Shown: positions 1-64,000 of the stretch, one piece after another | How the letters are laid out: every line of letters starts with the position of its first letter | Position numbering within the stretch: position 1 is the stretch's first letter | Assembly (NCBI GenBank): GCA_030167865.1 | Contig: JALAGF010005680.1 | Span: forward strand, 1 to 64,000 | Length of the DNA: 64,000 nt | Reading direction: 5' to 3' | Source of the DNA: Craspedostauros australis | Lineage: Eukaryota | Made by a program: the position numbers and the translations under genes | The notes under the pieces: model-generated | What the model was told of the DNA's origin: nothing | Databases searched by the model: none | The model's input: the letters and a program-made list of their open reading frames with translations, nothing else

Positions 1-1209
1 GCATGCTCCAACGGCCATCTGGAGTGTGTGGAGTACCTCGTCGAATCCTGCGAGACAGATGTCGACTGCAAAGACCGCAAAGGCACCACTCCTCTTCATA
101 TGGCATGCTTCAACGGCCATCTGGAGTGTGTGGAGTACCTCGTCAAGTTATGCGGAGCCGACATGGACATCGAGAACGACAACCACAAAACACCCTTCGA
201 TGTGGTGGGTACATACGAAGAAATCAACCTGACGAGATTACTCATGAAGTGTGTCACCAGCCTCAATTTCCGAAACTCACAATTGCAGATGCAGCTGCGA
301 ATGCACAAACAAAGCCACACAAACATCATCACCACACCATCACAACACTACAACCCACAAACCCGCACAGCGACCAGCATCAGCATCGACCAAGATCGAC
401 GCAGCGCTGTTCTCACTGAAGCCAAGACAGACGTGACCTTCCTGTGTGAACAAGGTGACGAACAACAAGCAATCAAGGCAAACTCTGGAGTCCTCGTGGT
501 CACTGTCCCATCCATTCAGACATTGATCGACTCCGGAATCCAACATCAATGCACTGGTGATGGCGCTCACGATGGGACTGAACTCTTGCAAACGACCATC
601 CCTCTTCCCAACCTTCAATCAAAACACGTCCGACATGTCCTCCAATGCATCTACGCAGGTGAGATATCCTTCAACACCAACACCACTCATGACGACGCCG
701 ACGATGATGGCACGGACCAACCAGCCCCCACCCTCAATGGGCAGGACGATCTACAACAGCTGATCCTTGTGGCCAATGCGTTCGGCTTCTGGCGACTCAA
801 GCTTGTTCTTGAAGCGGAGTTGGTCCGCAAGCATCTCACGAAGCACACCATGATTGATGCATTGATATTCGCCGATCAACACAACTGTGACCTATTGAAA
901 GATGCGGCAATGAGGATGGCGGCTGAAAATGAGAAAGATATGTTCACTCATCCAGATTTCAGGAAGCTGATTCCACAGCCCCAACTACTGAGTGAGCTCC
1001 AGGCGTTTTGCAGTGGGAGACCAGATAGCGACGGTATTGATGACGCGTACAGTCGCATGTCAATGATGGAGCTGTACGAGGTGCTGAATGAAGAGACAAG
1101 TTTTCATTTGGATGCTTACATGGATCGCGCAACATGGGAGGACGGCGTGCGGTCCATCAAATCGTCCAGACTGGCTGAGACCAACAGCGATGTTGAGGAA
1201 GAGGAGTGA
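1..1209 (+). CDS. Ankyrin-repeat + BTB/POZ(-BACK-like) protein, copy 1 (5'-truncated by window edge)
   Basis: Frame is open from base 1 (ACSNGHLECVEYL...). Ankyrin consensus KGTTPLHMACFNGHLECVEYLV, then BTB-like TDVTFLC...VLQCIYAGEI...LILVANAFGFWRLKLVLEAEL and BACK-like LIFADQHNCDLLKDAAM. Stop TGA ends at 1209. Confidence 0.85.
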   Translation, partial: ACSNGHLECVEYLVESCETDVDCKDRKGTTPLHMACFNGHLECVEYLVKLCGADMDIENDNHKTPFDVVGTYEEINLTRLLMKCVTSLNFRNSQLQMQLRMHKQSHTNIITTPSQHYNPQTRTATSISIDQDRRSAVLTEAKTDVTFLCEQGDEQQAIKANSGVLVVTVPSIQTLIDSGIQHQCTGDGAHDGTELLQTTIPLPNLQSKHVRHVLQCIYAGEISFNTNTTHDDADDDGTDQPAPTLNGQDDLQQLILVANAFGFWRLKLVLEAELVRKHLTKHTMIDALIFADQHNCDLLKDAAMRMAAENEKDMFTHPDFRKLIPQPQLLSELQAFCSGRPDSDGIDDAYSRMSMMELYEVLNEETSFHLDAYMDRATWEDGVRSIKSSRLAETNSDVEEEE

Positions 1210-2584
1210 ATCGCCACCACGGCAGCTATTGAGAGAAGCGAACGCGTCATGAAGTCGAGGAGATACCTTGATTTGGAATCATTAAACGAATACTCCATGA
1301 AATAATCGCCATCTAATGGATCTAGCTCGGTTATGTGATGTGTCGATATGACAGCGAGTCGGGATACACGGGCCATCATAGGAAGAGCCTGAAAGTCCCT
1401 GTCCATCTATTGCTGTCGCTGTTGCTGCTGAGGATCTCATCAAAGAGAACCGTGTCCGTTCGACTGTCGATGACCACCATACCATGCTCGCCTCGTAATC
1501 TTCTGTGGCCGTCGCTGTCGCTGTCCAGTACCGTGAGCACGCACTGTCGATCACCCGCAACCGACACGATCTCTATCACTCTCTCGTACTGTTGAGGTTT
1601 GTTGTGTGAGGAAGGGTCGGTTGGTATGCAACAGTTATCCATGGACTTTCCGTTGTATCCCCATGTTGCTGTTGCTGCCATATGCGTTCGGTTGATATCC
1701 CCACTGGCTGTCCTGTTCCTGCATCTGCCTCCTTTTGCAGCATCCTCAATGCCCAACCTCGCTGATGGGGAGACATATCAAGTCGATTTCGTATCCTCGA
1801 TGCGATCATACCAGCCATCACCCACATTCCACTTGGGTGCTGACGAGCCATCGTTGGTGATGCTTGGATGTTCACCTGCACAACAGTGTTCGGACGATGC
1901 ATACTCCGATTTACGGCATATGGTCTCGTGGATCCATTGTCGCGCCTTGGAAACCCCAGCATACAGCCCCGGCGGAGCGGGAGGAGCAAATCCAAACACG
2001 GCTGATGTGATCCCTGCTTGCATGAACTGCTTCTGCCATGGGCGTTGAGAATTGAATGCGTTCGTGCCAGCGTCTGTACCCGTGCAGGTGCCTGTCCCAG
2101 TTTCGTCGCTCCGTAGAGAGACTATTGAACCTCCAGGATCTCGCTGACGCGTACCAGCGACATCCATGTTGTTCATGGCACAGAGAGTCACATCGATGAC
2201 CCGGTTGCTGTATTGATGGCGATGATGACAGCAACAGGAGTCAAGTCGGTGGCTCCAAGACTAATCAACAACACGAAGACGAGAGCACGACGGAGAAGTG
2301 TCTCCGACTCACACCAGCCGAACTAGAGCATCAGGTCATCGAATTCAGTACGGTAGAAAAGTTCATAATCGGGATGGTGGGCAAGGTGGAAGACGACAAG
2401 AGGGATTGTGTCTGAATGCGTAACTGCATGAGAGGCAAACGCAAGTGCAGACGCGAGGATAACCTGACACCATGAGACCAGTACACCCTTCACACGGTTG
2501 TGTGCTCTGCGATTCTCTGCGAGTGGTTCTAGTTGCAGTATTCTGGAAGTGTCCGAAACGACGTCATCGCTGCGTCGGACATGA

Positions 2585-3532
2585 TCAGTATCCAAAGATC
2601 TCCTCATCTTCATTGCCAACATCGTCGTACATCTCCATTTTCTGACGACGCCACGAACGCGACTGAATGGATCCAGTTTCTTCTGCTGCTCCCGCTGTCG
2701 TCATTGGCGACGATGACCCGGAGAAGGATGCCACAACAGAAGGCAATCCCAGCATCGATTGGGCTCTGCGGAACATATCGCTGATTCCCGATCTGCTTTG
2801 CCGCGATGGTGCAACATTGCGTATCAGCCCGTCCCCTGACGACGGCGAGGACGCCGTGGTTGACGATGAAATCGAGGACGATTGGTCGATCCACAGTATG
2901 GATCCGTGCGATAATCGTCCACCGCGCTTCAGCACGACGCCGGTAGCATCGTTGATGCCCGATCGATTGCGTCCCCAGAGCCGGCAATTCATTCGCAACG
3001 TGACCATTTGCAGCACCTCGTCTGGATCGTACCAAGCATCGCTCTTGCGCACCTCGAGTCTGGGGTAGGATTCCAGCACGAGGTTGTCGTAGAATCGGTC
3101 CGTGATGCAGTACGGGTTCGGTTGCACCCTCCATCGTCCGCGGATGGGCATGCACGTTGTTTTTTGTGAAATCTCCGCGTTTCTGTTGTTTGCGTTGCCA
3201 TACTTTGCAGTGTGCGAGGTCGGCGTCAGCAGGAAGGTCCCATCCGAATGAATGGACAGAGAGCAGGGAACCTTCTGCTTGGATCGGCTATTTGATGACG
3301 ACGACGACGACGATGTTGGTGTTGAAACCTTCGCTTGCTTGTGCGGCATGCTCGGGAAGATGCTCGATGAATCCCATCCGACGAATGGACGTGCAATGCC
3401 TCCACCGGATAGATGGAGGTCCCATTTGCCAACCGCGTAGGTCTCCGGATCGATGCCGGAAGCACGCGCCTGAGTGACCCAGCACAGGAGCGCGACGGTC
3501 ATGAATAGATGATGGCACAAGGCAAGCTTCAT
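2585..3532 (-). CDS. Hypothetical protein with predicted signal peptide
   Basis: Lies within a 397-aa ORF. Likely start MKLALCHHLFMTVALLCWVTQARA (ATG at 3532). Globular-looking segments (GKWDLHL, GRWRVQPNPYCITDRFYD) separated by Ser-rich linkers. The upstream start at 3778 is not excluded. Confidence 0.6.
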   Translation of the reverse strand: MKLALCHHLFMTVALLCWVTQARASGIDPETYAVGKWDLHLSGGGIARPFVGWDSSSIFPSMPHKQAKVSTPTSSSSSSSNSRSKQKVPCSLSIHSDGTFLLTPTSHTAKYGNANNRNAEISQKTTCMPIRGRWRVQPNPYCITDRFYDNLVLESYPRLEVRKSDAWYDPDEVLQMVTLRMNCRLWGRNRSGINDATGVVLKRGGRLSHGSILWIDQSSSISSSTTASSPSSGDGLIRNVAPSRQSRSGISDMFRRAQSMLGLPSVVASFSGSSSPMTTAGAAEETGSIQSRSWRRQKMEMYDDVGNEDEEIFGY

Positions 3533-4274
3533 GTTTGATGCGATCGTAGTTGATCGTATGTCTGTCTTTGCGCCCACCGCAGTCGCAACCCCGTATTTTC
3601 CAGATCGACTCTGCTTTTCTTGACTTTGACTTTGGCTATGATGAGTGGTGGTGGACGTGTCATGAGCACAACTTGATTGGTTGGAGAATGTGGCAGTGTC
3701 AAATGAAGGGAACGCCACAGAGAGCATCGTTGCTGTTTTGCTTCTTGTTTGGTGGTGATTTCGAGATGATTTGATCACGAATGAGTCTTGGATACGAAAC
3801 AGAGATCAATATGTGGGGTTTTCGGTAATTAATTTGTTTTCATAATAAACAGCGCATGATGCGTCAGCATGGTTTGATCACCGTGGACAATGCGCAAACA
3901 TTCGCCGGACCAATCAGAACACGCCCTCCCACAACAAAGTCGCCACCAAAACACAAGAGAGATGACGAGAAAGAGGAAACAACAACGACAGCCACTACTG
4001 CGAGGAAGGACACGTGTCCGTGTCTGCCACCATAATTTCGAAGAGCCTCGCATCGGCTCCATCCGTCCTCAACGTTTCTCACACACCAGCATCTTCCTCA
4101 TTCAGACAGGAAGAGAAGTGAAAGAGAGAGCAACAGAATCTATCCTTTCGTATAGCTCATATTGCGCAACTTTGCAGTCCACCAACCCTTGAATCTGCGC
4201 CAACTTGAATCAACGCAAAGCAACGCAACGCAACACAAAGCAAACTCGCAACAACAAACAACGACGACGCCAAG

Positions 4275-6979
4275 ATGAACCAAGATCTGAAGCAAGAGCG
4301 CCGAAAGGCCACGTTCTCGCCCGAACGCCTGACCCACATGCTGGACGGCGGCAAGCACAAGACGGAACGGCGCCGATTCCTGGAGAAGGTGATCAGGAGC
4401 GATCCGTCTGGCGTCTTTTGCAACGACGACGTCAACTACCTGCACCGCACGGATCGCCACATCCGCGCCATCGCCAAGCACGTGCGCATGGTGGAGATCT
4501 GCCGCAAGCTGGGCATCGGCGATGAGTGCGATGGTCAGATCGTCCTCAGCGAGGACTTTCCCGTCATGCTCGAGGCTCTGGGAGAAGACCTGCCGACGGC
4601 CTTGCACTGGGTCATGTTCGTGCCCAACATCCTCACTCTGTGCGATGAGGAGCAGCAGGCTGCTTGGTTGCCGCTGGTGCGAGACTGGAAGATGATCGGC
4701 TGTTACGCTCAGACGGAGTTGGGGCATGTACGTACCAGGATGGACAGCGTTTGCGTCAAGTGATATGCCACGTTACAAATGGTGATATAATCGTTTGGTG
4801 GAATTTGTGAGTTCGCCAATACATTAGAGACACCTCCCGATGGATGGATGCAGCAATGAATAGATGCAGCAATGGACGTGCTTCTACATTGTGTGCTTCC
4901 ATGACGTGAATGCACACGCACATGCAACATCAACACGTCTCTGACGACACCATGCGCACAATTGCTGCAAATCCCATTCTGTCTATTGCCTCCATGTGGT
5001 CAATTTGCAATTGATTTACCCTTCCTCGTGCTTCGCCATGCATACTCGTATCGTACCAATCCAAAAAAACTGCAGGGAAGCAACGTCCGCGCACTCGAGA
5101 CAACTGCCACCTTCTTGCCGCAATCCAAAGGCGGGCAACCAGGAGGCAGCTGGGTCATCAACTCGCCAACCATCACCAGCACCAAGTTCTGGCCTGGCAC
5201 ACTCGGCCGCACCGCCAACCACGCCATGGTCATCGCCAGGCTCATCGACGGCAACGGCGTGGACCACGGCATCCACAACTTCCTCGTGCAGCTGCGAAGC
5301 ATGGAGGACCACACCCTGCTCAAGGGCGTCAAGACCGGCGATATCGGACCAAAGATCGGATACAACGTCATGGACAACGGCTTTGCGCAATTCAACAACG
5401 TCGTCATTCCGCGCAGGAACATGGCCATGCGATTTGCGGAGGTCGATGAACACGGCAACTACAAGAAGAAGACCGTCTCCGACGCCGCATCCAAGGTGGC
5501 TTACATCACCATGATGCAGGTGCGAGCCTTGATCGTAGCGGGCAGCGGTAAGGCCCTGGGACAGGCCTGCACGGTGGTGACGCGATACTCCGCGGTCAGA
5601 CGTCAGGGATACGCGGGTGCTGGCAAGGACGAGTCCAGCGAGCTGCAGGTGCTCGATTACAAGCAGCAGCAGCACCGAGTCTTCCCGTTGCTGGCCCAAT
5701 CGTACTGCACATTCTTCACGGCGCAGAAGGTTGCGAGCCGATTGAAGGAGATCGAGATGAAGCTCATCAACAAGGCTGGGGTTAGCAAAGTGAGTCCATC
5801 GGAGTACAAGGTCATGACGTGGAACGCAATATCGCTGTTGGGTGCAAACACTTCTCAGCTCGACAACATTGATTCCCACGCAATACTCGTAAGGTGTCTC
5901 ACATGTCGTCTTCATTCTCTTTCCTCCATTGACCCAACGCGTTGCGCCATGCATCTTCAATCGTTGGTATCCTCAACCCGCTCCATGAACAGGTCGAAGT
6001 CGCGGACATTCATGCATCATCGTCCGGCCTGAAGTCATTCTGCACCATGACAGCAGCAGACGGCATTGAGGAATGCAGAAAGGCATGCGGGGGACAAGGA
6101 TTCCTGGCATGCTCGGGATTGCCGGACCTCTTCACCTCCTTCCTCCAGAACCCAACTGTCGAAGGCGACAATCACATGCTTCCACAGCAAGTCATCAAGG
6201 TGCTCATGAAGCTCGTGCAGGCAGTGCATTCAGGATCTGACGAAGCCGTGGATGCATACAAGACATGCGCATCCTATGGTCTTGTGCCCTCGTTGAAGGC
6301 CATCATCAGCACCCACACCAAGGGCACCGAGGCGGAGAAAGCCACTATCCACAAACCGGCCGACCTGCGTGATTTGGACGTCCTGGTGTTGGCATTCCGC
6401 CATCGCGCCGCTCGGTTGCTGATCGAGGTGACGCATCAGATTCAGACCCTGGTCATGAACGGCAAGAGCCCGCAGGAGGCATGGAACGAGTCGCTGGTCG
6501 CGATGGCATGCGCATCCAGAGCGTACTCGCTGTTCTTGCTGATGAACAACTTCGTGGGTGGCATCAACGACGAGCTGCACAAGCAGACCGATGTCAACAT
6601 TGGAAATGCGGAAGCTAGCGTGCTGCGCGATTTGGCACGCCTGTTTGGACTGTACTGGATGGAGAAGGAGATTGGTGACTTCATCATCGATGGGTACCTG
6701 ACGAGGAAGCACGTCGCATGGGTGAAGGAGAGCGTGCTGAGATGCCTCGACGCAGTGCGACCCAACGCCGTCGCATTGGTGGATGCCCGTGACATCTCCG
6801 ACTTCCGTTTGAAGAGCGCCCTCGGCCGACACGATGGTGACGTCTACCCGCACGTGATGGATGCGGCCCACCGTGATCCGCTCAATGCGATCGATCCAGG
6901 TCCTGCGTACGACCCGGAACTCAAGCGCCTCATCGCTGGTGGCGTCGGTGCCTACTCCGGAACTGCTGCGAGATTGTAG
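4275..6979 (+). CDS. ACOX: Peroxisomal acyl-CoA oxidase (3 exons)
   Basis: Exons 4275-4727, 5076-5789, 5993-6979 (donors GTACGT, GTGAGT; CAG acceptors) rebuild GCYAQTELGHGSNV. Also KFWPG, GDIGPK.G...DNG, EECRKACGG and TVEGDN. C-terminal -ARL is a PTS1-type signal. Confidence 0.95.
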
Positions 6980-7260
6980 GCCAAGTTTGGGACAAGAGCG
7001 TGCATGTAGGTCGCACCATACTAGCACGCAGCTCAGCACAGAAGCGATGTTGCACTGTACATGCATCTTTGCGGATCCGTCTCGAGGGCAACGCATATAC
7101 AAGTGCTCTACCATACAAACCAGTACCGGGAATCGTAACAGTAGCCTAATACTCGTAAGCTTTGATGTTGTACTCATGCACTCTCCTATTGTGTATCAAG
7201 TACTAAATGGATCGACTACGCTACAACCGCAGCCGCATGCCACCCGACTCCTCCATCACT

Positions 7261-9352
7261 CTATTTGAATACGTCGTCGCAGAACTGGCGGCAGTACTTC
7301 GGTAGCTGTTTGCGCACCTTCTCTCGATCCGTGAACCCTTCATCGATGATGATGACGTCCTCCACCTCCCCGCTGGGACAGTCGATCGAGACGTCGGTGT
7401 AGAGGCCGGATCCGTCGGTGGACTGGAACAGCTCGGCGCTGACAAAGTCGCAGTCGTCGCAGTTCCACCACTTGTCGTTCGTGTTGGGCGGGAAGGGTAC
7501 GCAGGAGATGTATCTGCAGGCATGGCATGGAGTCGTCTCTCCGTCGCTCTCGACCAGCAGGATGGTCGTGATCATGACCATGATGACGCTGATGATCAAA
7601 CCCAGGAATCGCAGGAGCGTGTTGCCGATCTGCGACCAGCTTCCGCTGGATAGACTAAAGAAGCCCACGGCGAGGCGTTCGATGGTGGAGAGTCCGCAGC
7701 AGACACCATAGGCGAAACCACCCAAGTGACTGAAGTTGTCAATGTAGGGTGTCATTCTGTTATGAACGAATGTGAGTGTGATCGTTGTTGGTGTTGGAAT
7801 TATGGTGATGGTGGCATAAAAGTAAGATTCGGAGAGAGTAGAGTATTGCAAATGGTTAGTCGACAAATCATCAAAGTATTGGAGTGTGTGAGTACCACAC
7901 ACACATACTCTCGAGTGCAGAAGGACGCACAGGAACGCGTGGGAACGCTTCCAAGCTCTCCTCTGGGCACGACACAAAATACTACACGATACATTGGCAG
8001 ACAGGTAGACAGGCAGACAGACAAACAGGGGCAAGGACTTACCCCAAGGCACAGTTGACGACAACATCCACGAACAACCAAAAGAGGACCATGAAATGTC
8101 TCCACCGGCTGTCTTCATCCGTGGTGGTCTTGAGGAAGAGGAGGTTCCAGTTGATGGCGATGTCGGCGAGACAGCCACCGATGAGACCAAAGATGCCGCC
8201 GGATGCGCCGACGCTGATGTACTGCGGCAGGAAGATGGAGCTGAGGATGGTGCCGCCCACAGCAGGGATGATGAAGACGATGGCGGTATTCGCGAATCCG
8301 TGGCTCATCTCGAAGGCCCCGCCAATGTACCACAGGGCCATCATGTTGATGACGTAGTGGACCACACCGGCATGCAGGAACATGGGCGTGAAGAGTCTGT
8401 ACCATTCGCCTTCGTTGACGATCTTGGCGGTTTGGCGTGCGCCGAGCTTGATGAGGGTGTCGGAGCTGGGTCCGAAGAGCGGATTGGTGCTGAGGGCCTC
8501 GATGGACCAGTCGTTGACGCCGAAGGTGACGAACATCATGAGGGTGCAGACAAAGATGAATGCGTAGGTGAAGAAGGGGCGATTCTTGATCCCCTGATCG
8601 CGGCGCTTCTCGAAGTCGTTCCAGCTGAGGTAGGGTTCCTTGTTCTGGCGTCTCCAGGCAGCGTCTTCGGCCCATTCCAAGTCGGCACGGATCTCGCTCA
8701 AATGAGCGTAGAGACCGAAGATGCCCCAAGGCCGCTGTTCGCCGTGTCGCTCCCGTCGCTTGTTGCGAGCGAACTTGAAGTCACGGACGCGGCGTTCTAG
8801 CGCGGGCGGCAGATCGGCAGGCGTGGTGTCATCGATGTCAAGCGAGGAGATGAGCTCCGACACGGAGTATCGTTGGCGGCCGCCGCTACTGCTGCTACTG
8901 CCGCTGCTCCCACTAGTGCTGACTGACCCACTCTCTCGAGTGGCGGTGCCAGCGTGAGCGACCAAGTGCCGTTGGGAACGCGCCTGTGACTGCGACCCTC
9001 CGCTGGAATCGGACGTAAGGGAAGCCTGGGTGGAGAGGTTGCGGTCAGATCTGCGGGATTCCGCGTTGAGCTGATCCTGCAGCATCTTCGCCAACATCGC
9101 ATCATTCTCCGTCGATGGCCGATTGCGGTCGGATGAGCTGCGTGAATTGCTGCGCGATTTGCTGCGTGAATTACTGCGTGAATTGCTACGAGAGTTACTG
9201 CGGGAGTTGCTTCGATCACTCCGCCGTCGCTGCTGCTGCTGCTGCTGTTGATTATGGTCTCGCTCTCTCTGTCTCTGTCGTTGTTGCTGCCGTTGTGGCT
9301 GCTGTTGGCGCTGTCCCCTTGGTGGAGACGATGGCGGAGAATATCCCTCCAT
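7261..9352 (-). CDS. Rhomboid family intramembrane serine protease (2 exons)
   Basis: Exons 9352-8043 and 7756-7261 (GTAAGT...CAG). Motifs NPLFGP, EWYRLFTPMFLHAG, catalytic VGASG and DNFSHLGG, plus a Cys-rich C-terminus (CRYISCVP). Confidence 0.92.
9138..9212 (-). repeat. Degenerate 12-bp coding tandem repeat (SRSN)n in the rhomboid N-terminus
   Basis: Plus-strand units such as CTGCGTGAATTG are repeated about 6 times, translating to SNSRSNSRSNSRSNSRSKSRSNSRS. Confidence 0.8.
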
Positions 9353-11128
9353 GGTTCCTGCCGAGCACTCTCGATGGTTGATTCAGGAGGTTCGCTGTGT
9401 TCTTTTGTGATCTCTCCAACGGGCTTTCCGCGCTGCAGAGTCAGATGGAGCAGAGTGTGGTAGAGTAGGGTAATTGAATTCAATACGATGCGCGCTGTTG
9501 GTGTTGGCAATGCTAGATGCTTTGAAGTAATATTATCTGTAAATGAGGCTCTGAAGTGCCTCCACAAACTTTGTGTTGTTCGTGCGTGTCACTTTTGTGA
9601 TCTCCGGTTCAGTTGGTCTTGTGTTTGTGTGTTGATGTTCACATCAAGTTGTGTCACGTCGCTCAGCAGTTTGTTTTCCTGTCTTTGCTCTCTGGCTCTG
9701 TACCTGCGGTTGTACTGGTAACACACACCAAGGCCATGCCACAATTGTGTGTGTGCGCGTGTTTTGTGCTGTTTTTGGCGGACGCGAGCAGCTCTTTTTC
9801 CTGTTCGCGCACCCCCGCGTTCCGTGTGTGGCTTTTGGCGTCGCCACGAGAGCCAGTTGATGCCAACAATCGGAACATGTGCGTTGAGACGCAAGTCGCG
9901 GATCCAATTTTCTCGTAACGGTTATCCACTGTTTTTACAAGCGAGGCGACCTGCGATGGACGAGACTCCGTTTTATTATGCCTCCAAAACAAAACCACGA
10001 CGTCGCCGCATTGGCGCCAACATCGCAGTTTGCTTTGGTGGGAGCGGGTTGTGTTGATGCGGAAGCATCATAGTACTCGGGCTGTTGTTCATAAACAGCC
10101 AATGAGCACACATGTGCAAAGTCTAGGTATGTGGTATTCTTGTGGTTGCTCAACTCAACTTGGCTTACTATTCGATTGGTTTAATCTTTGACGATGGCGG
10201 ATTTCGTGATGTTGACTGTTCTTATTACGGGGGTTTTGTACTCGGGTCTTCCGTTCACCGTTTCGATCGAACTCTTTGTGGATGATGTTGATGCATCCTG
10301 TCTTGACTTGGGTCTTGTGCGCCTAAATCAAATTTTTTTTTAGTTCCAACACACAAAAACACACATCCAACCGTTCAAACGTCCCGCGCATCACAGGTGT
10401 CCATACAAAATGGCGCGGCGGAGTGCACAACAGAGTCTCCGACACTATTTTCAATCAGCATCTGTCGATGTGCCCTGTCTTCGTGTTGATCCATCGCATC
10501 GGGAGGCGTCAACGATCATGCGGCGAAGCCTGTGCCGTTGCGATGAACCCACGCAAGTATTTGCGGTTGTCGATGTTCTGTTGTTACTCGTACTCGTACA
10601 GTGAAGTCTCTCTCATGTCCAGCATCCAAATTCAGGAGGAGCATACTCGTATTGTTGAGTATGCCAATATCTACTCTTCGACTGATGTTGTTGCACATGG
10701 ATGTCATCATTGGATCATCCACGTTGGACGAAGCACAAGTCGGGTGGGACCCACAAATAGATGCATCGCACCCACGCACACAAACTGGTCGACATGGGTG
10801 GCTTGGATCTGGTCCATGCGGCGTGTGTATTCCATGTGCCGCGCGATACACTTACGATTGCTCTCAGAGCACAACTCGATACGTGGATTCTCAACATGAT
10901 TCACCTTTGTTCATCTTTGTTGAATCGACATCCATGCTTCGGCACGAACAAACAACGGCAGCCCACAATACCACGATTCATTACTCTTGTTCAGTTGGCT
11001 AATACTAATGTGCTCGTGATCGTGATCGTGGTCGTAGAGCAGTTGGAGTATAGTCGTACGTTGGTGGCATCAATACCGAAACAGAGTCGTCATGCCGAAG
11101 TAACTCCATCCCACCATTACCATCACCA

Positions 11129-13357
11129 CTACCAATCGCCCTCGCCCTCGTCATCGTCCCAATCCGCCTCTTCCATCTCCTCCAGCTTCTTCGCCGCGTC
11201 CAATCGGAACTGCGTCAACCCTGCCATGTCCTCCAAGTACGCGCCGTCCATGGATTTGCACACGTTCTGCACGAATTCCATCTTGTTGGCCTTGTACGCG
11301 TCGACGACACTCGAGGAACACGCGGTGCAGCAGCGAAAGGCTGGCACCTTGGGCGTCATCATGGTGTAGCTAACCAGGGAGCCTCTGACCTGATGCGGCA
11401 TGACACCCAACGCACCTGCCGAGGCATCGGATGTGGAGGGAGAGAAGTCTCCGGATCCTGTCTTTGGCGCGTCCGCGAAATGACGCAGCGGGTGATGCAG
11501 CAGGGCCACCATGAGCTCCACGGCCATGGAACTCGCGATTGGCGCGAGGCCTGGGCGGGTGACGGTGCATTGCTGATCCAAGGTCCTGTTCTTCGTGGAA
11601 TCCTCCGGAGCGACGATGTCGTTGCAGTAGTAGCAGCCCAGACGGTTGACTTCCTCCGGTGCTGTGTCGCCGTTGCCGAAACCGCCACCGTGGCGCATGA
11701 CGAGCCAACTGTCCAGACCAAGGGCAGCATTGATGAGGGTCTTGTCATGCGCAGCAGTCATGACGGTGGGGAGCCATCGGGACTCTCTCGTATCTGTCAG
11801 CAGGAACACGACATCCGCTTCTTGAACCAGCGCATCCAACGCAGACACCGATTTTTGTATTGATTCTGCCGGTTCTGGATGGCCTGGCATGGGGATCGAC
11901 AGCATGATACCTTCGCTCTCAACATCCGCAGCGATCAATCGCAGGTGTTCGGCGGCTGCTTGAGCCTTTGGCTTGCCTCGACCACCAGGGCCCTGGCAGT
12001 CCTCCAATGTGAAGAGGGGCTGCCGCACGGGATTGCTGTAGCTGACATGCCCGTAGTCCACGATCTTGACCTTCCGCACTCCCCAGCCCAGCAGAGTCCG
12101 CGCGACGTTGCATCCCAGAGTCCCGGCGCCAATCATGAGAACCTTCGTGGAATTGAGCAGTTCGACGTTGAGGTTGGGCAGCATTCTCCATTTCATGAGC
12201 TTGAGGTTGAGATCGGCTGCTTGGATGGCGAGATGCGTGGCGTCCAGCAAGGGACGTAGATTGACCCAGCGTGGACCCGGCTTTTTGCGTTGGTTCAGCT
12301 CCCATCCAGCTGCCTTGTAGTCTGCTGTCGTCGATGTCGCCTCCGATGATGATGATGTCGACGACGAGGCATCTGCTGCAGCGCTCCAATCATACGCCGC
12401 CTTCGTAGGGATGACCACGTGCATCACGGCACTGTCGCCAGCCTTCAGGTCGTCCAGAGCACCGTCGCCATCTCCTTCTGCCACATTCATCCGACGCATA
12501 TTGGCTGGACGATAGCTGAGAATGCGCACGGTCTTGCCTCCCAAATCGAGGTGAATGGAAAGGTAGGCAACGAGATTGCGCATGGGCCAACCGACCGTCT
12601 TCTGCGTAGCATCCATGGCGCCGCTGTCGCCGGCCGGATCGAAGAACCCGAACATGACATCAGCGAGGTCGGAGTCTTTCTCCACTTTCAAATCGTCGAT
12701 GCACGACAGTTGCAACGGCACAGTCGAATCCTTCGTTGTGACGAAGAACGCTTTCAGGCCGCCACCGGCGCTGGCATCATCCTTTCGCATCTGCTGCAAT
12801 CTGTTGGACAGCGCCGCCATTTCTTCGTTGGTCCACGCCGCCGACAGCGCCAACTGTTGAGTGCAGCGGATGGGACTGGAGCTCTTGGGCAGCAGGGCAG
12901 GAATGCCGAACCAGTACAGCACGCGATGGTTCTTGAGGTCGGCGAATGTGAGCAGCACAGCGGACACCAGCGATTCCACGTTCCCATCGACGAACTTCTG
13001 GCGCATCGACTGAACGAGGATCTTGTTCTTGTCCACCTTCTGGAAGGACTCGATGGTGTTGTACCCGATCAGCTGGATGGGGATCCTGACGCGCTCGTTG
13101 GGCAGAGGCGCATGTGGCTGATGCGAACTTTGCTGGCACAGCAGGCGAGGCGCTCCATCCACAGCGTAGCTTCCGACGATGTCGATCGGTTCCTCATTGA
13201 GCTGAATCGTCTCCAGCTTCGCTTCGCAGTACTTCACCCAGAACGGAGAATCCACAGACGAAGAGAACGGCGTGAACTTCACCACCCAACCGCCGCCGTC
13301 GTCATCATTGTTGTTGTTGTTGTTGTTGTTGGCGTTGTTGTTGGCGTTGTTGGCCAT
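11129..13357 (-). CDS. ATG7: Autophagy E1-like enzyme ATG7
   Basis: 742-aa ORF with ADLNLKLMKWRMLP, GAGTLGC, VSYSNPVRQ, DTRESRWLP, RLGCYYCND, the catalytic TLDQQCTVTRPG and PHQVRG. Confidence 0.97.
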   Translation of the reverse strand: MANNANNNANNNNNNNNDDDGGGWVVKFTPFSSSVDSPFWVKYCEAKLETIQLNEEPIDIVGSYAVDGAPRLLCQQSSHQPHAPLPNERVRIPIQLIGYNTIESFQKVDKNKILVQSMRQKFVDGNVESLVSAVLLTFADLKNHRVLYWFGIPALLPKSSSPIRCTQQLALSAAWTNEEMAALSNRLQQMRKDDASAGGGLKAFFVTTKDSTVPLQLSCIDDLKVEKDSDLADVMFGFFDPAGDSGAMDATQKTVGWPMRNLVAYLSIHLDLGGKTVRILSYRPANMRRMNVAEGDGDGALDDLKAGDSAVMHVVIPTKAAYDWSAAADASSSTSSSSEATSTTADYKAAGWELNQRKKPGPRWVNLRPLLDATHLAIQAADLNLKLMKWRMLPNLNVELLNSTKVLMIGAGTLGCNVARTLLGWGVRKVKIVDYGHVSYSNPVRQPLFTLEDCQGPGGRGKPKAQAAAEHLRLIAADVESEGIMLSIPMPGHPEPAESIQKSVSALDALVQEADVVFLLTDTRESRWLPTVMTAAHDKTLINAALGLDSWLVMRHGGGFGNGDTAPEEVNRLGCYYCNDIVAPEDSTKNRTLDQQCTVTRPGLAPIASSMAVELMVALLHHPLRHFADAPKTGSGDFSPSTSDASAGALGVMPHQVRGSLVSYTMMTPKVPAFRCCTACSSSVVDAYKANKMEFVQNVCKSMDGAYLEDMAGLTQFRLDAAKKLEEMEEADWDDDEGEGDW

Positions 13358-13866
13358 GGTGTCACGATGGTAAGAGTGAGAAGAAGTGGAGATCGACTAC
13401 GAGAACGAGCAGGAGTCGAGTAGATTGCTCTGGCAGAATCGTGTGTTATGTCCCAAGAGTTGATTGCGTGGTGTAGTACGACTACTATACGATCTACCTG
13501 TATGAGCTATGCATTGGCTGGAGAATGAGCAGAGGCAACACTCGAACAACAGCAACAACAACAGCAACAACAACATCAGCAACAACAACCACAGGAACCC
13601 AAACGAATTGTGTCGTGGCCATTTCCGTGTTCTGTTGCTTCTTGGTGTCTTGATGGTTTCGGCGGGTTTCGAAAATCTTTCTCGTTTTGGTCGTGATTGG
13701 CAGCTCACGGTTTGATCACGGCACACTTCAACTACACTCGTGCTTGTAGGCGTGATCTCAAGCTGCAGGTTTGCAACCTTGATACTCTTCATACTCAACA
13801 ATCCTCTTTCTCTCTCTCTCTCTCGCTGGAAATAGTTGAAGACCGTCTCTATAGTTTAGCAATGCC

Positions 13867-14439
13867 TCACGTCGATGGCGCAGAGGAGGGCACCTTGACC
13901 TTGATCAGTTCGTCTTCTGCGAAATGGAAGAAGAAGCCATCGTCGTTGCCACTACGACTATCGTCAGAGCTGTCAGCATCATCGTCTCCAGTGATCTCGT
14001 CCCCCGCTTCGGATCCTTTGAATTCAACTCTGACGGCCATGCAATTGTCCACCTGCTCAGCACAGCAGCACGTTGGATCCACTTCGCACTTTTCCCATGT
14101 CTCGACCACTGTTCCAATCCGATCTTTCAGGTTGTGACCGGCCTTCGTCACGTCCTCCACAACGCGCACTGTGTCCCCGGCCGTGAACCAGTAGCTTGCC
14201 GACGTGTCCCTCATGACAACGGCGGAGCGTGATCGGGATGGTGCTTGCAGCAGCAGCTGCTGATGCTGCAGTTGTCGGTGCTGTCCACTGTCACACTGGC
14301 TTCGGTTGTTGTGGCGACGATGGTGTCTCGGCGCATCACCGTTCAACATGAATGCTGCTGCGCTGGCGAGGAACGAGCAGCCAACCAACAACAAAATGGA
14401 TGCTCTCTGTTTCCACGAAGATCCGCTCATCTTTCTCAT
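13867..14439 (-). CDS. Plastid-targeted ferredoxin-thioredoxin reductase variable (alpha) chain-like SH3-fold protein
   Basis: Signal peptide ending ASAAA|F (ASAFAP-type) followed by a transit peptide. Mature GDTVRVVEDV...IGTVVETW...VRVEF...FHFAEDELIKV resembles the FTR variable chain pattern. Confidence 0.55.
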   Translation of the reverse strand: MRKMSGSSWKQRASILLLVGCSFLASAAAFMLNGDAPRHHRRHNNRSQCDSGQHRQLQHQQLLLQAPSRSRSAVVMRDTSASYWFTAGDTVRVVEDVTKAGHNLKDRIGTVVETWEKCEVDPTCCCAEQVDNCMAVRVEFKGSEAGDEITGDDDADSSDDSRSGNDDGFFFHFAEDELIKVKVPSSAPST

Positions 14440-14872
14440 TGCGCTGATGGCTGCGGCTGTCCCTTATTCTCAACACGAGAAAGAAGAATGGAATCGTCGA
14501 AAGGTGTGAATCATTGTTTGTGTGTGTTTGTTGAGAAGTGTCGCAATGTTGTGGTTGTTGTTGGCACTGAGGGTTGGTGGTTATTCACATTTTCTGACGT
14601 AAATCGACGAACTCCAGTGACCGACTCGACCAAACAATCGATGCACCAATGTAGAAATACATAAAGTCGCCGCAGCTCCAGGTATCCACAACCAACCAAA
14701 CACCTTTTGCCACCACAAAATGAAACAACACAACACCACTCACATCACAAATCAAGAATCCCCCTCGTGGCCGCTATTGCGATTTCGATTTCGATCCTCC
14801 GAGGAAGTAAACAACATCGAAACACCACTCCACTACATTACATTGCATTACATTAAGAACAGCCTTTTCATC

Positions 14873-17275
14873 ATGTTCCAGGTTGGACGCTTCGATCCTC
14901 GTCAGGAGGAACGTGAAAAGAAACGGAAAAAGACGAAGCGCAAGAGGAAGATCGTCGGTACCGATGATCGGAATGATGATGATGACACCAAAACCGAACG
15001 AGGTGATGGTATGGACAAGTCCAAATCATCGAAGAAAAAGAAGAAATCGAAGCGCAAGAAGGATGAGCAAGAGGATGGCAGCCCCCAACAAAGCTCGGCT
15101 TCATCCGGGATGCACGTCATCGCACCTGAATCAACAGGACCATCCTCACAAGCCAAGAAGCTTTCGACCAAGGCCAGCGAGGAGGCATTCAACGATCTTG
15201 AGATCGTGGATGCAGTGGAGGTTGGCGTGGCTGATCCAGTAGTGCCTGATGGAGCGGAGGAATTGAAGCCTCTCGCCGAGGATGGGTCGTCGGCACCGAT
15301 GGAGGAGGACGAAGACGAAGGTCTGCTGAGTGATGTTCAGATCGCGATTCGCCTGTCCGAGAAACCCATCAAGCAGGTTGCGGAAGGTTGGAAACTGGCG
15401 CCGTTCCTGTTGGAGAATCTTGTGAAAGATGGTTACGAATCCTTCTTCCCGATCCAGGCACTGGTCATCCCAGATGTTATCGCCACGGAACATCACGCAA
15501 ATGTGCAGGCGAGGGATGTTTGCGTCGCCGCGCCCACGGGATCCGGCAAGACGTTGGCCTTCGTGCTCCCCGTCCTCAATTCATTGTCCACGCGACAAGT
15601 ACGGCGGCTGAGAGCGCTCGTCGTGCTTCCCAGCAGAGACCTGGCCAAACAGGTGTACGACGTGTTTGTGCATTACGCGAATGGTTCCGATCTGAAGATA
15701 GGGCTGGCCGTCGGCCAGGCTGACTTCGTCGAAGAGCAGCGCAGTCTCGTGATTGGCCAGCATGATGACAGATCCAGCGCAGATCGTGGTCTACTGTCCA
15801 AACTCGAATACAGCTTGGATCCTCTCGATGTGCAGAAAGCCCTGGACACGTTCGGATTGGATGGCAGCATTAGCAGCAGCTACGGCGCAGCCTACGCTCA
15901 GCCGCTTGACCAGCAAATACCGGCTGGTGGAGTGAGCGCCGTAGATGTTCTGGTTTGCACTCCAGGTCGGCTTGTCGACCATTTGGACAACACACCCGGA
16001 TTCACTCTGCAGCATCTGCGCTTTCTGGTCATTGATGAGGCTGATCGATTGCTCAACCAGAGCTACCACGGATGGATTAATCGCGTCACAGAAAGCGCGA
16101 ATGGCGCGACTGTGAAGGCTCTTCATCACGGATCTGCCATGGTGTCGGACGATGAAGTCGCCGCGGTATCAAAAACAACTTCATCAGCAGCAGCATCGAT
16201 GCCATCCTCTCCATTGCACTCAACGGCAAGGCTGCACGATCCCAGCTTGTTCGTCAACCCCATCACGTGGCGACGGCTGAAACACAGACAGGACAACTAC
16301 AACAAAAACAACGATGGCAACGGTGACGAAGGACGTGGCAACGACAACAACAACGATGACGACGCGCGAGCAATGTCGATACCGAGCGTGTGCCAACCGG
16401 TACAACTTCGAAAGATGCTGTACTCGGCCACCATGACGCGCGATCCGCAGAAGCTGGCCCCGTTACGTCTCGTCAACCCCAAGCACTTTGATGCGCATCA
16501 TGTATCTAACCATGGCGGTGGGACGTCTCGGCATCTCTACGTCATGCCGCAGAAGCTGGAGGAGTGCACGGTTCAATGCACCGCGGAACAGAAACCGATC
16601 GCGTTGCTTGCCGTTCTGCTGGAGCAGATTGAGTTGCAGAATGCCCAGCGTGGCGACGAAAACGAGCAACGAGGACAAGATCCATCGAGATCGAACGGCA
16701 GGCATGCGAGAAGCAACGAGAAGCAGATCATCGTTGTGTTCACCTCGAGCTTGGAATCCACTCACAGACTGGCACGTCTATTGCAGCTGCTGTGGAAGGC
16801 GGCAGGCTTGGGCGACAGCCGGCAGGTCGCGGAGTTCTCCAGCGCCTTGGATCAGAGACAACGGTCTGAGCTGGTGTCGCGGTGCAGAGATCCAAACGAT
16901 GCCATCTCGGTCGTCGTTTGTTCCGACGGTATGTCCCGAGGCATGGACATCGCGTTCGTCTCGGCGGTCGTCAACTACGACGTCCCTGGCTACGCCAAGA
17001 CGTACGTCCACCGCACAGGCAGGACCGCACGCGCAGGTCGGTCTGGAAAGGCCGTGACGATGATGAAGGAGGGGCAGGTGGGGCAGTTCTACCGAATGAG
17101 GAAGCTGATCAAGGACCATGAACGTGTGTGCAGCATGCCCATCAACACGGCACCCGTCAGGGCAGCGATTCCCGTGTACAAGACCTGCGTTGGGGCGCTT
17201 CGGAAGGTGTTGGAAGCAGAAGAAGATGGCGACCTCGAAACGACCGATGTTGCTCTGGGTGTGTACCTATCCTAA
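14873..17275 (+). CDS. DDX51: DEAD-box RNA helicase, DDX51/Dbp6 type
   Basis: FFPIQ, APTGSGKT, PSRDLA, TPGRLVDHL, DEAD, SAT, SRGMD and YVHRTGRTARAG motifs. RLRALVVLP and GFTLQHLRFLVIDEADRLL are typical of Dbp6/DDX51. Start taken at ATG 14873 (MFQVGRFDP). Confidence 0.9.
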   Translation: MFQVGRFDPRQEEREKKRKKTKRKRKIVGTDDRNDDDDTKTERGDGMDKSKSSKKKKKSKRKKDEQEDGSPQQSSASSGMHVIAPESTGPSSQAKKLSTKASEEAFNDLEIVDAVEVGVADPVVPDGAEELKPLAEDGSSAPMEEDEDEGLLSDVQIAIRLSEKPIKQVAEGWKLAPFLLENLVKDGYESFFPIQALVIPDVIATEHHANVQARDVCVAAPTGSGKTLAFVLPVLNSLSTRQVRRLRALVVLPSRDLAKQVYDVFVHYANGSDLKIGLAVGQADFVEEQRSLVIGQHDDRSSADRGLLSKLEYSLDPLDVQKALDTFGLDGSISSSYGAAYAQPLDQQIPAGGVSAVDVLVCTPGRLVDHLDNTPGFTLQHLRFLVIDEADRLLNQSYHGWINRVTESANGATVKALHHGSAMVSDDEVAAVSKTTSSAAASMPSSPLHSTARLHDPSLFVNPITWRRLKHRQDNYNKNNDGNGDEGRGNDNNNDDDARAMSIPSVCQPVQLRKMLYSATMTRDPQKLAPLRLVNPKHFDAHHVSNHGGGTSRHLYVMPQKLEECTVQCTAEQKPIALLAVLLEQIELQNAQRGDENEQRGQDPSRSNGRHARSNEKQIIVVFTSSLESTHRLARLLQLLWKAAGLGDSRQVAEFSSALDQRQRSELVSRCRDPNDAISVVVCSDGMSRGMDIAFVSAVVNYDVPGYAKTYVHRTGRTARAGRSGKAVTMMKEGQVGQFYRMRKLIKDHERVCSMPINTAPVRAAIPVYKTCVGALRKVLEAEEDGDLETTDVALGVYLS

Positions 17276-17497
17276 CTTCACACTTGCAATTGAAGAGTAC
17301 AAGAAGTGTACGAACACACTCGGTAGTTTTGCTCCAAACCTCTACGCGTATCGTGTGTTATTTCTTCTGCAATGAGCTGGACTGCTCATGTGGGCATCTC
17401 CAAGACAAACAGGCAGATGAGGAGAATGAGGTGTCGTTCGTCGGCGACAGTGCTGCTAGAAGTAGTTGTTAACCCATCGCTATTCAATTGTTGGAAT

Positions 17498-18619
17498 TTA
17501 GACAGAGGTGACGGCGTAGACGCGGATGATGTTGTCGGAGTATCCAGCGAAGAGGGTTGATCCATCGGCGGACCAGGAGATGGAGGTGCAGGATGGGATC
17601 TTGCCACCCTCTTCCTCGTCTGGGCGGATGGTGTCAACGACGACCTTGGACTCGAGGTCCCAGATCTTGATGGAGTCGTTGGTGGCGGCGCACAACCAGT
17701 AGCGGTTTGGCGAGAAGATGAGGCCGTTGATGATCTCACCGGCATCGAGGGAGTAGAGGCGCTTGCCTTCGTTCAGGTCCCAGAGCATGGCGGTGTTGTC
17801 CTTACCTCCAGAGGCAGCGAGGGAACCGTCTGGGGAGACGCAGACGGTGTTGAGGTAGCCGGTGTGGCCGATGAGGTTGTTGCGGAGCTTGCAGTTGGTC
17901 AGATTCCAGACCTTGACAACGCGGTCCCATCCGCTGGAGACGATGAGTGGGATGGATTGCGATGGGGAGAAGGTCACACAGGAGACCCACTCGGTGTGTC
18001 CATCGGACTCGCCGCTGATCTTGAACTTGCACTCTCCGAGGGTGTTCCAGAGACGGATGGTTCCATCACGGGCACCTGCGGCGTGGTACGGATCGGATTG
18101 GAGATTTTCAGAAATGGATTGGGGGTAGAGCATTTCGAGGAGACGATGTGAGTGTGGATGTTGGTAGTTGAGGAAGTAAACTACAGCAGAACGCACCCAA
18201 CTTGCACCAAGTCAGTTGTACCAGACGACATGATCGAACTTACCGGAGACGATCTGACGGTTGTCAGCAGAGAAGGCAACGGAGAGGACGTCCTTCTCGT
18301 GGCCGACGAAGCGGCGGGTGCACTTTCCGTTGGCGATGTCCCAGAGGCGGAGCTCGGAATCCCAACTGGCGGAGAGAGCGAAGGCACCGTCGGAGGAGAT
18401 CACGACATCGGAGACGAAGTGGGAGTGTCCGCGGAGGGCACGCAGGGCGTATCCGTAGGACATGCTGTCGGAGGAGGCATGGGTCAAGCGCCACACCATG
18501 ACAGACTTGTCACGGGACGAGGAGAGGAGGAGGTTTGGGTCCTCTGGGGTGGTGGCGAGGCTGGTGACCCAGTCGCCATGGCCCTCAAGGGTTCCGCGGA
18601 GAGACAAAGTTTCGCTCAT
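17498..18619 (-). CDS. RACK1: RACK1 / G-beta-like WD40 ribosomal scaffold protein (2 exons)
   Basis: Exons 18619-18244 and 18075-17498. [66 protein letters not shown] and [11 protein letters not shown]. Confidence 0.97.
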
Positions 18620-19288
18620 GATTGCTGTTGCTGGTGATGGAGTCGCTGATGGAGATCGTCGGATCGTTCTTGCAAATGGTTTGCGTTGTGTGCGCGGGAG
18701 GGCAGACAGAGGGCGAGAGAGAGAGAAAGAGAGTCCCAAGAGAAGCGCATCGCATTCGGCTCTCCTCCTGGGTTGGCATCATCGCCGCCACCACTGCCCA
18801 CCACTCACCACCCACAACCCAACACAAACCACCAACAGAGAGGTGAGCTGGACCCATCCCTTGACCCAGAGACGATGCGACGCCCGGTGTCACGTTGCGA
18901 AAACACGTGCTGCGACTCTCACGACCAACCAACTTTTTAGTAAAGTGGTTTTTTCGTCTCTCTGGTATTGGTACATCGGCAAATTGTTGATATACTATGC
19001 AATATCTAAACAGAGGTATTGTTTTCGTCGAAATCGTATCTTCCCAGAACAGAACCAGAATCAACACAACAACAGCATTCTCACACACGCAACGGCACCA
19101 TCGATGAGAGTTTGGTTGCCCATCCGCCATCCTCATTCTTCACTCTTGGCCTCGTTTGGAGACAACTCTCACTTTCGTTTAGACAATCGCAGCCACCGAA
19201 GTCACAAGCTGATCAGAGCTGATCGACGACCATTCCATTCAGTACGATTTATCATCGCGTCCTCGTTCGCATCAAAGCAGACTCAACA

Positions 19289-21763
19289 ATGACGCAAAGC
19301 ACAGGCGCTTCCGGGGACCATGGAGAAGGTGGCTCCGAGGCAGAGGTTGATAGCGAGGCCATGATGATGAAAATGATGATGATGCAGCAGCAAGGCACGA
19401 AGGCAAGTGCGAAGTCGAGCGTCGATGCAAATGCAAAGTCCAAACCCAAAGTCAGATTCGCCGCAAGCACGAAAACGGCAACCAAGACAGCACGCGGGCA
19501 GCCTCAACGTCAGAAGAATCCAGCCAAGGTGGGGAAGGCAAGTCCCATCCGTGACCTCGCCATCTTCGTGTGCTTCATGGGCTTCGTTGTGTACGTTGCA
19601 TTGGTCAACGAGAACATGGGGGACACGCAAGAGCTCATCGAAAAGCCAGCGCCGACGACGTTGGAAGAAATGAGGGCCTCCATGTCGAAGATGATGTCGG
19701 AGGCAATGAAATCAAAGAAAGTGACCAAGGATTGCGACCTTTTCCTCACCCCGAGCTCCATACCAGGCGCTGGGATCGGAGTATTTGCTGGCAAGAGCTA
19801 CGCAAAGGGGGAAGTTGTGGTGAGTCTGCCTGGCTACCATACTATCACGACCTCTTTTCGGAGGTCATTGATGCAATGAAATGCTGTCTTGTGACGTCGT
19901 GATGCACGGTTCCATATTTCAATGTGCGAGTCGTTCGCACCATCCTCATTCCCCGCTGCCCATGCAATGCTGCTCTTGCTTCTCCCACACTGCACCTGAT
20001 ACTGCTTCTACTTGCAGATGAGGACTGGATCGTCGGTTCTGCCGTTAGAAGCAGACAGCGGCACCATCTACTACAACCCGATCGCGGGTGTGCTGCGGCA
20101 CCATCCAGAATTGGCCAACATCGAAACCGAATCTCTGTGGTTCGATGACCTCAATGAGGCTGGACCTCGAGAGTTGGTCGCGTCACGGGACATCCAACCT
20201 GGCGATGAATTATTCGTGCCATTCTCCACACATCCGCACAGCAAGGCCACGCAAGGCACGCAGGGGCTCTTTGACGACATCCCGCTAGTCACAGATTACG
20301 AGATGGCGGATGCAATCATACAGGATTGCAGACACAGGCTGAAAGCCAGATCATACTCGACGCCCAAGAAGAATTTCGTCGCAATAGGTGAGTTTGGGAG
20401 TTGATAATCACGGTGCTTCAATCTCAATGTCATCGCAACGCAACGCAGTGCACATCATCGTCATGCACTGCGATGGAGAGCGGGACATGAATATGTCCTC
20501 GCTGAGTACAATTGAAGCATTATCATCTTCCAACCTCTGCGTTTGTCACGTGCTTGAATCAGGTGTGATGACGAAAGATCGATTGATGTTGTCGCCAACC
20601 CGACGGCCGAGAGGATACTCACCACGCCATCATCATCATCATCATCAATTCGCTCTTTCTCCCTTTTTCACGGCAACATTCTTCGCACACCCAATACTCT
20701 GCATGCACGCAACGCATGATTGCGTCTACTATGCGCTTGGATTCGTACATGGAATGTGTTGGAATGCATTAACCAACGCTCTATATCTCTACTGCGCATG
20801 TGGATAGGCGGGGCATTATTGTTGGCGAGGGCAGTGGCGCGTCAATTCAATCCGAAAGTAGCGGAGCTACTACCAATCATGGCTGAGGAACTGCTGCAAT
20901 ACAGCAATGGAGAAAAGAGCGTGACCAGAGCAATGCGTCCCAAGGGGTACGATAGAATTACCATACACGGAAAGTGCTTCGATGGTTCGTTCCTTCCGGA
21001 AGCTTCGACTGATGACTTCATGGTGGCAAAGCGAAAGGTGTCGAAAGATGAAGTCATCCATCATGCTCCAGCTGTTCTCGTCGACAGGGAGGCCTACACC
21101 GCGAATGGTGACGGTCAAGACGATTGTCCCGCCACAGTCGTCCAGCACTGCATACAGAGCGCACAATCATCGCAACTCATCTGCCCGTTGACATCGGGGG
21201 CCTTTGAATTCACACCAATTGAAGCAGAAACTCATGACATCGAGAATGACGTTGACAATGACGTCGAGAATGAAGATGACAGCGCAGCCCAATCGGATGA
21301 ACAGGAAACGGACCAACCTGTGTCGCACGTAAACGGCATGAGTAAACACAATGCCATCGTGCGATGGGGCACAGAGACTTTGAAGGAAGGATCACTCTTG
21401 AAGGGCACCAGCATGGCCGAGAACAATGGCGCCGGGCAGGCAAAGCGCGACTACACCTCGGTTCAGTTTGTGGCCACGCGAGATATCATGCCCAACGAAA
21501 AGGTACGTTGCGTTGAATTGCATTGCATTGCATTTGGTTGAGCCATAGATGGTTGCAGCTTCGCAGCGTTCATGATTCTGTGACTTGGCGTGTCATTGAA
21601 GGCCGAAGCGTGGAGGCAGACGCTGGTAGAGTACGTCAATCTCACCTTGCCTCCGTGCACTATCCGCCATTCTTCTAATCTATTGTGACTACCTGTAACT
21701 CTGCAGATCATCGTGATGGAGAATCCAATGATGCTGCAACAACTGTTAGAAAACAAGGGTTGA
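19289..21763 (+). CDS. Single-TM protein with two SET-like domains (4 exons)
   Basis: Exons 19289-19819, 20018-20387, 20808-21502, 21707-21763 join in frame via GT-AG introns. TM LAIFVCFMGFVVYVALV. SET1: CDLFLTPSSIPGAGIGVFAG...RHHPELAN...ASRDIQPGDELFVPF. SET2: VAKRKVSKDEVI...HNAIVRW...VATRDIMPNEKII. Confidence 0.75.
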
Positions 21764-21969
21764 ATGCATTGTTGCATGCGAGCGAGAGACCAACAGTTTG
21801 TTTCCACTATCATAATTGCGCAGTCTTCTCGCAGAATAGTCGTAACAATAGTCATCGAGTAGCACTGATCTTCATGACATCATGATTGCTCCGTACGCGT
21901 GTGAATTGCGCACACTCTACTGCCATACTCGGCTCCATGCGCCAGCGGTGTTTTCCGTCATAGATTGCG

Positions 21970-24101
21970 TCATCTCTTGCGACGGAAGCAGACCGTGCGA
22001 CCGTCCTTCGATGCCACCGTGTCGAACCTTGAAAATTGGTGCTTCGTCAATACATCCATGTCATAGCGCTTGTATCCATCTTCTTCGTACGGACGGGGCG
22101 GCAGCTGCGATTCTTCGCCCATTGATTGAGGTGTCTCGTCGTTGCCTTCATGCTCATGCAGCTGTGGGCAGAAATCGTAGTTGCCCCACGTCCTCCAGTT
22201 GTCGCCGCAACCTCCGTTGTCGGCTTCTCCGATCAAAATGTACTCATCAACAGCGTGGTCGCGGAATGTCTGTGACCAATCCTCACCCATTGGCATCCAC
22301 GAGCACAGGACGATGACTTGTTTGGATTCTGCTTCACCATTCTTTCTCGTCGCCGTCGGTGCATCGGATGTCAAATTGTCGGACCTCGACGCGTACTTCT
22401 CCATGGCTGCATTGGCGTCAATTTTCTCCACGTCAGCCTTCGGGAAGATGCCCCAACTCCCATCATCGGATGCATGCAGCGTCGGTTGCTTGATGGATTT
22501 GCGAGAGCGAGCCGGCGATTTGCCTGCCTTCATTTCAAAATACTCCTTGACGTAGCGCATCAACAATCCATCACCTGCACCAATGTCCAAAACCACCGTC
22601 TCGCCATCGAATGAGCGCGTTCGCTCCAAGAGGTAGTCGCCGAGAATGGACACGTACTCCTTCGTCCACATTTGGTAGATGTTGGCCTCTTCGCACAGCA
22701 CGTTGAACGCCCTGCATTTGAGGACGTTGCCACCAGCCAATTCCAGAATTTCTCCCATCGACAAATCGGAAAGATCTGCATCCGTTGGCGCGTCGGCGTA
22801 GTTCGTCAATCGGCCATCAACGCGAACAACTTCTCCTCCAATCTTCTCCGCGATGGGGATCATGTGCTGACGTGCGCTGTGGTACGAGTTGTATGATGTA
22901 GTCGCCGGAGTGTGTTGGAAGTGTGGATGGATATATAATACGCATGAAACGATTGAAACGCAGGCCAGCGAGTTGATAAGTACGCGCTGCGTTGTGGCGT
23001 TTAAAAGGAGTCGGTAAACAGGCATGGGCAAACACGTACAACAACATTCCACACAGGGATTGGAATGCATCCAGCCACTCACTTTTGCGTATCTTTCTCC
23101 TTGTTCCATGATTCCATTTGGAATGCGCTCTTCAATGTCCTGGAGGATGGCAGCGTGATGAATGGCTGCTCCTTCGTGTGGAAGCTGATCTCGTGCCCCC
23201 GCACCAAGTTGAGCATCGTCTTTTTCATGCCACCACGCGAGATCTGCGGCGACGACCGGATTTCTGGATACGCATCGAGTGCTTCCTGTGTATTGTTTTT
23301 GCCATTTTCGTCGTCATCGTCGTCGTTGTTATCGCCGTCGTTGCATGTCATCATACCCAATGGAAAAGCAAAAATGATACTGTGAGGCACCGACGTATCT
23401 TGGGGAAACACAACGGCGATGGGCAGGCAAGCTTCGGGTTGTTGCAGAATCCAAAGACAGCTGATCCTTCGGCTCCTCGTCTGACAATTCAGCACCATCA
23501 GAACGAGATGGCATGCCCATGACGTGCTCGTCATGAAACCTCAATGAATGCATTCCATGATTTGCAGCTTTTCTCCAGTGGAACAGGACGTATGGAAGTA
23601 TGTAAGTCCGTACTGGTTCGCACACTCGACACGCACCTTGAGATCCGGACCGTACTTGGCAATGAGGTACTCCGACCGCGCCCACTTGACGAGGCGGAAA
23701 TTGAACCGCCATTTGAGCACATCCTCCCACCGTTCGTCGAACACCAGCGCGGGTCGCAACGTATCCTCCATCGCCTCGATGCGGATCTCGGACACGGAGG
23801 CCTGCTTCAGCCGTTCCTCATCGGCATTCTTGCCGAACATGCCGTCGAAGGTCTGATCGACCCACACATCGAGCTTGCTCTGGTCCTTGAACTTGCTGAC
23901 CATGCGCGCGGATTCGTCGTGGATCTCCAGAGAGATGATCTTCTCTGCATACCGAATCAGCAAGGCGACGTCGAGGTACGGCGTGTCGATCGGGCTGTGC
24001 TGCTGACCGCGCAGTACGGCTCGTCGCATCTTCAATCCATTGCGCAGCAGGAATGGTCCGACCAGCCCGTTCACCTTGTTGCTCAGCGTCAACAGCACCA
24101 T
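21970..24101 (-). CDS. Uncharacterised class I SAM-dependent methyltransferase-fold protein (3 exons)
   Basis: Exons 24101-23637, 23285-23083, 22876-21970 (GTGCGT/GTGAGT donors, CAG acceptors, frame-consistent). VVLDIGAGDGLL, LCSWMP and YILIGE motifs. The 5' start is uncertain. Confidence 0.7.
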
Positions 24102-24748
24102 GGCTCCTTTTGCTTCGACGGTGCGAGTGGAAGCAACACCAAGATCTTCCTCCTCTCACAATTGTGATGGTTGGATGTCTGCAACAACATCAAGCAGAGA
24201 ATGTGATGAGGAGGTGCCGTCCCTTCCCTTGGGTTGGATCCGAAGACGAAAAGACGTGACGAGCGAAACATCATTTCCACTTCACATTTTGGTTGTTGAT
24301 CCAATGAGTCACGACAGCGAAACAACCAATAATCGACCCTGTCGACTAAAGGCTCAGCCCAACGGTCAAATTTGTCGGGTGAGTTCGCGTGCGAAGCAAT
24401 TAGCCGACCGTGCTCGCCGAGGCAGAGGATGCCGTTCTCTGTCATGACTTGTTGGTTGTGTCGTAATTTCGCGGTTTTGCGTGTTGGCAATGATGCAAAT
24501 CTGCCGCTCCTTTTTGTGAACATGGTCGGCCGTCTCATCGTCCTGTTCGATTCTTCATCAACAACAGCGAAGCCATCGCTACCATCACCGTCGCTATCAC
24601 CATCGTCGCCATTGTCGAGATAGAGTCAAGCTGATACAGTCTTGCCTTTTGCGTTGATACCGAGCCGTCTCAATCAAGTCATTGCATACAGCAGCCGCCG
24701 CCGTCGTCGTCGTCGTAGCAGTATCAGAAGAAGAAGAAGCGAGCAACC

Positions 24749-26057
24749 ATGTCCGAAGTTCCACCAACCCGAATGAACCAGCAGATCTTCAAGCTCAAGC
24801 TGAAGGCTGCGCAAGGAGGTCACAAGCTTCTCAAGAAGAAGGCTGATGCGCTCAAGGTACGGTGGAGACAGGGTCAGGCATGAGATGAGCGGAGTGATGA
24901 ATGGATTTGGAACGGCGTTAACGCCCAGAAACACGAGATACGGAAAACAGAGTGCTCGGAATTTTGGCCGCTGTTGTCCAGCAATGCGATTCTCATGGAG
25001 GCTGGAACGATGGTGTCATTTTCTCAGAGTTGCTGTTCTTCAAGTAGCTCTGGAGAAGTGCGCATGATGTACAGGCAGAGCAAACCCAATGGGAGAGAGA
25101 GAGACGATCATGAAACACTTCTGATTGCTTCATCTGTCTGCAGCATTGGTTGTGAACATGGAGTCTCTCATCTGTTGCAGCAAGGTTCGCCATGTTTTCT
25201 GCACACGGGCATTCACGCAGTGGAGCGGAGTGAATCTCAAAGTGGAGAAGCCTGGAATGTGCGGCAGTTGGATCATGCTTACGATGAGCCTGTGGAATCA
25301 AACCAATGCCGAGGTCACCCTTTCCTTGTGAAGCAATTCATTTCTTCCCGTCACAATCAAAACACGCACAATCAAACCACTCACTCGATCTCTTTCTTCT
25401 TCTTCTTTTCCCGTCTCACTCTTTCAGGTCAAATTCCGTGATTATGCCAAGAGCATTGCGGAGACCAAGTCGTCCATGGCCACAGATGCCGCCAGCGCCT
25501 ACTTCTCCTTGACTCAGGCAGAATACGCCGCAGGTAACTTCAAGCAAAAGGTCGCCGAGGGCAGCATGACAGCACGCGTGCGCGTTGGTGCCGGTGTCGA
25601 TAACGTTGCCGGTGTCAAACTCCCTGTCTTCACAAAGTACGAGACTGGTGCCGTCGCCGACAACCAGAGTCTGGGTCTCGTCGGTGGAGGAAAGAAGATC
25701 GTCGCCGTGCGAGAAAAGTTCACCCATCTGCTGGACCAGCTCATCAAGCTCGCCTCGCTGCAGACCAGTTTCGTCACGCTCGATGAGGCGCAGAAGGTCA
25801 CGAACCGTCGCGTCAACGCGCTGGAGAACGTCACAATCCCAAAGATCGATGGAGTGCTCAAGTACATTGGACGTGAACTGGATGAATTGGAGCGTGAGGA
25901 TTTCACGCGTCTCAAGCTCGTGCAAGGAAAGAAGGAGGCCGACTTGGAGGCAGCCAACAAGAAGAAGGCCGCGGAGAAGGTGGCACGCGGCAAGGAGAAT
26001 GACGCAGATATCACGGCCGCATTCGATGCCAATGACGATGCTGAGGTTGTCTTCTAA
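24749..26057 (+). CDS. ATP6V1D: V-type proton ATPase subunit D (2 exons)
   Basis: Exon 1 24749-24856 (MSEVPPTRMNQQIFKLKLKAAQGGHKLLKKKADALK), a 571-bp intron, and exon 2 25428-26057 with NVAGVKLP, LASLQTSF, KVTNRRVNALE and ELDELEREDFTRLK. Confidence 0.96.
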
Positions 26058-26379
26058 TGTATGTCAGCAGCAGCTCAACTCATGGAAAAAGTAATGCAAC
26101 CGAGATGAACCAAAATGAATCTGTCGATTCCGTACAGAATGACAATAACACGAAAGCCCCTATCAGAACACAATGGAAAAGACATTATGATTCAAATCAG
26201 TTCAATCCAGCAATCGGGTTGTACATTATCAATATTGATGACACCGGTGGAGTTCTGCAGCTTGTTGTCTCCCTACTCGCACATCTGTGTTGAATTGTGC
26301 CAACGGTGCATGTACGGAGCTGAGCCCTCGTAGTCTATGCATGGTCCAAGTGCTTGATCACCATCAGTGTACATACCGC

Positions 26380-27761
26380 TCATCGTTTTCTACCCGAATC
26401 TGACCGACGCGCACGTTTGCGCCTCGTCGACAGTGCCTTCTCCACATCGACGTTGTCCTTCACAGTCCCGTCCGCATTCAACAGGCCTTTCAATTTCAAC
26501 CGGCGTCTGGTAATGCTCGCTTTGGCGCGCGCCTCGTACTCTTTATCCAGCTGCGGCGGTCGCTTGGGGAATGCGTACGTCTCATATCTCTCGATCTCAC
26601 GTTCTAGTCCATTCTTGGCGGCGACGTTGATCTTGACCCAGGCGTTCGTGCCGGGCAATCGACGGAATTGTTCACTGGGCTTGTACGATCCCGTGGCGCG
26701 GAATTCGATGTTGTGCACGGCGTACTCTCGCTTGAGATTATCCGAGAATTCGTTGTAATAAGCGCGGTCCGTGTCGTCCATTCCCAATCGCCACATCTTG
26801 CTGATCTCCATCATGACCTTGGATTGGTCGTGATGCTCGTTGGGTCGATCGTGGCGCATTTTCAGCGTCATTTGACTGACGAAGAGGATGTAGCTAATGT
26901 GAGGAATGGTGGCGTGATGGTTTGTATGTTCGTTCGTTTGTGCGTGAGGTCGCCGTAAAGACGCACGTGATTGGTACACGAAGAGGAAGAGCAAGGATGG
27001 TGAGAGTGATGGGATGAGGTTGTGATGCCCATTTCAAGTTCCACCAAAGTATTATGCCACGCAGAAACAAGCACGCCCAAGCCTCATTCTTTCGCTTACC
27101 CTGACATTGGCGGTTCGGGCGGAGCTTCCGGCGAGTCCTTCTCCCGCACGATGCGTCGGCGTCGTTCTCCCACAACCCTTGGCTTGTCCCATTTATCATC
27201 GCCCTTGCTTTCGGGTTGCATGTTACGATGTCGTCGCAGAAGGTTGCGCTTCAATTCCGCGATGCGATCGGTGCGCTTGTCACCCGTCAAGACGACGATA
27301 TGATCTGTGTTGCAATGCCCACCCGTCGTGGGCGCAACGGGCGCAGCCTGTGTCGATTCTGCAAGGTCAGCCTTCGATGTGGATGCTGCTGCTGTTGCTG
27401 CACCCACGGTTGGCGGTTCTGCGGCTGTGGCGATGATGCAGGAATCGACGCTCATTCCTGCTCGTGCCACCAGCGACCGCGCCTTGTCCAAGTCCAGCAA
27501 CGCATTGCGAATGACCTCCCCGGAATCGATGAGTATATCCTGACATTGCTTCCTTGTCAACAATGTGCGTTCTTGTTTGTCATCGCCATACGGCGCACTC
27601 GCACTTGCATCATCGGCGTCCCCATCATGCGGGCCGCCTGCAGCCTTCAACCTCGCCTTGGCCTTCCTCGTCCTGTCCTGCTTGCCGCTTCTCCGCTTGC
27701 CAGCAGCTCCTTCCTTGGTTGGTTCCACCGGAATCACCGCCGTGTGCTTCTTTTTTGCCAT
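26380..27761 (-). CDS. HMG-box protein (2 exons)
   Basis: Exons 27761-27100 and 26893-26380. The junction rebuilds the HMG box PEAPPEPPMSGYILFV...KVMMEISKMWR...RAYYNEFSDNLKREY. Confidence 0.85.
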
Positions 27762-28298
27762 CGTCGATACTGATAGAGCATATATGTGCGTGCAGTCAGT
27801 TTTCTGCTGGTATCGTGAAGCGTCTACAGGCGAGTGCTAAGGATCGATGCCTCTCGATGTAACATGGCACGCCATGAAGAAGTTGCGGAGGTGGATTTTG
27901 TGTGTGTTTCGTGGACGTTTGCGTCTGTTTGTGTTCCTTTGGCGCCAAAATCAACAATCGACGAAGGAAATTGATGTCGTTTGATCCATTCGACTCTAAC
28001 ATCAACAAAACAACAGCGCGACAACGGTAACAACAAGGACGAACGCAGACAAAGGCAGAGGATCGATCTTCATCAACCACCACCGTTCTGTGGCATCTCC
28101 TTGTTGTGTTTGTTGTTGTCGGCACCACATCACATCACATCACATCACATCACGTCACTGTCACACCATCGTCACGTAACTGTCACGCTGTAGCCGAAGC
28201 AGCACAAGGAAGCACGGGACTCCTTGTCACACACCAATTCAAGTGAAGTCAAGTCAAGTCAGTTTACTAAACTCCAACCAACACACCAAGCAAGCAAA

Positions 28299-28547
28299 AT
28301 GGGTGGACACGCACGCAATCCAGAGGCGGAACCTCGCAAGGATCAGGACCTGGCCGCCATGAAGGCAGCCAAGCTGCCGCTGGCATTCCGCGATACCTGC
28401 GGTCACCTGCTCATCGATCTCAACAAGTGCCGCCGGGCCAACTACTTCAATCCCAACCAATGCGGCCACGAGCGCCATACCTACGAGGAGTGCGAGTACT
28501 ACGCCTGGATGGAGCGCGTGGAGACGCGCAAGGCGGCTGGGAAATAG
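28299..28547 (+). CDS. NDUFB7: NADH:ubiquinone oxidoreductase subunit B18
   Basis: MG start, MKAAKLPLAFRDTCGHLLIDLNKCRR...CGHERHTYEECEY twin CX9C pattern. Confidence 0.93.
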   Translation: MGGHARNPEAEPRKDQDLAAMKAAKLPLAFRDTCGHLLIDLNKCRRANYFNPNQCGHERHTYEECEYYAWMERVETRKAAGK

Positions 28548-28970
28548 GCGGCAGCTGTGCGTTGCTGGCAAGCCCACAACGAAGATGGCAGAGAGGATGC
28601 TGTCGGATCATGGAAAGAAAAGAGCGATGAACGCAGGAAGGAACAGTTGGCCGCAAGCACAAACAACCTTTGGAGGTGAATGAATTGGTGCGATGCACTA
28701 CGACCGCATGATGCTCATCATTCTCAATGCACCGTCGGACTCAAGCCCACTTTTCATTGCGACGTATCATGCATCAGGTTTCGCGCTACTTATACGATCA
28801 CACCATCGTCTTGCATTCTCAGTGTTCGCACAAGTACAAACATTCTAACTGGACTGTAAATCATTCCGCAAAAGAATCATCAACGAATCCTCAGTACTTT
28901 ACGAGTATTCTGTCGTCCCTCTCTCTCTCCACAGAGAGAAAGAAATCTATTGATGTTCACCTGTTCAAAT

Positions 28971-30215
28971 TCAAGCGCCACGCAGCAACTTCCGCCGCCG
29001 CCGCTTCTTCCATGACACCAGTCCTGCGAAGAGGAACGACGCAATCAACGATCGGATCCATTGGGATTCGCGGACAGTGCGCATTACGTCGTTGGGTTGA
29101 AATCGCTTCGCGACATAGGTCATGAGTTTGGAGACCGCCGTTGGTGGCGCTGGTTGCTTCTCAACGACTGCTTGCCGTTGCTGTTCCATGGATGCTTCCC
29201 TCTCTTTTCGCGAAGGCGCCATGAGTTGGTTCAGACGATGCAACAGAAACGAAACGGAGTCGTACTGAATGCTACTCAGGAAATCAAGGAGCGGCGTGCT
29301 CCAAGGACTATCCTCGTTGCCGCCGCACGCCAGCGATTCCATGATGGCGCGGACGGTGTCATTGCAATTCGCTCGTTGGTCGCTGCTTTCGCTCTTCCTC
29401 CCAATCTTCAGCTGAGACGTGATGGATGCGATTTGCTCGTCTGTCTCGCTCCCATCATTGCCTGTGAGCATTTCGATGACTCGCGATGAACTCTTCGACT
29501 CCAAACTGGGGAGCAAAACGCAAATGAGGTTGAAGACAACCTCATCGCATGCTTCCTTGACGAGCGGGTCATGGTTTGGCTGATGCTGTTGCTGCCGTTG
29601 TTGCTGCTCTGAAAGTTCCAACAAAGTTCGCACGCAGAGACGGATCGCGACCTTCGTATGATTCTGATGATGGCAGAAGAGAACAAAGACATTGAACAGA
29701 TCCAACGCCATTGGTGCATCGGATGACGCGTACCTCTCGAAGAATGGCTGCAAATGAACGTAGCCATCTTGAATGCGCTTGGCCTGCTTGGATATCTCAT
29801 GCCAACTTTGCAGCGCAATCGCAGCGGCATGATCTTGGAGTGTGTCGGCGAGTCCGAAGAATACGCAGATCTGTCTCCTCTGTTCGGCAAAATCGAAATC
29901 GAATCGCAATGAACGGGAGACCGCGGAACAAACGGGTTCATCGTCACGCTTCGCCGTTGATGCGGATTTCGATGCCAATGGCGCAGTTCTTAGGCTTTGC
30001 TTGTGCGTCCCCGCCACGTCGTCCACCGCACTCTCGCCGACATCGGAAAGGACTTGATTTGCCAGAGTCAGCGACTTGTTGTAGTGTTCTCGGATGAACG
30101 CGCGTTCGCAGTCCTCGAACATCTCATGGATCGGCCCGCGGCTGCCTTGCGCGCTGGAAGCCACGCGGCTTGATTCATCGCTGCCTCCCAATGAATCAAC
30201 TACGGCTGCTGTCAT
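28971..30215 (-). CDS. Tail-anchored helical protein, candidate PEX26/APEM9-like peroxin
   Basis: 414-aa ORF with a single C-terminal TM (SLIASFLFAGLVSW) followed by KKRRRRK. The gene itself is well supported, but the peroxin assignment is inference. Confidence 0.55.
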   Translation of the reverse strand: MTAAVVDSLGGSDESSRVASSAQGSRGPIHEMFEDCERAFIREHYNKSLTLANQVLSDVGESAVDDVAGTHKQSLRTAPLASKSASTAKRDDEPVCSAVSRSLRFDFDFAEQRRQICVFFGLADTLQDHAAAIALQSWHEISKQAKRIQDGYVHLQPFFERYASSDAPMALDLFNVFVLFCHHQNHTKVAIRLCVRTLLELSEQQQRQQQHQPNHDPLVKEACDEVVFNLICVLLPSLESKSSSRVIEMLTGNDGSETDEQIASITSQLKIGRKSESSDQRANCNDTVRAIMESLACGGNEDSPWSTPLLDFLSSIQYDSVSFLLHRLNQLMAPSRKEREASMEQQRQAVVEKQPAPPTAVSKLMTYVAKRFQPNDVMRTVRESQWIRSLIASFLFAGLVSWKKRRRRKLLRGA

Positions 30216-30739
30216 GGCTTCACTGTCCTCTCCAAGCGCGCTTCGCTGAAGTGTCGGAAGGTTGTGAATGAACAGGGATGAGACCAGTGGGTGAAGGAGT
30301 TATTTTCGAAGCACTTCCACACCTGCGATGTTCAACACAATTCCATGCGATCCACTTCCGCCCAAAAGCACAAACTCAATTTGCCACCGACAACGTCTGT
30401 CCGTCGACAGGCCATCATGGAATTGTTGTTGGTTTTGGCATTTTGTGGTGGCGAGAAATGCAGTCAGCCATCAAAACGCAAAAGCCACATCAACACGAAC
30501 ACAACACATCCATCACCACAACTCTTGCGTCGACGCCATACCAGACGATAATCGGAAGGTGTTGTTGATCCGCGAACAACGTCAGCTTCTCCCTGCCAGC
30601 ATCCATCGTTTGCATCGACCAATCCAACTTGGACGTCGGTAGCTGCAATCATTGGATCTGAATCAAGCCGCAGCGTGCTTCGCTGAGTGAGACAAGCCAG
30701 AGCCAATCTAACAGCCCGCACGCCAAAGATCCAATCATC

Positions 30740-32105
30740 ATGTGGCCGTCTGCGACTGTTGCCACCAAAGCGACGCGGGCCGCCTCACGGCTCGCCAGAT
30801 CATCTGCCAACCACGGCCACCTGCGGAACTGCTCTGCCACAAGGCACTTCGCCGCCAACGCCACCGATTCCTACTTCGACCGCAAGGCCCAACGCAAGCA
30901 GCAGCGCATGCAGGAGTACAACGACAAGCAGGCACGCAAGGAGCAGCGCAAGCACCGCCGCGATGGCAAGCCCCTCAACGTCAAGAAGAACAAATTCCTG
31001 GAATGGTGGCTCAAGCGGGTCGGATTCGAAGAAAAGATGGATCGCATGGCGCGCCGTGCCAAGCTGGATTGGAAGATCCAGGTCAGCGTCGTGCTGGAGC
31101 GCACGCCCCTCATCCTGCCCGATAAGGAAAAGTGGGAGCAGGATCTTCAAGATCTCGAGCTCCATCTGATGCAGTACGGCAAGCAGTATCCGCCGGAGTT
31201 ATTTGGTGATTCGACGTCCATGCTCGATGAAGACGACAGCGACAACAAGCTGTACACGGACGAAGAGCTGCTGTGTAAGTTGTTCTGATCGTGGGGAGCA
31301 TGTGTCGTCGGAACTGTGATTAGACTTCAAGTTGGCAATGTTGGCTGCAAATGCATGTCTACTGACCTGGCTATTTGCATGCGAACGAGTGATCGGTCCG
31401 CCCCAATCCACGAAAGTCAATGGCAGTTGGCATGATGCGGCAGAAGATACGGGACCACGCAACCAAGCATCATGCTTCCGTTTCATTCGCGTCGCTACTT
31501 TATGTTGTCTATTACCACCACGTGCCATAGTACTACCGTCACGCCACGCACTCATCCCATCAATATCTCCTTCTTTCGCACCTGCGCGCCTGCGCAATCC
31601 CTTGCAACCGTACACCACTGCGCCTGCAGCGATGCTTCCGGAAGGATTGGTGCCCGCACCACGCGTCACCGAGGCGGACAAATCCGGAGACGTCAAGACA
31701 CTGGATAGGAAGCTGCAGGACTTCGTTTTTCTGACGGTGCAAGAAGATAAGGAGGCAGATTGGACGTTCCCAACCGCAGAGCTGAACGAAGGCGAGAACT
31801 TCTACGAAGCATCCAAACGCATCATGGAGAGCACCGTTGGAACCGACATGGACATCTACTACGTTTCCAATGCGCCGCTGGCTGTGGAGGTGTCTCCATA
31901 TCCCGAGGAAGATCGCGAGAAGGAAGGATACTTTGGCGTCAAAACATTCTTCATGAAGGTGCAGCACGATGAAGGCGCTGTCGGTGATGATGTCATGCCG
32001 CAGCATGATTTTGCATGGCTTAACAGAGAGGAATACGTGGAGCGGATCGACCTATCCGCCAAGGGTGGTGACAACAGGAAGAACTTCTTCCATTACATGC
32101 TGTAA
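30740..32105 (+). CDS. MRPL46: Mitochondrial ribosomal protein mL46 (2 exons)
   Basis: Exons 30740-31274 and 31630-32105. Arg/Ala-rich mitochondrial presequence, VVLERTP, PRVTEADKSGDVKTLDRKL, WTFP, NAP, KTFFMK and DFAWLNREE. Confidence 0.88.
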
Positions 32106-32454
32106 ATCAACCACTCTATCCATTTCAATTGTTGCTGTCTTCGTTTGTGCCATATTTTGTTGGTACGGGTACTGGCGAAAGTTCTCGCAGCGTATCATCT
32201 ACTGGAGAAGTGACGACGGCTCCACATTCCATCAGGCAACCTGACAAAACGGAGCCGTGCTGCGTGCTGAACTCCCGATGATGCTGCCTTCTCGACAGGA
32301 AGTTCAACGCTCAACCAGCGAAGTGATTGCGTTTGCGATTGCGCGGCAACGCTGGTGCCGATCCGAATAGTATTCGTGCATCTGCAACCCCGTGGTCCTG
32401 AACGGTGCCGCGCCACCTCAGTTGCAACGCTTGGTGGCCTGGATGATTCCATTC

Positions 32455-33057
32455 TTATTGATTTGCGTCCGCTATTGATGTCGCGACTGCCGCCTCTGTT
32501 GCACCGGTCCCCCCAAACTCATAGTAAAACAGCGGCCATGCTGCACCCGTTTGGTGCATCACGCCAATTTTCTCATGCCGTATCGCAACCTCATCCGGCA
32601 TCGGCGACATGTACGTCGCGCATCGTATCGATTTCTGGTGTGACGCCTCTCCCAGCGCTTTGAAAATCATCGGCTTGATGATCTTCAACCCTCTCGGGAT
32701 GAGATACAGGAAGAACACCGTCCCGCGCGACACTATGTCCTGCGATTCCAACGCGTTCATGGCATGGAACTCAAGCTGGGCGATGGTGGGATCAAGTTCG
32801 TTGGATTTGATCGCCAACCGACACGCTTCCTTCGCAACATGGATTCTATCATCATCAATGTCGATTCCGACGAAGGTGATAGGCGTTTGCGGCGTTCTTG
32901 CTTGCTGACACAGATGCTTGGCCCAACGCAGAATGCAGCGGCCATCACCACAGCCGATGTCCACCACGCAATCGGTGTCTCGCAGCGGCATCCACTCGAT
33001 CACCGCGTCGATCACAGCATCCGGCGTGCTCCACAGCTTCTTGCGCGGTGCGATCAT
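32455..33057 (-). CDS. Small SAM-dependent methyltransferase (FAM173/ATPSCKMT-like)
   Basis: LWSTPDAVID, VVDIGCGDGR, GIDID and VFFLYL motifs in a 200-aa ORF. Confidence 0.8.
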   Translation of the reverse strand: MIAPRKKLWSTPDAVIDAVIEWMPLRDTDCVVDIGCGDGRCILRWAKHLCQQARTPQTPITFVGIDIDDDRIHVAKEACRLAIKSNELDPTIAQLEFHAMNALESQDIVSRGTVFFLYLIPRGLKIIKPMIFKALGEASHQKSIRCATYMSPMPDEVAIRHEKIGVMHQTGAAWPLFYYEFGGTGATEAAVATSIADANQ

Positions 33058-33599
33058 GCTCGGTCTTCGAAGTGAAGCTGTGGTTCGGCAGAGTGTGGAT
33101 GTGTGCGCATGTGGCTCCGCCCACGGTTGTAGAGAGAGAGAGAGAGAGAGAAAATGGAGAATGATCTCTTGCGTTTGCTTCTCTTTTGATTAGATTGTGT
33201 TGTCGAGGCGATCGGATGAGGCATTGTTGTGTTTGGTATCTTGGTGACAGAACAATGGCGAAGGTTTCCACCAACAACAGTCTAACACCATGTAGTATAG
33301 ATCGTATCGATACGCGATGCAGAGCTCGCCGTTCAAGCACTCATTTCTCTGCATCATCAAAAGCGTGCAGCAGTAGCACTCCAAGATACTTCATTTTGGA
33401 TTCAATTCCAATCACAGCAAGATGTATATGCAGACCATTCCAAACCGTGGAAATGAAATCTATGGTGGCAGAGGATTGGATCAAGATCACCAATGATTGA
33501 AGCCTTCGGCATTACGACTTCCATCAGAAGTACGCCCGCAAGTGGTTTACCATCAGTCTCCAAGGTATAGGATGGTATGGTATGGCATGGTATGACACT

Positions 33600-35329
33600 T
33601 CACTCCTCTTCTTCAGCAACGTCGTTTGTATCAATCGCTTTGGATGATTTGGTACTCATAGAGCGGACGAAGTCCACCAATGTTTCCCGATCCATGTATG
33701 AATCCACTTTTGCTGTACCCTCATCCTCATCTATAACCTTGTACAGCTCCATCATGGACATACAGCTGTACTCATCATCAATACCATCACTTTCCATTCC
33801 ACCACTGCACAGGACATGAATGTCTCCCAATAGTTGATAGTGTGGAAACAGTTTCTTAAACTCTGGATGACCGAACATATCTTTCTCACTTTCAGCCGCC
33901 ATCCTCATTGCTGCATCCTTCAACACCAAGCAGTTGTGTTGATCGGCGAATATCAACACATCGATCATACTGTCCTCTGTGAGATGCTTGTGGGCTAACT
34001 CCGCTTCAAGAACAAGCTTGAGTCGCCAGAAGCCGAACTTGTTAGCCACAAGGATCAGCTGTTGCAGATCGTCCTGTCCAGTGAGGGTGGGAGTTGACTG
34101 GTGAGAGGCACCTGCATCGTGGTGAGCGCCGGCGTGAGCAGCAGCGTTGTCACGAGCGCTGTCATTGAAGGGTATTTTGCCTGTGTAGATGCCATGGAGG
34201 ACGTCTCGGACGTGTTTTGGTTGAAGGTTGGGAAGAGCGATGGTTACTTGCATGGGGGCCGCGCCGTCTTCGGTGCCATCATTCGCGCGATGATGTTGGA
34301 TTCCTTTGTCAATCAGTGTCTCAATGGATGGGACAGTGATCATGAGGACTTGGGCATTTACCTTGATTGGTTGCCGGTCGTCACCCTGTCCACACAAGAA
34401 GATAGTGTCTACCCTGTTCTCGGTTTAGAAGGATCTCTAAGCCGGTCTTCTCCAATGCTGACGTTGATCCTCTTGTGGCTGCTGTGTTTGTGTTCATTCT
34501 CTTGGCTCTTTCGCTTCAACTACTGTCTCAGCTGTTCTTGTGGTTGTTCATTTGCTTGTTCGTTTTGTTGTAAGTGGTGCTGCAGTTGTTGCAGTTGTGG
34601 GTGAGCTGAAGGCGAAAATCCTCTAATGAGGGACTCCATACACTCCAGGTGGCCGTCGGCGCATGCCACATGAAGGGGAGTGTAACCATCATTGTTTTGG
34701 CAGTTGATGTTTGCCCCACATGATTTGATGAGGTACTCGATACACTCCAGCTCGCCGTTGGAGCATGCCGTATGGAGGGGAGTGTCACCATAGTTGTTTT
34801 GGAAGTTGAAGTTCGCTCCACATGATTCGATGAGGTACTTCACACACTCCAGCTCGCCGTTGGAGCATGCCGTATGGAGGGGAGTGGCACCATAGTTGTT
34901 TTGGCAGTTGAAGTTCGCTCCACATGATTCGATGAGGTACTTCGCACACTCCAGGTGGCCGTTGATGCATGCCAGATAAAGGGGAGTGCGACCATAGTTG
35001 TCTTTGCAGTTGACGTCCGCCCCACCTGATTCGATGAGATACTTCACACACCCCAGGTTGCCACACAAGCATGCCACATGAAAGGGAGTGTCACCATCAT
35101 CGTCTTTGCAGTTGATGTTCGCCCCACATGATTTGATGAGGTACTTCACACACTCCAGCTGGTTGTAAATGCATGCCACATGAAGGGGAGTATGACCAAG
35201 CCAGTCTTTAACCTTGTTGACATCAACTCCTTCATTCTGCGTCTGGTTCTGCTTCCTCCACTCCTTCAACACTGACAAGTCACCTGCCTTGGCAGCATCA
35301 ATGAGTTGTTTGTTCGTAACACTCGGCAT
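33600..35329 (-). CDS. Ankyrin-repeat + BTB protein, copy 2 (interrupted linker: either spliced or pseudogenised)
   Basis: Ankyrin ORF 35329-34520 (N-cap plus six 34-aa repeats) and BTB/BACK ORF 34397-33600, clearly paralogous to copy 1. The linker holds TAG (34522-34520), a 2-nt frame offset and TAA (34427-34425). All are removed by a possible GT-AG intron 34523-34414. Confidence 0.75.
34630..35200 (-). repeat. 102-bp ankyrin-coding tandem repeat array (6 units)
   Basis: Recurring plus-strand unit ...CCACATGATTCGATGAGGTACTTCACACACTCCAG...GCATGCC...GGGGAGTG... with a 102-bp period. Confidence 0.9.
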
Positions 35330-38020
35330 TTTGAGAGTATGGTGGATGGTCGATGGTTGCTGGACGTTGGACGTTGGGCGTTGGACGATTTACGTTGGAT
35401 TGGCTGTCGAGGATGTCTGTGGTCGGAGCTGCCTATGGAAGAGATATCGATGTTTGTGTATGCAACAGCTTGTATTAGTATGAGTATGAGTACCATGCAC
35501 TGTGTGATGAATATGAGTGGCAATTCGATGTCTGTTGTTCGCGCGGTTGAGTATGGGGTTGAGTGGTGTGTGTGTTGTTGTCTTGTTCGCATGGTCTCCT
35601 CCTTCTGTTTGCCTGTGTTTGTCTCCTTCTCTTGATCAAACGCGTCTGGTTCGCGCGGATTGGATCTTTCTGTTCCCATCCATCACGAAAATGCGTGCGA
35701 CCAACAACAAGAAAGAAGCACCGCAACAGAGTTCTCGTTTGGCCACAATCAACGCAACACCAATCCGAAGCAAACAATGTGAAAGTCTTCGGAAACACAG
35801 AGAGCTGTCATCATCACCACCACCGCCACAACCACCACGTGCACCATGACCCACGATTGCTTGCGTCATCGTGGCATCTGCGTGACTGTGGACCCTCATC
35901 CGCCTGCCATCGCAAGCACCAACTTGAGGTGTGAACCAATGCCTCGAACAAAGATGAAGCCACCGATGTGACTGCCTCTGTTGATTGCGACCCACATCGT
36001 TTGGATTTGACTGGTTACCATCCCACCGCATTGCAAGCTCACCATCCGCACGGGCAACAAGAGTCCTCAACATCAAACCAACACCACATTGCATATTGGG
36101 ATGGCTTGGCACCTTCAACAATCAACAGGCGGAGTGATACCGTGGCGCCTCCACTGTTCCTGCCACACGGACCACCAACATGCAACACCATGCGCATTCT
36201 ATCAAGAGGCATGAGTGCCGCCGTCTTGGCTCATGACTTCCAGAGCATCGATGCTCAACCGAGGCGATCGACAGGAACCCCCGCCTCACGAACGAAGTTG
36301 GGAGCACCACAAGGAAGACATGTGGGTATACTGCGCGCATGGGCCATGGATCGCTGACCACGTACTTCTTGTGCTGTATGGAACTCTGTGTCAACCATGA
36401 TCCGCAATACAATACTCGCACTCTGCATGGGGTTGCTTGTTGGTTGGTTGGTTCGTTGGTTTCTTCTTTTGCTCGTCAAGCTCTCTGGTGCTTGGACTGC
36501 GCTAGCTCGTCGGTTCTTGTCTTTCCGCCATGCTGGTACTAGTCGCTTCGAAGATTGGAATGGATGGTGACCCTGGCATTTGTTGCTTCAACGGCGAGTG
36601 ATCACTCCTCCTCGGACTTGATAAGGGTCTCGACTGCAGTTCTGGCACAATGACAGGAGTGCAACTCATGGAGAGATGAGGACAATAGCGTGATGCGGGA
36701 CGGTCGATGGAACCGTGCAGCAACCATGCTCCTCGTGGCTACTCATCATTTCCCTCTGCCTTGCTCGCCATGTGCTCTTCGTAGATCGTCTCTTCCAGAA
36801 ACTTGGATCGGCTGGCATCGACACTGTTGCTTCCAATCTGCTTGGCAGTGTGTGACTTGGAGTGGAGAGTGCTCTGTGTGTGAATCCGGTGGCACGGCGA
36901 CGACCGCACTGCGACGACCGCACGGCTTGTGATAATGCTGCTGCCATGCGTCCTTTGTCTGCGCAACGAACCAACAACGATGCTGATGGCGGAGTGTGGA
37001 TGGAACCACGGGCGTCCTATCTGCTGGTGAATGACATCAGCAACATCCCTGTGTGTGTCGGAATGTGTGTACTCGGATGTGTATGCATCAGTCACACTTG
37101 CTTGCCGCCATCTAGACTATTCGGTGGCGGAATCACGACACAAAACTATGACGTCACAGCGATACCATCACTATACCACGAAGACACCGCGATACTACGA
37201 CGCCAGGATACCGCGATACCAGCGGATACCACAGTATCCATCACACGTGACGTCACATCGAGACCTTAACTACCAGGTCTACAGGAATGAAATATGTTGT
37301 GAATATTCCATCAGATTCGATCAATCATCAGATTCAACAAAACCTGAGAATGGAACAACGACGAGACAACGAGAGAGAAACGACGAAGTTGACGGTCAAG
37401 TCAACATCAACGAGCAACATGAGAGCAATGTGCATGGAGGTGCAAGAGGATTGCACCAAGCAATGAGAGCAAGGAAGGGATGGATCAAGAGAGCATCTTG
37501 ATCATCTCATACCCCACGCTCGCTCACCAACAATCAATAGCAACAACAGTAACAGTAACAGAAACACTTTGACAAAGAGTGTGACTACTACCGATTCTCC
37601 GTGCGCGGAGCCTTCCAACATGTGTGTGTGTGTCCACCGTAGAGAGCGGGCCTGACTTGTCGTACACAAGGCAGAGGCAGCATGGGAGCAGTCTCCAGCC
37701 CTTCAATCTCTTGAAACATCCAGTGCCTTTATCACAGCATTCTATTGCACAAGCAGATATTGTGCCTGCGGTACTGTTCCAAACATACGTAGAGAAGTAC
37801 AGTCTATTCGTAGGTGTATTACATGCAGGGACGTGGGTCTACCACACCTCTATGAGTATGATACGAATACGGAGCGGCCCCTCCATCTCATTCCATACCA
37901 TCGTGTCGTGATGCTCACAGGTAGGAGTTTTGGTGCCATTCATCAAGCGATCGCGGTACTGAGACGCGGTCTTGCTCCTGACCGCTTTCTTTGGTGTGAG
38001 TTGCAGTTGCTTTGTGTCAG

Positions 38021-40064
38021 CTATCTTCTCATGGTAGACAGCATCGCGTGTCGACGATCTGCTTCGTCCACGGCGATTTGATTGAAGGGCCCCGCGTGAT
38101 GACGAACGTTTGTTGCCATGTTGTTGTTTGCCATGCCGTCCATTATCATCTTGCTCATTGATGTGCCGTTCAACGCTGTAATTTCGATATCCTCTTGATC
38201 TGCTTCGTTGTCACGCCGATGATGATCATTCATCGGAGAACTTCCTTCGCTGATCTTCGGCACGTGGTGTCAATTGGCTACAGCCACGTTGATTTGGTCT
38301 TCGCCAACTTCCTCGGGCATGCGTTCGGGGAAGGTGAGCCCTTGCATTGGTGCAAACCAGTACCGGTGGAGTGCGCATTTGAGTTGGATTGGCGTGAACG
38401 TGAGGCTGCGTTCATGTCATCCGAACTGCCAGCTGTTCGTTGTCGCCGTGATGATGGCGATGAGTCCATCGATACTTGCGCAGTTCTTCTGTGGCCGCGA
38501 TCGGATGGGCTTCGACGACTCCGCGACGATGGCGAGCGGCGGCTTCTTCCAGAGGAGCAAGTGTGAATTGCTCCGTCACGACGATGGCGCAATGATGTCG
38601 AATGCTCCACACTCTTTGATCTTGACGATGTTGAATGCAGCTTGCCACTGGTGTGCTGTGCGCTTCTCCGCCGATGTCGTGGCGACGGTGATCTCGATGG
38701 TAATATCAATGATGATGACACGTCTCTTGTTTTGCTGGAGTGGTGACATCGGGGCCCATTGCCAAGCACCTTGGAGATCCTTGCCTTCATCTCATCGCGC
38801 AGAGCACCCGTGCTTCATCCGCGTGAACGTCGTTGCTTTGAGTCTTCGCTTGGACGCAACGAACTGTGTGCGGATCTGTTGCGAGAAGGATCCACCTGGT
38901 CCTTCTTGCTCGATTGGCATTCGATTCCCAAACTCAAGGTTCCAGGACTGGATGAGGCTTGGGGTGCGGCCGAGACACCCCTGTGTTCATGTTCGCGTTC
39001 GAACTGCTGAAGATTGAGTTTGGATTTGGACTGTGATGATGACGGTAGCGACGATGATGACGCCTTTGCGAATGCTTTGGTCAAGGCAAGATCGACCAAT
39101 TGCGATGATCGGGATTCGAGAGATGGCCGCTGCTTCGGTTTGGCAGAATTGGTCGACGACACTTCACGGAATGATGATCGTTTGGCCTTGAGGATACTTT
39201 CCAACGTTGACCTGCACTTGTTCAACGACAAAGACTGTTGTCTCTTTCATGTGTGCGGCTGAAGGGAAAGGGGGCTGATGTAGATGCTGAGCTCCGACCT
39301 TCAGGCGTGACATGGGTCGCGGAGCTTCTCCCACCGTTCATTGCAGCAGCACTTGTCGCAACGCCGACGCTGCCATCGTCGTCGTCTTGGAGACTTGGCA
39401 GATTGATCAGTGACTCCAGGCTCTTGCTGCATGACATCTTCGTTGTCGCAACTCGAGATAGAGTCGGGGTGCTGGCTGCATTCATCGAACCTGGTATGTC
39501 TGATGTGCCTGGTGTGTTGTGTCCGTCCTTCAAAAATTCCAGGGACTTCAAACTTTCGCTCCTCGATTTGTCGCTGCCGGTCATTCCGTTGGAATTCGTT
39601 CTTGGCCTTGGCCTGTGTCTCCGACTCTGGGCAAGCTTCGTCTTGTCTTGGTTGATCCGTTTGCGGGTTGCGCCGAGTGCTGTGGCTGTGGCGAAGCTGA
39701 GTCCACCTGGGGTGTTTGGCGTCTGTATCGATTCGTTGTTGTTGAACTTTCTGGGATCAAGGGAGCTGGATGACATCTCGTGATCTTGCATGTCGAGCAT
39801 CTCCAGACTCTTCACATGTGATCGTTTCACAGCCGAAGCTTTCGCATCTTTGGCTGCACTTCTATTGGCGCTGCTTGGTGTATCTGTGCTGACACTCGCA
39901 CAACCACCTGATTTTGCAGCTGCTTTGGCCTCATTGGCGACGCTGGTGGGCCTGCTCGCCTTCGATTTCGTGTCGGCCTGTTGCGGTTGCTTGGTCTCTG
40001 TTTGTTTCTCCGCTATCAGTCTGACACTGTCCTCTTCCACCAACTTCAATCGTCATGACCTCAT
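38021..40064 (-). pseudogene. Disrupted Ser/Arg/Lys-rich low-complexity protein gene
   Basis: ATG AGG TCA TGA CGA TTG at 40064 (early stop), then a chain of compositionally similar ORFs 40049-39222, 39231-38815, 38790-38278 and 38263-38021 separated by stops or frame changes. Confidence 0.55.
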
Positions 40065-40349
40065 GGCCTCTTGAAGGTTCGAACAGAGTATCAGGCTGGA
40101 CACTTTGCTGTGACAACTCCCAGAGTAGATCGTACTCATGGAAGGTTCCATAGTAATACTCATAGTCGTAGGACGGGTGGGTCAAGGTGCGGAGAAATTG
40201 GCGAGCCTTCCCGCAGTTCCTCTTGGATGTTGATGACTCATCATCTTGTCTGATTGTTGGTGTTGGTGTTGATGGTACCAATGTGAAGGGATGTGGCGCC
40301 GTTGGAGGGGTCGCCATCGCCATCGTCGAACAGAATTGTGTCGCATGAA

Positions 40350-41663
40350 GAGATGCTGGTTTGCGTCATCATCGTCGGTGTCGTCATGAGTGTTGTTGTT
40401 GAAGGATATCTTGCCTGTGTAGATGCATTGGAGGATGTATCGGATGTGTTTTGCTTGAAGGTTGAGAAGAGGGATGGTTGCTTGCATGGGGGCCTCACTG
40501 TCTTTGGTGCCATCATTCGCGTGCTGATGTCGGATTCCGGAGTTGATCAGTGTCTCAATGGATGGGACGGTGATCCTGAGGACTTGGGTGTTTGTCTTGA
40601 TTGGTTGTTGTTGGTCGCCCTGTCCACACAAGAATATGGTGTCTGTCCTGTTCTCGGTTTAGAAGGATCTGAGCTAGTCTTATCCAATGTTGATGTTGGT
40701 CCTCTTGTGGCTGCTGTGTTTGTGTTCATTCTCTTGCTTCTTCCGCTTCAACTGCTGTCTCAACTGTTCTTGTGGTTGTTCATTTGCTTGTTCGTTTTGT
40801 TGTAAGTGGTGCTGCAGTTGTTGCAGTTGTGGGTGAGCTGAAGGCGAAAATCCTCTAATGAGGGACTCCATACACTCCAGGTGGCCGTCGGCGCATGCCA
40901 CATGAAGGGGAGTGTAACCATCATTGTTTTGGCAGTTGATGTTTGCCCCACATGATTTGATGAGGTACTCGATACACTCCAGGTGGCCACGCATGCATGT
41001 GTAATGAAGGGAAGTGTCACCATCATTGTTTTAGCAGTTGAAGTTCGCTCCACATGATTCGATGAGGTACTTCATGCACTCCAGGTGGCCATCAATGCAT
41101 GCGTCATGGAGGGGAGTGTCACCATAGTTGTTTTGGCAGTTGAAGTTCGCTCCACATGATTCGATGAGATACTTCACACACTCCAGCTGGCCGTTGGAGC
41201 ATGCATGATGAAGGGGAGTGTCACCATTGTTGGCTTTGCAGTTGATGTCCGCCTCACATGATTCGAGGAGGGACTCCATACACTCCAGGTGGCCGTTGGA
41301 GCATGCATGATGAAGGGGAGTGGCACCATCGTTGTCTTTGCAGTTGATGTCCGCCCCACCTGATTCGATGAGATACTTCACACACCCCAGGTGGCCATAC
41401 AAGCATGCCACATGAAGGGGAGTGTCACTATCGTCGTCTTTGCAGTTGATGTTCGCCCCACATGATTTGATGAGGTACTTCACACACTCCAGGTGGCCGT
41501 TGGAGCATGCGGCATGAAGGGGAGTATGACCAAACCATCTTGTAACCTTGTTGACATCAACTCTTTCATTCTGCATCTTATTCTGCTTCTTCCATTCCTT
41601 CAACACCGACAAGTTGCCTCTGTTGGCAGCATCAAGGAGTTGTTCGTTCGTAACATTCGGCAT
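40350..41663 (-). pseudogene. Ankyrin-repeat + BTB protein, copy 3 (nonsense codon in the repeat array, BTB truncated)
   Basis: N-cap plus seven repeats, with an in-frame TAA at 41033-41031 where sister repeats have CAA or AAA. The linker has TAA/TAG/TAA. BTB homology to copies 1 and 2 stops at about 40350 (after DDTDDDDANQ). Confidence 0.8.
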
Positions 41664-41930
41664 GTTGAGAGGATGGTTGATGGTTGATGGTTGGTGGTCT
41701 TTTGGTGTTGGATTGGCTGTCGAGGAAGTGTGTGGTCTGAGCTATCTACTATGAGGCAGAGATAATGATCGTGTGTCTTCAATAGCTTGTAGTAGTACGC
41801 GTATCATACACTGTGTGAGGAATGTGAGGAGCAATTCGATGTCTGTTGTTGATGTGCTCGAGTATGGGGTTGAGTAGTGTGTGTTGTTGTGTTTGACAGT
41901 TTTGTTCGGATGGTCTTCTTTCTCTCTCTT
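40350..41930 (-). repeat. Direct segmental duplicate of about 34100-35620, including the upstream non-coding region
   Basis: Shared upstream text such as GTTGGATTGGCTGTCGAGGA..., GCAATTCGATGTCTGTTGTT and GAGTATGGGGTTGAGT at about 35390-35590 and 41705-41880, in addition to coding homology. Confidence 0.85.
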
Positions 41931-42008
41931 TGTGTTTGCTTGTGCTTGTTTGTGCTTGCTTGTGCTTGCTTGTGTTTGTCCGTGTTTGTCCGTGTTTGTC
42001 CGTGTTTG
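41931..42008. repeat. Decamer minisatellite (TGTGCTTGCT / GTGTTTGTCC units)
   Basis: About 7-8 degenerate 10-bp units, directly visible in the sequence. Confidence 0.8.
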
Positions 42009-42437
42009 CCTCCAAGTCACGGGAAAAGCGTTGAAAACGACTTGGAGTGCCATCAACAACCACCATACGCGCCTCTCTATCTGCACGTGGATGTACGAGT
42101 ATCGGCAAACCATGAAGCGATTGCGGGAGGCAGAAGCCTGTGCTGAAGAGGAAGGTGCCACATGTGCGAATGAGAGACTTGACTATGCTCTATTGCGATT
42201 GCTCATGGCAGCAGCAAAGCAGTTCCGGGAGACACAGCAACTGCGCACTCGGGCACGCACCAAGAGACCCCTGGTTGAGTGCAATGTTCTCTCTGGAGTG
42301 CCGACGCCATGCTTCTTGGCACATCGGTCGAACGTGAGAGTTATTTTGCGAGAGCAATGTCTGGCTGCGTCGACGCTGTCCTCGCATCTCGAGGAATCCG
42401 TCATTATGCTCGTATGATAATTTACGAACGACCCCGT

Positions 42438-43922
42438 TCAGTCAAAGCTTATCGTATTTAGCTCCTGTACTGACGACAGCATCACCAATCCGTTCGTCAT
42501 GCTCTCCAACTCGACCTGGTCATCGTACATCCCCAGCGTCGTGTTCTTCAGATGCGCGATTATTGTCGCAAGCGGCAGCGCTTGTTGTCGCTGCACGCTG
42601 TCCCCATTCTCATCCCCGTCGGCAATTGTTCCAAATGCTTTGCCCAAGCGCTGGAACATGATCTGCGATGTGACTTTGAGGCATTCCAACTGCGCATCTT
42701 CTACGATGGGACTGTCGACGATATCCCAAGTTTCATCCTGCATCAATTGCGCATCGCTCTTCTTGCGGGGTGTACATGGATCGTTCACGTCCGCGCGATC
42801 AGTTGCAGTCGCATCATTGGAAAAGCTGCCATTCATTCCATTGGTAATCTCTGCCTCGTCGTCATCCGGCGAGATAAAGAATCGCACGGGGCTTCTGGGA
42901 CGCTTTCCGCGGGACCTCTTGACGTACGTTCCGTAGAGCACTTCATCGATGATGGCCTGCAAGGTCTGCCGCAGGTCGTCCTCGGTCACATTCATCGTCG
43001 ATGGATCCAGCACGTTCCATTCGCCCATGTGGCGCGATACGCTACGCCGAACCGTGACGATCAGCTTGGCGATGCCGGTGTCGAAGAAGACATCGTACGT
43101 CCGAGCCAACATCAAGCGATGCGCCGAGGTGTTGCTATTTCCGATTTCATCGTCTGCGTTGCTGCTGTTGATGCCCATGTCGTTGTTGCCAGTGTGCTCG
43201 TTATCCCGCACTTGCTGCGCCATGTTTCGGGTGTAGAGATGCATCTGCGTCGTGAGCACGAGAAAGAGGCTCATATGCGCAAACATGGTAGCGATCAACC
43301 GCGTGGCTGTTTCCACCTTGATCGTGTCCCACAGATCCTTCTCCAGGTTCTCCAGTTCGCTCTTGCTCTCGTCCGCACCTTCCTCTTTGAGCTTCATCTT
43401 CTTCGCACGGAGCCGCTTCAACGCCTTCGTGGTCTTGGACGTGTTGGTGGATTGCTCGATGGTCATCATCGCTGTCGGGAACAGGTTGAGCGAAGCGTTG
43501 ATGACCTCCTCTTTGCACTTGATGAATTGCGCGCGCTTCAACTTCCACGCGTCCTTGTTGCTCCGCCTGCCATTGTACAATTGCGACGGATCGGCTGCTG
43601 CGACGGCAGTGATGGCGGTGGTGCTGGTTTCTGTCAGCCATCGCACGGAGGATGTCACGGCACCTGCCGTTTGGGAAACCCAATCTTTCAATGGCTTATT
43701 TCGGTCGTTCGCTGTGGCGGTGACGGCAACAGGATCAGCACGCTGGCCTACCTCGTCCGCTTCCGCTTCGCCCCCATCCTGCTCTTCCTCTCCGTCCTCA
43801 AAGACCGCGCTCGCAACACGGTATGCGCCGTACAAGGCAGCAGCCGTCACCAGCGTCCCTCCCACGAACGCCAACCCAAAGGGTCTCTGAGGGATTCGGC
43901 GTCTTGGACGACCAACGTTCAT
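42438..43922 (-). CDS. PEX3: Peroxin-3
   Basis: N-terminal basic stretch plus TM (RPRRR...FVGGTLVTAAALYGAYR) and KDLWDTIKVETATRLIATMFAHMSLFLVLTTQMHLYTR, matching the PEX3 K.LW..LK....TR......Q..L.R motif. C-terminal LPLATII. Confidence 0.85.
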   Translation of the reverse strand: MNVGRPRRRIPQRPFGLAFVGGTLVTAAALYGAYRVASAVFEDGEEEQDGGEAEADEVGQRADPVAVTATANDRNKPLKDWVSQTAGAVTSSVRWLTETSTTAITAVAAADPSQLYNGRRSNKDAWKLKRAQFIKCKEEVINASLNLFPTAMMTIEQSTNTSKTTKALKRLRAKKMKLKEEGADESKSELENLEKDLWDTIKVETATRLIATMFAHMSLFLVLTTQMHLYTRNMAQQVRDNEHTGNNDMGINSSNADDEIGNSNTSAHRLMLARTYDVFFDTGIAKLIVTVRRSVSRHMGEWNVLDPSTMNVTEDDLRQTLQAIIDEVLYGTYVKRSRGKRPRSPVRFFISPDDDEAEITNGMNGSFSNDATATDRADVNDPCTPRKKSDAQLMQDETWDIVDSPIVEDAQLECLKVTSQIMFQRLGKAFGTIADGDENGDSVQRQQALPLATIIAHLKNTTLGMYDDQVELESMTNGLVMLSSVQELNTISFD

Positions 43923-44443
43923 CGTTGCCTGCGTTCGTTACGTTCAATCCCTCTCGAATGTTGACGGACGAGATCATGAGTTGTGCACCACAACGATCCA
44001 CCGAAGCAATCACAACGGTGTCAAGGAAAGAGATCCCCTTCTTCACCACATGAAGGCGAAGCCAAACACCTCCAAACAGGCATTCTGTTGCGCTTGTCGT
44101 TGTTTGTGATGATTCGTTGTTCGGATTTATTGTTTTGGCGCGTTTGTGGGAGTTATGGCAAATTTATGTAAACATCATATATTGACGTTTGCGACTAGAT
44201 CGACCATGTCAGCTCATCACTTGCCACGCGGAAGGCACCCATCCATCTTCGTGTTTCCCAACCAGTCCCCTCACATTTTCCGTCCAACATCGTGGTTGTG
44301 CCAAACGTCGCGACTTGGTTGACAACACAATCCGCAACCCAAGCAGACCGAACACAATAAAACCCAATCCGACATCGACGTGCCAAGCTTTGAAGGCAAC
44401 GCTGGGACAGCGTATCGTGGAGCTCCTCGACTCAGACCGAACC

Positions 44444-47272
44444 ATGAGACGGATCCCTGCGCTGAACGGCTTGCGACAGCGCCAACAGCAGAGGCATGGT
44501 ATGTGCAGGCTGCTGTTGCTGCTGCTTTGCATGGTTGTGGCTGCGCTTTCGTCGGAACAGAGCCAAGAGCAGCAGCACACGCAGAAGTCTGAGCAACAGC
44601 CACAGCATGAGCAGCAGCAGTACCAGCAGAATGAGCAACAGAATGAGCACCATGATCCCCCCGTCAACACGGTCAACACGGCAGCGACGACAACGAAGCA
44701 TGCTGATGAGACTGCCGTTGAGCACGATGTGAGGGACGACCACATCTCCGAGAAGATGGATGAGACGCCCCAACGGACAGAAACAGCAAATGCAAACCAC
44801 GAGGTTGATCCCGCCGATGCTGCTCATACCGAGGAAGTGGAAAGGGTGAAAGAGACGACACAGCCTGAACGAAAATCCAAGCCGGTATCCGTCCAACAGG
44901 AAAGGCATTCGGAAGAGGCTGCGGAGGAGCGATCGTCCACGCCGGTGCCAGACGATGAAGACCCCGCGCAGCAGGAAGACCGCAGGCAGGAGCATGTGTC
45001 AACGACCAATGGTGAAGAGGTGCGCTTCACGGAGAATGCCAGCGAACGTGGTCAAAATGAGATCAAGGATGAAAATGACAGCGCTGATGATGAATCCAAC
45101 TCACCTCCTCAAGACGAATGGAAACGGACGGAGGGTGATGATAGCGACTCCCAAGCAAAGACAGAACCAGGATCACAGAAGGAGAGTGCCCATGAATCAT
45201 CTGAAGGCGGAGAACGAGCGAACACTGAAACAGCGGAGGAGCAACGGGACCAACGGAAACGAGACGAATTGCCGGAGAATCACGCCACTGCCGGAAACGA
45301 GGATGCTGCAAGTGGACACGCGGAAGGTGATGCGGCAGCAGCAGATGATAAGGATTTGAATCCAAACATAGATGGGGGCAGCCCAGTCCAGGATGACGAG
45401 ATCCGTGAGCATACTCGTACACGCGATGAAGAACAACAGGAAACTCGCAAGCCAGAGGCTGTGCGGCATGAAGCGCCAGTAGTCACGGAAGCGCATGTGC
45501 AAGAGGAGGATTCGCGCCCAGTCGCTGAAGGTGAAGCGGCGAGTGTCGATGAAGACCCAATGAAGATGGCAGAGACGGTTCCACCAAATCCCGCGGTGGA
45601 AGCCCAAGAGGTGGAGTCAGAGGAGACCAAGCAGGAAGCCAAGCAAGACACAACGCAGGAGGAGACAACAACGAAGGTGGAGCCGCAAAAGGAGGAAGCA
45701 CAACGAAATGAGAACCATCCATCAGAGGAGGCAGCCACAACAAGTGCGAACGACGTGGATGAAGGAGACGTGGAGGTAGTGAATGCTACTGAACCAATCC
45801 CGTCATTATCTGAACATGAAGGTGAAACAGCGCAAGTTAACGATGAACCACAGAAATCACAATCAACGGAAGTCTCAACACATGAAGCGGACACCAACAT
45901 CGATGAGACCGCAAAAGGCCAACAGGACAAGGCGTCCAATGAGCCAAGCAGACCTGTAGATGGCGCTACCGCAGCCACTGGAACAGTCATGCATAACGAA
46001 ACTGAAACGGCTCAGGGTAAAGTCGATCCACGGCAACAGCCAGATGTCGCAGTCGAAGACGAAAAAAATGGTGTTGATGGAGCCACCGAAGAATCTGTCG
46101 ATTCTGCAAAGAATACCGAGACTGAAGTGTCTGCCGGCGAGGCCATCACGGAAGCGACTGAATCGCAGCAAAAACAGTCACCGACCGAAGATGCCACAGC
46201 CACGTCAACAGAGGCTGATGATTCTCAGGCCGCATCAGGAAACGAAGGCCAAGAAAGCAACGCTGATTCTGACCAAAAATCAACGCAAGACTTGCCGGTC
46301 AAGGAAAAGAAACCAGCCGCGGAAGGTTCCATGGCGAGCTTCTTTGAGAAGGCGTCATCTCAAGGCAGCGGCGGATTTCAAGCCATGCTCCAGCAGGCGG
46401 AGGTCCTGCAGCAAGCAGACAAGCCGGTGGCCAAGCCCACGCGGCCAGATCCCAAGAAGGATGAAGTTGCAGAACTCGCCCAGCTGAAGGTGTTGGCGAA
46501 GGATAAGGTATACGAGGGGAAATGGGGGATCCCAAACACCGAGCAAGCCCAGACCGACGTGGACTACTTATTCTCTCTCCTGTTCGAGTCCTACTGGAAT
46601 GGCAGCAACACGACCGAACGCGTCCCGCTCGGCACGCATCAAATGAAGCTCTCTAACTCGCCCAGGGAATCCAGTGCAACAGTGAGCAATAGCAGCAGCC
46701 AAGATACCAACCAAACAACATCGCAAGCCGACACTGATGGTCAACCACCAGCGGACACCGCCGATCGATCCGTCAACTCGGAATTCGTCGAAGGTCTGGA
46801 TGATATTAGCAAGCTCTTCGAAGCCGTCGATACTCCTGATGAGCTCGACGTGGGCGCATCCGGCTCCTCCATCCATGAAGTGCTGATGGGGCAAGGTAAG
46901 CAGATACTGCTAAAGCGGATCCGAGCGCTCTACAAAGCAATTCAAGCGACCATGATTCGGATGAAGGAAAGGATTGCATCCTCCATTTGGGACGAAGATG
47001 GCGAATTGCGGTTTAACCAGGATGACCTCCTCGTGGTGCTGGGCAGAGCGAAGGAGGTTGCGCAGAATCTGGCGAGCACCATAACGGAGCTGGTGCAGGA
47101 TCTTGTGGCCAAAGCGGAAGAGCTGGGTTTGGCTTTCGGTGGTGGCAGCGACGGCGGCGATGATGACGAATCGGATGAGTTTGATGAAGATGTGCAGAAC
47201 ACGATGGAAATGATCCAGAAGATGCGAAATCTTCAGCTGGACACCGACAGTGGAGCGGGGCCGGAAGAATAA
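44444..47272 (+). CDS. Large acidic low-complexity secretory-pathway protein with a small helical C-terminal domain
   Basis: Long ORF with a hydrophobic signal LLLLLLCMVVAALS (start 44444 or 44501). About 700 aa of E/D/Q/T-rich sequence, then NSEFVEGLDDISKLFEAVDTPDELDVGASGSSIHEVLMGQG. Confidence 0.75.
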   Translation: MRRIPALNGLRQRQQQRHGMCRLLLLLLCMVVAALSSEQSQEQQHTQKSEQQPQHEQQQYQQNEQQNEHHDPPVNTVNTAATTTKHADETAVEHDVRDDHISEKMDETPQRTETANANHEVDPADAAHTEEVERVKETTQPERKSKPVSVQQERHSEEAAEERSSTPVPDDEDPAQQEDRRQEHVSTTNGEEVRFTENASERGQNEIKDENDSADDESNSPPQDEWKRTEGDDSDSQAKTEPGSQKESAHESSEGGERANTETAEEQRDQRKRDELPENHATAGNEDAASGHAEGDAAAADDKDLNPNIDGGSPVQDDEIREHTRTRDEEQQETRKPEAVRHEAPVVTEAHVQEEDSRPVAEGEAASVDEDPMKMAETVPPNPAVEAQEVESEETKQEAKQDTTQEETTTKVEPQKEEAQRNENHPSEEAATTSANDVDEGDVEVVNATEPIPSLSEHEGETAQVNDEPQKSQSTEVSTHEADTNIDETAKGQQDKASNEPSRPVDGATAATGTVMHNETETAQGKVDPRQQPDVAVEDEKNGVDGATEESVDSAKNTETEVSAGEAITEATESQQKQSPTEDATATSTEADDSQAASGNEGQESNADSDQKSTQDLPVKEKKPAAEGSMASFFEKASSQGSGGFQAMLQQAEVLQQADKPVAKPTRPDPKKDEVAELAQLKVLAKDKVYEGKWGIPNTEQAQTDVDYLFSLLFESYWNGSNTTERVPLGTHQMKLSNSPRESSATVSNSSSQDTNQTTSQADTDGQPPADTADRSVNSEFVEGLDDISKLFEAVDTPDELDVGASGSSIHEVLMGQGKQILLKRIRALYKAIQATMIRMKERIASSIWDEDGELRFNQDDLLVVLGRAKEVAQNLASTITELVQDLVAKAEELGLAFGGGSDGGDDDESDEFDEDVQNTMEMIQKMRNLQLDTDSGAGPEE

Positions 47273-47633
47273 ACAGCGAGAGCGACGCCCACAGCGAGAG
47301 CGGCGCAAGTAGGTACTACTATACGCATAGAGTAATCATAAATACAGCCACAAGACAACTCCCTGCGAGTTGTAAACGATGCCAATATGCCGAGTTTCGA
47401 CACGGAATTTGTTTTATTATTTTTCATTACAGCAGTACGGCAAGCAAGGACAAGAATAAGCACAAGTACGTTCAAGCAGAAGAACGGGAGAGTACCATGC
47501 ACATGAATGCACCTGCCTTGGTCGTTGTGTGTTTTGTTATTGCTCTAATGATTGCCATTATGGTTGCTGTTTGTTGTATTCGTCCACCTCTCTCAACTCC
47601 GAGAGGAGAGGCGTGATGCGACAGGGACACCAC

Positions 47634-48905
47634 TCATGGCCTTGGTTGCACGAGGTCATCCTTGGTGATGGCATGGTCGATCATGAACGCGGCGATCTGA
47701 TCGTGGAAAAACTGTGCCCAGTCCATGAGGCTGTCTTGGCCGAGGAAGTAGACGAGGAACCAAAGCCAACGTTCGAGGCCACCCACACGGTACTCCTTCC
47801 AGCACTCATCCCAGCTGAGGCTGCCAACGCCGTTCTCCTGCAATACGGTGAAGTAGGCCTTCACCAGGCTTTCCTCGCAGTCCTTGCGTTCCTTCGGATC
47901 CATGTTGGAGAGGACGTACTGGCCCAGATCTTGCGGCCCGGATCCAAGTCCGCACATTTCGAAATCCAGCATTTTGAGGTTGCCGGCTGTATCTTTCCTG
48001 ATATCCCACAAGATGTTTCCCGGCCAGAAGTCACCATGTACCAGCGTCCAGTGGGTGGATTCGTTGAGTCTTGCCACCTGTGCGTCCCACGAGATCCCGG
48101 CGACGCCCTTTTCCACCGCTTCGCGTACGACTGGATTCCATTTGATCGTCTTGGCGTCATCATTGTTCTCCTGGCTGGTATACTTGGCCCAGCACCCCTT
48201 GACGATGTTCTGCGATGCCTCCCAGCTCTCCTTGCCTTCCTTTTGCAGCCACTGGCATCCGCGGAGCCAATCGTTCTCGAGCAGGGAGTTTTGTTGCCAG
48301 AAGGCTGCGTGCACCTTGGCGATGGCCTTGAACGTCGACTCTGCGACTTGCTCGCTGGTGGGAGGCGTGTCGCCAGCGCGGGCCACCATGGCGGGGAGGT
48401 CGCGCTGCCAGTTGTTGGGATTTCCAGGCCCGAAGAAGACGCCGGAATCCAGATATCCCTCGGAGAGATCCTCCATAATGATGACCTTCTCGCCAGTCGC
48501 CATGTCACCCCACGAGTAGTAAATGTGCGGGATGAACCCGACGCTTGGAGCTTCCTTCTCCAGCTTGGGTGCGAGCTGGGAGAAGAAGTGCGCCTCGCGT
48601 GCCAAGCCCAGGTACGAGCTGAGCTGCAGCCCGGCTCCGGTCGCCTGCTTAATGACGACGCAGGTCTGCTCGGTCGTCCCGTCGGCCTTGGTTGCGCCAT
48701 CGATCGTAACGAGCAGGGTCGCCCCGTCCTTGACCTCCGCCCCCTTTCGAGTGGCGTTGCTGATGTCCTTGACGACGCACTTCTTGCATGTCAGGGAGGT
48801 CTTGGATTCCATCCACTGGGGATCGATCTCGTTGTTCGAGAGCCACACCGGAGTGTTCGATGCGGATGCGGCTGCAGATGCCGGAGATGCGTTATCGGTT
48901 GCCAT
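47634..48905 (-). CDS. Aminoglycoside phosphotransferase / ecdysteroid-kinase-like protein
   Basis: VVIKQ, REAHFF, IIMEDL, IAKVHA, Brenner motif TLVHGDFWPGN and LDFE. Start taken at MATDN (48905). Confidence 0.85.
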   Translation of the reverse strand: MATDNASPASAAASASNTPVWLSNNEIDPQWMESKTSLTCKKCVVKDISNATRKGAEVKDGATLLVTIDGATKADGTTEQTCVVIKQATGAGLQLSSYLGLAREAHFFSQLAPKLEKEAPSVGFIPHIYYSWGDMATGEKVIIMEDLSEGYLDSGVFFGPGNPNNWQRDLPAMVARAGDTPPTSEQVAESTFKAIAKVHAAFWQQNSLLENDWLRGCQWLQKEGKESWEASQNIVKGCWAKYTSQENNDDAKTIKWNPVVREAVEKGVAGISWDAQVARLNESTHWTLVHGDFWPGNILWDIRKDTAGNLKMLDFEMCGLGSGPQDLGQYVLSNMDPKERKDCEESLVKAYFTVLQENGVGSLSWDECWKEYRVGGLERWLWFLVYFLGQDSLMDWAQFFHDQIAAFMIDHAITKDDLVQPRP

Positions 48906-49574
48906 TTTACTTGGTTGATGTGCGGATATTGCTGGTTCTTTGATTTGTGAGCGCTGCTTGTTCATTTGTTGAAGTTGAGATATGTGGGCTCCCCATGTTG
49001 CATTCCAATTCAAGCCGAACAAACAAGCAAGCAACCACGCAGCAACTTCCGATAGCCACACACGATGTTGTTGTTGGTGATGTGTCGCAGCACACAACAA
49101 CTAAAAGAGAAGAGAGAGCGAGGGACTTCCACAGCGATCGTCAGCGGAGCGAACAGATTCTCGTGTTGATTGACGAAAGCGAATCCTGGTGCACGACTGT
49201 GTGCACGACTGGGATAGACGACTTGGTGATTGTTCCAGGAACAATTTGTACGTTGTTCTTGCGGAGACGCAAGGTTCTTGTGGCATCACAGGTGGCCGAG
49301 CAGCAGCGTAGCATCCTCGAAGAGCATGTGTCATATTCTACTCGCATAGTACCATACACCTGCAAGTGTTGGATGCAATAGTCTGGGATAGGATGCGAAA
49401 CCCTACTCTGCTCGACTCAACTGTATTTAGACTCCACGCAGCTACGGAAACGCCAAGTACGAATATTGAAATTGGACAACCGTAAGCAGTGGGTTGTCAA
49501 GTTGTGTATTCGTAGAGTATGTTACGAATGCTGGAGGACTACGGTCCACTTGACTTGCTGCAAACGGAACCCCA

Positions 49575-51047
49575 TCACCAGCCATCATGGTCGTCGTCAT
49601 CATCATGGTCGTTATCGACATCGTCACGGCTGATCTTCGGTTTGGAAGGATTGTCGTTTTCGTTACGCCGCCGAGCCTGCCCTTGCTTGATGCGCCGATT
49701 CACATGGATGTGCCGAAGTGAGACGGACACGGGCTGCAAGATCGTGCTGCCATGGTTCTTGCGCAACAGATCTCGCAGCGCGGTCGCCGCCATCTCACAG
49801 TACGCCACAGACCGATGCCGGCCAAAATCGCTGCCGGCGTATATCGCCATACGAATGGGTAAAGCGTAGCCGTATCCTGCATCTTGGGTCTCATGAATGG
49901 CGCGGATAGTTTCCTTGGCGGTGGCTTGCGCCGAATCTTGAATCTCGCCGTTGGTCAGATCGAAGAGATTACGTTTGACTGTGTTCGACTGTCCGTCCTG
50001 CCCTTCCAAATTCGCTGCCACGAGGGGGAAGTCTCGACAATCCTGAACCGCCATCGGGTTGGAATGAGACCATCCGGCGCGGATTTCCGGTGGAGCACCA
50101 TGAAAGAAACCGAAGGAGCAGAATTCGACCGAGATGGGAGCCTTGCCCTGTTGCGCCAGTCGCGAGATATTGTTGCCCTGTGTCTGCGTTGTGTCCACGA
50201 CGGGTTCCATCTTTTTCCAGGATAGATCCTGTTCACCGAAATCCGCCAACAAGTTGGAAAGCGGCATGGCACACCGTGCGCGAAAATTAGTACCTTGTGA
50301 AGTGTTCGTGGATGCGGATGCTGTTGCTGCTGTTGCTGGTTTCACCGCAGAGGCATTCATCATGCCTGCCATGATGGCATCCATGTTGGGAGACGAAACT
50401 CTGCCTGCTTGCGTTGCTGCATTCCCATCAGTCACAGTGACTTTCCCGTCATTCGGTCTCATTGCCATTGATGACTGTGCGTTGCCTCCTTGTTTTGCAG
50501 TTTTGGGCTTGGACCATGATCCGAAGGATGATGTGCTTTTGCCTTTGTTATTCTTGTGCGAGTTCTTGCCACCTTTCTTTTCCTGCTTGTGCTGAACTAC
50601 GAGCCTGCAGTCTTCTAATTGGCTCCCATTCAGTTTGCGCATGATGTCATCGGCTTGTTTGGCATCGCCACACTCCAACAAGGCGTGCTGATTCTTTCCA
50701 TTCTTCTTGACTTGGATGGATTGGACAGTAGTTCTGCCGTCAGCACTACCATCGCCATCAAGATCATGCTGCTGTAAGAGATCCCGAATCTTGCTTGCAA
50801 CGTCGACAATGCCTGAACGAAGGCCACCAACGTAGAGCGTTCTGCCGACGTTGCTTCCGTTCCTCTTCTTGTTCTTCGATGCTGTCGAAGACACAACGAA
50901 TCCGTCATCAGCGTCAACATTGCCTGCCATGTTGCTCCCAGATGCAAATGCGATGCTGCTGTTGCTGTTGCTGTTGGCTTCTTGGGATCTGAGACCCTGT
51001 ATTTGAGATGGTTCATTTGGGGACACACAATGGAGATCTCCAGCCAC
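49575..51047 (-). CDS. RRM + RapZ C-terminal-domain-like fusion protein
   Basis: RRM: RTLYVGGL...HALLEC...ADDIMRKLNGSQLEDCRLVV. C-terminal SVEFCSFGFFHGAP...DCRDFP...MAIYAGSDFGRHRSVAYCE...LRHIH resembles the RapZ/YhbJ C-terminal domain. Confidence 0.75.
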   Translation of the reverse strand: MAGDLHCVSPNEPSQIQGLRSQEANSNSNSSIAFASGSNMAGNVDADDGFVVSSTASKNKKRNGSNVGRTLYVGGLRSGIVDVASKIRDLLQQHDLDGDGSADGRTTVQSIQVKKNGKNQHALLECGDAKQADDIMRKLNGSQLEDCRLVVQHKQEKKGGKNSHKNNKGKSTSSFGSWSKPKTAKQGGNAQSSMAMRPNDGKVTVTDGNAATQAGRVSSPNMDAIMAGMMNASAVKPATAATASASTNTSQGTNFRARCAMPLSNLLADFGEQDLSWKKMEPVVDTTQTQGNNISRLAQQGKAPISVEFCSFGFFHGAPPEIRAGWSHSNPMAVQDCRDFPLVAANLEGQDGQSNTVKRNLFDLTNGEIQDSAQATAKETIRAIHETQDAGYGYALPIRMAIYAGSDFGRHRSVAYCEMAATALRDLLRKNHGSTILQPVSVSLRHIHVNRRIKQGQARRRNENDNPSKPKISRDDVDNDHDDDDDHDGW

Positions 51048-51695
51048 GATGGTTGTCGCTACAGAGTGGCTGTTGTTGTCGTTGATTTCGTCTTGTGTGT
51101 TGTGGGGATCAAAAAATGAGGAGAGGTTGATTTTGGATGGAGTTCAAGGAGTCGATGTAGTCCATGATGATGACGTCGATCAGACTCACTTCTATCCCGC
51201 GTGTCGATGACTCGTGTGATCACATCAGAATTCAGAATTTTCAGTCATGCATAGGCAAAGCGACAACGTTCTTTTGTGGGTTCGTTTCCTTCTCTTTTTC
51301 TTCTGCGACAACCAACGCGCCGTTGCTTCCTTCCGCACACACACACACATCGCCATCATCGCTGTCATCACTGTCTCTTTCAGCGAAACTCCTGTGTTTG
51401 CCTTGATTGCTTCCGTGATTGCGAGAGCACACCCACGAACACTGAACACTCACGCATCTACGTACGTAGTCGTACACCATACTCGCGCAGCCACTACACG
51501 CAGGTTCGACCACTCTTGCAGTTGTCGTCACCTGCACACAAAGTTGATTAGAGTACTCGAACATACTCGCTCCTCTGAAAAGCATCTGAGCAAAGTCTTC
51601 CTCATTCAAGTGGTCAATCAAGCGGTCGTTCAATCAACCAATCAACGAATCAACCCATCAACCGATCAAGAAAGAAATCAAGCAACGCATCAACC

Positions 51696-53154
51696 ATGCC
51701 ATCGTTAACTATGGCGGTGAGGAAATGCGGCATGGCCATTGCTTGCGTCGTCGCCATGCACCTGTCGTGTGCCATTCCACGCACACAAGCCTGGGGAACA
51801 GAAGGACACGAGATAGTCGCGAACATTGCGTACGAACGTCTCAGCCAGGATGCGAAAGACTTCGTGCAGGCCATTCTGGGCAACATGAACAACACCAAGG
51901 AGGCAGGATCGCCACTCGCGGCGGTGGCCGATTGGGCCGACAGAGTGCGTCCCTACTACCATTGGTCCGGCGCGCTGCATTACATCGATGTCAGCGATGA
52001 TCAGATCGATGGCGGTTGCCCCATCAACACCACGAACGCGCAATGCAGATTCATTTACGATCGTGACTGTGTCGATGATGTCTGTGTGGCCGGTGCCATA
52101 CAGAACTACACCAAGCAATTGCAGGCACTTCCTGCCATGCATTTGTTCACCGGCAGCAAGAGGCGTCAATTTGTGCAGGGCATCGATCACGCCCATGGTG
52201 ACCAGAATCTCCGAGGCTCGCAGAGCGCGCCACATACGATGAACGAGCGCCGCCTGCTGGCAAACCAAACGGTCAATGCTCTCAAGTTCCTCACGCAGTA
52301 AGTTGTCACAGCAGGATGGCACACCGAAGCGTACTGCCGTTTTGTCTATTCCGCAGGAATCTCAGTTTCATGATTGGTGTTTCGAGATTCGCCAGGTTTT
52401 CGTTGATACTGGAAGCGTGAATGGTCCGCCTCGTCCGGTCACTCATACGTACGTTCACCTGCTTCTTGTTCTCGCACAAACATCACCCCACGCAACGACC
52501 ACAATTGCATCTCTCTCGATGCGCCAATTCAATCAAATTGACAGCTTCGTCGGCGACGTCCATCAACCGCTGCACTGCTCGCGCACCACCGACAAAGGCG
52601 GCAATGACTTCCATGTCAAGTTCGATGACTCATCCGCCCTCACGGCCAAACCGTCGAGACGAGGACCTGCCAACTCCAGCACCGGCGTCCATGTTATCAA
52701 CAGTAATAGCAATGGAGATGACACCGCGCCATCCCTACGCAAGCATCACAGCTGGAATCTGCATTCCGTCTGGGACACTGGCATCATCGACAAAGCGATT
52801 CACGAAACATACGGAACGCGCCAAATGATGGAACAGAGCTTGATCGGCAAAAGCCACAGCCCGGCCTACCATGACAAAGTCGTCAAATGGTTGAGCTGCT
52901 CCGATGGATCCCATTGGCAGTGTCCCGCGCGGTGGGGACAGGAGAGCTTTGACGATGCCATGAAATGGGCATACACCAATTCTGATGGCACTGAAGTCGT
53001 GAATGGTTCCGAATTGAATGATGACTATTACGCGACGCGGGTGGACATCGTGCAAGATCGATTGATTGCCGGTGGAGTTCGGTTGGCAACGATCTTGGAA
53101 CAGCTTGTTAAAGGTTGGAGGATCAGTGGTGCTGTCAGACTGCGATTTGAATGA
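51696..53154 (+). CDS. Secreted S1/P1 nuclease (2 exons)
   Basis: Exons 51696-52297 and 52545-53154. Signal peptide then WGTEGH, WADRVR and LHYID. The junction gives LKFLTHFVGDVHQPLH, followed by GGN, NLHSVWD and GGVRLA. Confidence 0.93.
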
Positions 53155-53418
53155 GCGCGATGGGCCGCAAGCAGTCCGATCTGATTCGCGGATCATGAAA
53201 CTTGGTGAAACGAGAGAGACGCGTGCTTTGGCCAATGAAAAAGGGAGTGCGTCGATAAATCGGCATCATGTTCATCCCTTGTCTCTCAGCACGATGAGAT
53301 GCAGCCAAGTTAATTACTAGTGCTGCATCATGGATGACCTGCTAGAGTTGTGCTCACAAGATGCGCATGATTGGGCATAGCATCCGACAACCGGCATCCA
53401 ATATTGCGGAAAGTTGAT

Positions 53419-54873
53419 TTAGCCAGCAGCACACTGCTTCCTCAAAAAGCTGTAGTTGTCAGTGACAAACCACAGTTGCCACATGCGGAATCTGGCAAAC
53501 TTGCGCGATTTGCCGCTGATGAAATTGTTGTGCACCAGCAGCACACCGTCCTGTTGAGATTGATATTGCGCTCGCTGTTTCCAAATTGCATAGGTTCGTC
53601 CATTGGGAAAGTGCGGATTGTTGTTGGGATACAATCGTATTTTGGTGCTTCCTTGCTGCTCCTGCTGCTGCTGGTACGTTTCGTACATGGCGTATTGATC
53701 ATTCTGAAAATGCCCCGTATCAATCGTCTTCTGCCACTGTCGAAGGAAGGCGATGGTATTCTCGGTTGGCAGCATGTACAACATACCAGTACAGATCTTC
53801 CCTTCCTGCGGCTGTCCGCTGTCCACCATGGCGACAATGTCGTACAAGTATCGTGCGGTACCATGGTCGTGATCATGGCCATTTGATATCGCGAACGTTG
53901 GCTGTGGCCGTGGCTGTGACTGTGGCTGCGGCGGCAGAAGGAATGAAGCAAGGTGCTCCTCCCCCTCCTCCCTCGCCGATAGATCCAAGAAGTCCAACGC
54001 ATTGTGTCGACGCCAAACGACATCAATGTCGCAGTAAAATACCTTGAGACCAAGCTGAAGAAACGTCGTGATGATCGTCGGCCGCGTCGATGTCAGCTGC
54101 TTGAAGTCTTGCTTCCCAATATCCAGCGGCTTCTTCACCAATCGCGATTTCACGAATGGCGGGATCGTCGTTACGTGATTGGGATACAATCGTCGCAGCA
54201 TCTGCTCGGCCTGTGCATCCATCGGCACGATGCAGAAGTTAGTGACATTCAAACGCTGCATGGAGATGACGCAATTCTCCACAAAATCCACGTATCCGCA
54301 GGATGCAATGAGGATAACCAATCGGTGCTGCGTGTCCGCGAGGCGCGTGATCATCTTGCCGAGCCAATGTTGTGCTGGAGAGGATTGGATGTGGGCAGCA
54401 GCAGCATTGTCGGTTGGAATTGATTGTTGTGATGCCTGCTCCACAGATTGTGACATTGATCGCGTCTTTGTCGGCTTTTGCTCCTTCAATGCTCGTGGAT
54501 CATCGATGTTGAGATCATTACGTTGATCAGCTGTTCCCGATCGCGAATGTTTGGATTCGCCTCTCTCCTCAGGTTGATCCAGCCGGTGCTCTTCCTGCGA
54601 TGGCAATCTCCATTGCGAGCTTCTGTTGTTCGCGGCCCAGAAGTTCGCGATGCAAAGCCAGACGACTAACACCACGACAACCTCTCGTAATCCAAATCGT
54701 TTTTCAACAGCACCACCTTGTATTCTGCCGAATCGCATTGAAGATGGTAGCGATGCTGCCACTGCAGCTGTTGCTGTTGTTGCTGTTATTTCTGCTGCTG
54801 CTGCTGATGATGATGATCCTGATGATGATGACAATGCTGGCAATGGCGTCGAGCATGAATGGTTGTACATCAT
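53419..54873 (-). CDS. Nucleotide-diphospho-sugar transferase (GT77-like), type II membrane protein
   Basis: TM VVVVLVVWLCIANFW, DxD motif FYCDIDVVW, ICTGMLY, NDQ, FPNG and VHNNFISG..K..R. The start is uncertain. Confidence 0.85.
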   Translation of the reverse strand: MMYNHSCSTPLPALSSSSGSSSSAAAAEITATTATAAVAASLPSSMRFGRIQGGAVEKRFGLREVVVVLVVWLCIANFWAANNRSSQWRLPSQEEHRLDQPEERGESKHSRSGTADQRNDLNIDDPRALKEQKPTKTRSMSQSVEQASQQSIPTDNAAAAHIQSSPAQHWLGKMITRLADTQHRLVILIASCGYVDFVENCVISMQRLNVTNFCIVPMDAQAEQMLRRLYPNHVTTIPPFVKSRLVKKPLDIGKQDFKQLTSTRPTIITTFLQLGLKVFYCDIDVVWRRHNALDFLDLSAREEGEEHLASFLLPPQPQSQPRPQPTFAISNGHDHDHGTARYLYDIVAMVDSGQPQEGKICTGMLYMLPTENTIAFLRQWQKTIDTGHFQNDQYAMYETYQQQQEQQGSTKIRLYPNNNPHFPNGRTYAIWKQRAQYQSQQDGVLLVHNNFISGKSRKFARFRMWQLWFVTDNYSFLRKQCAAG

Positions 54874-55644
54874 ACTATCATGCGTACACAGGCATTGCAC
54901 CCACCTTCTTGTGTCTCTTTGTGTGACGTCTCATCATGTTTCTCACAGAATTGCCTTGGAGTGATGTTCGTGTCTGGATGTACAAAAATGAAGATGTTCG
55001 TGACTTATTTGGGGTTCTTGAAAACACCGTTGTGAAGACAGTAACAAGCCCCGAAATCAGATCACACGAACACCCCCAAATGCGATTCACCCCTTTCTTT
55101 GTGTCTTTCAACGAACGCGTGTGGCGAAAAGATACCTTTGTTGCGCATTTGGCGGTTATATTTATATTCGAGCATGAATACAAATATTGTCCCACTTCGT
55201 TTCGCTGTACTGTTTCATTTTTTGGCACCGTGGACCACAGAACAGGGCGAGATGGCGCACGGATGGAACATCACCTCGCCATCTCACCATCATCTACCCA
55301 TCTCTGGGACGAACGAGCGAAGCACAACAACAACCAAGCGACAAAACAAGCGTTCTGACAATCACTGGATCACGGCGATAGTGGAGTAATCACCAGAGAG
55401 CAGTCGTGTTAGAGCACCATACTCTACTCTGCTTCTGCTGCGTCGCTGATTGTACGTGAAGCACAACACTCTCGACACCAACTACGTCCACCACATTGAT
55501 GGAAGGAGGATAACCCGAACCAGTCTTGAGAGGAAAAGAGCAAAGACGGAGACGAGCAAACCCTTCGAAGCCGCCATCCGACAACACACCCAACGAAGAC
55601 TTGAACGAAGACTTGAGCGAAGCATCGAGTCAAGGGGAGAAACC

Positions 55645-56925
55645 ATGATGGGATTTGGGTATGCGACGAGGCTTTCAGCAACAACAGCATCGTTGCTGTT
55701 GCTGCTAAGCACGAGGACGGGCGTCTCTGGCAACAGCAGCTTGAGCAACAGTGGCAGTGGCAGTGGTAGTGGTAGTGGAAACGGCAGTAGCATGCTGGAC
55801 ACACCACCGTTCCTTCGATCGCTGCAACAGCAAGGATACGCGGATCAGGACAACTACTACGAATACAACCTCGCGGAGTACAGCCTCCGATTCGACAAAT
55901 GCCAATACGTCAAGATGTACGACGAAGAAATCGCTCAGGATGAGGACATCGAGGGCGTCCTGGCCATCAAGCACTTTGCCGTCTTCAGTCTGTGTCCGTC
56001 GGACACGTGCGAAAGCTCCAGCTGCGATGCCAACTTCGGACAGTACGTGGCGGAGCTCGAGGAGTACCTGGAGCTCACCGTGCAGGAGCAGGAGCAGGCC
56101 TTCGAGGAGATGTGCGACAACTGCAACGAGCGCTGCAACGATGAGGGCGACTACTGCTCAGGTTGTGGAAAGCTGTGCTACAGGTACGAGAATCTCAACG
56201 ACGAAGGCTTCATCGATGCGGCGGAGTACATCGAGTGCCAGGCCCTGGAGATGGATGCCGACGACGACGGCTCGCAGCTGTACATCGGACCACGATGCAG
56301 CGCCGACGGAACCCGCGTGCTGATCGGTCTCTTTTCGGATGAGGACTGCCTGGATCCGCACGTCGACGAGGACCCTGAGGACTACCTTGGCGCGAAGCTG
56401 TCGTACCATCTGCTGTCGCACACATCATCGGAAACCACCAGCATCTGCCTGAGCTGCAAGGAGCAGGAAGAAGACGGAGATGCCAACGATGATGCCGCCA
56501 ACAACGACAACAACGACAACAACAACAACGATCAGGAAGACTTGGACGACGTCGCCGAAATGTGCGAGAACATCTACAACGTCGCCGCTAAGTGCGAATC
56601 CAAGAACGGCCTTACCGGTGGATTCATGCAGATGAAGAAGGAGGACAACGACTATGAAAACCAGGTGGAGACGGAGTTCATGTCGTGCAGTTTCATCGAA
56701 TCCCTGCTGTCAAATTCCTACACCGAGACGGGAGACATCAACCTCGAGGGCGGGAACCAGGTCGTCTTCCGCAGCGTCACGGAGACGCAACAGTCTTTCA
56801 TGGGTATCCTGCTGGTGTCCATCGTGGGATTGCTGGCCGTCGTGATATGGTTGCAGAACAAGCTTGACAAGCGACAGGATGAACGCATCGATCTCTCCGC
56901 GCAGACGGCTGGTGTGCTTTCGTAA
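55645..56925 (+). CDS. Silicanin-1-like type I membrane protein
   Basis: Signal peptide, RSL (RXL) processing motif, YSLRFDKCQ...FSLCPSDTC...C...GQYVAELEEYL, many Cys, YIGPRC, C...Y..AAKCE, one C-terminal TM and a short cytosolic tail. Confidence 0.8.
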   Translation: MMGFGYATRLSATTASLLLLLSTRTGVSGNSSLSNSGSGSGSGSGNGSSMLDTPPFLRSLQQQGYADQDNYYEYNLAEYSLRFDKCQYVKMYDEEIAQDEDIEGVLAIKHFAVFSLCPSDTCESSSCDANFGQYVAELEEYLELTVQEQEQAFEEMCDNCNERCNDEGDYCSGCGKLCYRYENLNDEGFIDAAEYIECQALEMDADDDGSQLYIGPRCSADGTRVLIGLFSDEDCLDPHVDEDPEDYLGAKLSYHLLSHTSSETTSICLSCKEQEEDGDANDDAANNDNNDNNNNDQEDLDDVAEMCENIYNVAAKCESKNGLTGGFMQMKKEDNDYENQVETEFMSCSFIESLLSNSYTETGDINLEGGNQVVFRSVTETQQSFMGILLVSIVGLLAVVIWLQNKLDKRQDERIDLSAQTAGVLS

Positions 56926-57827
56926 ACAAGAGAAAACAGACCATGAGCGGCATGTGCGCATGCATGGCACGTGTGTAAGTGTGTAAGGACCCCCGTCAGG
57001 ATCCATCCGTCGCTCATCATCAACGTCGATTGAATTGCCCGAGAAGGTTGGCCGAGGATCATCCGCGCATACGCAGCGCAATACGAGTACAACACCGGCA
57101 CAAGGAAAGCAGGGCAACTGACATGCCGACAGTTTCGTGTCCGTCAAGATACATACAACATCGTGAGAAGAAGACGAAGAAGAACATAACACAACAGAAC
57201 ATAACAGACTCTCTGAGAATCTGCCGAGCCATTGAGCCACAAAATATAGTAGCATGGATAACAACACGGATCGTAACAACTCTTCTGGGATCATTGCAAG
57301 AACGACCCTCATCTGTTTCGAACATTGTCTGGCCTCAACGACACCACATTGAATCACGGAGGAAGCCACGTTGGAAGTTAGAAGCATGCATATCCACAGC
57401 AGAACAACATAGAGTACATCTTCATCCAGGTGTTGCACAAAGCATGCTCTGGAAGGGGAGAGAGAGAGTCAACGATTGCTGTGGTGCATTGGACTGTTGT
57501 GATAGTTTACCTAACTTGATCTCGCTGAATATTACAGCTGGTAGGTGACCGGAACTTCAGCTGGTTTGTGTACTTGGTTGCATCGAGTGAAAGGAAGCTT
57601 GTTCATCTGGATGCGTTGTACTCGTATGAGTATGATAGTGATACAGTTAACGATGGACAATTTGGTTTACTATACTTGGGTTTGCTTCTTTGCTTTTCTT
57701 CGATGGCGTGGAACACGATCACGATCACGAGCACTCACGTTCCACAGTGTCATACGAGTATCTTGCTGTACTAATACTGTCCGATCGTCACGTGTGTACT
57801 CCGCGTTGTGAGGGTACGAAAGCAAAT

Positions 57828-59770
57828 TTACATGACGATTCCGAGTCCGTACTTGAAGGTGCCGAAGTCAGATGGGTCGACGGTTCCAGAGGCGGTGAGT
57901 GTGACCTTTGGTGCGATTTCCTTGACGAGGGCAGCAGAGACGTTGCCACCGCCGTACTTGGCCTTGATGGTACCGAATGGGGCCTTGTAGCTGGCGCCGA
58001 TTCCGGAAAGGTCGAGGGCGTTGTCTGAGGAGTGGCTGGTCTGCGAGGCGATGGTGAGATCTCCGTTGACCTTGTAGAGGAGTCCGAGGCTGACGCTGGA
58101 GAACTTGCTGGTGGTTGTGACGGAGGCAGACATTGGTCCCATTCCGTAGCTGGCGCCGACGTCGAATGCGGTAAGGCCGGTCTTTCCGGAGAGGCCGTAG
58201 GTGGCGGCTCCTCCAAGCTTGGTTCCGTTGGCGAGGGAGATGCATGCGGTGCTGCTGACCTTGGACATGTTCATGACATCAAGGACACCGGTGGCGATGA
58301 TGTTGCCGCTGGTGTAGTCGATGCCGAGATCGGCACCCTTGTTGGCCTTGAGGGAGAGCTTGACGCCTGGCGCGACCTTCATGGATGTCTCGAGGACGCG
58401 TCCACCGGTGGCGGTTGCCTGGGCCTTGTCGACGTTGAACTTGGCGTAGGAGAACTTGGTTCCAACCTTGGACGTAAGGGCACCATCGGAACCTCTCGCA
58501 GTCTCGATTGTGACGGCGACTGGTCCAGCGTTCTTCTTGCATTTCAGTGTGGTCTTGGTTGAGTAGTCATCGTTGAGGAGGTCTGTAAATCGAAATTTGG
58601 TTTTGCACATGCAATTGTTTGATGGTGGTGCAACATCACATTTTGACATGGCGTTGACGGTACCAACAAAATGAAGTGGAATGCACAGAATAGCATCCAG
58701 CCATTTGTGCGAATCGTTGCGTTGCGCCACGTGATGGGTCAATCGTTGCCAATTGTTTGCCGCGTTTGGTGAATTATTGTAGATGGATGGCAGTCCAATT
58801 CCATGAGCGTTCGATCATCGCGTCATTGCGCCATTGTAGCGTTGCATCGTTGGTGAATGATAATGATGGTGATGGCACGGACGCAATTCAATTTTGGATT
58901 TATTCAGCGCAGCCGGAACGTGAAAAATGGATGCCGAAGTAATTGGTGAACGGCAGAATTGGTTTGGTGCCATGTGTGTGCCCGATTGTGAGTTTGCATT
59001 CATCAGAGTTACCCAATTATCATCGATTCAATGCAGCAACACAATTCAGTGCAGTTTGAAGATGTGGAGGGAGAGGGTCGGTCGCCAATCATTAAACGTG
59101 CCATTTCGAAGATGCCATCCCCGAATCAAACGATCATTGATTGTGTCATTATTGTTCGTTGTCATCCATGTGTCGCAGTGCGAGTATGATCAAGTGAACC
59201 GTCCAAAATGATGAGATTGCAAGGTGAAACAGTTGATGTGAGTCAATGGATGTTGGAGTAGACATATGCAGTGTTGTTGTCATTGTTGCCATTGCTGCTG
59301 TTGCGATGAAGATCTTGAACCATAATCCGAAGCAGCATCACCTCCATGGGCAGGTTTGGGCCAGGTTGTGCTGCCAAGGCATCATGTTGACACAAGTGAC
59401 GTATGTTCCAGGTGAAGAATTGTTGAACGGCCACCATCGAACATCATGACCAATGAATTGCTTCATTCTGCCAATCATATCCTTGCCGTCAACCACAAGC
59501 CGTCACGGAATTCCCTGAAAGCTGCAAGCCGATGGCATGAACGTAGTTGGCACGTCAGTTCTCCGCTTCCGATTGACGCCGTCGCAGTTGCGGTTGCGTC
59601 TATTCATGCAATTTCAAATGCCGCAGAAGCAACCTCAGGCATTGTCGTCATCTGAGCATCGCGAGGGTCTGTTCCGCAATTATCTGCGCCGCAATGGACA
59701 CTCGGAGAGTACTCTTGTATGCATGCTTACCCTTTGGAGCCTTGGCGATATCGGAGAACTTGGTGGCCAT
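57828..59770 (-). CDS. VDAC: Mitochondrial outer-membrane porin VDAC (2 exons)
   Basis: 40-nt exon 1 59770-59731 (MATKFSDIAKAPK, donor GTAAGC), intron 59730-58583, exon 2 58582-57828 (DLLNDDY...beta-strand pattern...KYGLGIVM). Confidence 0.9.
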
Positions 59771-60486
59771 CTTGACGGTGTTAACAAGGGTATCGGAGGG
59801 TTGGGGTGGTGTTTGTTGTTGTTGTGTTTGAGATGATGGATTTGGGGGTTTCGAGTGATGACTGATGTTCCTGCGTTGCTGCTGGCGGCAGCGACAGCGA
59901 CAGCACCACCAACGAAAGGAAGAGGGAAAGTTGTTTCGCAGTCGTCCCCGCGTTGTTGTTGCTGACGGAAACGTTCGGATTTAGCTCTCTCTCTGCCTCT
60001 GCCTGTTCGAGTTTTCGCTGTTGGCTGCGAACGAGTTGGCAACGTCGCAACACACGCGCAAACGGTGATCACCAATGCTGTTGCCGTCTGCGTCACGACG
60101 CCAAATTCATGTTTCTTCAGTGGTGGTTTTCGTGATAGCCATGATGTCATCAGAGGCGACGTATACATGGACAGACGTAAGATTCATTCGACTTCTCCTT
60201 CATTCAATCATTCGTGATTCGGGTTGGCGCCAAAATTGAATCTCGGTTGTCAACAGGAATTTGCACAAAACCACAAACACAAGCACAAACACGGCCTCAG
60301 CATGTGGACCACCTCCAACAAAGCAACACCAAGCGCGACCTACTCTATGGTACGAGTGCGTGCAACAGGTACCATAGTCGTACTATTACATCAATCATCA
60401 AGGCACCAACCAATCTATCGTCGCGTTGCTATTTATTTCATCATCCTCACGACCTTGCATCGCTCAATCCATTCAGTGCTGCCAGG

Positions 60487-61506
60487 ATGGTAACAACGAT
60501 GGCGAACATTGCTGGAGCCCTTTCCGTTGCTTTGTTGGTGACGACGATGATTCCATTCACACTCGACAACAATTCGCAGGCGCATGCATTCATCGTCACA
60601 TCTCGGAACACAGAGCATGGCGTGCATCCATTGCGCATGATGGATGATGATCGGAACAGCGACGACAGGGATGACAGCAACGACGATGCAATATCGCGAC
60701 GATCCCTCTTCCTCAAGGCTCCCGTTGCTGTCGGCGGCGCCGTGATCTACGGCAAGCTGGTCTCGGATTCCATCCAGAAACTCACACGCGGAGATCTCGT
60801 CTTCCCGGACGATCACGAGCGACGCGTGGCATCCACCATTGCCACGGCGTTTGCCAATTGCATTCCTGCGGCCAGCGATGGCCGTCCGCTGCGTGTTCTG
60901 GAAGTGGGCATCGGCAAAGACCTGCGCGTGCTGCGGCGCAATCTGTACAACGATGGATTTCGAAAATTGGAAAATGCGGGCGTCACGTCCGTGCAGTTGG
61001 TGGGTGCCGATCTATCGCCACCGTCGGATGCGATCCTCGCGGATGCCAAGCAGCGCGTTGGGAAGCAGCTACAGCAATCCAACAGCGGCGTGCAGGTGGA
61101 TATTCAGGTCCTGCAAACCTCCATCGAGTCCATGCCCACGTTCGCGGATGGGTCCTTCGACTGCATCGTGTGCTGTCTGACATTGTGCAGCGTTTCCAAT
61201 CCACAAGCGGCTGTCATGGAGATGAAGCGGCTGCTGCGGCCGCAGGGTGGAACTTTGGCATTCGTGGAGCATGTAGCCGTGAATCAGGACGAATCCTACC
61301 CCATCTTGCGGGCCCAGCAACAAGTATTCGATCCGTTGCAGCAGATCGTGGCGGACAATTGCCATTTGCGTCGTGAGACGGATCGTACCGTTGCTGAGGT
61401 CTTTGGTAACGCGACGAGGTGGCTCGCGCAGGAACGCTTTGTGGTCGACGGCATGTGGCCGGTGTCGTGTCAAACATGCGGTGTCCTTCAAACCATACTA
61501 ATATGA
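60487..61506 (+). CDS. Plastid-targeted methyltransferase type 11 (METTL7-like)
   Basis: Signal peptide ending AHA|F, then VLEVGIG, GADLS, DGSFDCIVCCLTLCSV, RLLRPQGG, FVEHV and NCHLRR. Confidence 0.8.
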   Translation: MVTTMANIAGALSVALLVTTMIPFTLDNNSQAHAFIVTSRNTEHGVHPLRMMDDDRNSDDRDDSNDDAISRRSLFLKAPVAVGGAVIYGKLVSDSIQKLTRGDLVFPDDHERRVASTIATAFANCIPAASDGRPLRVLEVGIGKDLRVLRRNLYNDGFRKLENAGVTSVQLVGADLSPPSDAILADAKQRVGKQLQQSNSGVQVDIQVLQTSIESMPTFADGSFDCIVCCLTLCSVSNPQAAVMEMKRLLRPQGGTLAFVEHVAVNQDESYPILRAQQQVFDPLQQIVADNCHLRRETDRTVAEVFGNATRWLAQERFVVDGMWPVSCQTCGVLQTILI

Positions 61507-62334
61507 TTGACATACTCGTATAATAGCATATGTACAACAAGCTCTAGTCCGTACGTGCTTCTGGAGAGTAGACGGTACACAGTATGAAACAATGCATGAA
61601 TTCGGAAATAGAGCATGAGCTCGTCTCTTTCAATTCTCCACATTGCTATTTCTGGTTACATATGATGGGGGTCGTCCTTGTTGAATGTGCCTTCACTGTT
61701 TTGGCGGTGGCTTGACGGCGGAGACAGGCTTTCGTTGGTTGATTGGATTGTTGGTTGATTGATTGAATGCAATGGCACCATGCCTCACGCGTCAGTCGGA
61801 TAGAGCGCACTCCATCCGTTTCAGCGGCGGCGGTAGCAGCATCATTTCCAGAATCGCAATCACATTCCACGGATGGGATGGAAAGTTGCTTTTTGTGAAA
61901 CTGCCGAAGTCCTGCACCTTCCGAATACTCGTAGTTGCATCTTGAACGAAAATGAAGTGCGCTGAATGAAAGCGACCAACTCCCTTCATTCTGGCATGCA
62001 TTGTATCCTTTGTGTGTTCTACTTCTACTGCTCTCACAAAGTCATGATACATCATGAGAGTCCAAGTGCAAGCAGAATGTAGCCGAGCACTGTCATCCAG
62101 ATGCATCCCTCAGCAGACTTCTTCCTTCCTTCATTCCACCTTCCTCTTTCTGCATTTCACATCCCGCATCCTACATTCGACGAGTTTCATATATCTCATG
62201 CCGATGCGCCCATCCCACCCTTTCATCTGATGGTTCATTCGAAATGGATGCCATTGTCCGCATTTGCTCGAACCCAGCCAGCCAGGTAGCCAGGTGGCCA
62301 AGTCAGAGCAACGCCTTGTGCACGCATTCTCTCC

Positions 62335-62682
62335 CTAGTCCTTCTGCTGCTGCTCGCTCATGGCTTCCGAAACGGCGTCCGCGGAAGCATTCTTCCGTGA
62401 TTCCGCTTCTGCCTGCTGCCTCGCGTACTCATGATCGGCCCTGTATCTGGCATCCTTCTCGGCGTACTTTCGTTTCTCTGCCTCCACGACCTGCCGTTCC
62501 CGTTCCATGGAGTTGACATGACGCGCGTCCTTCTCTGCCACCATCCGCTTCTGATCCTCTATTTGCTCCCACTGCTTCACGTTCTCCGCCTTCTCGCGTG
62601 CATCCTGTTCGGCCAGCAGCCGTCTATCCACGGCGACTCCGGCGTTGGTGTCAGGTCCGTTGGCGTTGCTGTTGGCGTCCAT
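62335..62682 (-). CDS. Small charged coiled-coil protein or gene fragment
   Basis: 115-aa ORF with ACC-ATG-G start context and an internally repeated AE(Q/K)DAR motif (3 times). It may be a remnant. Confidence 0.4.
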   Translation of the reverse strand: MDANSNANGPDTNAGVAVDRRLLAEQDAREKAENVKQWEQIEDQKRMVAEKDARHVNSMERERQVVEAEKRKYAEKDARYRADHEYARQQAEAESRKNASADAVSEAMSEQQQKD

Positions 62683-64000
62683 GGTTCGTCCTTTTCTGTT
62701 TTCCGATGTGTTGTCTTGGTCGTTGTGGTGCTTCGGCTGGTGGTTCCAATGATGCCGCTTTGTTCTTGGTGCAATATCGACTATAGTATTCTATAATGGT
62801 TTGATGCTCGTAAGAAATGTATGGTGTGGGTAGGTGCGGATGAAAGATGTTGGTGGCCATGGACGGCGATGCCAAAGTTGGCGAGAAGAGGTGGCGCTTC
62901 ATCATCACACAACCAACAAGCATCCCAGTCACGACCACTTCGTCGGTGCGAACTACGATCTGCGCGACGTGGACGAGGAGTCGATCGTGGACACCAACAC
63001 ACGGACACGAATGGAACGGTTTGCCATTCCGCCACAGTCCGTGTTCTTGGCGGGAGTTTGAAATTCGCCAGGTTTGCAATGGACTCCTTCGAATACTTCT
63101 GCTGTGTTTTGTGGGGTTGTTCGTGAAAAGTAGGAGCAAAGTTTCGGGGGCGCACTCGTAGTTAGGGGGTTTCTTCGGAGTCACGTCACATCGGTGTAAG
63201 TAAAGTTAGCACACGAAACAGAATCGCTGAAGTGCACCATAATAAATTCGGGGGTTCCGCATCAGGGTAGCCAGAGGTACCCTTTTTGTTCGTACAATTG
63301 CCGCTGCGTTTCGCGCTGTTTGTTTTTGTGGCCATAGTCGACTCCATGTCCCGTAGCTAATTGTATGTGGCGGACGTTCCATCGCCTCTGCACGCGAAAA
63401 TTTTCAGTTGGAACGCTCATAATGGAGCCGAACACAATCACCACAACAGACAGACACATAGATCTAAGTAAGTGTGGCCCATGAAGGAGGGCGCTCCAAC
63501 ACCGACCATGTCAGCTCGAGCCGCACTCGTGCACCCCCAGAGGAGAGACTTCGGAGCAGGATGTGATGTGGATGGTCACATGATGTGGCCGATCATCCAT
63601 GAAACGTGAATTCCATCCTCGATGGAAACCGGCATCAGCAGCAGGGATGGCGGCACGCCAACGAGAATGGTGTTTGTGTTTGTGTGTGCGTCTGTGGCGT
63701 GGTGATGACAGTAACACCAACCACGAACATCGCGAACAAGACACCGCATGCGTACCACAGAACACCTCACGTGTTGACGATGGCGCAAGAATTCTGCGCA
63801 CGAGAAGTTCTTCTGGCATCAACGCCATACTCTGCGTACACTTGCGCCGACACATTGTGCGCATTCTTCACATGCTCACTTGCTGCGCATACCCAAGACC
63901 ATGAACTCACGCATTCAATTGAATCAACTTGCCTTGCCTCGCCTTGATGTTGCCACCCGCGCATTCTTACACCATGGCGCAACGCACAACAGCATTCCCA

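Follow-up and report, generated by a model that had tools for sequence, protein, structure and literature searches.

A candidate repertoire of actively diversifying intracellular ankyrin-repeat binders in the diatom Craspedostauros australis

A family of ankyrin-repeat genes in the diatom Craspedostauros australis probably constitutes a lineage-specific, actively diversifying repertoire of intracellular binders. Three members lie in the stretch of DNA analysed here (the window; contig JALAGF010005680.1, 64,000 nt). As judged from the sequences, the pattern is one of diversifying selection and recombination below the level of the repeat, not of decay, and the unit under selection would be the ankyrin binder. 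It is very likely that the members are functional, diversifying binders, and the balance leans towards non-self defence as the driver.

The features of the three copies are collected in Table 1. A recount of the 102-bp units gave six in copy 2 and seven in copy 3, as reported in the first-pass annotation of the window; all six motif pairs quoted there were found in the sequence, and the third paralogue placed at 1-1209 is present on the + strand, running off the window start. This copy 1 is the only one in the window to carry ankyrin, BTB and BACK in one frame, its 5' part lying outside; it has a single full ankyrin unit (73-174), and its BTB-BACK region begins at 415. Three other contigs match its BTB and the following 3 kb or so at 99.8-100% identity; in two of them the array is complete, with 17 and 16 units respectively and with internal differences. 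The two copies in 33600-41663 had also been taken to couple ankyrin repeats to BTB, which did not hold, since neither joins them in frame. In copy 2, the ankyrin ORF stops at a TAG (34522-34520) within the linker, and the BTB-BACK lies in a different frame with a TAA (34427-34425) just ahead. In copy 3, the ORF stops at a TAA (41033-41031), the final codon of unit 5, and units 6 and 7 sit beyond it; three further stops at the ankyrin-BTB junction precede the BTB remnant, the remainder of which was lost when about 2.1 kb dropped out, as judged against the tandem unit of contig C6721. An intron or a programmed frameshift at the ankyrin-BTB junction was considered and rejected, as there is no shared GT..AG and the ORFs end at many offsets.

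Table 1. Positions of family features in the window
Feature	Position	Strand	Remark
Copy 1, 3' part of intact ANK - C-cap - linker - BTB-BACK gene	1..1209	+	runs past window start
Copy 2 detached BTB-BACK frame, 274 codons	33600..34424	-	stop-free
Copy 2 ORF, ankyrin-only, 269 aa: N-cap, six repeats, Gln-rich tail	34520..35329	-	
219-bp identical tract, copy 2 versus copy 3	34532..34750	.	~40764-40982 in copy 3; flanks 80-91%
Copy 2 array, six 102-bp (34-aa) ankyrin units	34595..35206	-	repeat signal 34626-35198
Co-duplicated spacer of ~7.7-kb tandem unit carrying the gene	35330..40353	-	
562-bp insertion in spacer	37059..37620	.	missing from other spacer copies aligning across
Copy 3 BTB remnant, 5' third only	40355..40658	-	cut at ~40355
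Copy 3 array, seven 102-bp units	40827..41540	-	repeat signal 40858-41532
Copy 3 ORF, 210 aa: N-cap and five repeats	41031..41663	-	

The units of copy 2 vary at ankyrin positions 2, 3, 5, 10, 13 and 14. Judged by eye, its protein has no transmembrane-like stretch and its N-terminus does not resemble a signal peptide. The tract shared by copies 2 and 3 reflects recent gene conversion or assembly collapse, and the spacer is 84-91% identical, with ragged ends, to the spacers of many other copies. No Pfam match to NACHT or NB-ARC was found in the window copies. Their neighbours are ordinary eukaryotic genes (Pex3, a methyltransferase and a kinase-like gene). An origin from endogenous giant-virus ankyrin/BTB genes finds no support in these neighbours or in the nearest BTB relatives, which are MATH-BTB proteins.

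The family extends well beyond the few copies of the window, with at least 145 BTB-BACK matches in the genome (141 of 391 candidates scored), in an assembly so fragmented that alleles may pass for separate paralogues and that long arrays may have been joined wrongly. One BTB 20-mer, carried by 78 of the 110 genes sampled, has 114 exact genomic matches, and one unit motif, found in 513 of the 818 units sampled, has 937; the backward control gave 0 in each case. Among 120 sampled entries, with 2-60 repeats per gene, 49 are full-length ANK-BTB-BACK genes, the ORF of which runs from a cap through repeats and a coiled coil to BTB-BACK, and 64 are ANK-only, having open arrays and a decaying BTB remnant. 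Ten extra arrays from outside this BTB-anchored sample were inspected for other C-terminal domains, nine running into a family BTB (eight uncoupled) and one off its contig. The only full-length sequence relatives found are proteins labelled Craspedostauros, or transcript-sized records.

The first-pass annotation had assigned the variation to the contact positions of DARPins. Family-wide, it is concentrated at positions 5, 10 and 13, which are near-random (entropy of 3.45, 3.71 and 3.76 bits, against a framework median of 0.4-0.6), then at 2, 3 and 14; position 33 is only moderately variable. The unit set comprises 569 distinct internal 102-bp units. Position 10 accepts 19 different residues, F/W/Y/H make up 30-38% of the variable positions, and the framework of the 34-aa unit includes cysteines. 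Substitutions, far from being evenly spread, pile up at the contact codons while third bases are conserved: in four-fold codon families at codons 5, 10 and 13, heterozygosity is 0.65-0.72 at the first and second bases and 0.09, 0.21 and 0.24, respectively, at the third. Stops at variable codons, expected 35.7 times in full-length and 55.1 times in ANK-only genes (about 91 in total), were observed in neither class. In 166 unit pairs with identical 78-nt frameworks, pN is 0.54 versus a pS of 0.23 at codons 5, 10 and 13. The evidence for selection consists of pairwise, base-level and stop-count statistics. A mutation hot spot, which would randomise third codon positions and create stops, was rejected, neither being seen. 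A diversity-generating retroelement was likewise rejected, because any of T, C, G and A can be the majority base at the most variable sites, and third codon positions escape the variation; no recurring RT-like ORF was noted when the flanking ORFs were clustered and read by eye.

Variation has also been shuffled between repeats and genes. The nearest neighbour lies in a different gene for 405 of 585 units, and linkage (r2) is 0.037, falling to about 0.01 past 10 nt. Identity in the 15-nt loop segment, seen in 511 unit pairs, extends to the helix segment, which starts 12 nt later, in only 38 of them, and the two segments are partly linked, as permutations give 0.6 such pairs. Thirty-two loop haplotypes at least 4 bases off the majority occur in two or more genes, and loop haplotypes are common to full and ANK-only genes. 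As far as sequences can tell, loop and helix segments would re-pair almost freely within and between genes. The family size, the clustering of substitutions at contact codons and the RNA-like coverage described below go against each of the conditions set to refute the earlier proposal, and support its birth-and-death family of variable recognition modules.

It is highly unlikely that the family is a functionless, selfish or passively amplified repeat owing its variability to hot spots, methylation or assembly error. Many copies are indeed broken, tandem units of about 7.7 kb have been amplified together with their flanks, and the family is poor in CpG (C before G, 0.42 versus 0.62 in six control genes; other contexts, 0.70-0.74), as expected of methylated repeats. 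A hot spot is nevertheless contradicted by the spared third positions and the lack of stops at variable codons, and the shuffling acts across a 12-nt block, which would be below the usual assembly word length. The unit ends are ragged, and when 374 flanking ORFs were clustered and inspected by eye, none that recurred stood out as transposase-like. Looked at as possible cargo of a DNA transposon or Helitron, the copies show homology that fades at many different points on both sides. No telomere repeats were found in the fetched loci.

The ANK-only genes behave as maintained binders attached to decaying BTB remnants. Their ankyrin region has 2 real disablements in 51 kb of 65 genes, and the BTB remnants of 58 genes have 71 (37 distinct), one frameshift being common to 19 genes; among full-length copies, 2 of 49 have a BTB disablement. 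Singleton N/S in the BTB is 136/26 in ANK-only versus 97/39 in full-length genes (Fisher p = 0.007), and N/S of the ankyrin core is 168/112, under the neutral 2.1-2.6. The constraint on the BTB is weak even in frame, since the full-length singleton N/S of 2.5 is near the neutral range of 2.6-3.5 and the pairwise dN/dS of the BTB in ANK-only genes (0.44-0.57) barely exceeds that in full-length genes (0.34-0.41). The C-terminal capping repeat is missing in 49 of 64 ANK-only proteins, which may reduce their stability. That a binder is kept under selection after loss of its effector domain was unexpected, and points to binding alone as a function.

The proposal that the genes encode Cullin-3 receptors stands in part: a SPOP-like fold and a Cullin-3 are present, but the copies singled out in the first-pass annotation are uncoupled and a key glutamate is absent. 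The BTB-BACK model (pLDDT 90.2) has a BTB fold followed by 3-box/BACK helices, with SPOP (E 6.5e-8) and then KEAP1, gigaxonin and KBTBD2/4 as top Foldseek matches; the Pfam BTB match of copy 1 is barely above the cut-off. The closest non-ankyrin kin of BTB-BACK are MATH-BTB proteins (MATH in 17 of 33 nearest relatives scanned), of which the genome also carries an expanded family. Cullin-3 is encoded in the genome (G000:C2183; best PDB match Cullin-3, E 5e-114). In the phi-x-E motif, the loss of which by E85A in KLHL3 disrupted Cul3 binding (PMC3616122), phi is kept as Ile in the alpha3/beta4 loop in the SPOP register, and the glutamate is replaced, mostly by His, in 46 of 46 matched full-length copies (3 unmatched). 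Certain older relatives carry Asp or Glu at this position, and the canonical motif is also missing in most diatom MATH-BTB relatives. A complex predicted without alignments from the BTB-BACK of copy 1 and, as stand-in, the N-terminal domain of a related diatom Cullin-3 (P0267) scored 0.02, which counts neither for nor against binding. Coupling of the full-length copies to Cul3 is close to an even call, on its lower side. A stricter version makes the whole family Cullin-3 receptors that ubiquitinate foreign proteins, with ANK-only genes as young pseudogenes or donors whose arrays stay open only since conversion from intact genes overwrites stops. The 3-box helices of the fold, the hydrophobic phi in register, the Cullin-3 gene, the rarity of BTB disablement in full-length copies and the loop haplotypes common to both classes would all suit it, and diatom adaptors may bind differently, given that most MATH-BTB relatives lack the canonical motif. 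It is rather unlikely, however, in view of the lost glutamate and of ANK-only genes that outnumber intact ones and have duplicated further after shared disablements, such as the common frameshift; moreover, 0 versus 55 expected stops in 299 ANK-only units is hard to obtain from conversion alone.

The family appears to be expressed, being covered by a spliced, RNA-like run (X1) that has a GT..AG joint in a neighbouring gene. That X1 is RNA is a guess backed by this one joint in a single run, and its depth is summed over the family, so that it cannot be split between copies 2 and 3; four other bins are uncovered, which does not indicate silence of any family copy. A second run (X2) gave just 2 short matches.

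The preferred account of a diversifying repertoire would begin with an ankyrin array displacing the MATH domain on a SPOP/BPM-type BTB-BACK module. Segmental duplication, both tandem and dispersed, would then have amplified the intronless gene about 160-215 times, and repeat number (2-60) would have changed by unequal crossing-over. Short conversion or crossover in the near-invariant DNA around the variable codons would yield re-paired loop and helix segments; as the sequence pattern shows, amino-acid change is favoured on the concave face, chiefly at positions 5, 10 and 13 and to a smaller extent at 2, 3 and 14, and stops are purged. Full-length copies would dimerise through BTB-BACK and perhaps recruit Cullin-3, and more than half of the copies, including 2 and 3, would have shed the BTB to persist as free binders. 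The likeliest driver would be an arms race with a variable intracellular antagonist such as a virus, a parasite, a bacterial effector or a selfish element, and family members are, by inference, strong candidates for recognising invaders inside the cell. The binders might instead be functional in recognising self or mates, or take part in a genetic conflict within the genome (sexual-stage signalling, drive, toxin-antidote). In the available text, a BTB/POZ family of Seminavis robusta is reproduction-responsive, with signs of positive selection in some genes (PMC7335047), and some conserved-repeat fungal NLRs are described as controlling allorecognition (PMC12222747). This alternative is quite unlikely, because the family seems to be transcribed in the sole run X1, which has no record of a sexual stage, and more than 100 dispersed loci would suit a broad repertoire better than one-locus recognition. 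A bolder extension of the defence account posits an antibody-like system, in which about 1,500 interchangeable units in about 200 genes form one pool, recombined below repeat level at a pace that would yield new binders within clonal mitotic lineages. Full-length members would oligomerise through BTB-BACK and clear viral or parasite proteins, and ANK-only members would be neutralising intrabodies or pass on targets via the shared coiled coil; taken jointly, these claims are doubtful.

A literature search for diatom intracellular receptors of viruses, parasites or bacterial effectors found none. To our knowledge, how diatoms recognise these inside the cell is largely an open question, and the family offers a specific repertoire of candidates that can be tested and that bear an arms-race signature of the strongest kind. 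No description of the family was found in a search with most subscription papers outside its scope; two diatom genome-annotation papers (PMC7335047, PMC12159174) leave ankyrin unmentioned in the main text, and their supplements could list such genes.

Pairing of ankyrin with BTB occurs in Atlas clusters in ABTB1, At2g04740, YIL001W and NPR1. These are conserved low-copy genes. In Plasmodiophora, 17 ankyrin proteins with SKP1/BTB/POZ domains are reported as secreted effectors in the available part of the source (PMC12503489). The domain pairing is therefore already known from animals, plants, fungi and a protist pathogen.

In first-generation DARPins, position 10 is fixed. An artificial ankyrin library was randomised at positions 2, 3, 5, 10, 13 and 14, position 10 only partly, as far as its available description goes (PMC3308923). 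The diatom units share with such designs (PMC3308923, PMC8229355) a fixed framework, an N-cap, the same variable positions and their richness in aromatic residues, but are natural, 34 aa long and provided with framework cysteines, with position 10 fully and 33 moderately variable. Nature has thus reached the positions chosen for engineered libraries, and the design of ankyrin binders could draw directly on the 569 distinct natural units as a dataset.

Nematode MATH-BTB and F-box adaptors, for which removal of foreign proteins has been proposed, evolve by birth and death, with positive selection acting on the part that binds substrate and not on the one that binds cullin, according to the text available (PMC4334554). 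The diatom family resembles them in its birth-and-death evolution and in a BTB-BACK nearest to MATH-BTB proteins. In contrast, its module for recognition is an array of recombining repeats that has no set length, where the nematode adaptors have one domain, more than half of its copies have no adaptor domain, and the phi-x-E glutamate is missing. The ROCO-LRR and NB-ARC-TPR candidate receptors of Ectocarpus, whose immune role is proposed but unproven, likewise belong to a stramenopile alga and, in the accessible account, combine birth and death with shuffled repeats under diversifying selection (PMC3341825). There, each repeat corresponds to one exon and shuffling moves entire exons, whereas the diatom genes are intronless and exchange loops and helices below the repeat; repeat type and partner domains also differ.

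A further close parallel in mode of evolution is offered by fungal NLRs with conserved ANK, TPR or WD40 repeats, among which ten Podospora genes, HNWD excluded, reach the 85% criterion in the part of the report available (PMC4986451). As described there, they too have near-identical repeats, variable repeat number, proposed exchange within and between genes, and sites under positive selection in the inner helix and hairpin loop of the ankyrin concave face. The diatom family, however, has neither NACHT/NB-ARC nor a cell-death effector, its partner being a C-terminal BTB-BACK or none; it has far more near-identical members per genome than the accessible text gives for the fungi, its host is a unicellular diatom, and it is CpG-depleted in a lineage where RIP is not known. 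It evolves like the conserved-repeat NLR/STAND receptors, yet is not one of them, and through it the strategy of conserved repeats with a variable face, seen in fungal NLRs and in the receptors of brown algae, is extended to a unicellular alga that lacks the NLR scaffold in this family.

The family, whose genes consist of 102-bp (34-aa) ankyrin units typically followed by a linker and BTB-BACK, is large. The BTB-BACK of copy 2, one of three paralogues in the window, has at least 145 matches in the Craspedostauros australis assembly (65.9 Mb, 6,734 contigs), where 141 of 391 candidates were scored. An exact BTB 20-mer occurs 114 times and is carried by 78 of 110 sampled genes, and a unit motif occurs 937 times and is carried by 513 of 818 sampled units; backward controls of both gave no match in the assembly. 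Scaling of these exact counts by motif frequency in the samples yields estimates of about 160 copies with BTB and some 1,500 units, i.e. about 215 arrays, in which alleles are possibly counted twice. Six of the best 120 of 312 matches are full-length relatives (69-94% coverage), four of them labelled Craspedostauros australis by UniRef; a protein bearing this label is encoded at 100% identity in the assembly. No description of the family was found in the literature searched.

Without secondary fragments and the window's own matches, 139 of the 145 were listed; six had too short upstream DNA and were dropped, and the 120 regions fetched correspond to 121 of the 133 that were left. When these were anchored at the start of BTB and the three window copies were counted in, 120 entries resulted, with near-identical ones kept. 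Ankyrin repeats and BTB-BACK share one ORF in 49 (full-length; eight without a visible start), and the ORF ends before BTB in 64 (ankyrin-only; two with N at the junction and hence uncertain). The others have a truncated BTB (two), are disrupted within or upstream of the array (copy 3 and regions L125 and L053, the last by an N gap) or are unclassified (two). The genes are intronless, with 2 to 60 repeats in full-length and 2 to 16 in ankyrin-only genes. Ten arrays beyond this sample all have open frames; nine are followed by the same BTB, uncoupled in eight. Among ORFs with a start, one has a transmembrane-like stretch, at the C-terminus. Four full-length genes (L037, L052, L055, L060) continue beyond the usual stop with a hydrophobic tail, and two older protein relatives (P0002, P0004) have a hydrophobic C-terminal segment, which hints at variants anchored in the membrane. 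Next to family members lie a more diverged gene of about 12 ankyrin repeats (L119:3897-5822, plus strand; similar ORFs in one other fetched locus) and a gene with Cys/Gly-rich DUF7640 repeats (L125:3222-4166, minus strand; similar ORF in one other locus).

The 585 internal units include 569 distinct ones. Amino-acid entropy peaks at positions 5, 10 and 13 (3.45, 3.71 and 3.76 bits), is 2.0-3.0 bits at positions 1, 2, 3, 14 and 16, and falls below 0.5 bits at the framework residues T6, P7, L8, H9, A11 and C12, as expected from the first-pass annotation, which had placed the variation at target-contact positions. In one artificial ankyrin library (PMC3308923), positions 2, 3, 5, 10, 13 and 14 are described as randomised because of their orientation towards the binding surface. 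The diversity at the variable codons is due to selection and is separated from a mutation hot spot by third-base heterozygosity, stop counts and pN/pS of unit pairs. In four-fold families at codons 5, 10 and 13, heterozygosity is 0.09-0.24 at the third base versus 0.65-0.72 at the first and second bases. Base frequencies at codons 5, 10, 13 and 14 predict 35.7 stops for the 252 full-length units and 55.1 for the 299 ankyrin-only units, and none was observed in either. Substitutions are concentrated at contact sites, also as anticipated: across 166 pairs of units whose 78-nt frameworks are identical, the variable codons have pN 0.54 versus pS 0.23.

These units are shuffled below the level of the repeat. 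They differ at 17.5 sites per 102 nt within a gene versus 21.6 between genes, the nearest neighbour lies in another gene for 405 of 585, and sites more than 10 nt apart show almost no linkage. The helix segment is common to 38 of 511 unit pairs with the same 15-nt loop segment (0.6 in permutations). Thirty-two loop haplotypes that differ from the majority by four or more bases are found in at least two genes, frequently joined to different helix segments and in both full-length and ankyrin-only classes. The block separating loop and helix segments, 12 nt, would be too short for an assembly join. In L031 (contig C3870:17723-27656), a full-length gene with 60 uninterrupted 102-bp units and a 2,444-aa ORF, the same loop segments are clearly re-paired with different helix segments.

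In the BTB tree, most ankyrin-only genes fall in one clade, with a few intact genes nested inside. Stops or frameshifts in the BTB remnants of the ankyrin-only genes number 71 (37 distinct) and affect 42 of 58 genes, and full-length BTBs, open by definition over most of their span, carry two disablements in 49 genes. The ankyrin regions of the ankyrin-only class have two real disablements in 51 kb (65 genes). Singleton N/S in BTB is 136/26 (six stops) in ankyrin-only versus 97/39 (one stop) in full-length genes (p = 0.007); in the ankyrin core it is 168/112 and 217/174, respectively, the neutral ratio being 2.1-2.6, and this core is constrained in both classes. Against a maintained ankyrin-only class count the small difference in pairwise BTB dN/dS (0.44-0.57 in ankyrin-only, 0.34-0.41 in full-length genes) and the absence of the C-cap from 49 of 64 ankyrin-only proteins. 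The ankyrin-BTB junction has no shared intron signals, and ORFs end at many offsets.

Minus-strand translation of copies 2 and 3 gives the repeat numbers and all six motif pairs quoted in the first-pass annotation, and copy 1, its third paralogue, is an in-frame ankyrin-BTB-BACK gene running off the window start and reaching to 1209. That annotation overlooked that copies 2 and 3 are not ankyrin-BTB fusions: neither joins both in frame. The copy 2 ORF (269 aa, from 35329 downward) ends within the linker; BTB-BACK follows in a different frame after a TAA. The copy 3 ORF (210 aa, from 41663 downward) stops at the end of unit 5, three further stops follow at the junction, and BTB is mostly gone through a deletion of about 2.1 kb. 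Copy 2 is probably a functional free binder, and copy 3 may be a shortened binder or a recent pseudogene. A 219-bp tract identical between them, with flanks of 80-91% identity, reflects conversion or collapse. The BTB of copy 1 and about 3 kb downstream (window 1-3070) are shared at 99.8-100% identity by four contigs, including those of L116, L117 and L118, through alleles, very recent duplication or assembly redundancy; two of the four begin at the identical base of the array. Two contigs identical in BTB and 3 kb downstream have arrays of 17 and 16 units with matching ends and differing interiors, and may be alleles or recent duplicates.

Family arrays and ordinary neighbouring genes in the window
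Feature	Position	Strand	Basis
102-bp array, copy 2	34626-35198	-	translates to six 34-aa ankyrin units
102-bp array, copy 3	40858-41532	-	translates to seven 34-aa ankyrin units
Peroxin-3	42441-43937	-	
EcKL/APH kinase-like gene	47637-49100	-	
Methyltransferase	60181-61503	+	

A unit of about 7.7 kb carries the gene. It is repeated in tandem in contig C6721 and recurs with deletions in C6716, C4457, C5682 and the window; in the latter, copies 3 and 2 are adjacent units. Segmental duplication fits better than a transposon, because homology among copies is lost at many different positions on either side. A 562-bp insertion at 37059-37620, missing from other spacer copies, has a short inverted pair (37090-37098 / 37578-37586) and internal repeats of 24-30 nt, and is possibly a small non-autonomous element. 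The co-duplicated spacer holds a decaying low-complexity ORF fragment without Pfam match (39225-40052, minus strand). The coding DNA of both ankyrin repeats and BTB is depleted in CpG in old and young clades alike, unlike neighbouring and six control genes, which may reflect methylation of a protein-coding multigene family. Sequencing run X1, guessed to be RNA, has a GT..AG joint (31274-31630) within a neighbouring gene and matches single-copy genes without differences. Many of its contigs cover family sequences, indicating at best family-level transcription, not attributable to a single copy; parts of the spacer at 35956-38900 are also well covered.

The BTB-BACK structure model (pLDDT 90) has SPOP as its best match. 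Nineteen matches at E 1e-10 or better were found among 1.84 billion representatives, and 33 top relatives scanned include MATH in 17 and ankyrin repeats in four. The assembly contains a tandemly expanded MATH-BTB family, and the simplest origin of the present family would be replacement of MATH by ankyrin repeats. About 30 MATH-BTB-BACK-like genes (contigs C4448, C4761, C6310, C6405, C4276 and others), many in tandem and eight on C4448, have frames open throughout the matched parts. The proposal of Cullin-3 substrate receptors holds in part: the BTB-BACK is SPOP-like and Cullin-3 is encoded in the assembly, but copies 2 and 3 are uncoupled from BTB, and the phi-x-E glutamate is absent from all 46 full-length copies matched, aligned in register with SPOP, with the hydrophobic residue kept. 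In KLHL3, E85A is described as severely disrupting Cul3 binding (PMC3616122). As most diatom MATH-BTB relatives also lack the canonical phi-x-E motif, Cul3 binding becomes less likely without being precluded, and for full-length copies we lean slightly against it.

The ankyrin units would serve in binding, possibly for defence, with Cul3 or an oligomer as the putative output. The family is not one of NLRs, and copies 2 and 3 fall outside the Cul3 receptors. What is new is how large the family is, that intronless genes are shuffled below the repeat, that the host is unicellular and that binders persist without an effector.

What the first reader, a model, noticed from the sequence alone, without database searches (positions are those of the whole stretch)
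49575..51047. Eukaryotic RRM fused to a RapZ C-terminal-domain-like module: candidate metabolite-sensing RNA-binding protein
Seen: an intronless 490-aa ORF with an RRM (about 50843-50590), a Lys/Ser/Ala-rich linker, and a C-terminal domain (about 50143-49700) reading SFGFFHGAP...DCRDFP...IYAGSDFGRHRSVAYCE...RHIH. Known: the bacterial RapZ (YhbJ) CTD has SFGFK.G.P...D.R.LPNP...IGCTGG.HRSV...H and binds the sRNA GlmZ and glucosamine-6-phosphate to control glmS. Inference: the N-terminal P-loop domain of RapZ is replaced here by an RRM, suggesting an RNA regulator that could respond to a phosphosugar. The CTGG loop is altered to SDFG, so the ligand may differ.
Basis: partly seen in the sequence, partly recalled or inferred. 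Interest (0 to 1): 0.7.

Follow-up and report, generated by a model that had tools for sequence, protein, structure and literature searches.

The report
Diatom RRM protein, dead RapZ loop
This diatom gene joins an RNA-recognition domain to the phosphate-binding domain of the bacterial regulator RapZ, but the cysteine suspected of being catalytic is a serine in every family member that shows the loop, so it most likely grips a phosphate group without cutting it rather than copying RapZ's RNA-binding trick.

Summary
The predicted fold matches RRMs (Z 10.7) and the RapZ C-terminal domain (Z 15.9). The gene has one detected copy. It belongs to a large unstudied family (145 clusters at E<=1e-30) whose named members are diatoms and Parmales. 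This scan noted the fusion before in three other genomes.

New here: RapZ's loop is a phosphatase-type C-x-x-G-x-H-R-S. Its Cys247 is Ser in 187 of 187 family rows that show the loop, against Cys in 24 of 24 bacterial hits. This protein has S-D-F where E. coli has C247-T248-G249, and C247S, T248D and G249W each inactivate E. coli RapZ. G, H and R of the loop stay invariant. The RRM scores in 86 of 127 full-length rows and was lost several times.

Best reading (0.55): a catalytically dead phosphate-reading domain in an RNA-associated scaffold, ligand unknown. RapZ-style GlcN6P-gated RNA binding by this domain is unlikely (0.12). No function was measured.

The parts
49575..50930 (-). Intronless ORF, 451 aa (P0002); only one copy detected in the assembly
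   Evidence: one match in the own genome; one match over the PF22740 cut-off
50931..51047 (-).
   Evidence: homologue N-termini align with ATG 50930
50862..50909 (-). N-terminal acidic-aromatic-basic linear motif (DDGF...KKR, residues 8-23), family-conserved, function unknown
   Evidence: regex present in 62/86 RRM rows and 26/35 RRM-less rows, against 4.7 and 1.9 expected from shuffles
50583..50849 (-). RRM-fold domain (residues 28-116); RNP2 Tyr kept, RNP1 degenerate; absent in several family lineages
   Evidence: RNP2 position 2 is Y/F in 67/71, RNP1 position 3 is H/F/Y in 59/71, RNP1 position 5 is F/Y in 20/71
50505..50525 (-). F-G-S-W-S-K-P linear motif in the disordered linker (residues 136-142)
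   Evidence: W.[KRTQA]P in 74/86 RRM rows and 32/35 RRM-less rows, against 2.3 and 1.4 in shuffles
50217..50285 (-). Conserved family-specific pre-domain element (residues 216-238, F...LSxLLADFGExDxxW), probably packed on the CTD
   Evidence: L227 124/133, G232 126/133, D235 117/133; pLDDT 71-82 in the deep-alignment model; scored at 15 bits or more in 122 of 127 rows
49695..50147 (-). RapZ C-terminal-domain fold (PF22740), residues 262-412
49806..49835 (-). Phosphate-binding loop G366-S-D-F-G-R-H-R-S-V375; S367 (AGC, 49830-49832) stands where RapZ has Cys247
   Evidence: S367, G370, H372 and R373 each 133/133 in alignment A3; Ser in 151/151 and 36/36 rows with the loop; E. coli numbering
49761..49775 (-). 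Invariant Arg pair R386/R390 on the helix after the loop (corresponding to E. coli R266/K270)
   Evidence: 133/133 each; numbering; basic patch described in PMC5737377 passages
49575..49625 (-). Acidic tail ending in Trp (residues 436-451)
   Evidence: net-acidic last 8 residues in 101/127 rows, terminal W in 62/127

Best explanation
This is a diatom/Parmales RNA-associated scaffold protein whose constant core is a catalytically dead RapZ-C domain, a pseudophosphatase-like phosphate reader. SHOWN: the two folds; the loop S-x-x-G-[RK]-H-R-S in place of RapZ's C-x-x-G-x-H-R-S; invariance of S, G, H and R; repeated loss of the RRM while the linear motifs and the CTD stay. INFERRED from Cys-phosphatase chemistry (established knowledge): the loop amides and R373 still cradle a phosphate monoester, but Ser cannot act as the thiolate nucleophile, so the ligand is held and not cleaved. 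INFERRED: the mostly acidic residue after the Ser and the loss of K170/H190 disfavour RapZ's way of laying an RNA duplex backbone through the pocket. The ligand is therefore a terminal phosphate. Within this reading my split is about 45% small phospho-metabolite (for example an amino-sugar phosphate, whose amine would suit the acid), 30% phospho-Ser/Thr/Tyr of a partner protein, and 25% an RNA end phosphate. INFERRED: the RRM, or basic and Gly/Arg-rich stretches where it is missing, adds RNA avidity. The linear motifs dock the protein on a larger RNP. Occupancy of the pocket would set whether or where it docks.
For: Ser at the Cys247 position in 151/151 loop-bearing rows of 162 (the regex did not require Ser) and in 36/36 of 37 further rows. 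Cys in 24/24 bacterial RapZ hits and in all 11 rows of a Cys-type alignment, four of them standalone or fused actinophage proteins and one a Thermobifida phage protein, found by tblastn or word search rather than by a Cys pattern. PMC7199280 (passage) states that the RapZ pocket is homologous to the phosphatase loop of Cys-dependent tyrosine phosphatases. PMC9841335 (section 8 and passages): C247S inactivates RapZ, the authors suspect a catalytic -SH, and CTD crystals with GlcN6P show a transformed product. PMC7525490 (passage) cites phosphatase activity for YvcJ. hhalign puts the RapZ-C loop in register with the loop of dual-specificity phosphatases (probability 30, E 5e-4). 17 of the 50 listed fold hits of the CTD model are class I CX5R phosphatases, Z 3.8-4.5. 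A second conserved acid of Cys-type members (D202; at least 90% in A5) is Ser in 111/133. The T248 position is D/E in 118/151. Precedent: MK-STYX has Ser for the catalytic Cys and works as a binder (PMC2873733 abstract).
Against: No binding or activity was measured. Catalysis by RapZ Cys247 is itself only a published hypothesis, so 'dead' presumes an activity not yet shown. The structural link to phosphatases is weak: Z 3.8-4.5 lies in the background range, below phosphofructokinase (Z 5.0-6.3), and residue-level superposition of the loops was not available. The diatom profile itself barely matches phosphatases (probability 1.7). E. coli C247S loses GlmZ binding rather than trapping it; this could mean that Ser damages the pocket, or that the mutant is stuck on GlcN6P. 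H190, a pocket residue, is not kept in this protein in either register. Invariance of G, H and R could be structural.
Confidence: 0.55

Rival explanations
1. Vestigial pocket: the RapZ-C fold is kept as a protein-interaction or structural scaffold (invariant R386/R390 surface, pre-domain element, linear motifs), and the loop binds nothing.
For: C247S, T248D and G249W are loss-of-function in E. coli. The G249 position varies widely, with 16 different residues in 151 rows. H190 and K170 are not conserved. Many invariant residues lie outside the loop (R386, R390, G313, G354).
Against: S367, H372 and R373 are 133/133. A relaxed pocket should let the Ser drift to Ala, Gly or Thr; none was seen in 187 rows.
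Confidence: 0.2
2. One reading: a eukaryotic RapZ analogue whose CTD binds structured RNA across a dimer, is displaced by glucosamine-6-phosphate, and with the RRM controls a hexosamine-pathway mRNA.
For: Same fold (Z 15.9). The E. coli CTD alone binds GlcN6P and sRNA (PMC7073468 passages). R184, K251, R266, K270, H276 and the dimer-strand D182 have conserved counterparts (R299 118/133, R371 R/K 129/133, R386, R390, H407 132/133, D297 123/133).
Against: The loop carries the changes that abolish GlmZ binding and cleavage in E. coli. The K170 position is K/R in only 50/133 and is Phe here. The chain ends in an acidic tail. Even B. subtilis YvcJ has no evidence of RNA binding (PMC7525490 passage). 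The RRM was lost repeatedly.
Confidence: 0.12
3. Still an enzyme: Ser367, helped by invariant His372/Arg373, acts as nucleophile or positions water, for example as an RNA-end or sugar-phosphate phosphatase guided by the RRM.
For: Strict invariance of Ser, His, Arg and D297 looks like an active site. Cys-type RapZ-C is fused to P-loop or APH-like kinases and to HNH nucleases elsewhere, which suggests an enzymatic ancestry.
Against: Cys-to-Ser is the standard inactivating change in CX5R enzymes (established knowledge; MK-STYX abstract). The D202 counterpart is also lost.
Confidence: 0.1

Closest known systems
E. coli RapZ (YhbJ) C-terminal domain, PF22740; PDB 5O5S, 5O5Q, 8B0I, 8B0J
   Same: Fold (Z 15.8-15.9, rmsd 1.8-2.1, 121-123 aligned, about 25% identity); SFG, D-x-R, G-x-H-R-S-V and the terminal H; counterparts of R184, K251, H252, R253, R266, K270.
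   Different: No P-loop kinase domain; RRM and linear motifs instead. C247 is S, T248 is D, G249 is F. K170 and H190 are not kept. There is an insertion before the D-x-R strand, a 10-residue insertion before the last strand, an extra pre-domain element and an acidic-Trp tail.
Standalone or otherwise fused RapZ-C proteins of actinophages, giant viruses, fungi and gut bacteria (uncharacterised)
   Same: Same domain without the RapZ P-loop partner; they score against the diatom profile as well as full RapZ does.
   Different: Those read here keep Cys. The 74 IMG/VR loci were found with a Cys-containing pattern and so do not test this. The fungal and giant-virus sequences were not retrievable, so their loop residue is unknown.
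Class I Cys-dependent (CX5R) phosphatases and their Cys-to-Ser pseudophosphatases, e.g. MK-STYX
   Same: Strand-loop-helix with x-x-x-G-x-x-R-S spacing in register; weak fold hits; a natural Ser at the nucleophile position.
   Different: Overall fold similarity is only Z 3.8-4.5; no His before the nucleophile; His within the loop; homology is not established.
Canonical RRMs (U2AF65, IMP3, PSRP2)
   Same: Beta-alpha-beta-beta-alpha-beta fold, Z about 10; RNP2 aromatic kept.
   Different: RNP1 position 5 is mostly Leu, RNP1 position 1 is not basic; below the Pfam cut-off; dispensable in the family.

Membership tests
RapZ C-terminal domain (PF22740) | Profile match to the domain | tested here: met
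   24-26 bits (cut-off 27), 27.2 bits; 12 of 20 homologues at or over the cut-off; hhalign probability 99.2
RapZ C-terminal domain (PF22740) | RapZ-CTD fold | tested here: met
   Z 15.9, rmsd 2.1, 121 aligned; Z 15.8, rmsd 1.8; Foldseek E 3e-5
RapZ RNase adaptor (UPF0042, PRK05416) | N-terminal Walker A/B P-loop kinase domain | tested here: not met
   No PF03668 match; NCBIfam 17 bits against cut-off 244, C-terminal half only; the N-terminal domain is an RRM
RapZ RNase adaptor (UPF0042, PRK05416) | Pocket and RNA-contact residues required in vivo: K170, H190, C247, T248 (not Asp), G249 (not bulky), R253 | tested here: not met
   Only R253 (R373) and H252 are kept; F276, no His at 190, S367, D368, F369
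RapZ RNase adaptor (UPF0042, PRK05416) | CTD homodimer through the strand ending in D182 | tested here: inconclusive
   D297 is kept in 123/133; the complex prediction returned no answer (see Tried and rejected)
RapZ RNase adaptor (UPF0042, PRK05416) | Binds GlcN6P and structured sRNA, recruits RNase E | not testable with these tools
   needs biochemistry
RRM | RRM fold | tested here: met
   DSSP pattern and pLDDT above 90 in the core; Z 10.7; Foldseek E 6e-5
RRM | RNP2 and RNP1 aromatic RNA-stacking residues | tested here: inconclusive
   Y33 kept (Y/F 67/71); H82 (H/F/Y 59/71); L84 (F/Y only 20/71)
Active CX5R phosphatase | Nucleophilic Cys in C-x5-R | tested here: not met
   Ser in 187 of 187 loop-bearing rows
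CX5R (class I PTP/DSP) superfamily, as a pseudophosphatase | Loop spacing X-x-x-G-x-x-R-[ST] between a strand and a helix | tested here: met
   S367-D-F-G-R-H-R373-S between strand 144-152 and helix 158-176 of the CTD model; in register with DSP loops
CX5R (class I PTP/DSP) superfamily, as a pseudophosphatase | Shared overall fold / homology with PTP/DSP | tested here: inconclusive
   17 of 50 rows at Z 3.8-4.5, background range; hhalign probability 30 and 1.7
CX5R (class I PTP/DSP) superfamily, as a pseudophosphatase | Binds a phospho-ligand; activity appears when Cys is present | not testable with these tools
   needs biochemistry

The most novel reading that the evidence does not exclude
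RapZ-C is an unrecognised small class of Cys-dependent phosphatases. The ancestor of diatoms and Parmales acquired one and fixed a Cys-to-Ser change, turning it into a non-consuming sensor of a phosphorylated metabolite (for example a hexosamine phosphate) that regulates mRNA fate through its RRM and linear motifs. That would be a eukaryotic metabolite-gated RNA regulator built from a bacterial or phage pseudo-enzyme.
Probability: 0.15. Interest if true: 0.82.

Novelty: new variant of a known kind. Interest (0 to 1): 0.52.

Why it matters
It identifies a conserved, unstudied gene family of diatoms and Parmales with a likely role in post-transcriptional control. It also bears on an open question in the RapZ field: whether Cys247 is catalytic (raised in PMC7199280 and PMC9841335). 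The diatom family is a natural C247S version under strict conservation, and the ~120-aa phage proteins are natural minimal Cys versions. Together they make a direct test: activity of the minimal Cys proteins, ligand trapping by the Ser domain, and gain of activity on Ser-to-Cys exchange.

Tried and rejected
Homologues exist as MMETSP transcripts (P0114; P0143).

Homodimer prediction of the CTD: no answer, score 0.00, alignment not used; not counted either way.

Donor of the domain: not resolved. There is a gap from 108 bits (family) to 38 bits (bacterial RapZ) among the 8000 candidates scored. Standalone phage and full bacterial proteins tie. No viral contig encodes a close relative. tblastn of the CTD against annotated phages gave no match. 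P0249 against viral contigs confirmed nothing. The prokaryotic genome collection was not scanned (one search gave an error).

Atlas search with RapZ families excluded: no usable hit.

LMW-PTP/ArsC/PTS-EIIB, my first idea for the loop: not among the 50 listed fold hits; not excluded.

Synteny: the downstream APH/EcKL kinase gene (47634-48965) and three other neighbours gave no tblastn hit in five short homologous loci or in two loci holding long RapZ-C fusion ORFs; treated as unrelated.

A second PF22740 candidate in the genome (C504, 18.7 bits, contains a stop) was not followed.

The tree of 127 CTDs is the quick tree; the careful search did not finish. 72 of 199 rows were left out as partial, lacking an initial Met or too short upstream.

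Literature, listings only unless stated: RapZ+eukaryot 54 papers, 25 listed; RapZ+diatom 2, both on cyanobacterial YlxR; RapZ+C247; YvcJ+phosphatase; HpaP/phosphatase/RapZ; RapZ+tyrosine phosphatase 2; RapZ+phosphatase loop 1. A six-term search returned 15 listed papers, none mentioning RapZ, and was uninformative. None of the listed titles or abstract starts describes the eukaryotic family; subscription papers are not covered.

Full report
1. Observation. The first ATG is at 50930 and gives a 451-aa protein, P0002, whose N-terminus aligns with those of homologues. Residue numbers below refer to P0002. Pfam gives PF22740 (RapZ C-terminal) at E 1.2e-5, 26 bits, just under the cut-off of 27, and RRM_5 at E 0.008. 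NCBIfam RapZ matches only the C-terminal half, 17 bits against a cut-off of 244. AlphaFold on a 21-sequence alignment gives two confident domains joined by a disordered linker (pTM 0.42). The model matches the E. coli RapZ CTD at Z 15.9 (rmsd 2.1, 121 aligned) and RRMs at up to Z 10.7; Foldseek agrees. A CTD-only model from 133 sequences has mean pLDDT 92.7 and matches RapZ at Z 15.8, with the next fold (phosphofructokinase) at Z 5.0-6.3. Both domain calls are secure. Only one copy was detected in the assembly.

2. The family. Word-index searches found 2 and then 20 relatives. A profile search of 1.84 billion representatives found 145 clusters at E<=1e-30 and 652 at E<=0.001, of which the best 150 were listed. 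Most have no name. Every named member is a diatom (Leptocylindrus, Pseudo-nitzschia, Nitzschia, Fistulifera, Coscinodiscus, Bacillariaceae) or Triparma (Parmales, Bolidophyceae). I looked up names for 30 of about 200 proteins, so other hosts are not excluded. UniRef labels the Fistulifera protein 'RapZ C-terminal domain-containing protein'. Below the family there is a gap from 108 to 38 bits, followed by ordinary bacterial RapZ (only 8000 candidates scored). Earlier agents of this scan noted the same fusion in three other genomes. That is not independent evidence; my own results agree with theirs on domains and range.

3. What is constant and what is not. Among 127 full-length rows (of 199; the rest partial, lacking an initial Met or short upstream), 86 score as having the RRM, 6 weakly, and 35 not at all. 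By eye about three of the 35 look like diverged RRMs and about three have mis-called starts. Most of the rest run directly from the N-terminal DDG[FW]...KK motif into the F...W-x-K-P motif, some with Gly/Arg-rich stretches between. On a quick CTD tree the RRM-less label needs 16 changes, at least 6 of them forced by well-supported branches. Triparma has the RRM (29.9 and 14.8 bits). The RRM is therefore probably ancestral and was lost several times. It keeps the RNP2 aromatic (67/71), but RNP1 is degenerate (position 5 aromatic in 20/71). The constant parts are two linear motifs far above shuffle levels, a pre-domain element at residues 216-238, the CTD and usually an acidic tail.

4. The loop. 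With E. coli numbering read, G366-S-D-F-G-R-H-R-S-V375 corresponds to G246-C-T-G-G-K-H-R-S-V255. The Cys247 position is Ser in 151 of 151 loop-bearing rows out of 162 (11 rows lack a regex match, mostly fragments) and in 36 of 36 out of 37 further rows. It is Cys in 24 of 24 bacterial hits and in 11 of 11 rows of an alignment that includes standalone and fused phage proteins. S367, G370, H372, R373, R386 and R390 are each 133/133 in alignment A3. The T248 position is Asp/Glu in 118/151, and the G249 position is variable and never Gly. In E. coli RapZ, C247S, C247A, T248D, G249W, H190A, R253A and K170A abolish GlmZ cleavage, and the tested variants lose GlmZ pull-down; the authors call the C247S result unexpected and suggest a catalytic -SH (PMC9841335, section 8 read). 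They also report a chemically transformed product in the pocket of CTD crystals grown with GlcN6P (passage; supplement hits seen). This protein thus carries natural versions of three inactivating changes, and also lacks K170 (F276) and H190 (the register around 190 is ambiguous, but neither candidate position is His).

5. Phosphatase connection. C-x-x-G-x-x-R-S is the spacing of the Cys-dependent phosphatase loop (established knowledge). PMC7199280 already says that the RapZ pocket is homologous to that loop and proposes GlcN6P hydrolysis (passage), so this link is not new for RapZ. YvcJ is cited as having phosphatase activity (PMC7525490 passage; the original paper is not held), as is HpaP (PMC9742497 passages). 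My tests give weak but consistent support. hhalign places the Cys-type loop in register with nine dual-specificity phosphatases from this genome (probability 30, E 5e-4), but the diatom profile scores only 1.7. 17 of the 50 listed fold hits are class I CX5R phosphatases at Z 3.8-4.5, within background. RapZ-C also occurs as a free module: 61 of 74 viral loci encode it in at most 190 aa (found with a Cys pattern). Giant viruses have it (Yasminevirus E 1.2e-7 and others), fungi have it, and it is fused to HNH nucleases or kinases in phages and a gut contig. A small mobile domain with an invariant Cys, Asp, His and Arg fits an enzyme. It also means that 'P-loop replaced by RRM' is not demonstrated, since standalone and full-length proteins score alike against the diatom profile (42.5 and 42.6 bits).

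6. Mechanism. Most likely (0.55) the CTD is a dead phosphate reader: the amide cradle and R373 bind a phosphomonoester, and Ser cannot attack it, as in the pseudophosphatase MK-STYX (PMC2873733 abstract). The acid next to the Ser argues against RapZ's duplex-backbone mode. The ligand would be a small phospho-metabolite, a phosphoprotein site or an RNA end. The RRM and linear motifs place the protein in an RNP. All of this beyond the sequence and fold facts is inference. Against it: RapZ catalysis is unproven, E. coli C247S loses RNA binding rather than trapping it, and H190 is gone.

7. Membership and novelty. The protein contains a PF22740 domain and an RRM-fold domain. It is not a RapZ adaptor (no P-loop domain; required pocket residues not met) and not an active CX5R phosphatase (no Cys). 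Pseudophosphatase is a statement of how it likely works; homology to the PTP superfamily is inconclusive. The paper searches listed under Tried and rejected found no description of this eukaryotic family, within an open-access library and mostly from listings. Verdict: a real, lineage-wide, unstudied new variant of a known domain. The most interesting feature is the fixed Cys-to-Ser loop rather than the fusion itself. Interest 0.52.

Noticed in passing
L026:572-1666 (Corynebacterium phage phi16 gp101); L024:1501-2148 (phage Adelaide gp59); L021:1220-1878 (Gordonia phage Tarzan): Cys-type RapZ-C is fused to, or abuts, an HNH endonuclease at the right end of actinophage genomes. In phi16 it is P-loop kinase-like + RapZ-C + HNH, which resembles a kinase/phosphatase end-healing cassette. 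In Adelaide an annotated RtcB and a tRNA-Leu gene lie just upstream.
   Followed up: partly
L025:2-1411 and 1415-2170; L036:1469-2968: In a gut contig, RapZ-C (Cys type) is the C-terminus of a long protein that looks like an APH-type kinase, followed by a nucleotidyltransferase-like ORF; this recalls an AmgK/MurU-type recycling locus (labels recalled, not scanned).
   Followed up: no
L032-L101 (IMG/VR): Dozens of ~110-130-aa standalone RapZ-C genes in mostly high-GC viral contigs; candidate minimal enzymes, neighbourhoods not examined.
   Followed up: partly
BFVD hits A0A5K0UAE1, A0A1V0SIZ8, A0A481Z1D5, A0A481YXD0, A0A3G5A6C5, A0A3G5A569: Giant viruses (Yasminevirus, Klosneuvirus, Pithovirus, Marseillevirus, Hyperionvirus, Harvfovirus) encode RapZ-C-fold proteins; the Yasminevirus one is the best viral match to the diatom domain. 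Loop residue not read.
   Followed up: no
window 47634-48965 (-): EcKL/APH-like kinase ORF directly downstream on the same strand; no sign of conserved linkage in the few homologous loci held.
   Followed up: partly
window 51696-53154 (+): S1/P1 nuclease gene in two ORF pieces (probably intron-split), divergent from the gene studied.
   Followed up: no
window 42438-43922 (-) and 53419-54873 (-): Peroxin-3-like ORF and a nucleotide-diphospho-sugar transferase ORF.
   Followed up: no
window 44444-47272 (+): 942-aa ORF with strong AT skew and no convincing Pfam match.
   Followed up: no
G000:C504:107652-107792 (L010): Weak second PF22740 candidate, 18.7 bits, with an internal stop; probably chance.
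   Followed up: no
window 50862-50909 and 50505-50525 (-): Two linear motifs (DDG[FW]...KK and F...W-x-K-P) are kept even where the RRM between them is deleted; their partners are unknown.
   Followed up: partly
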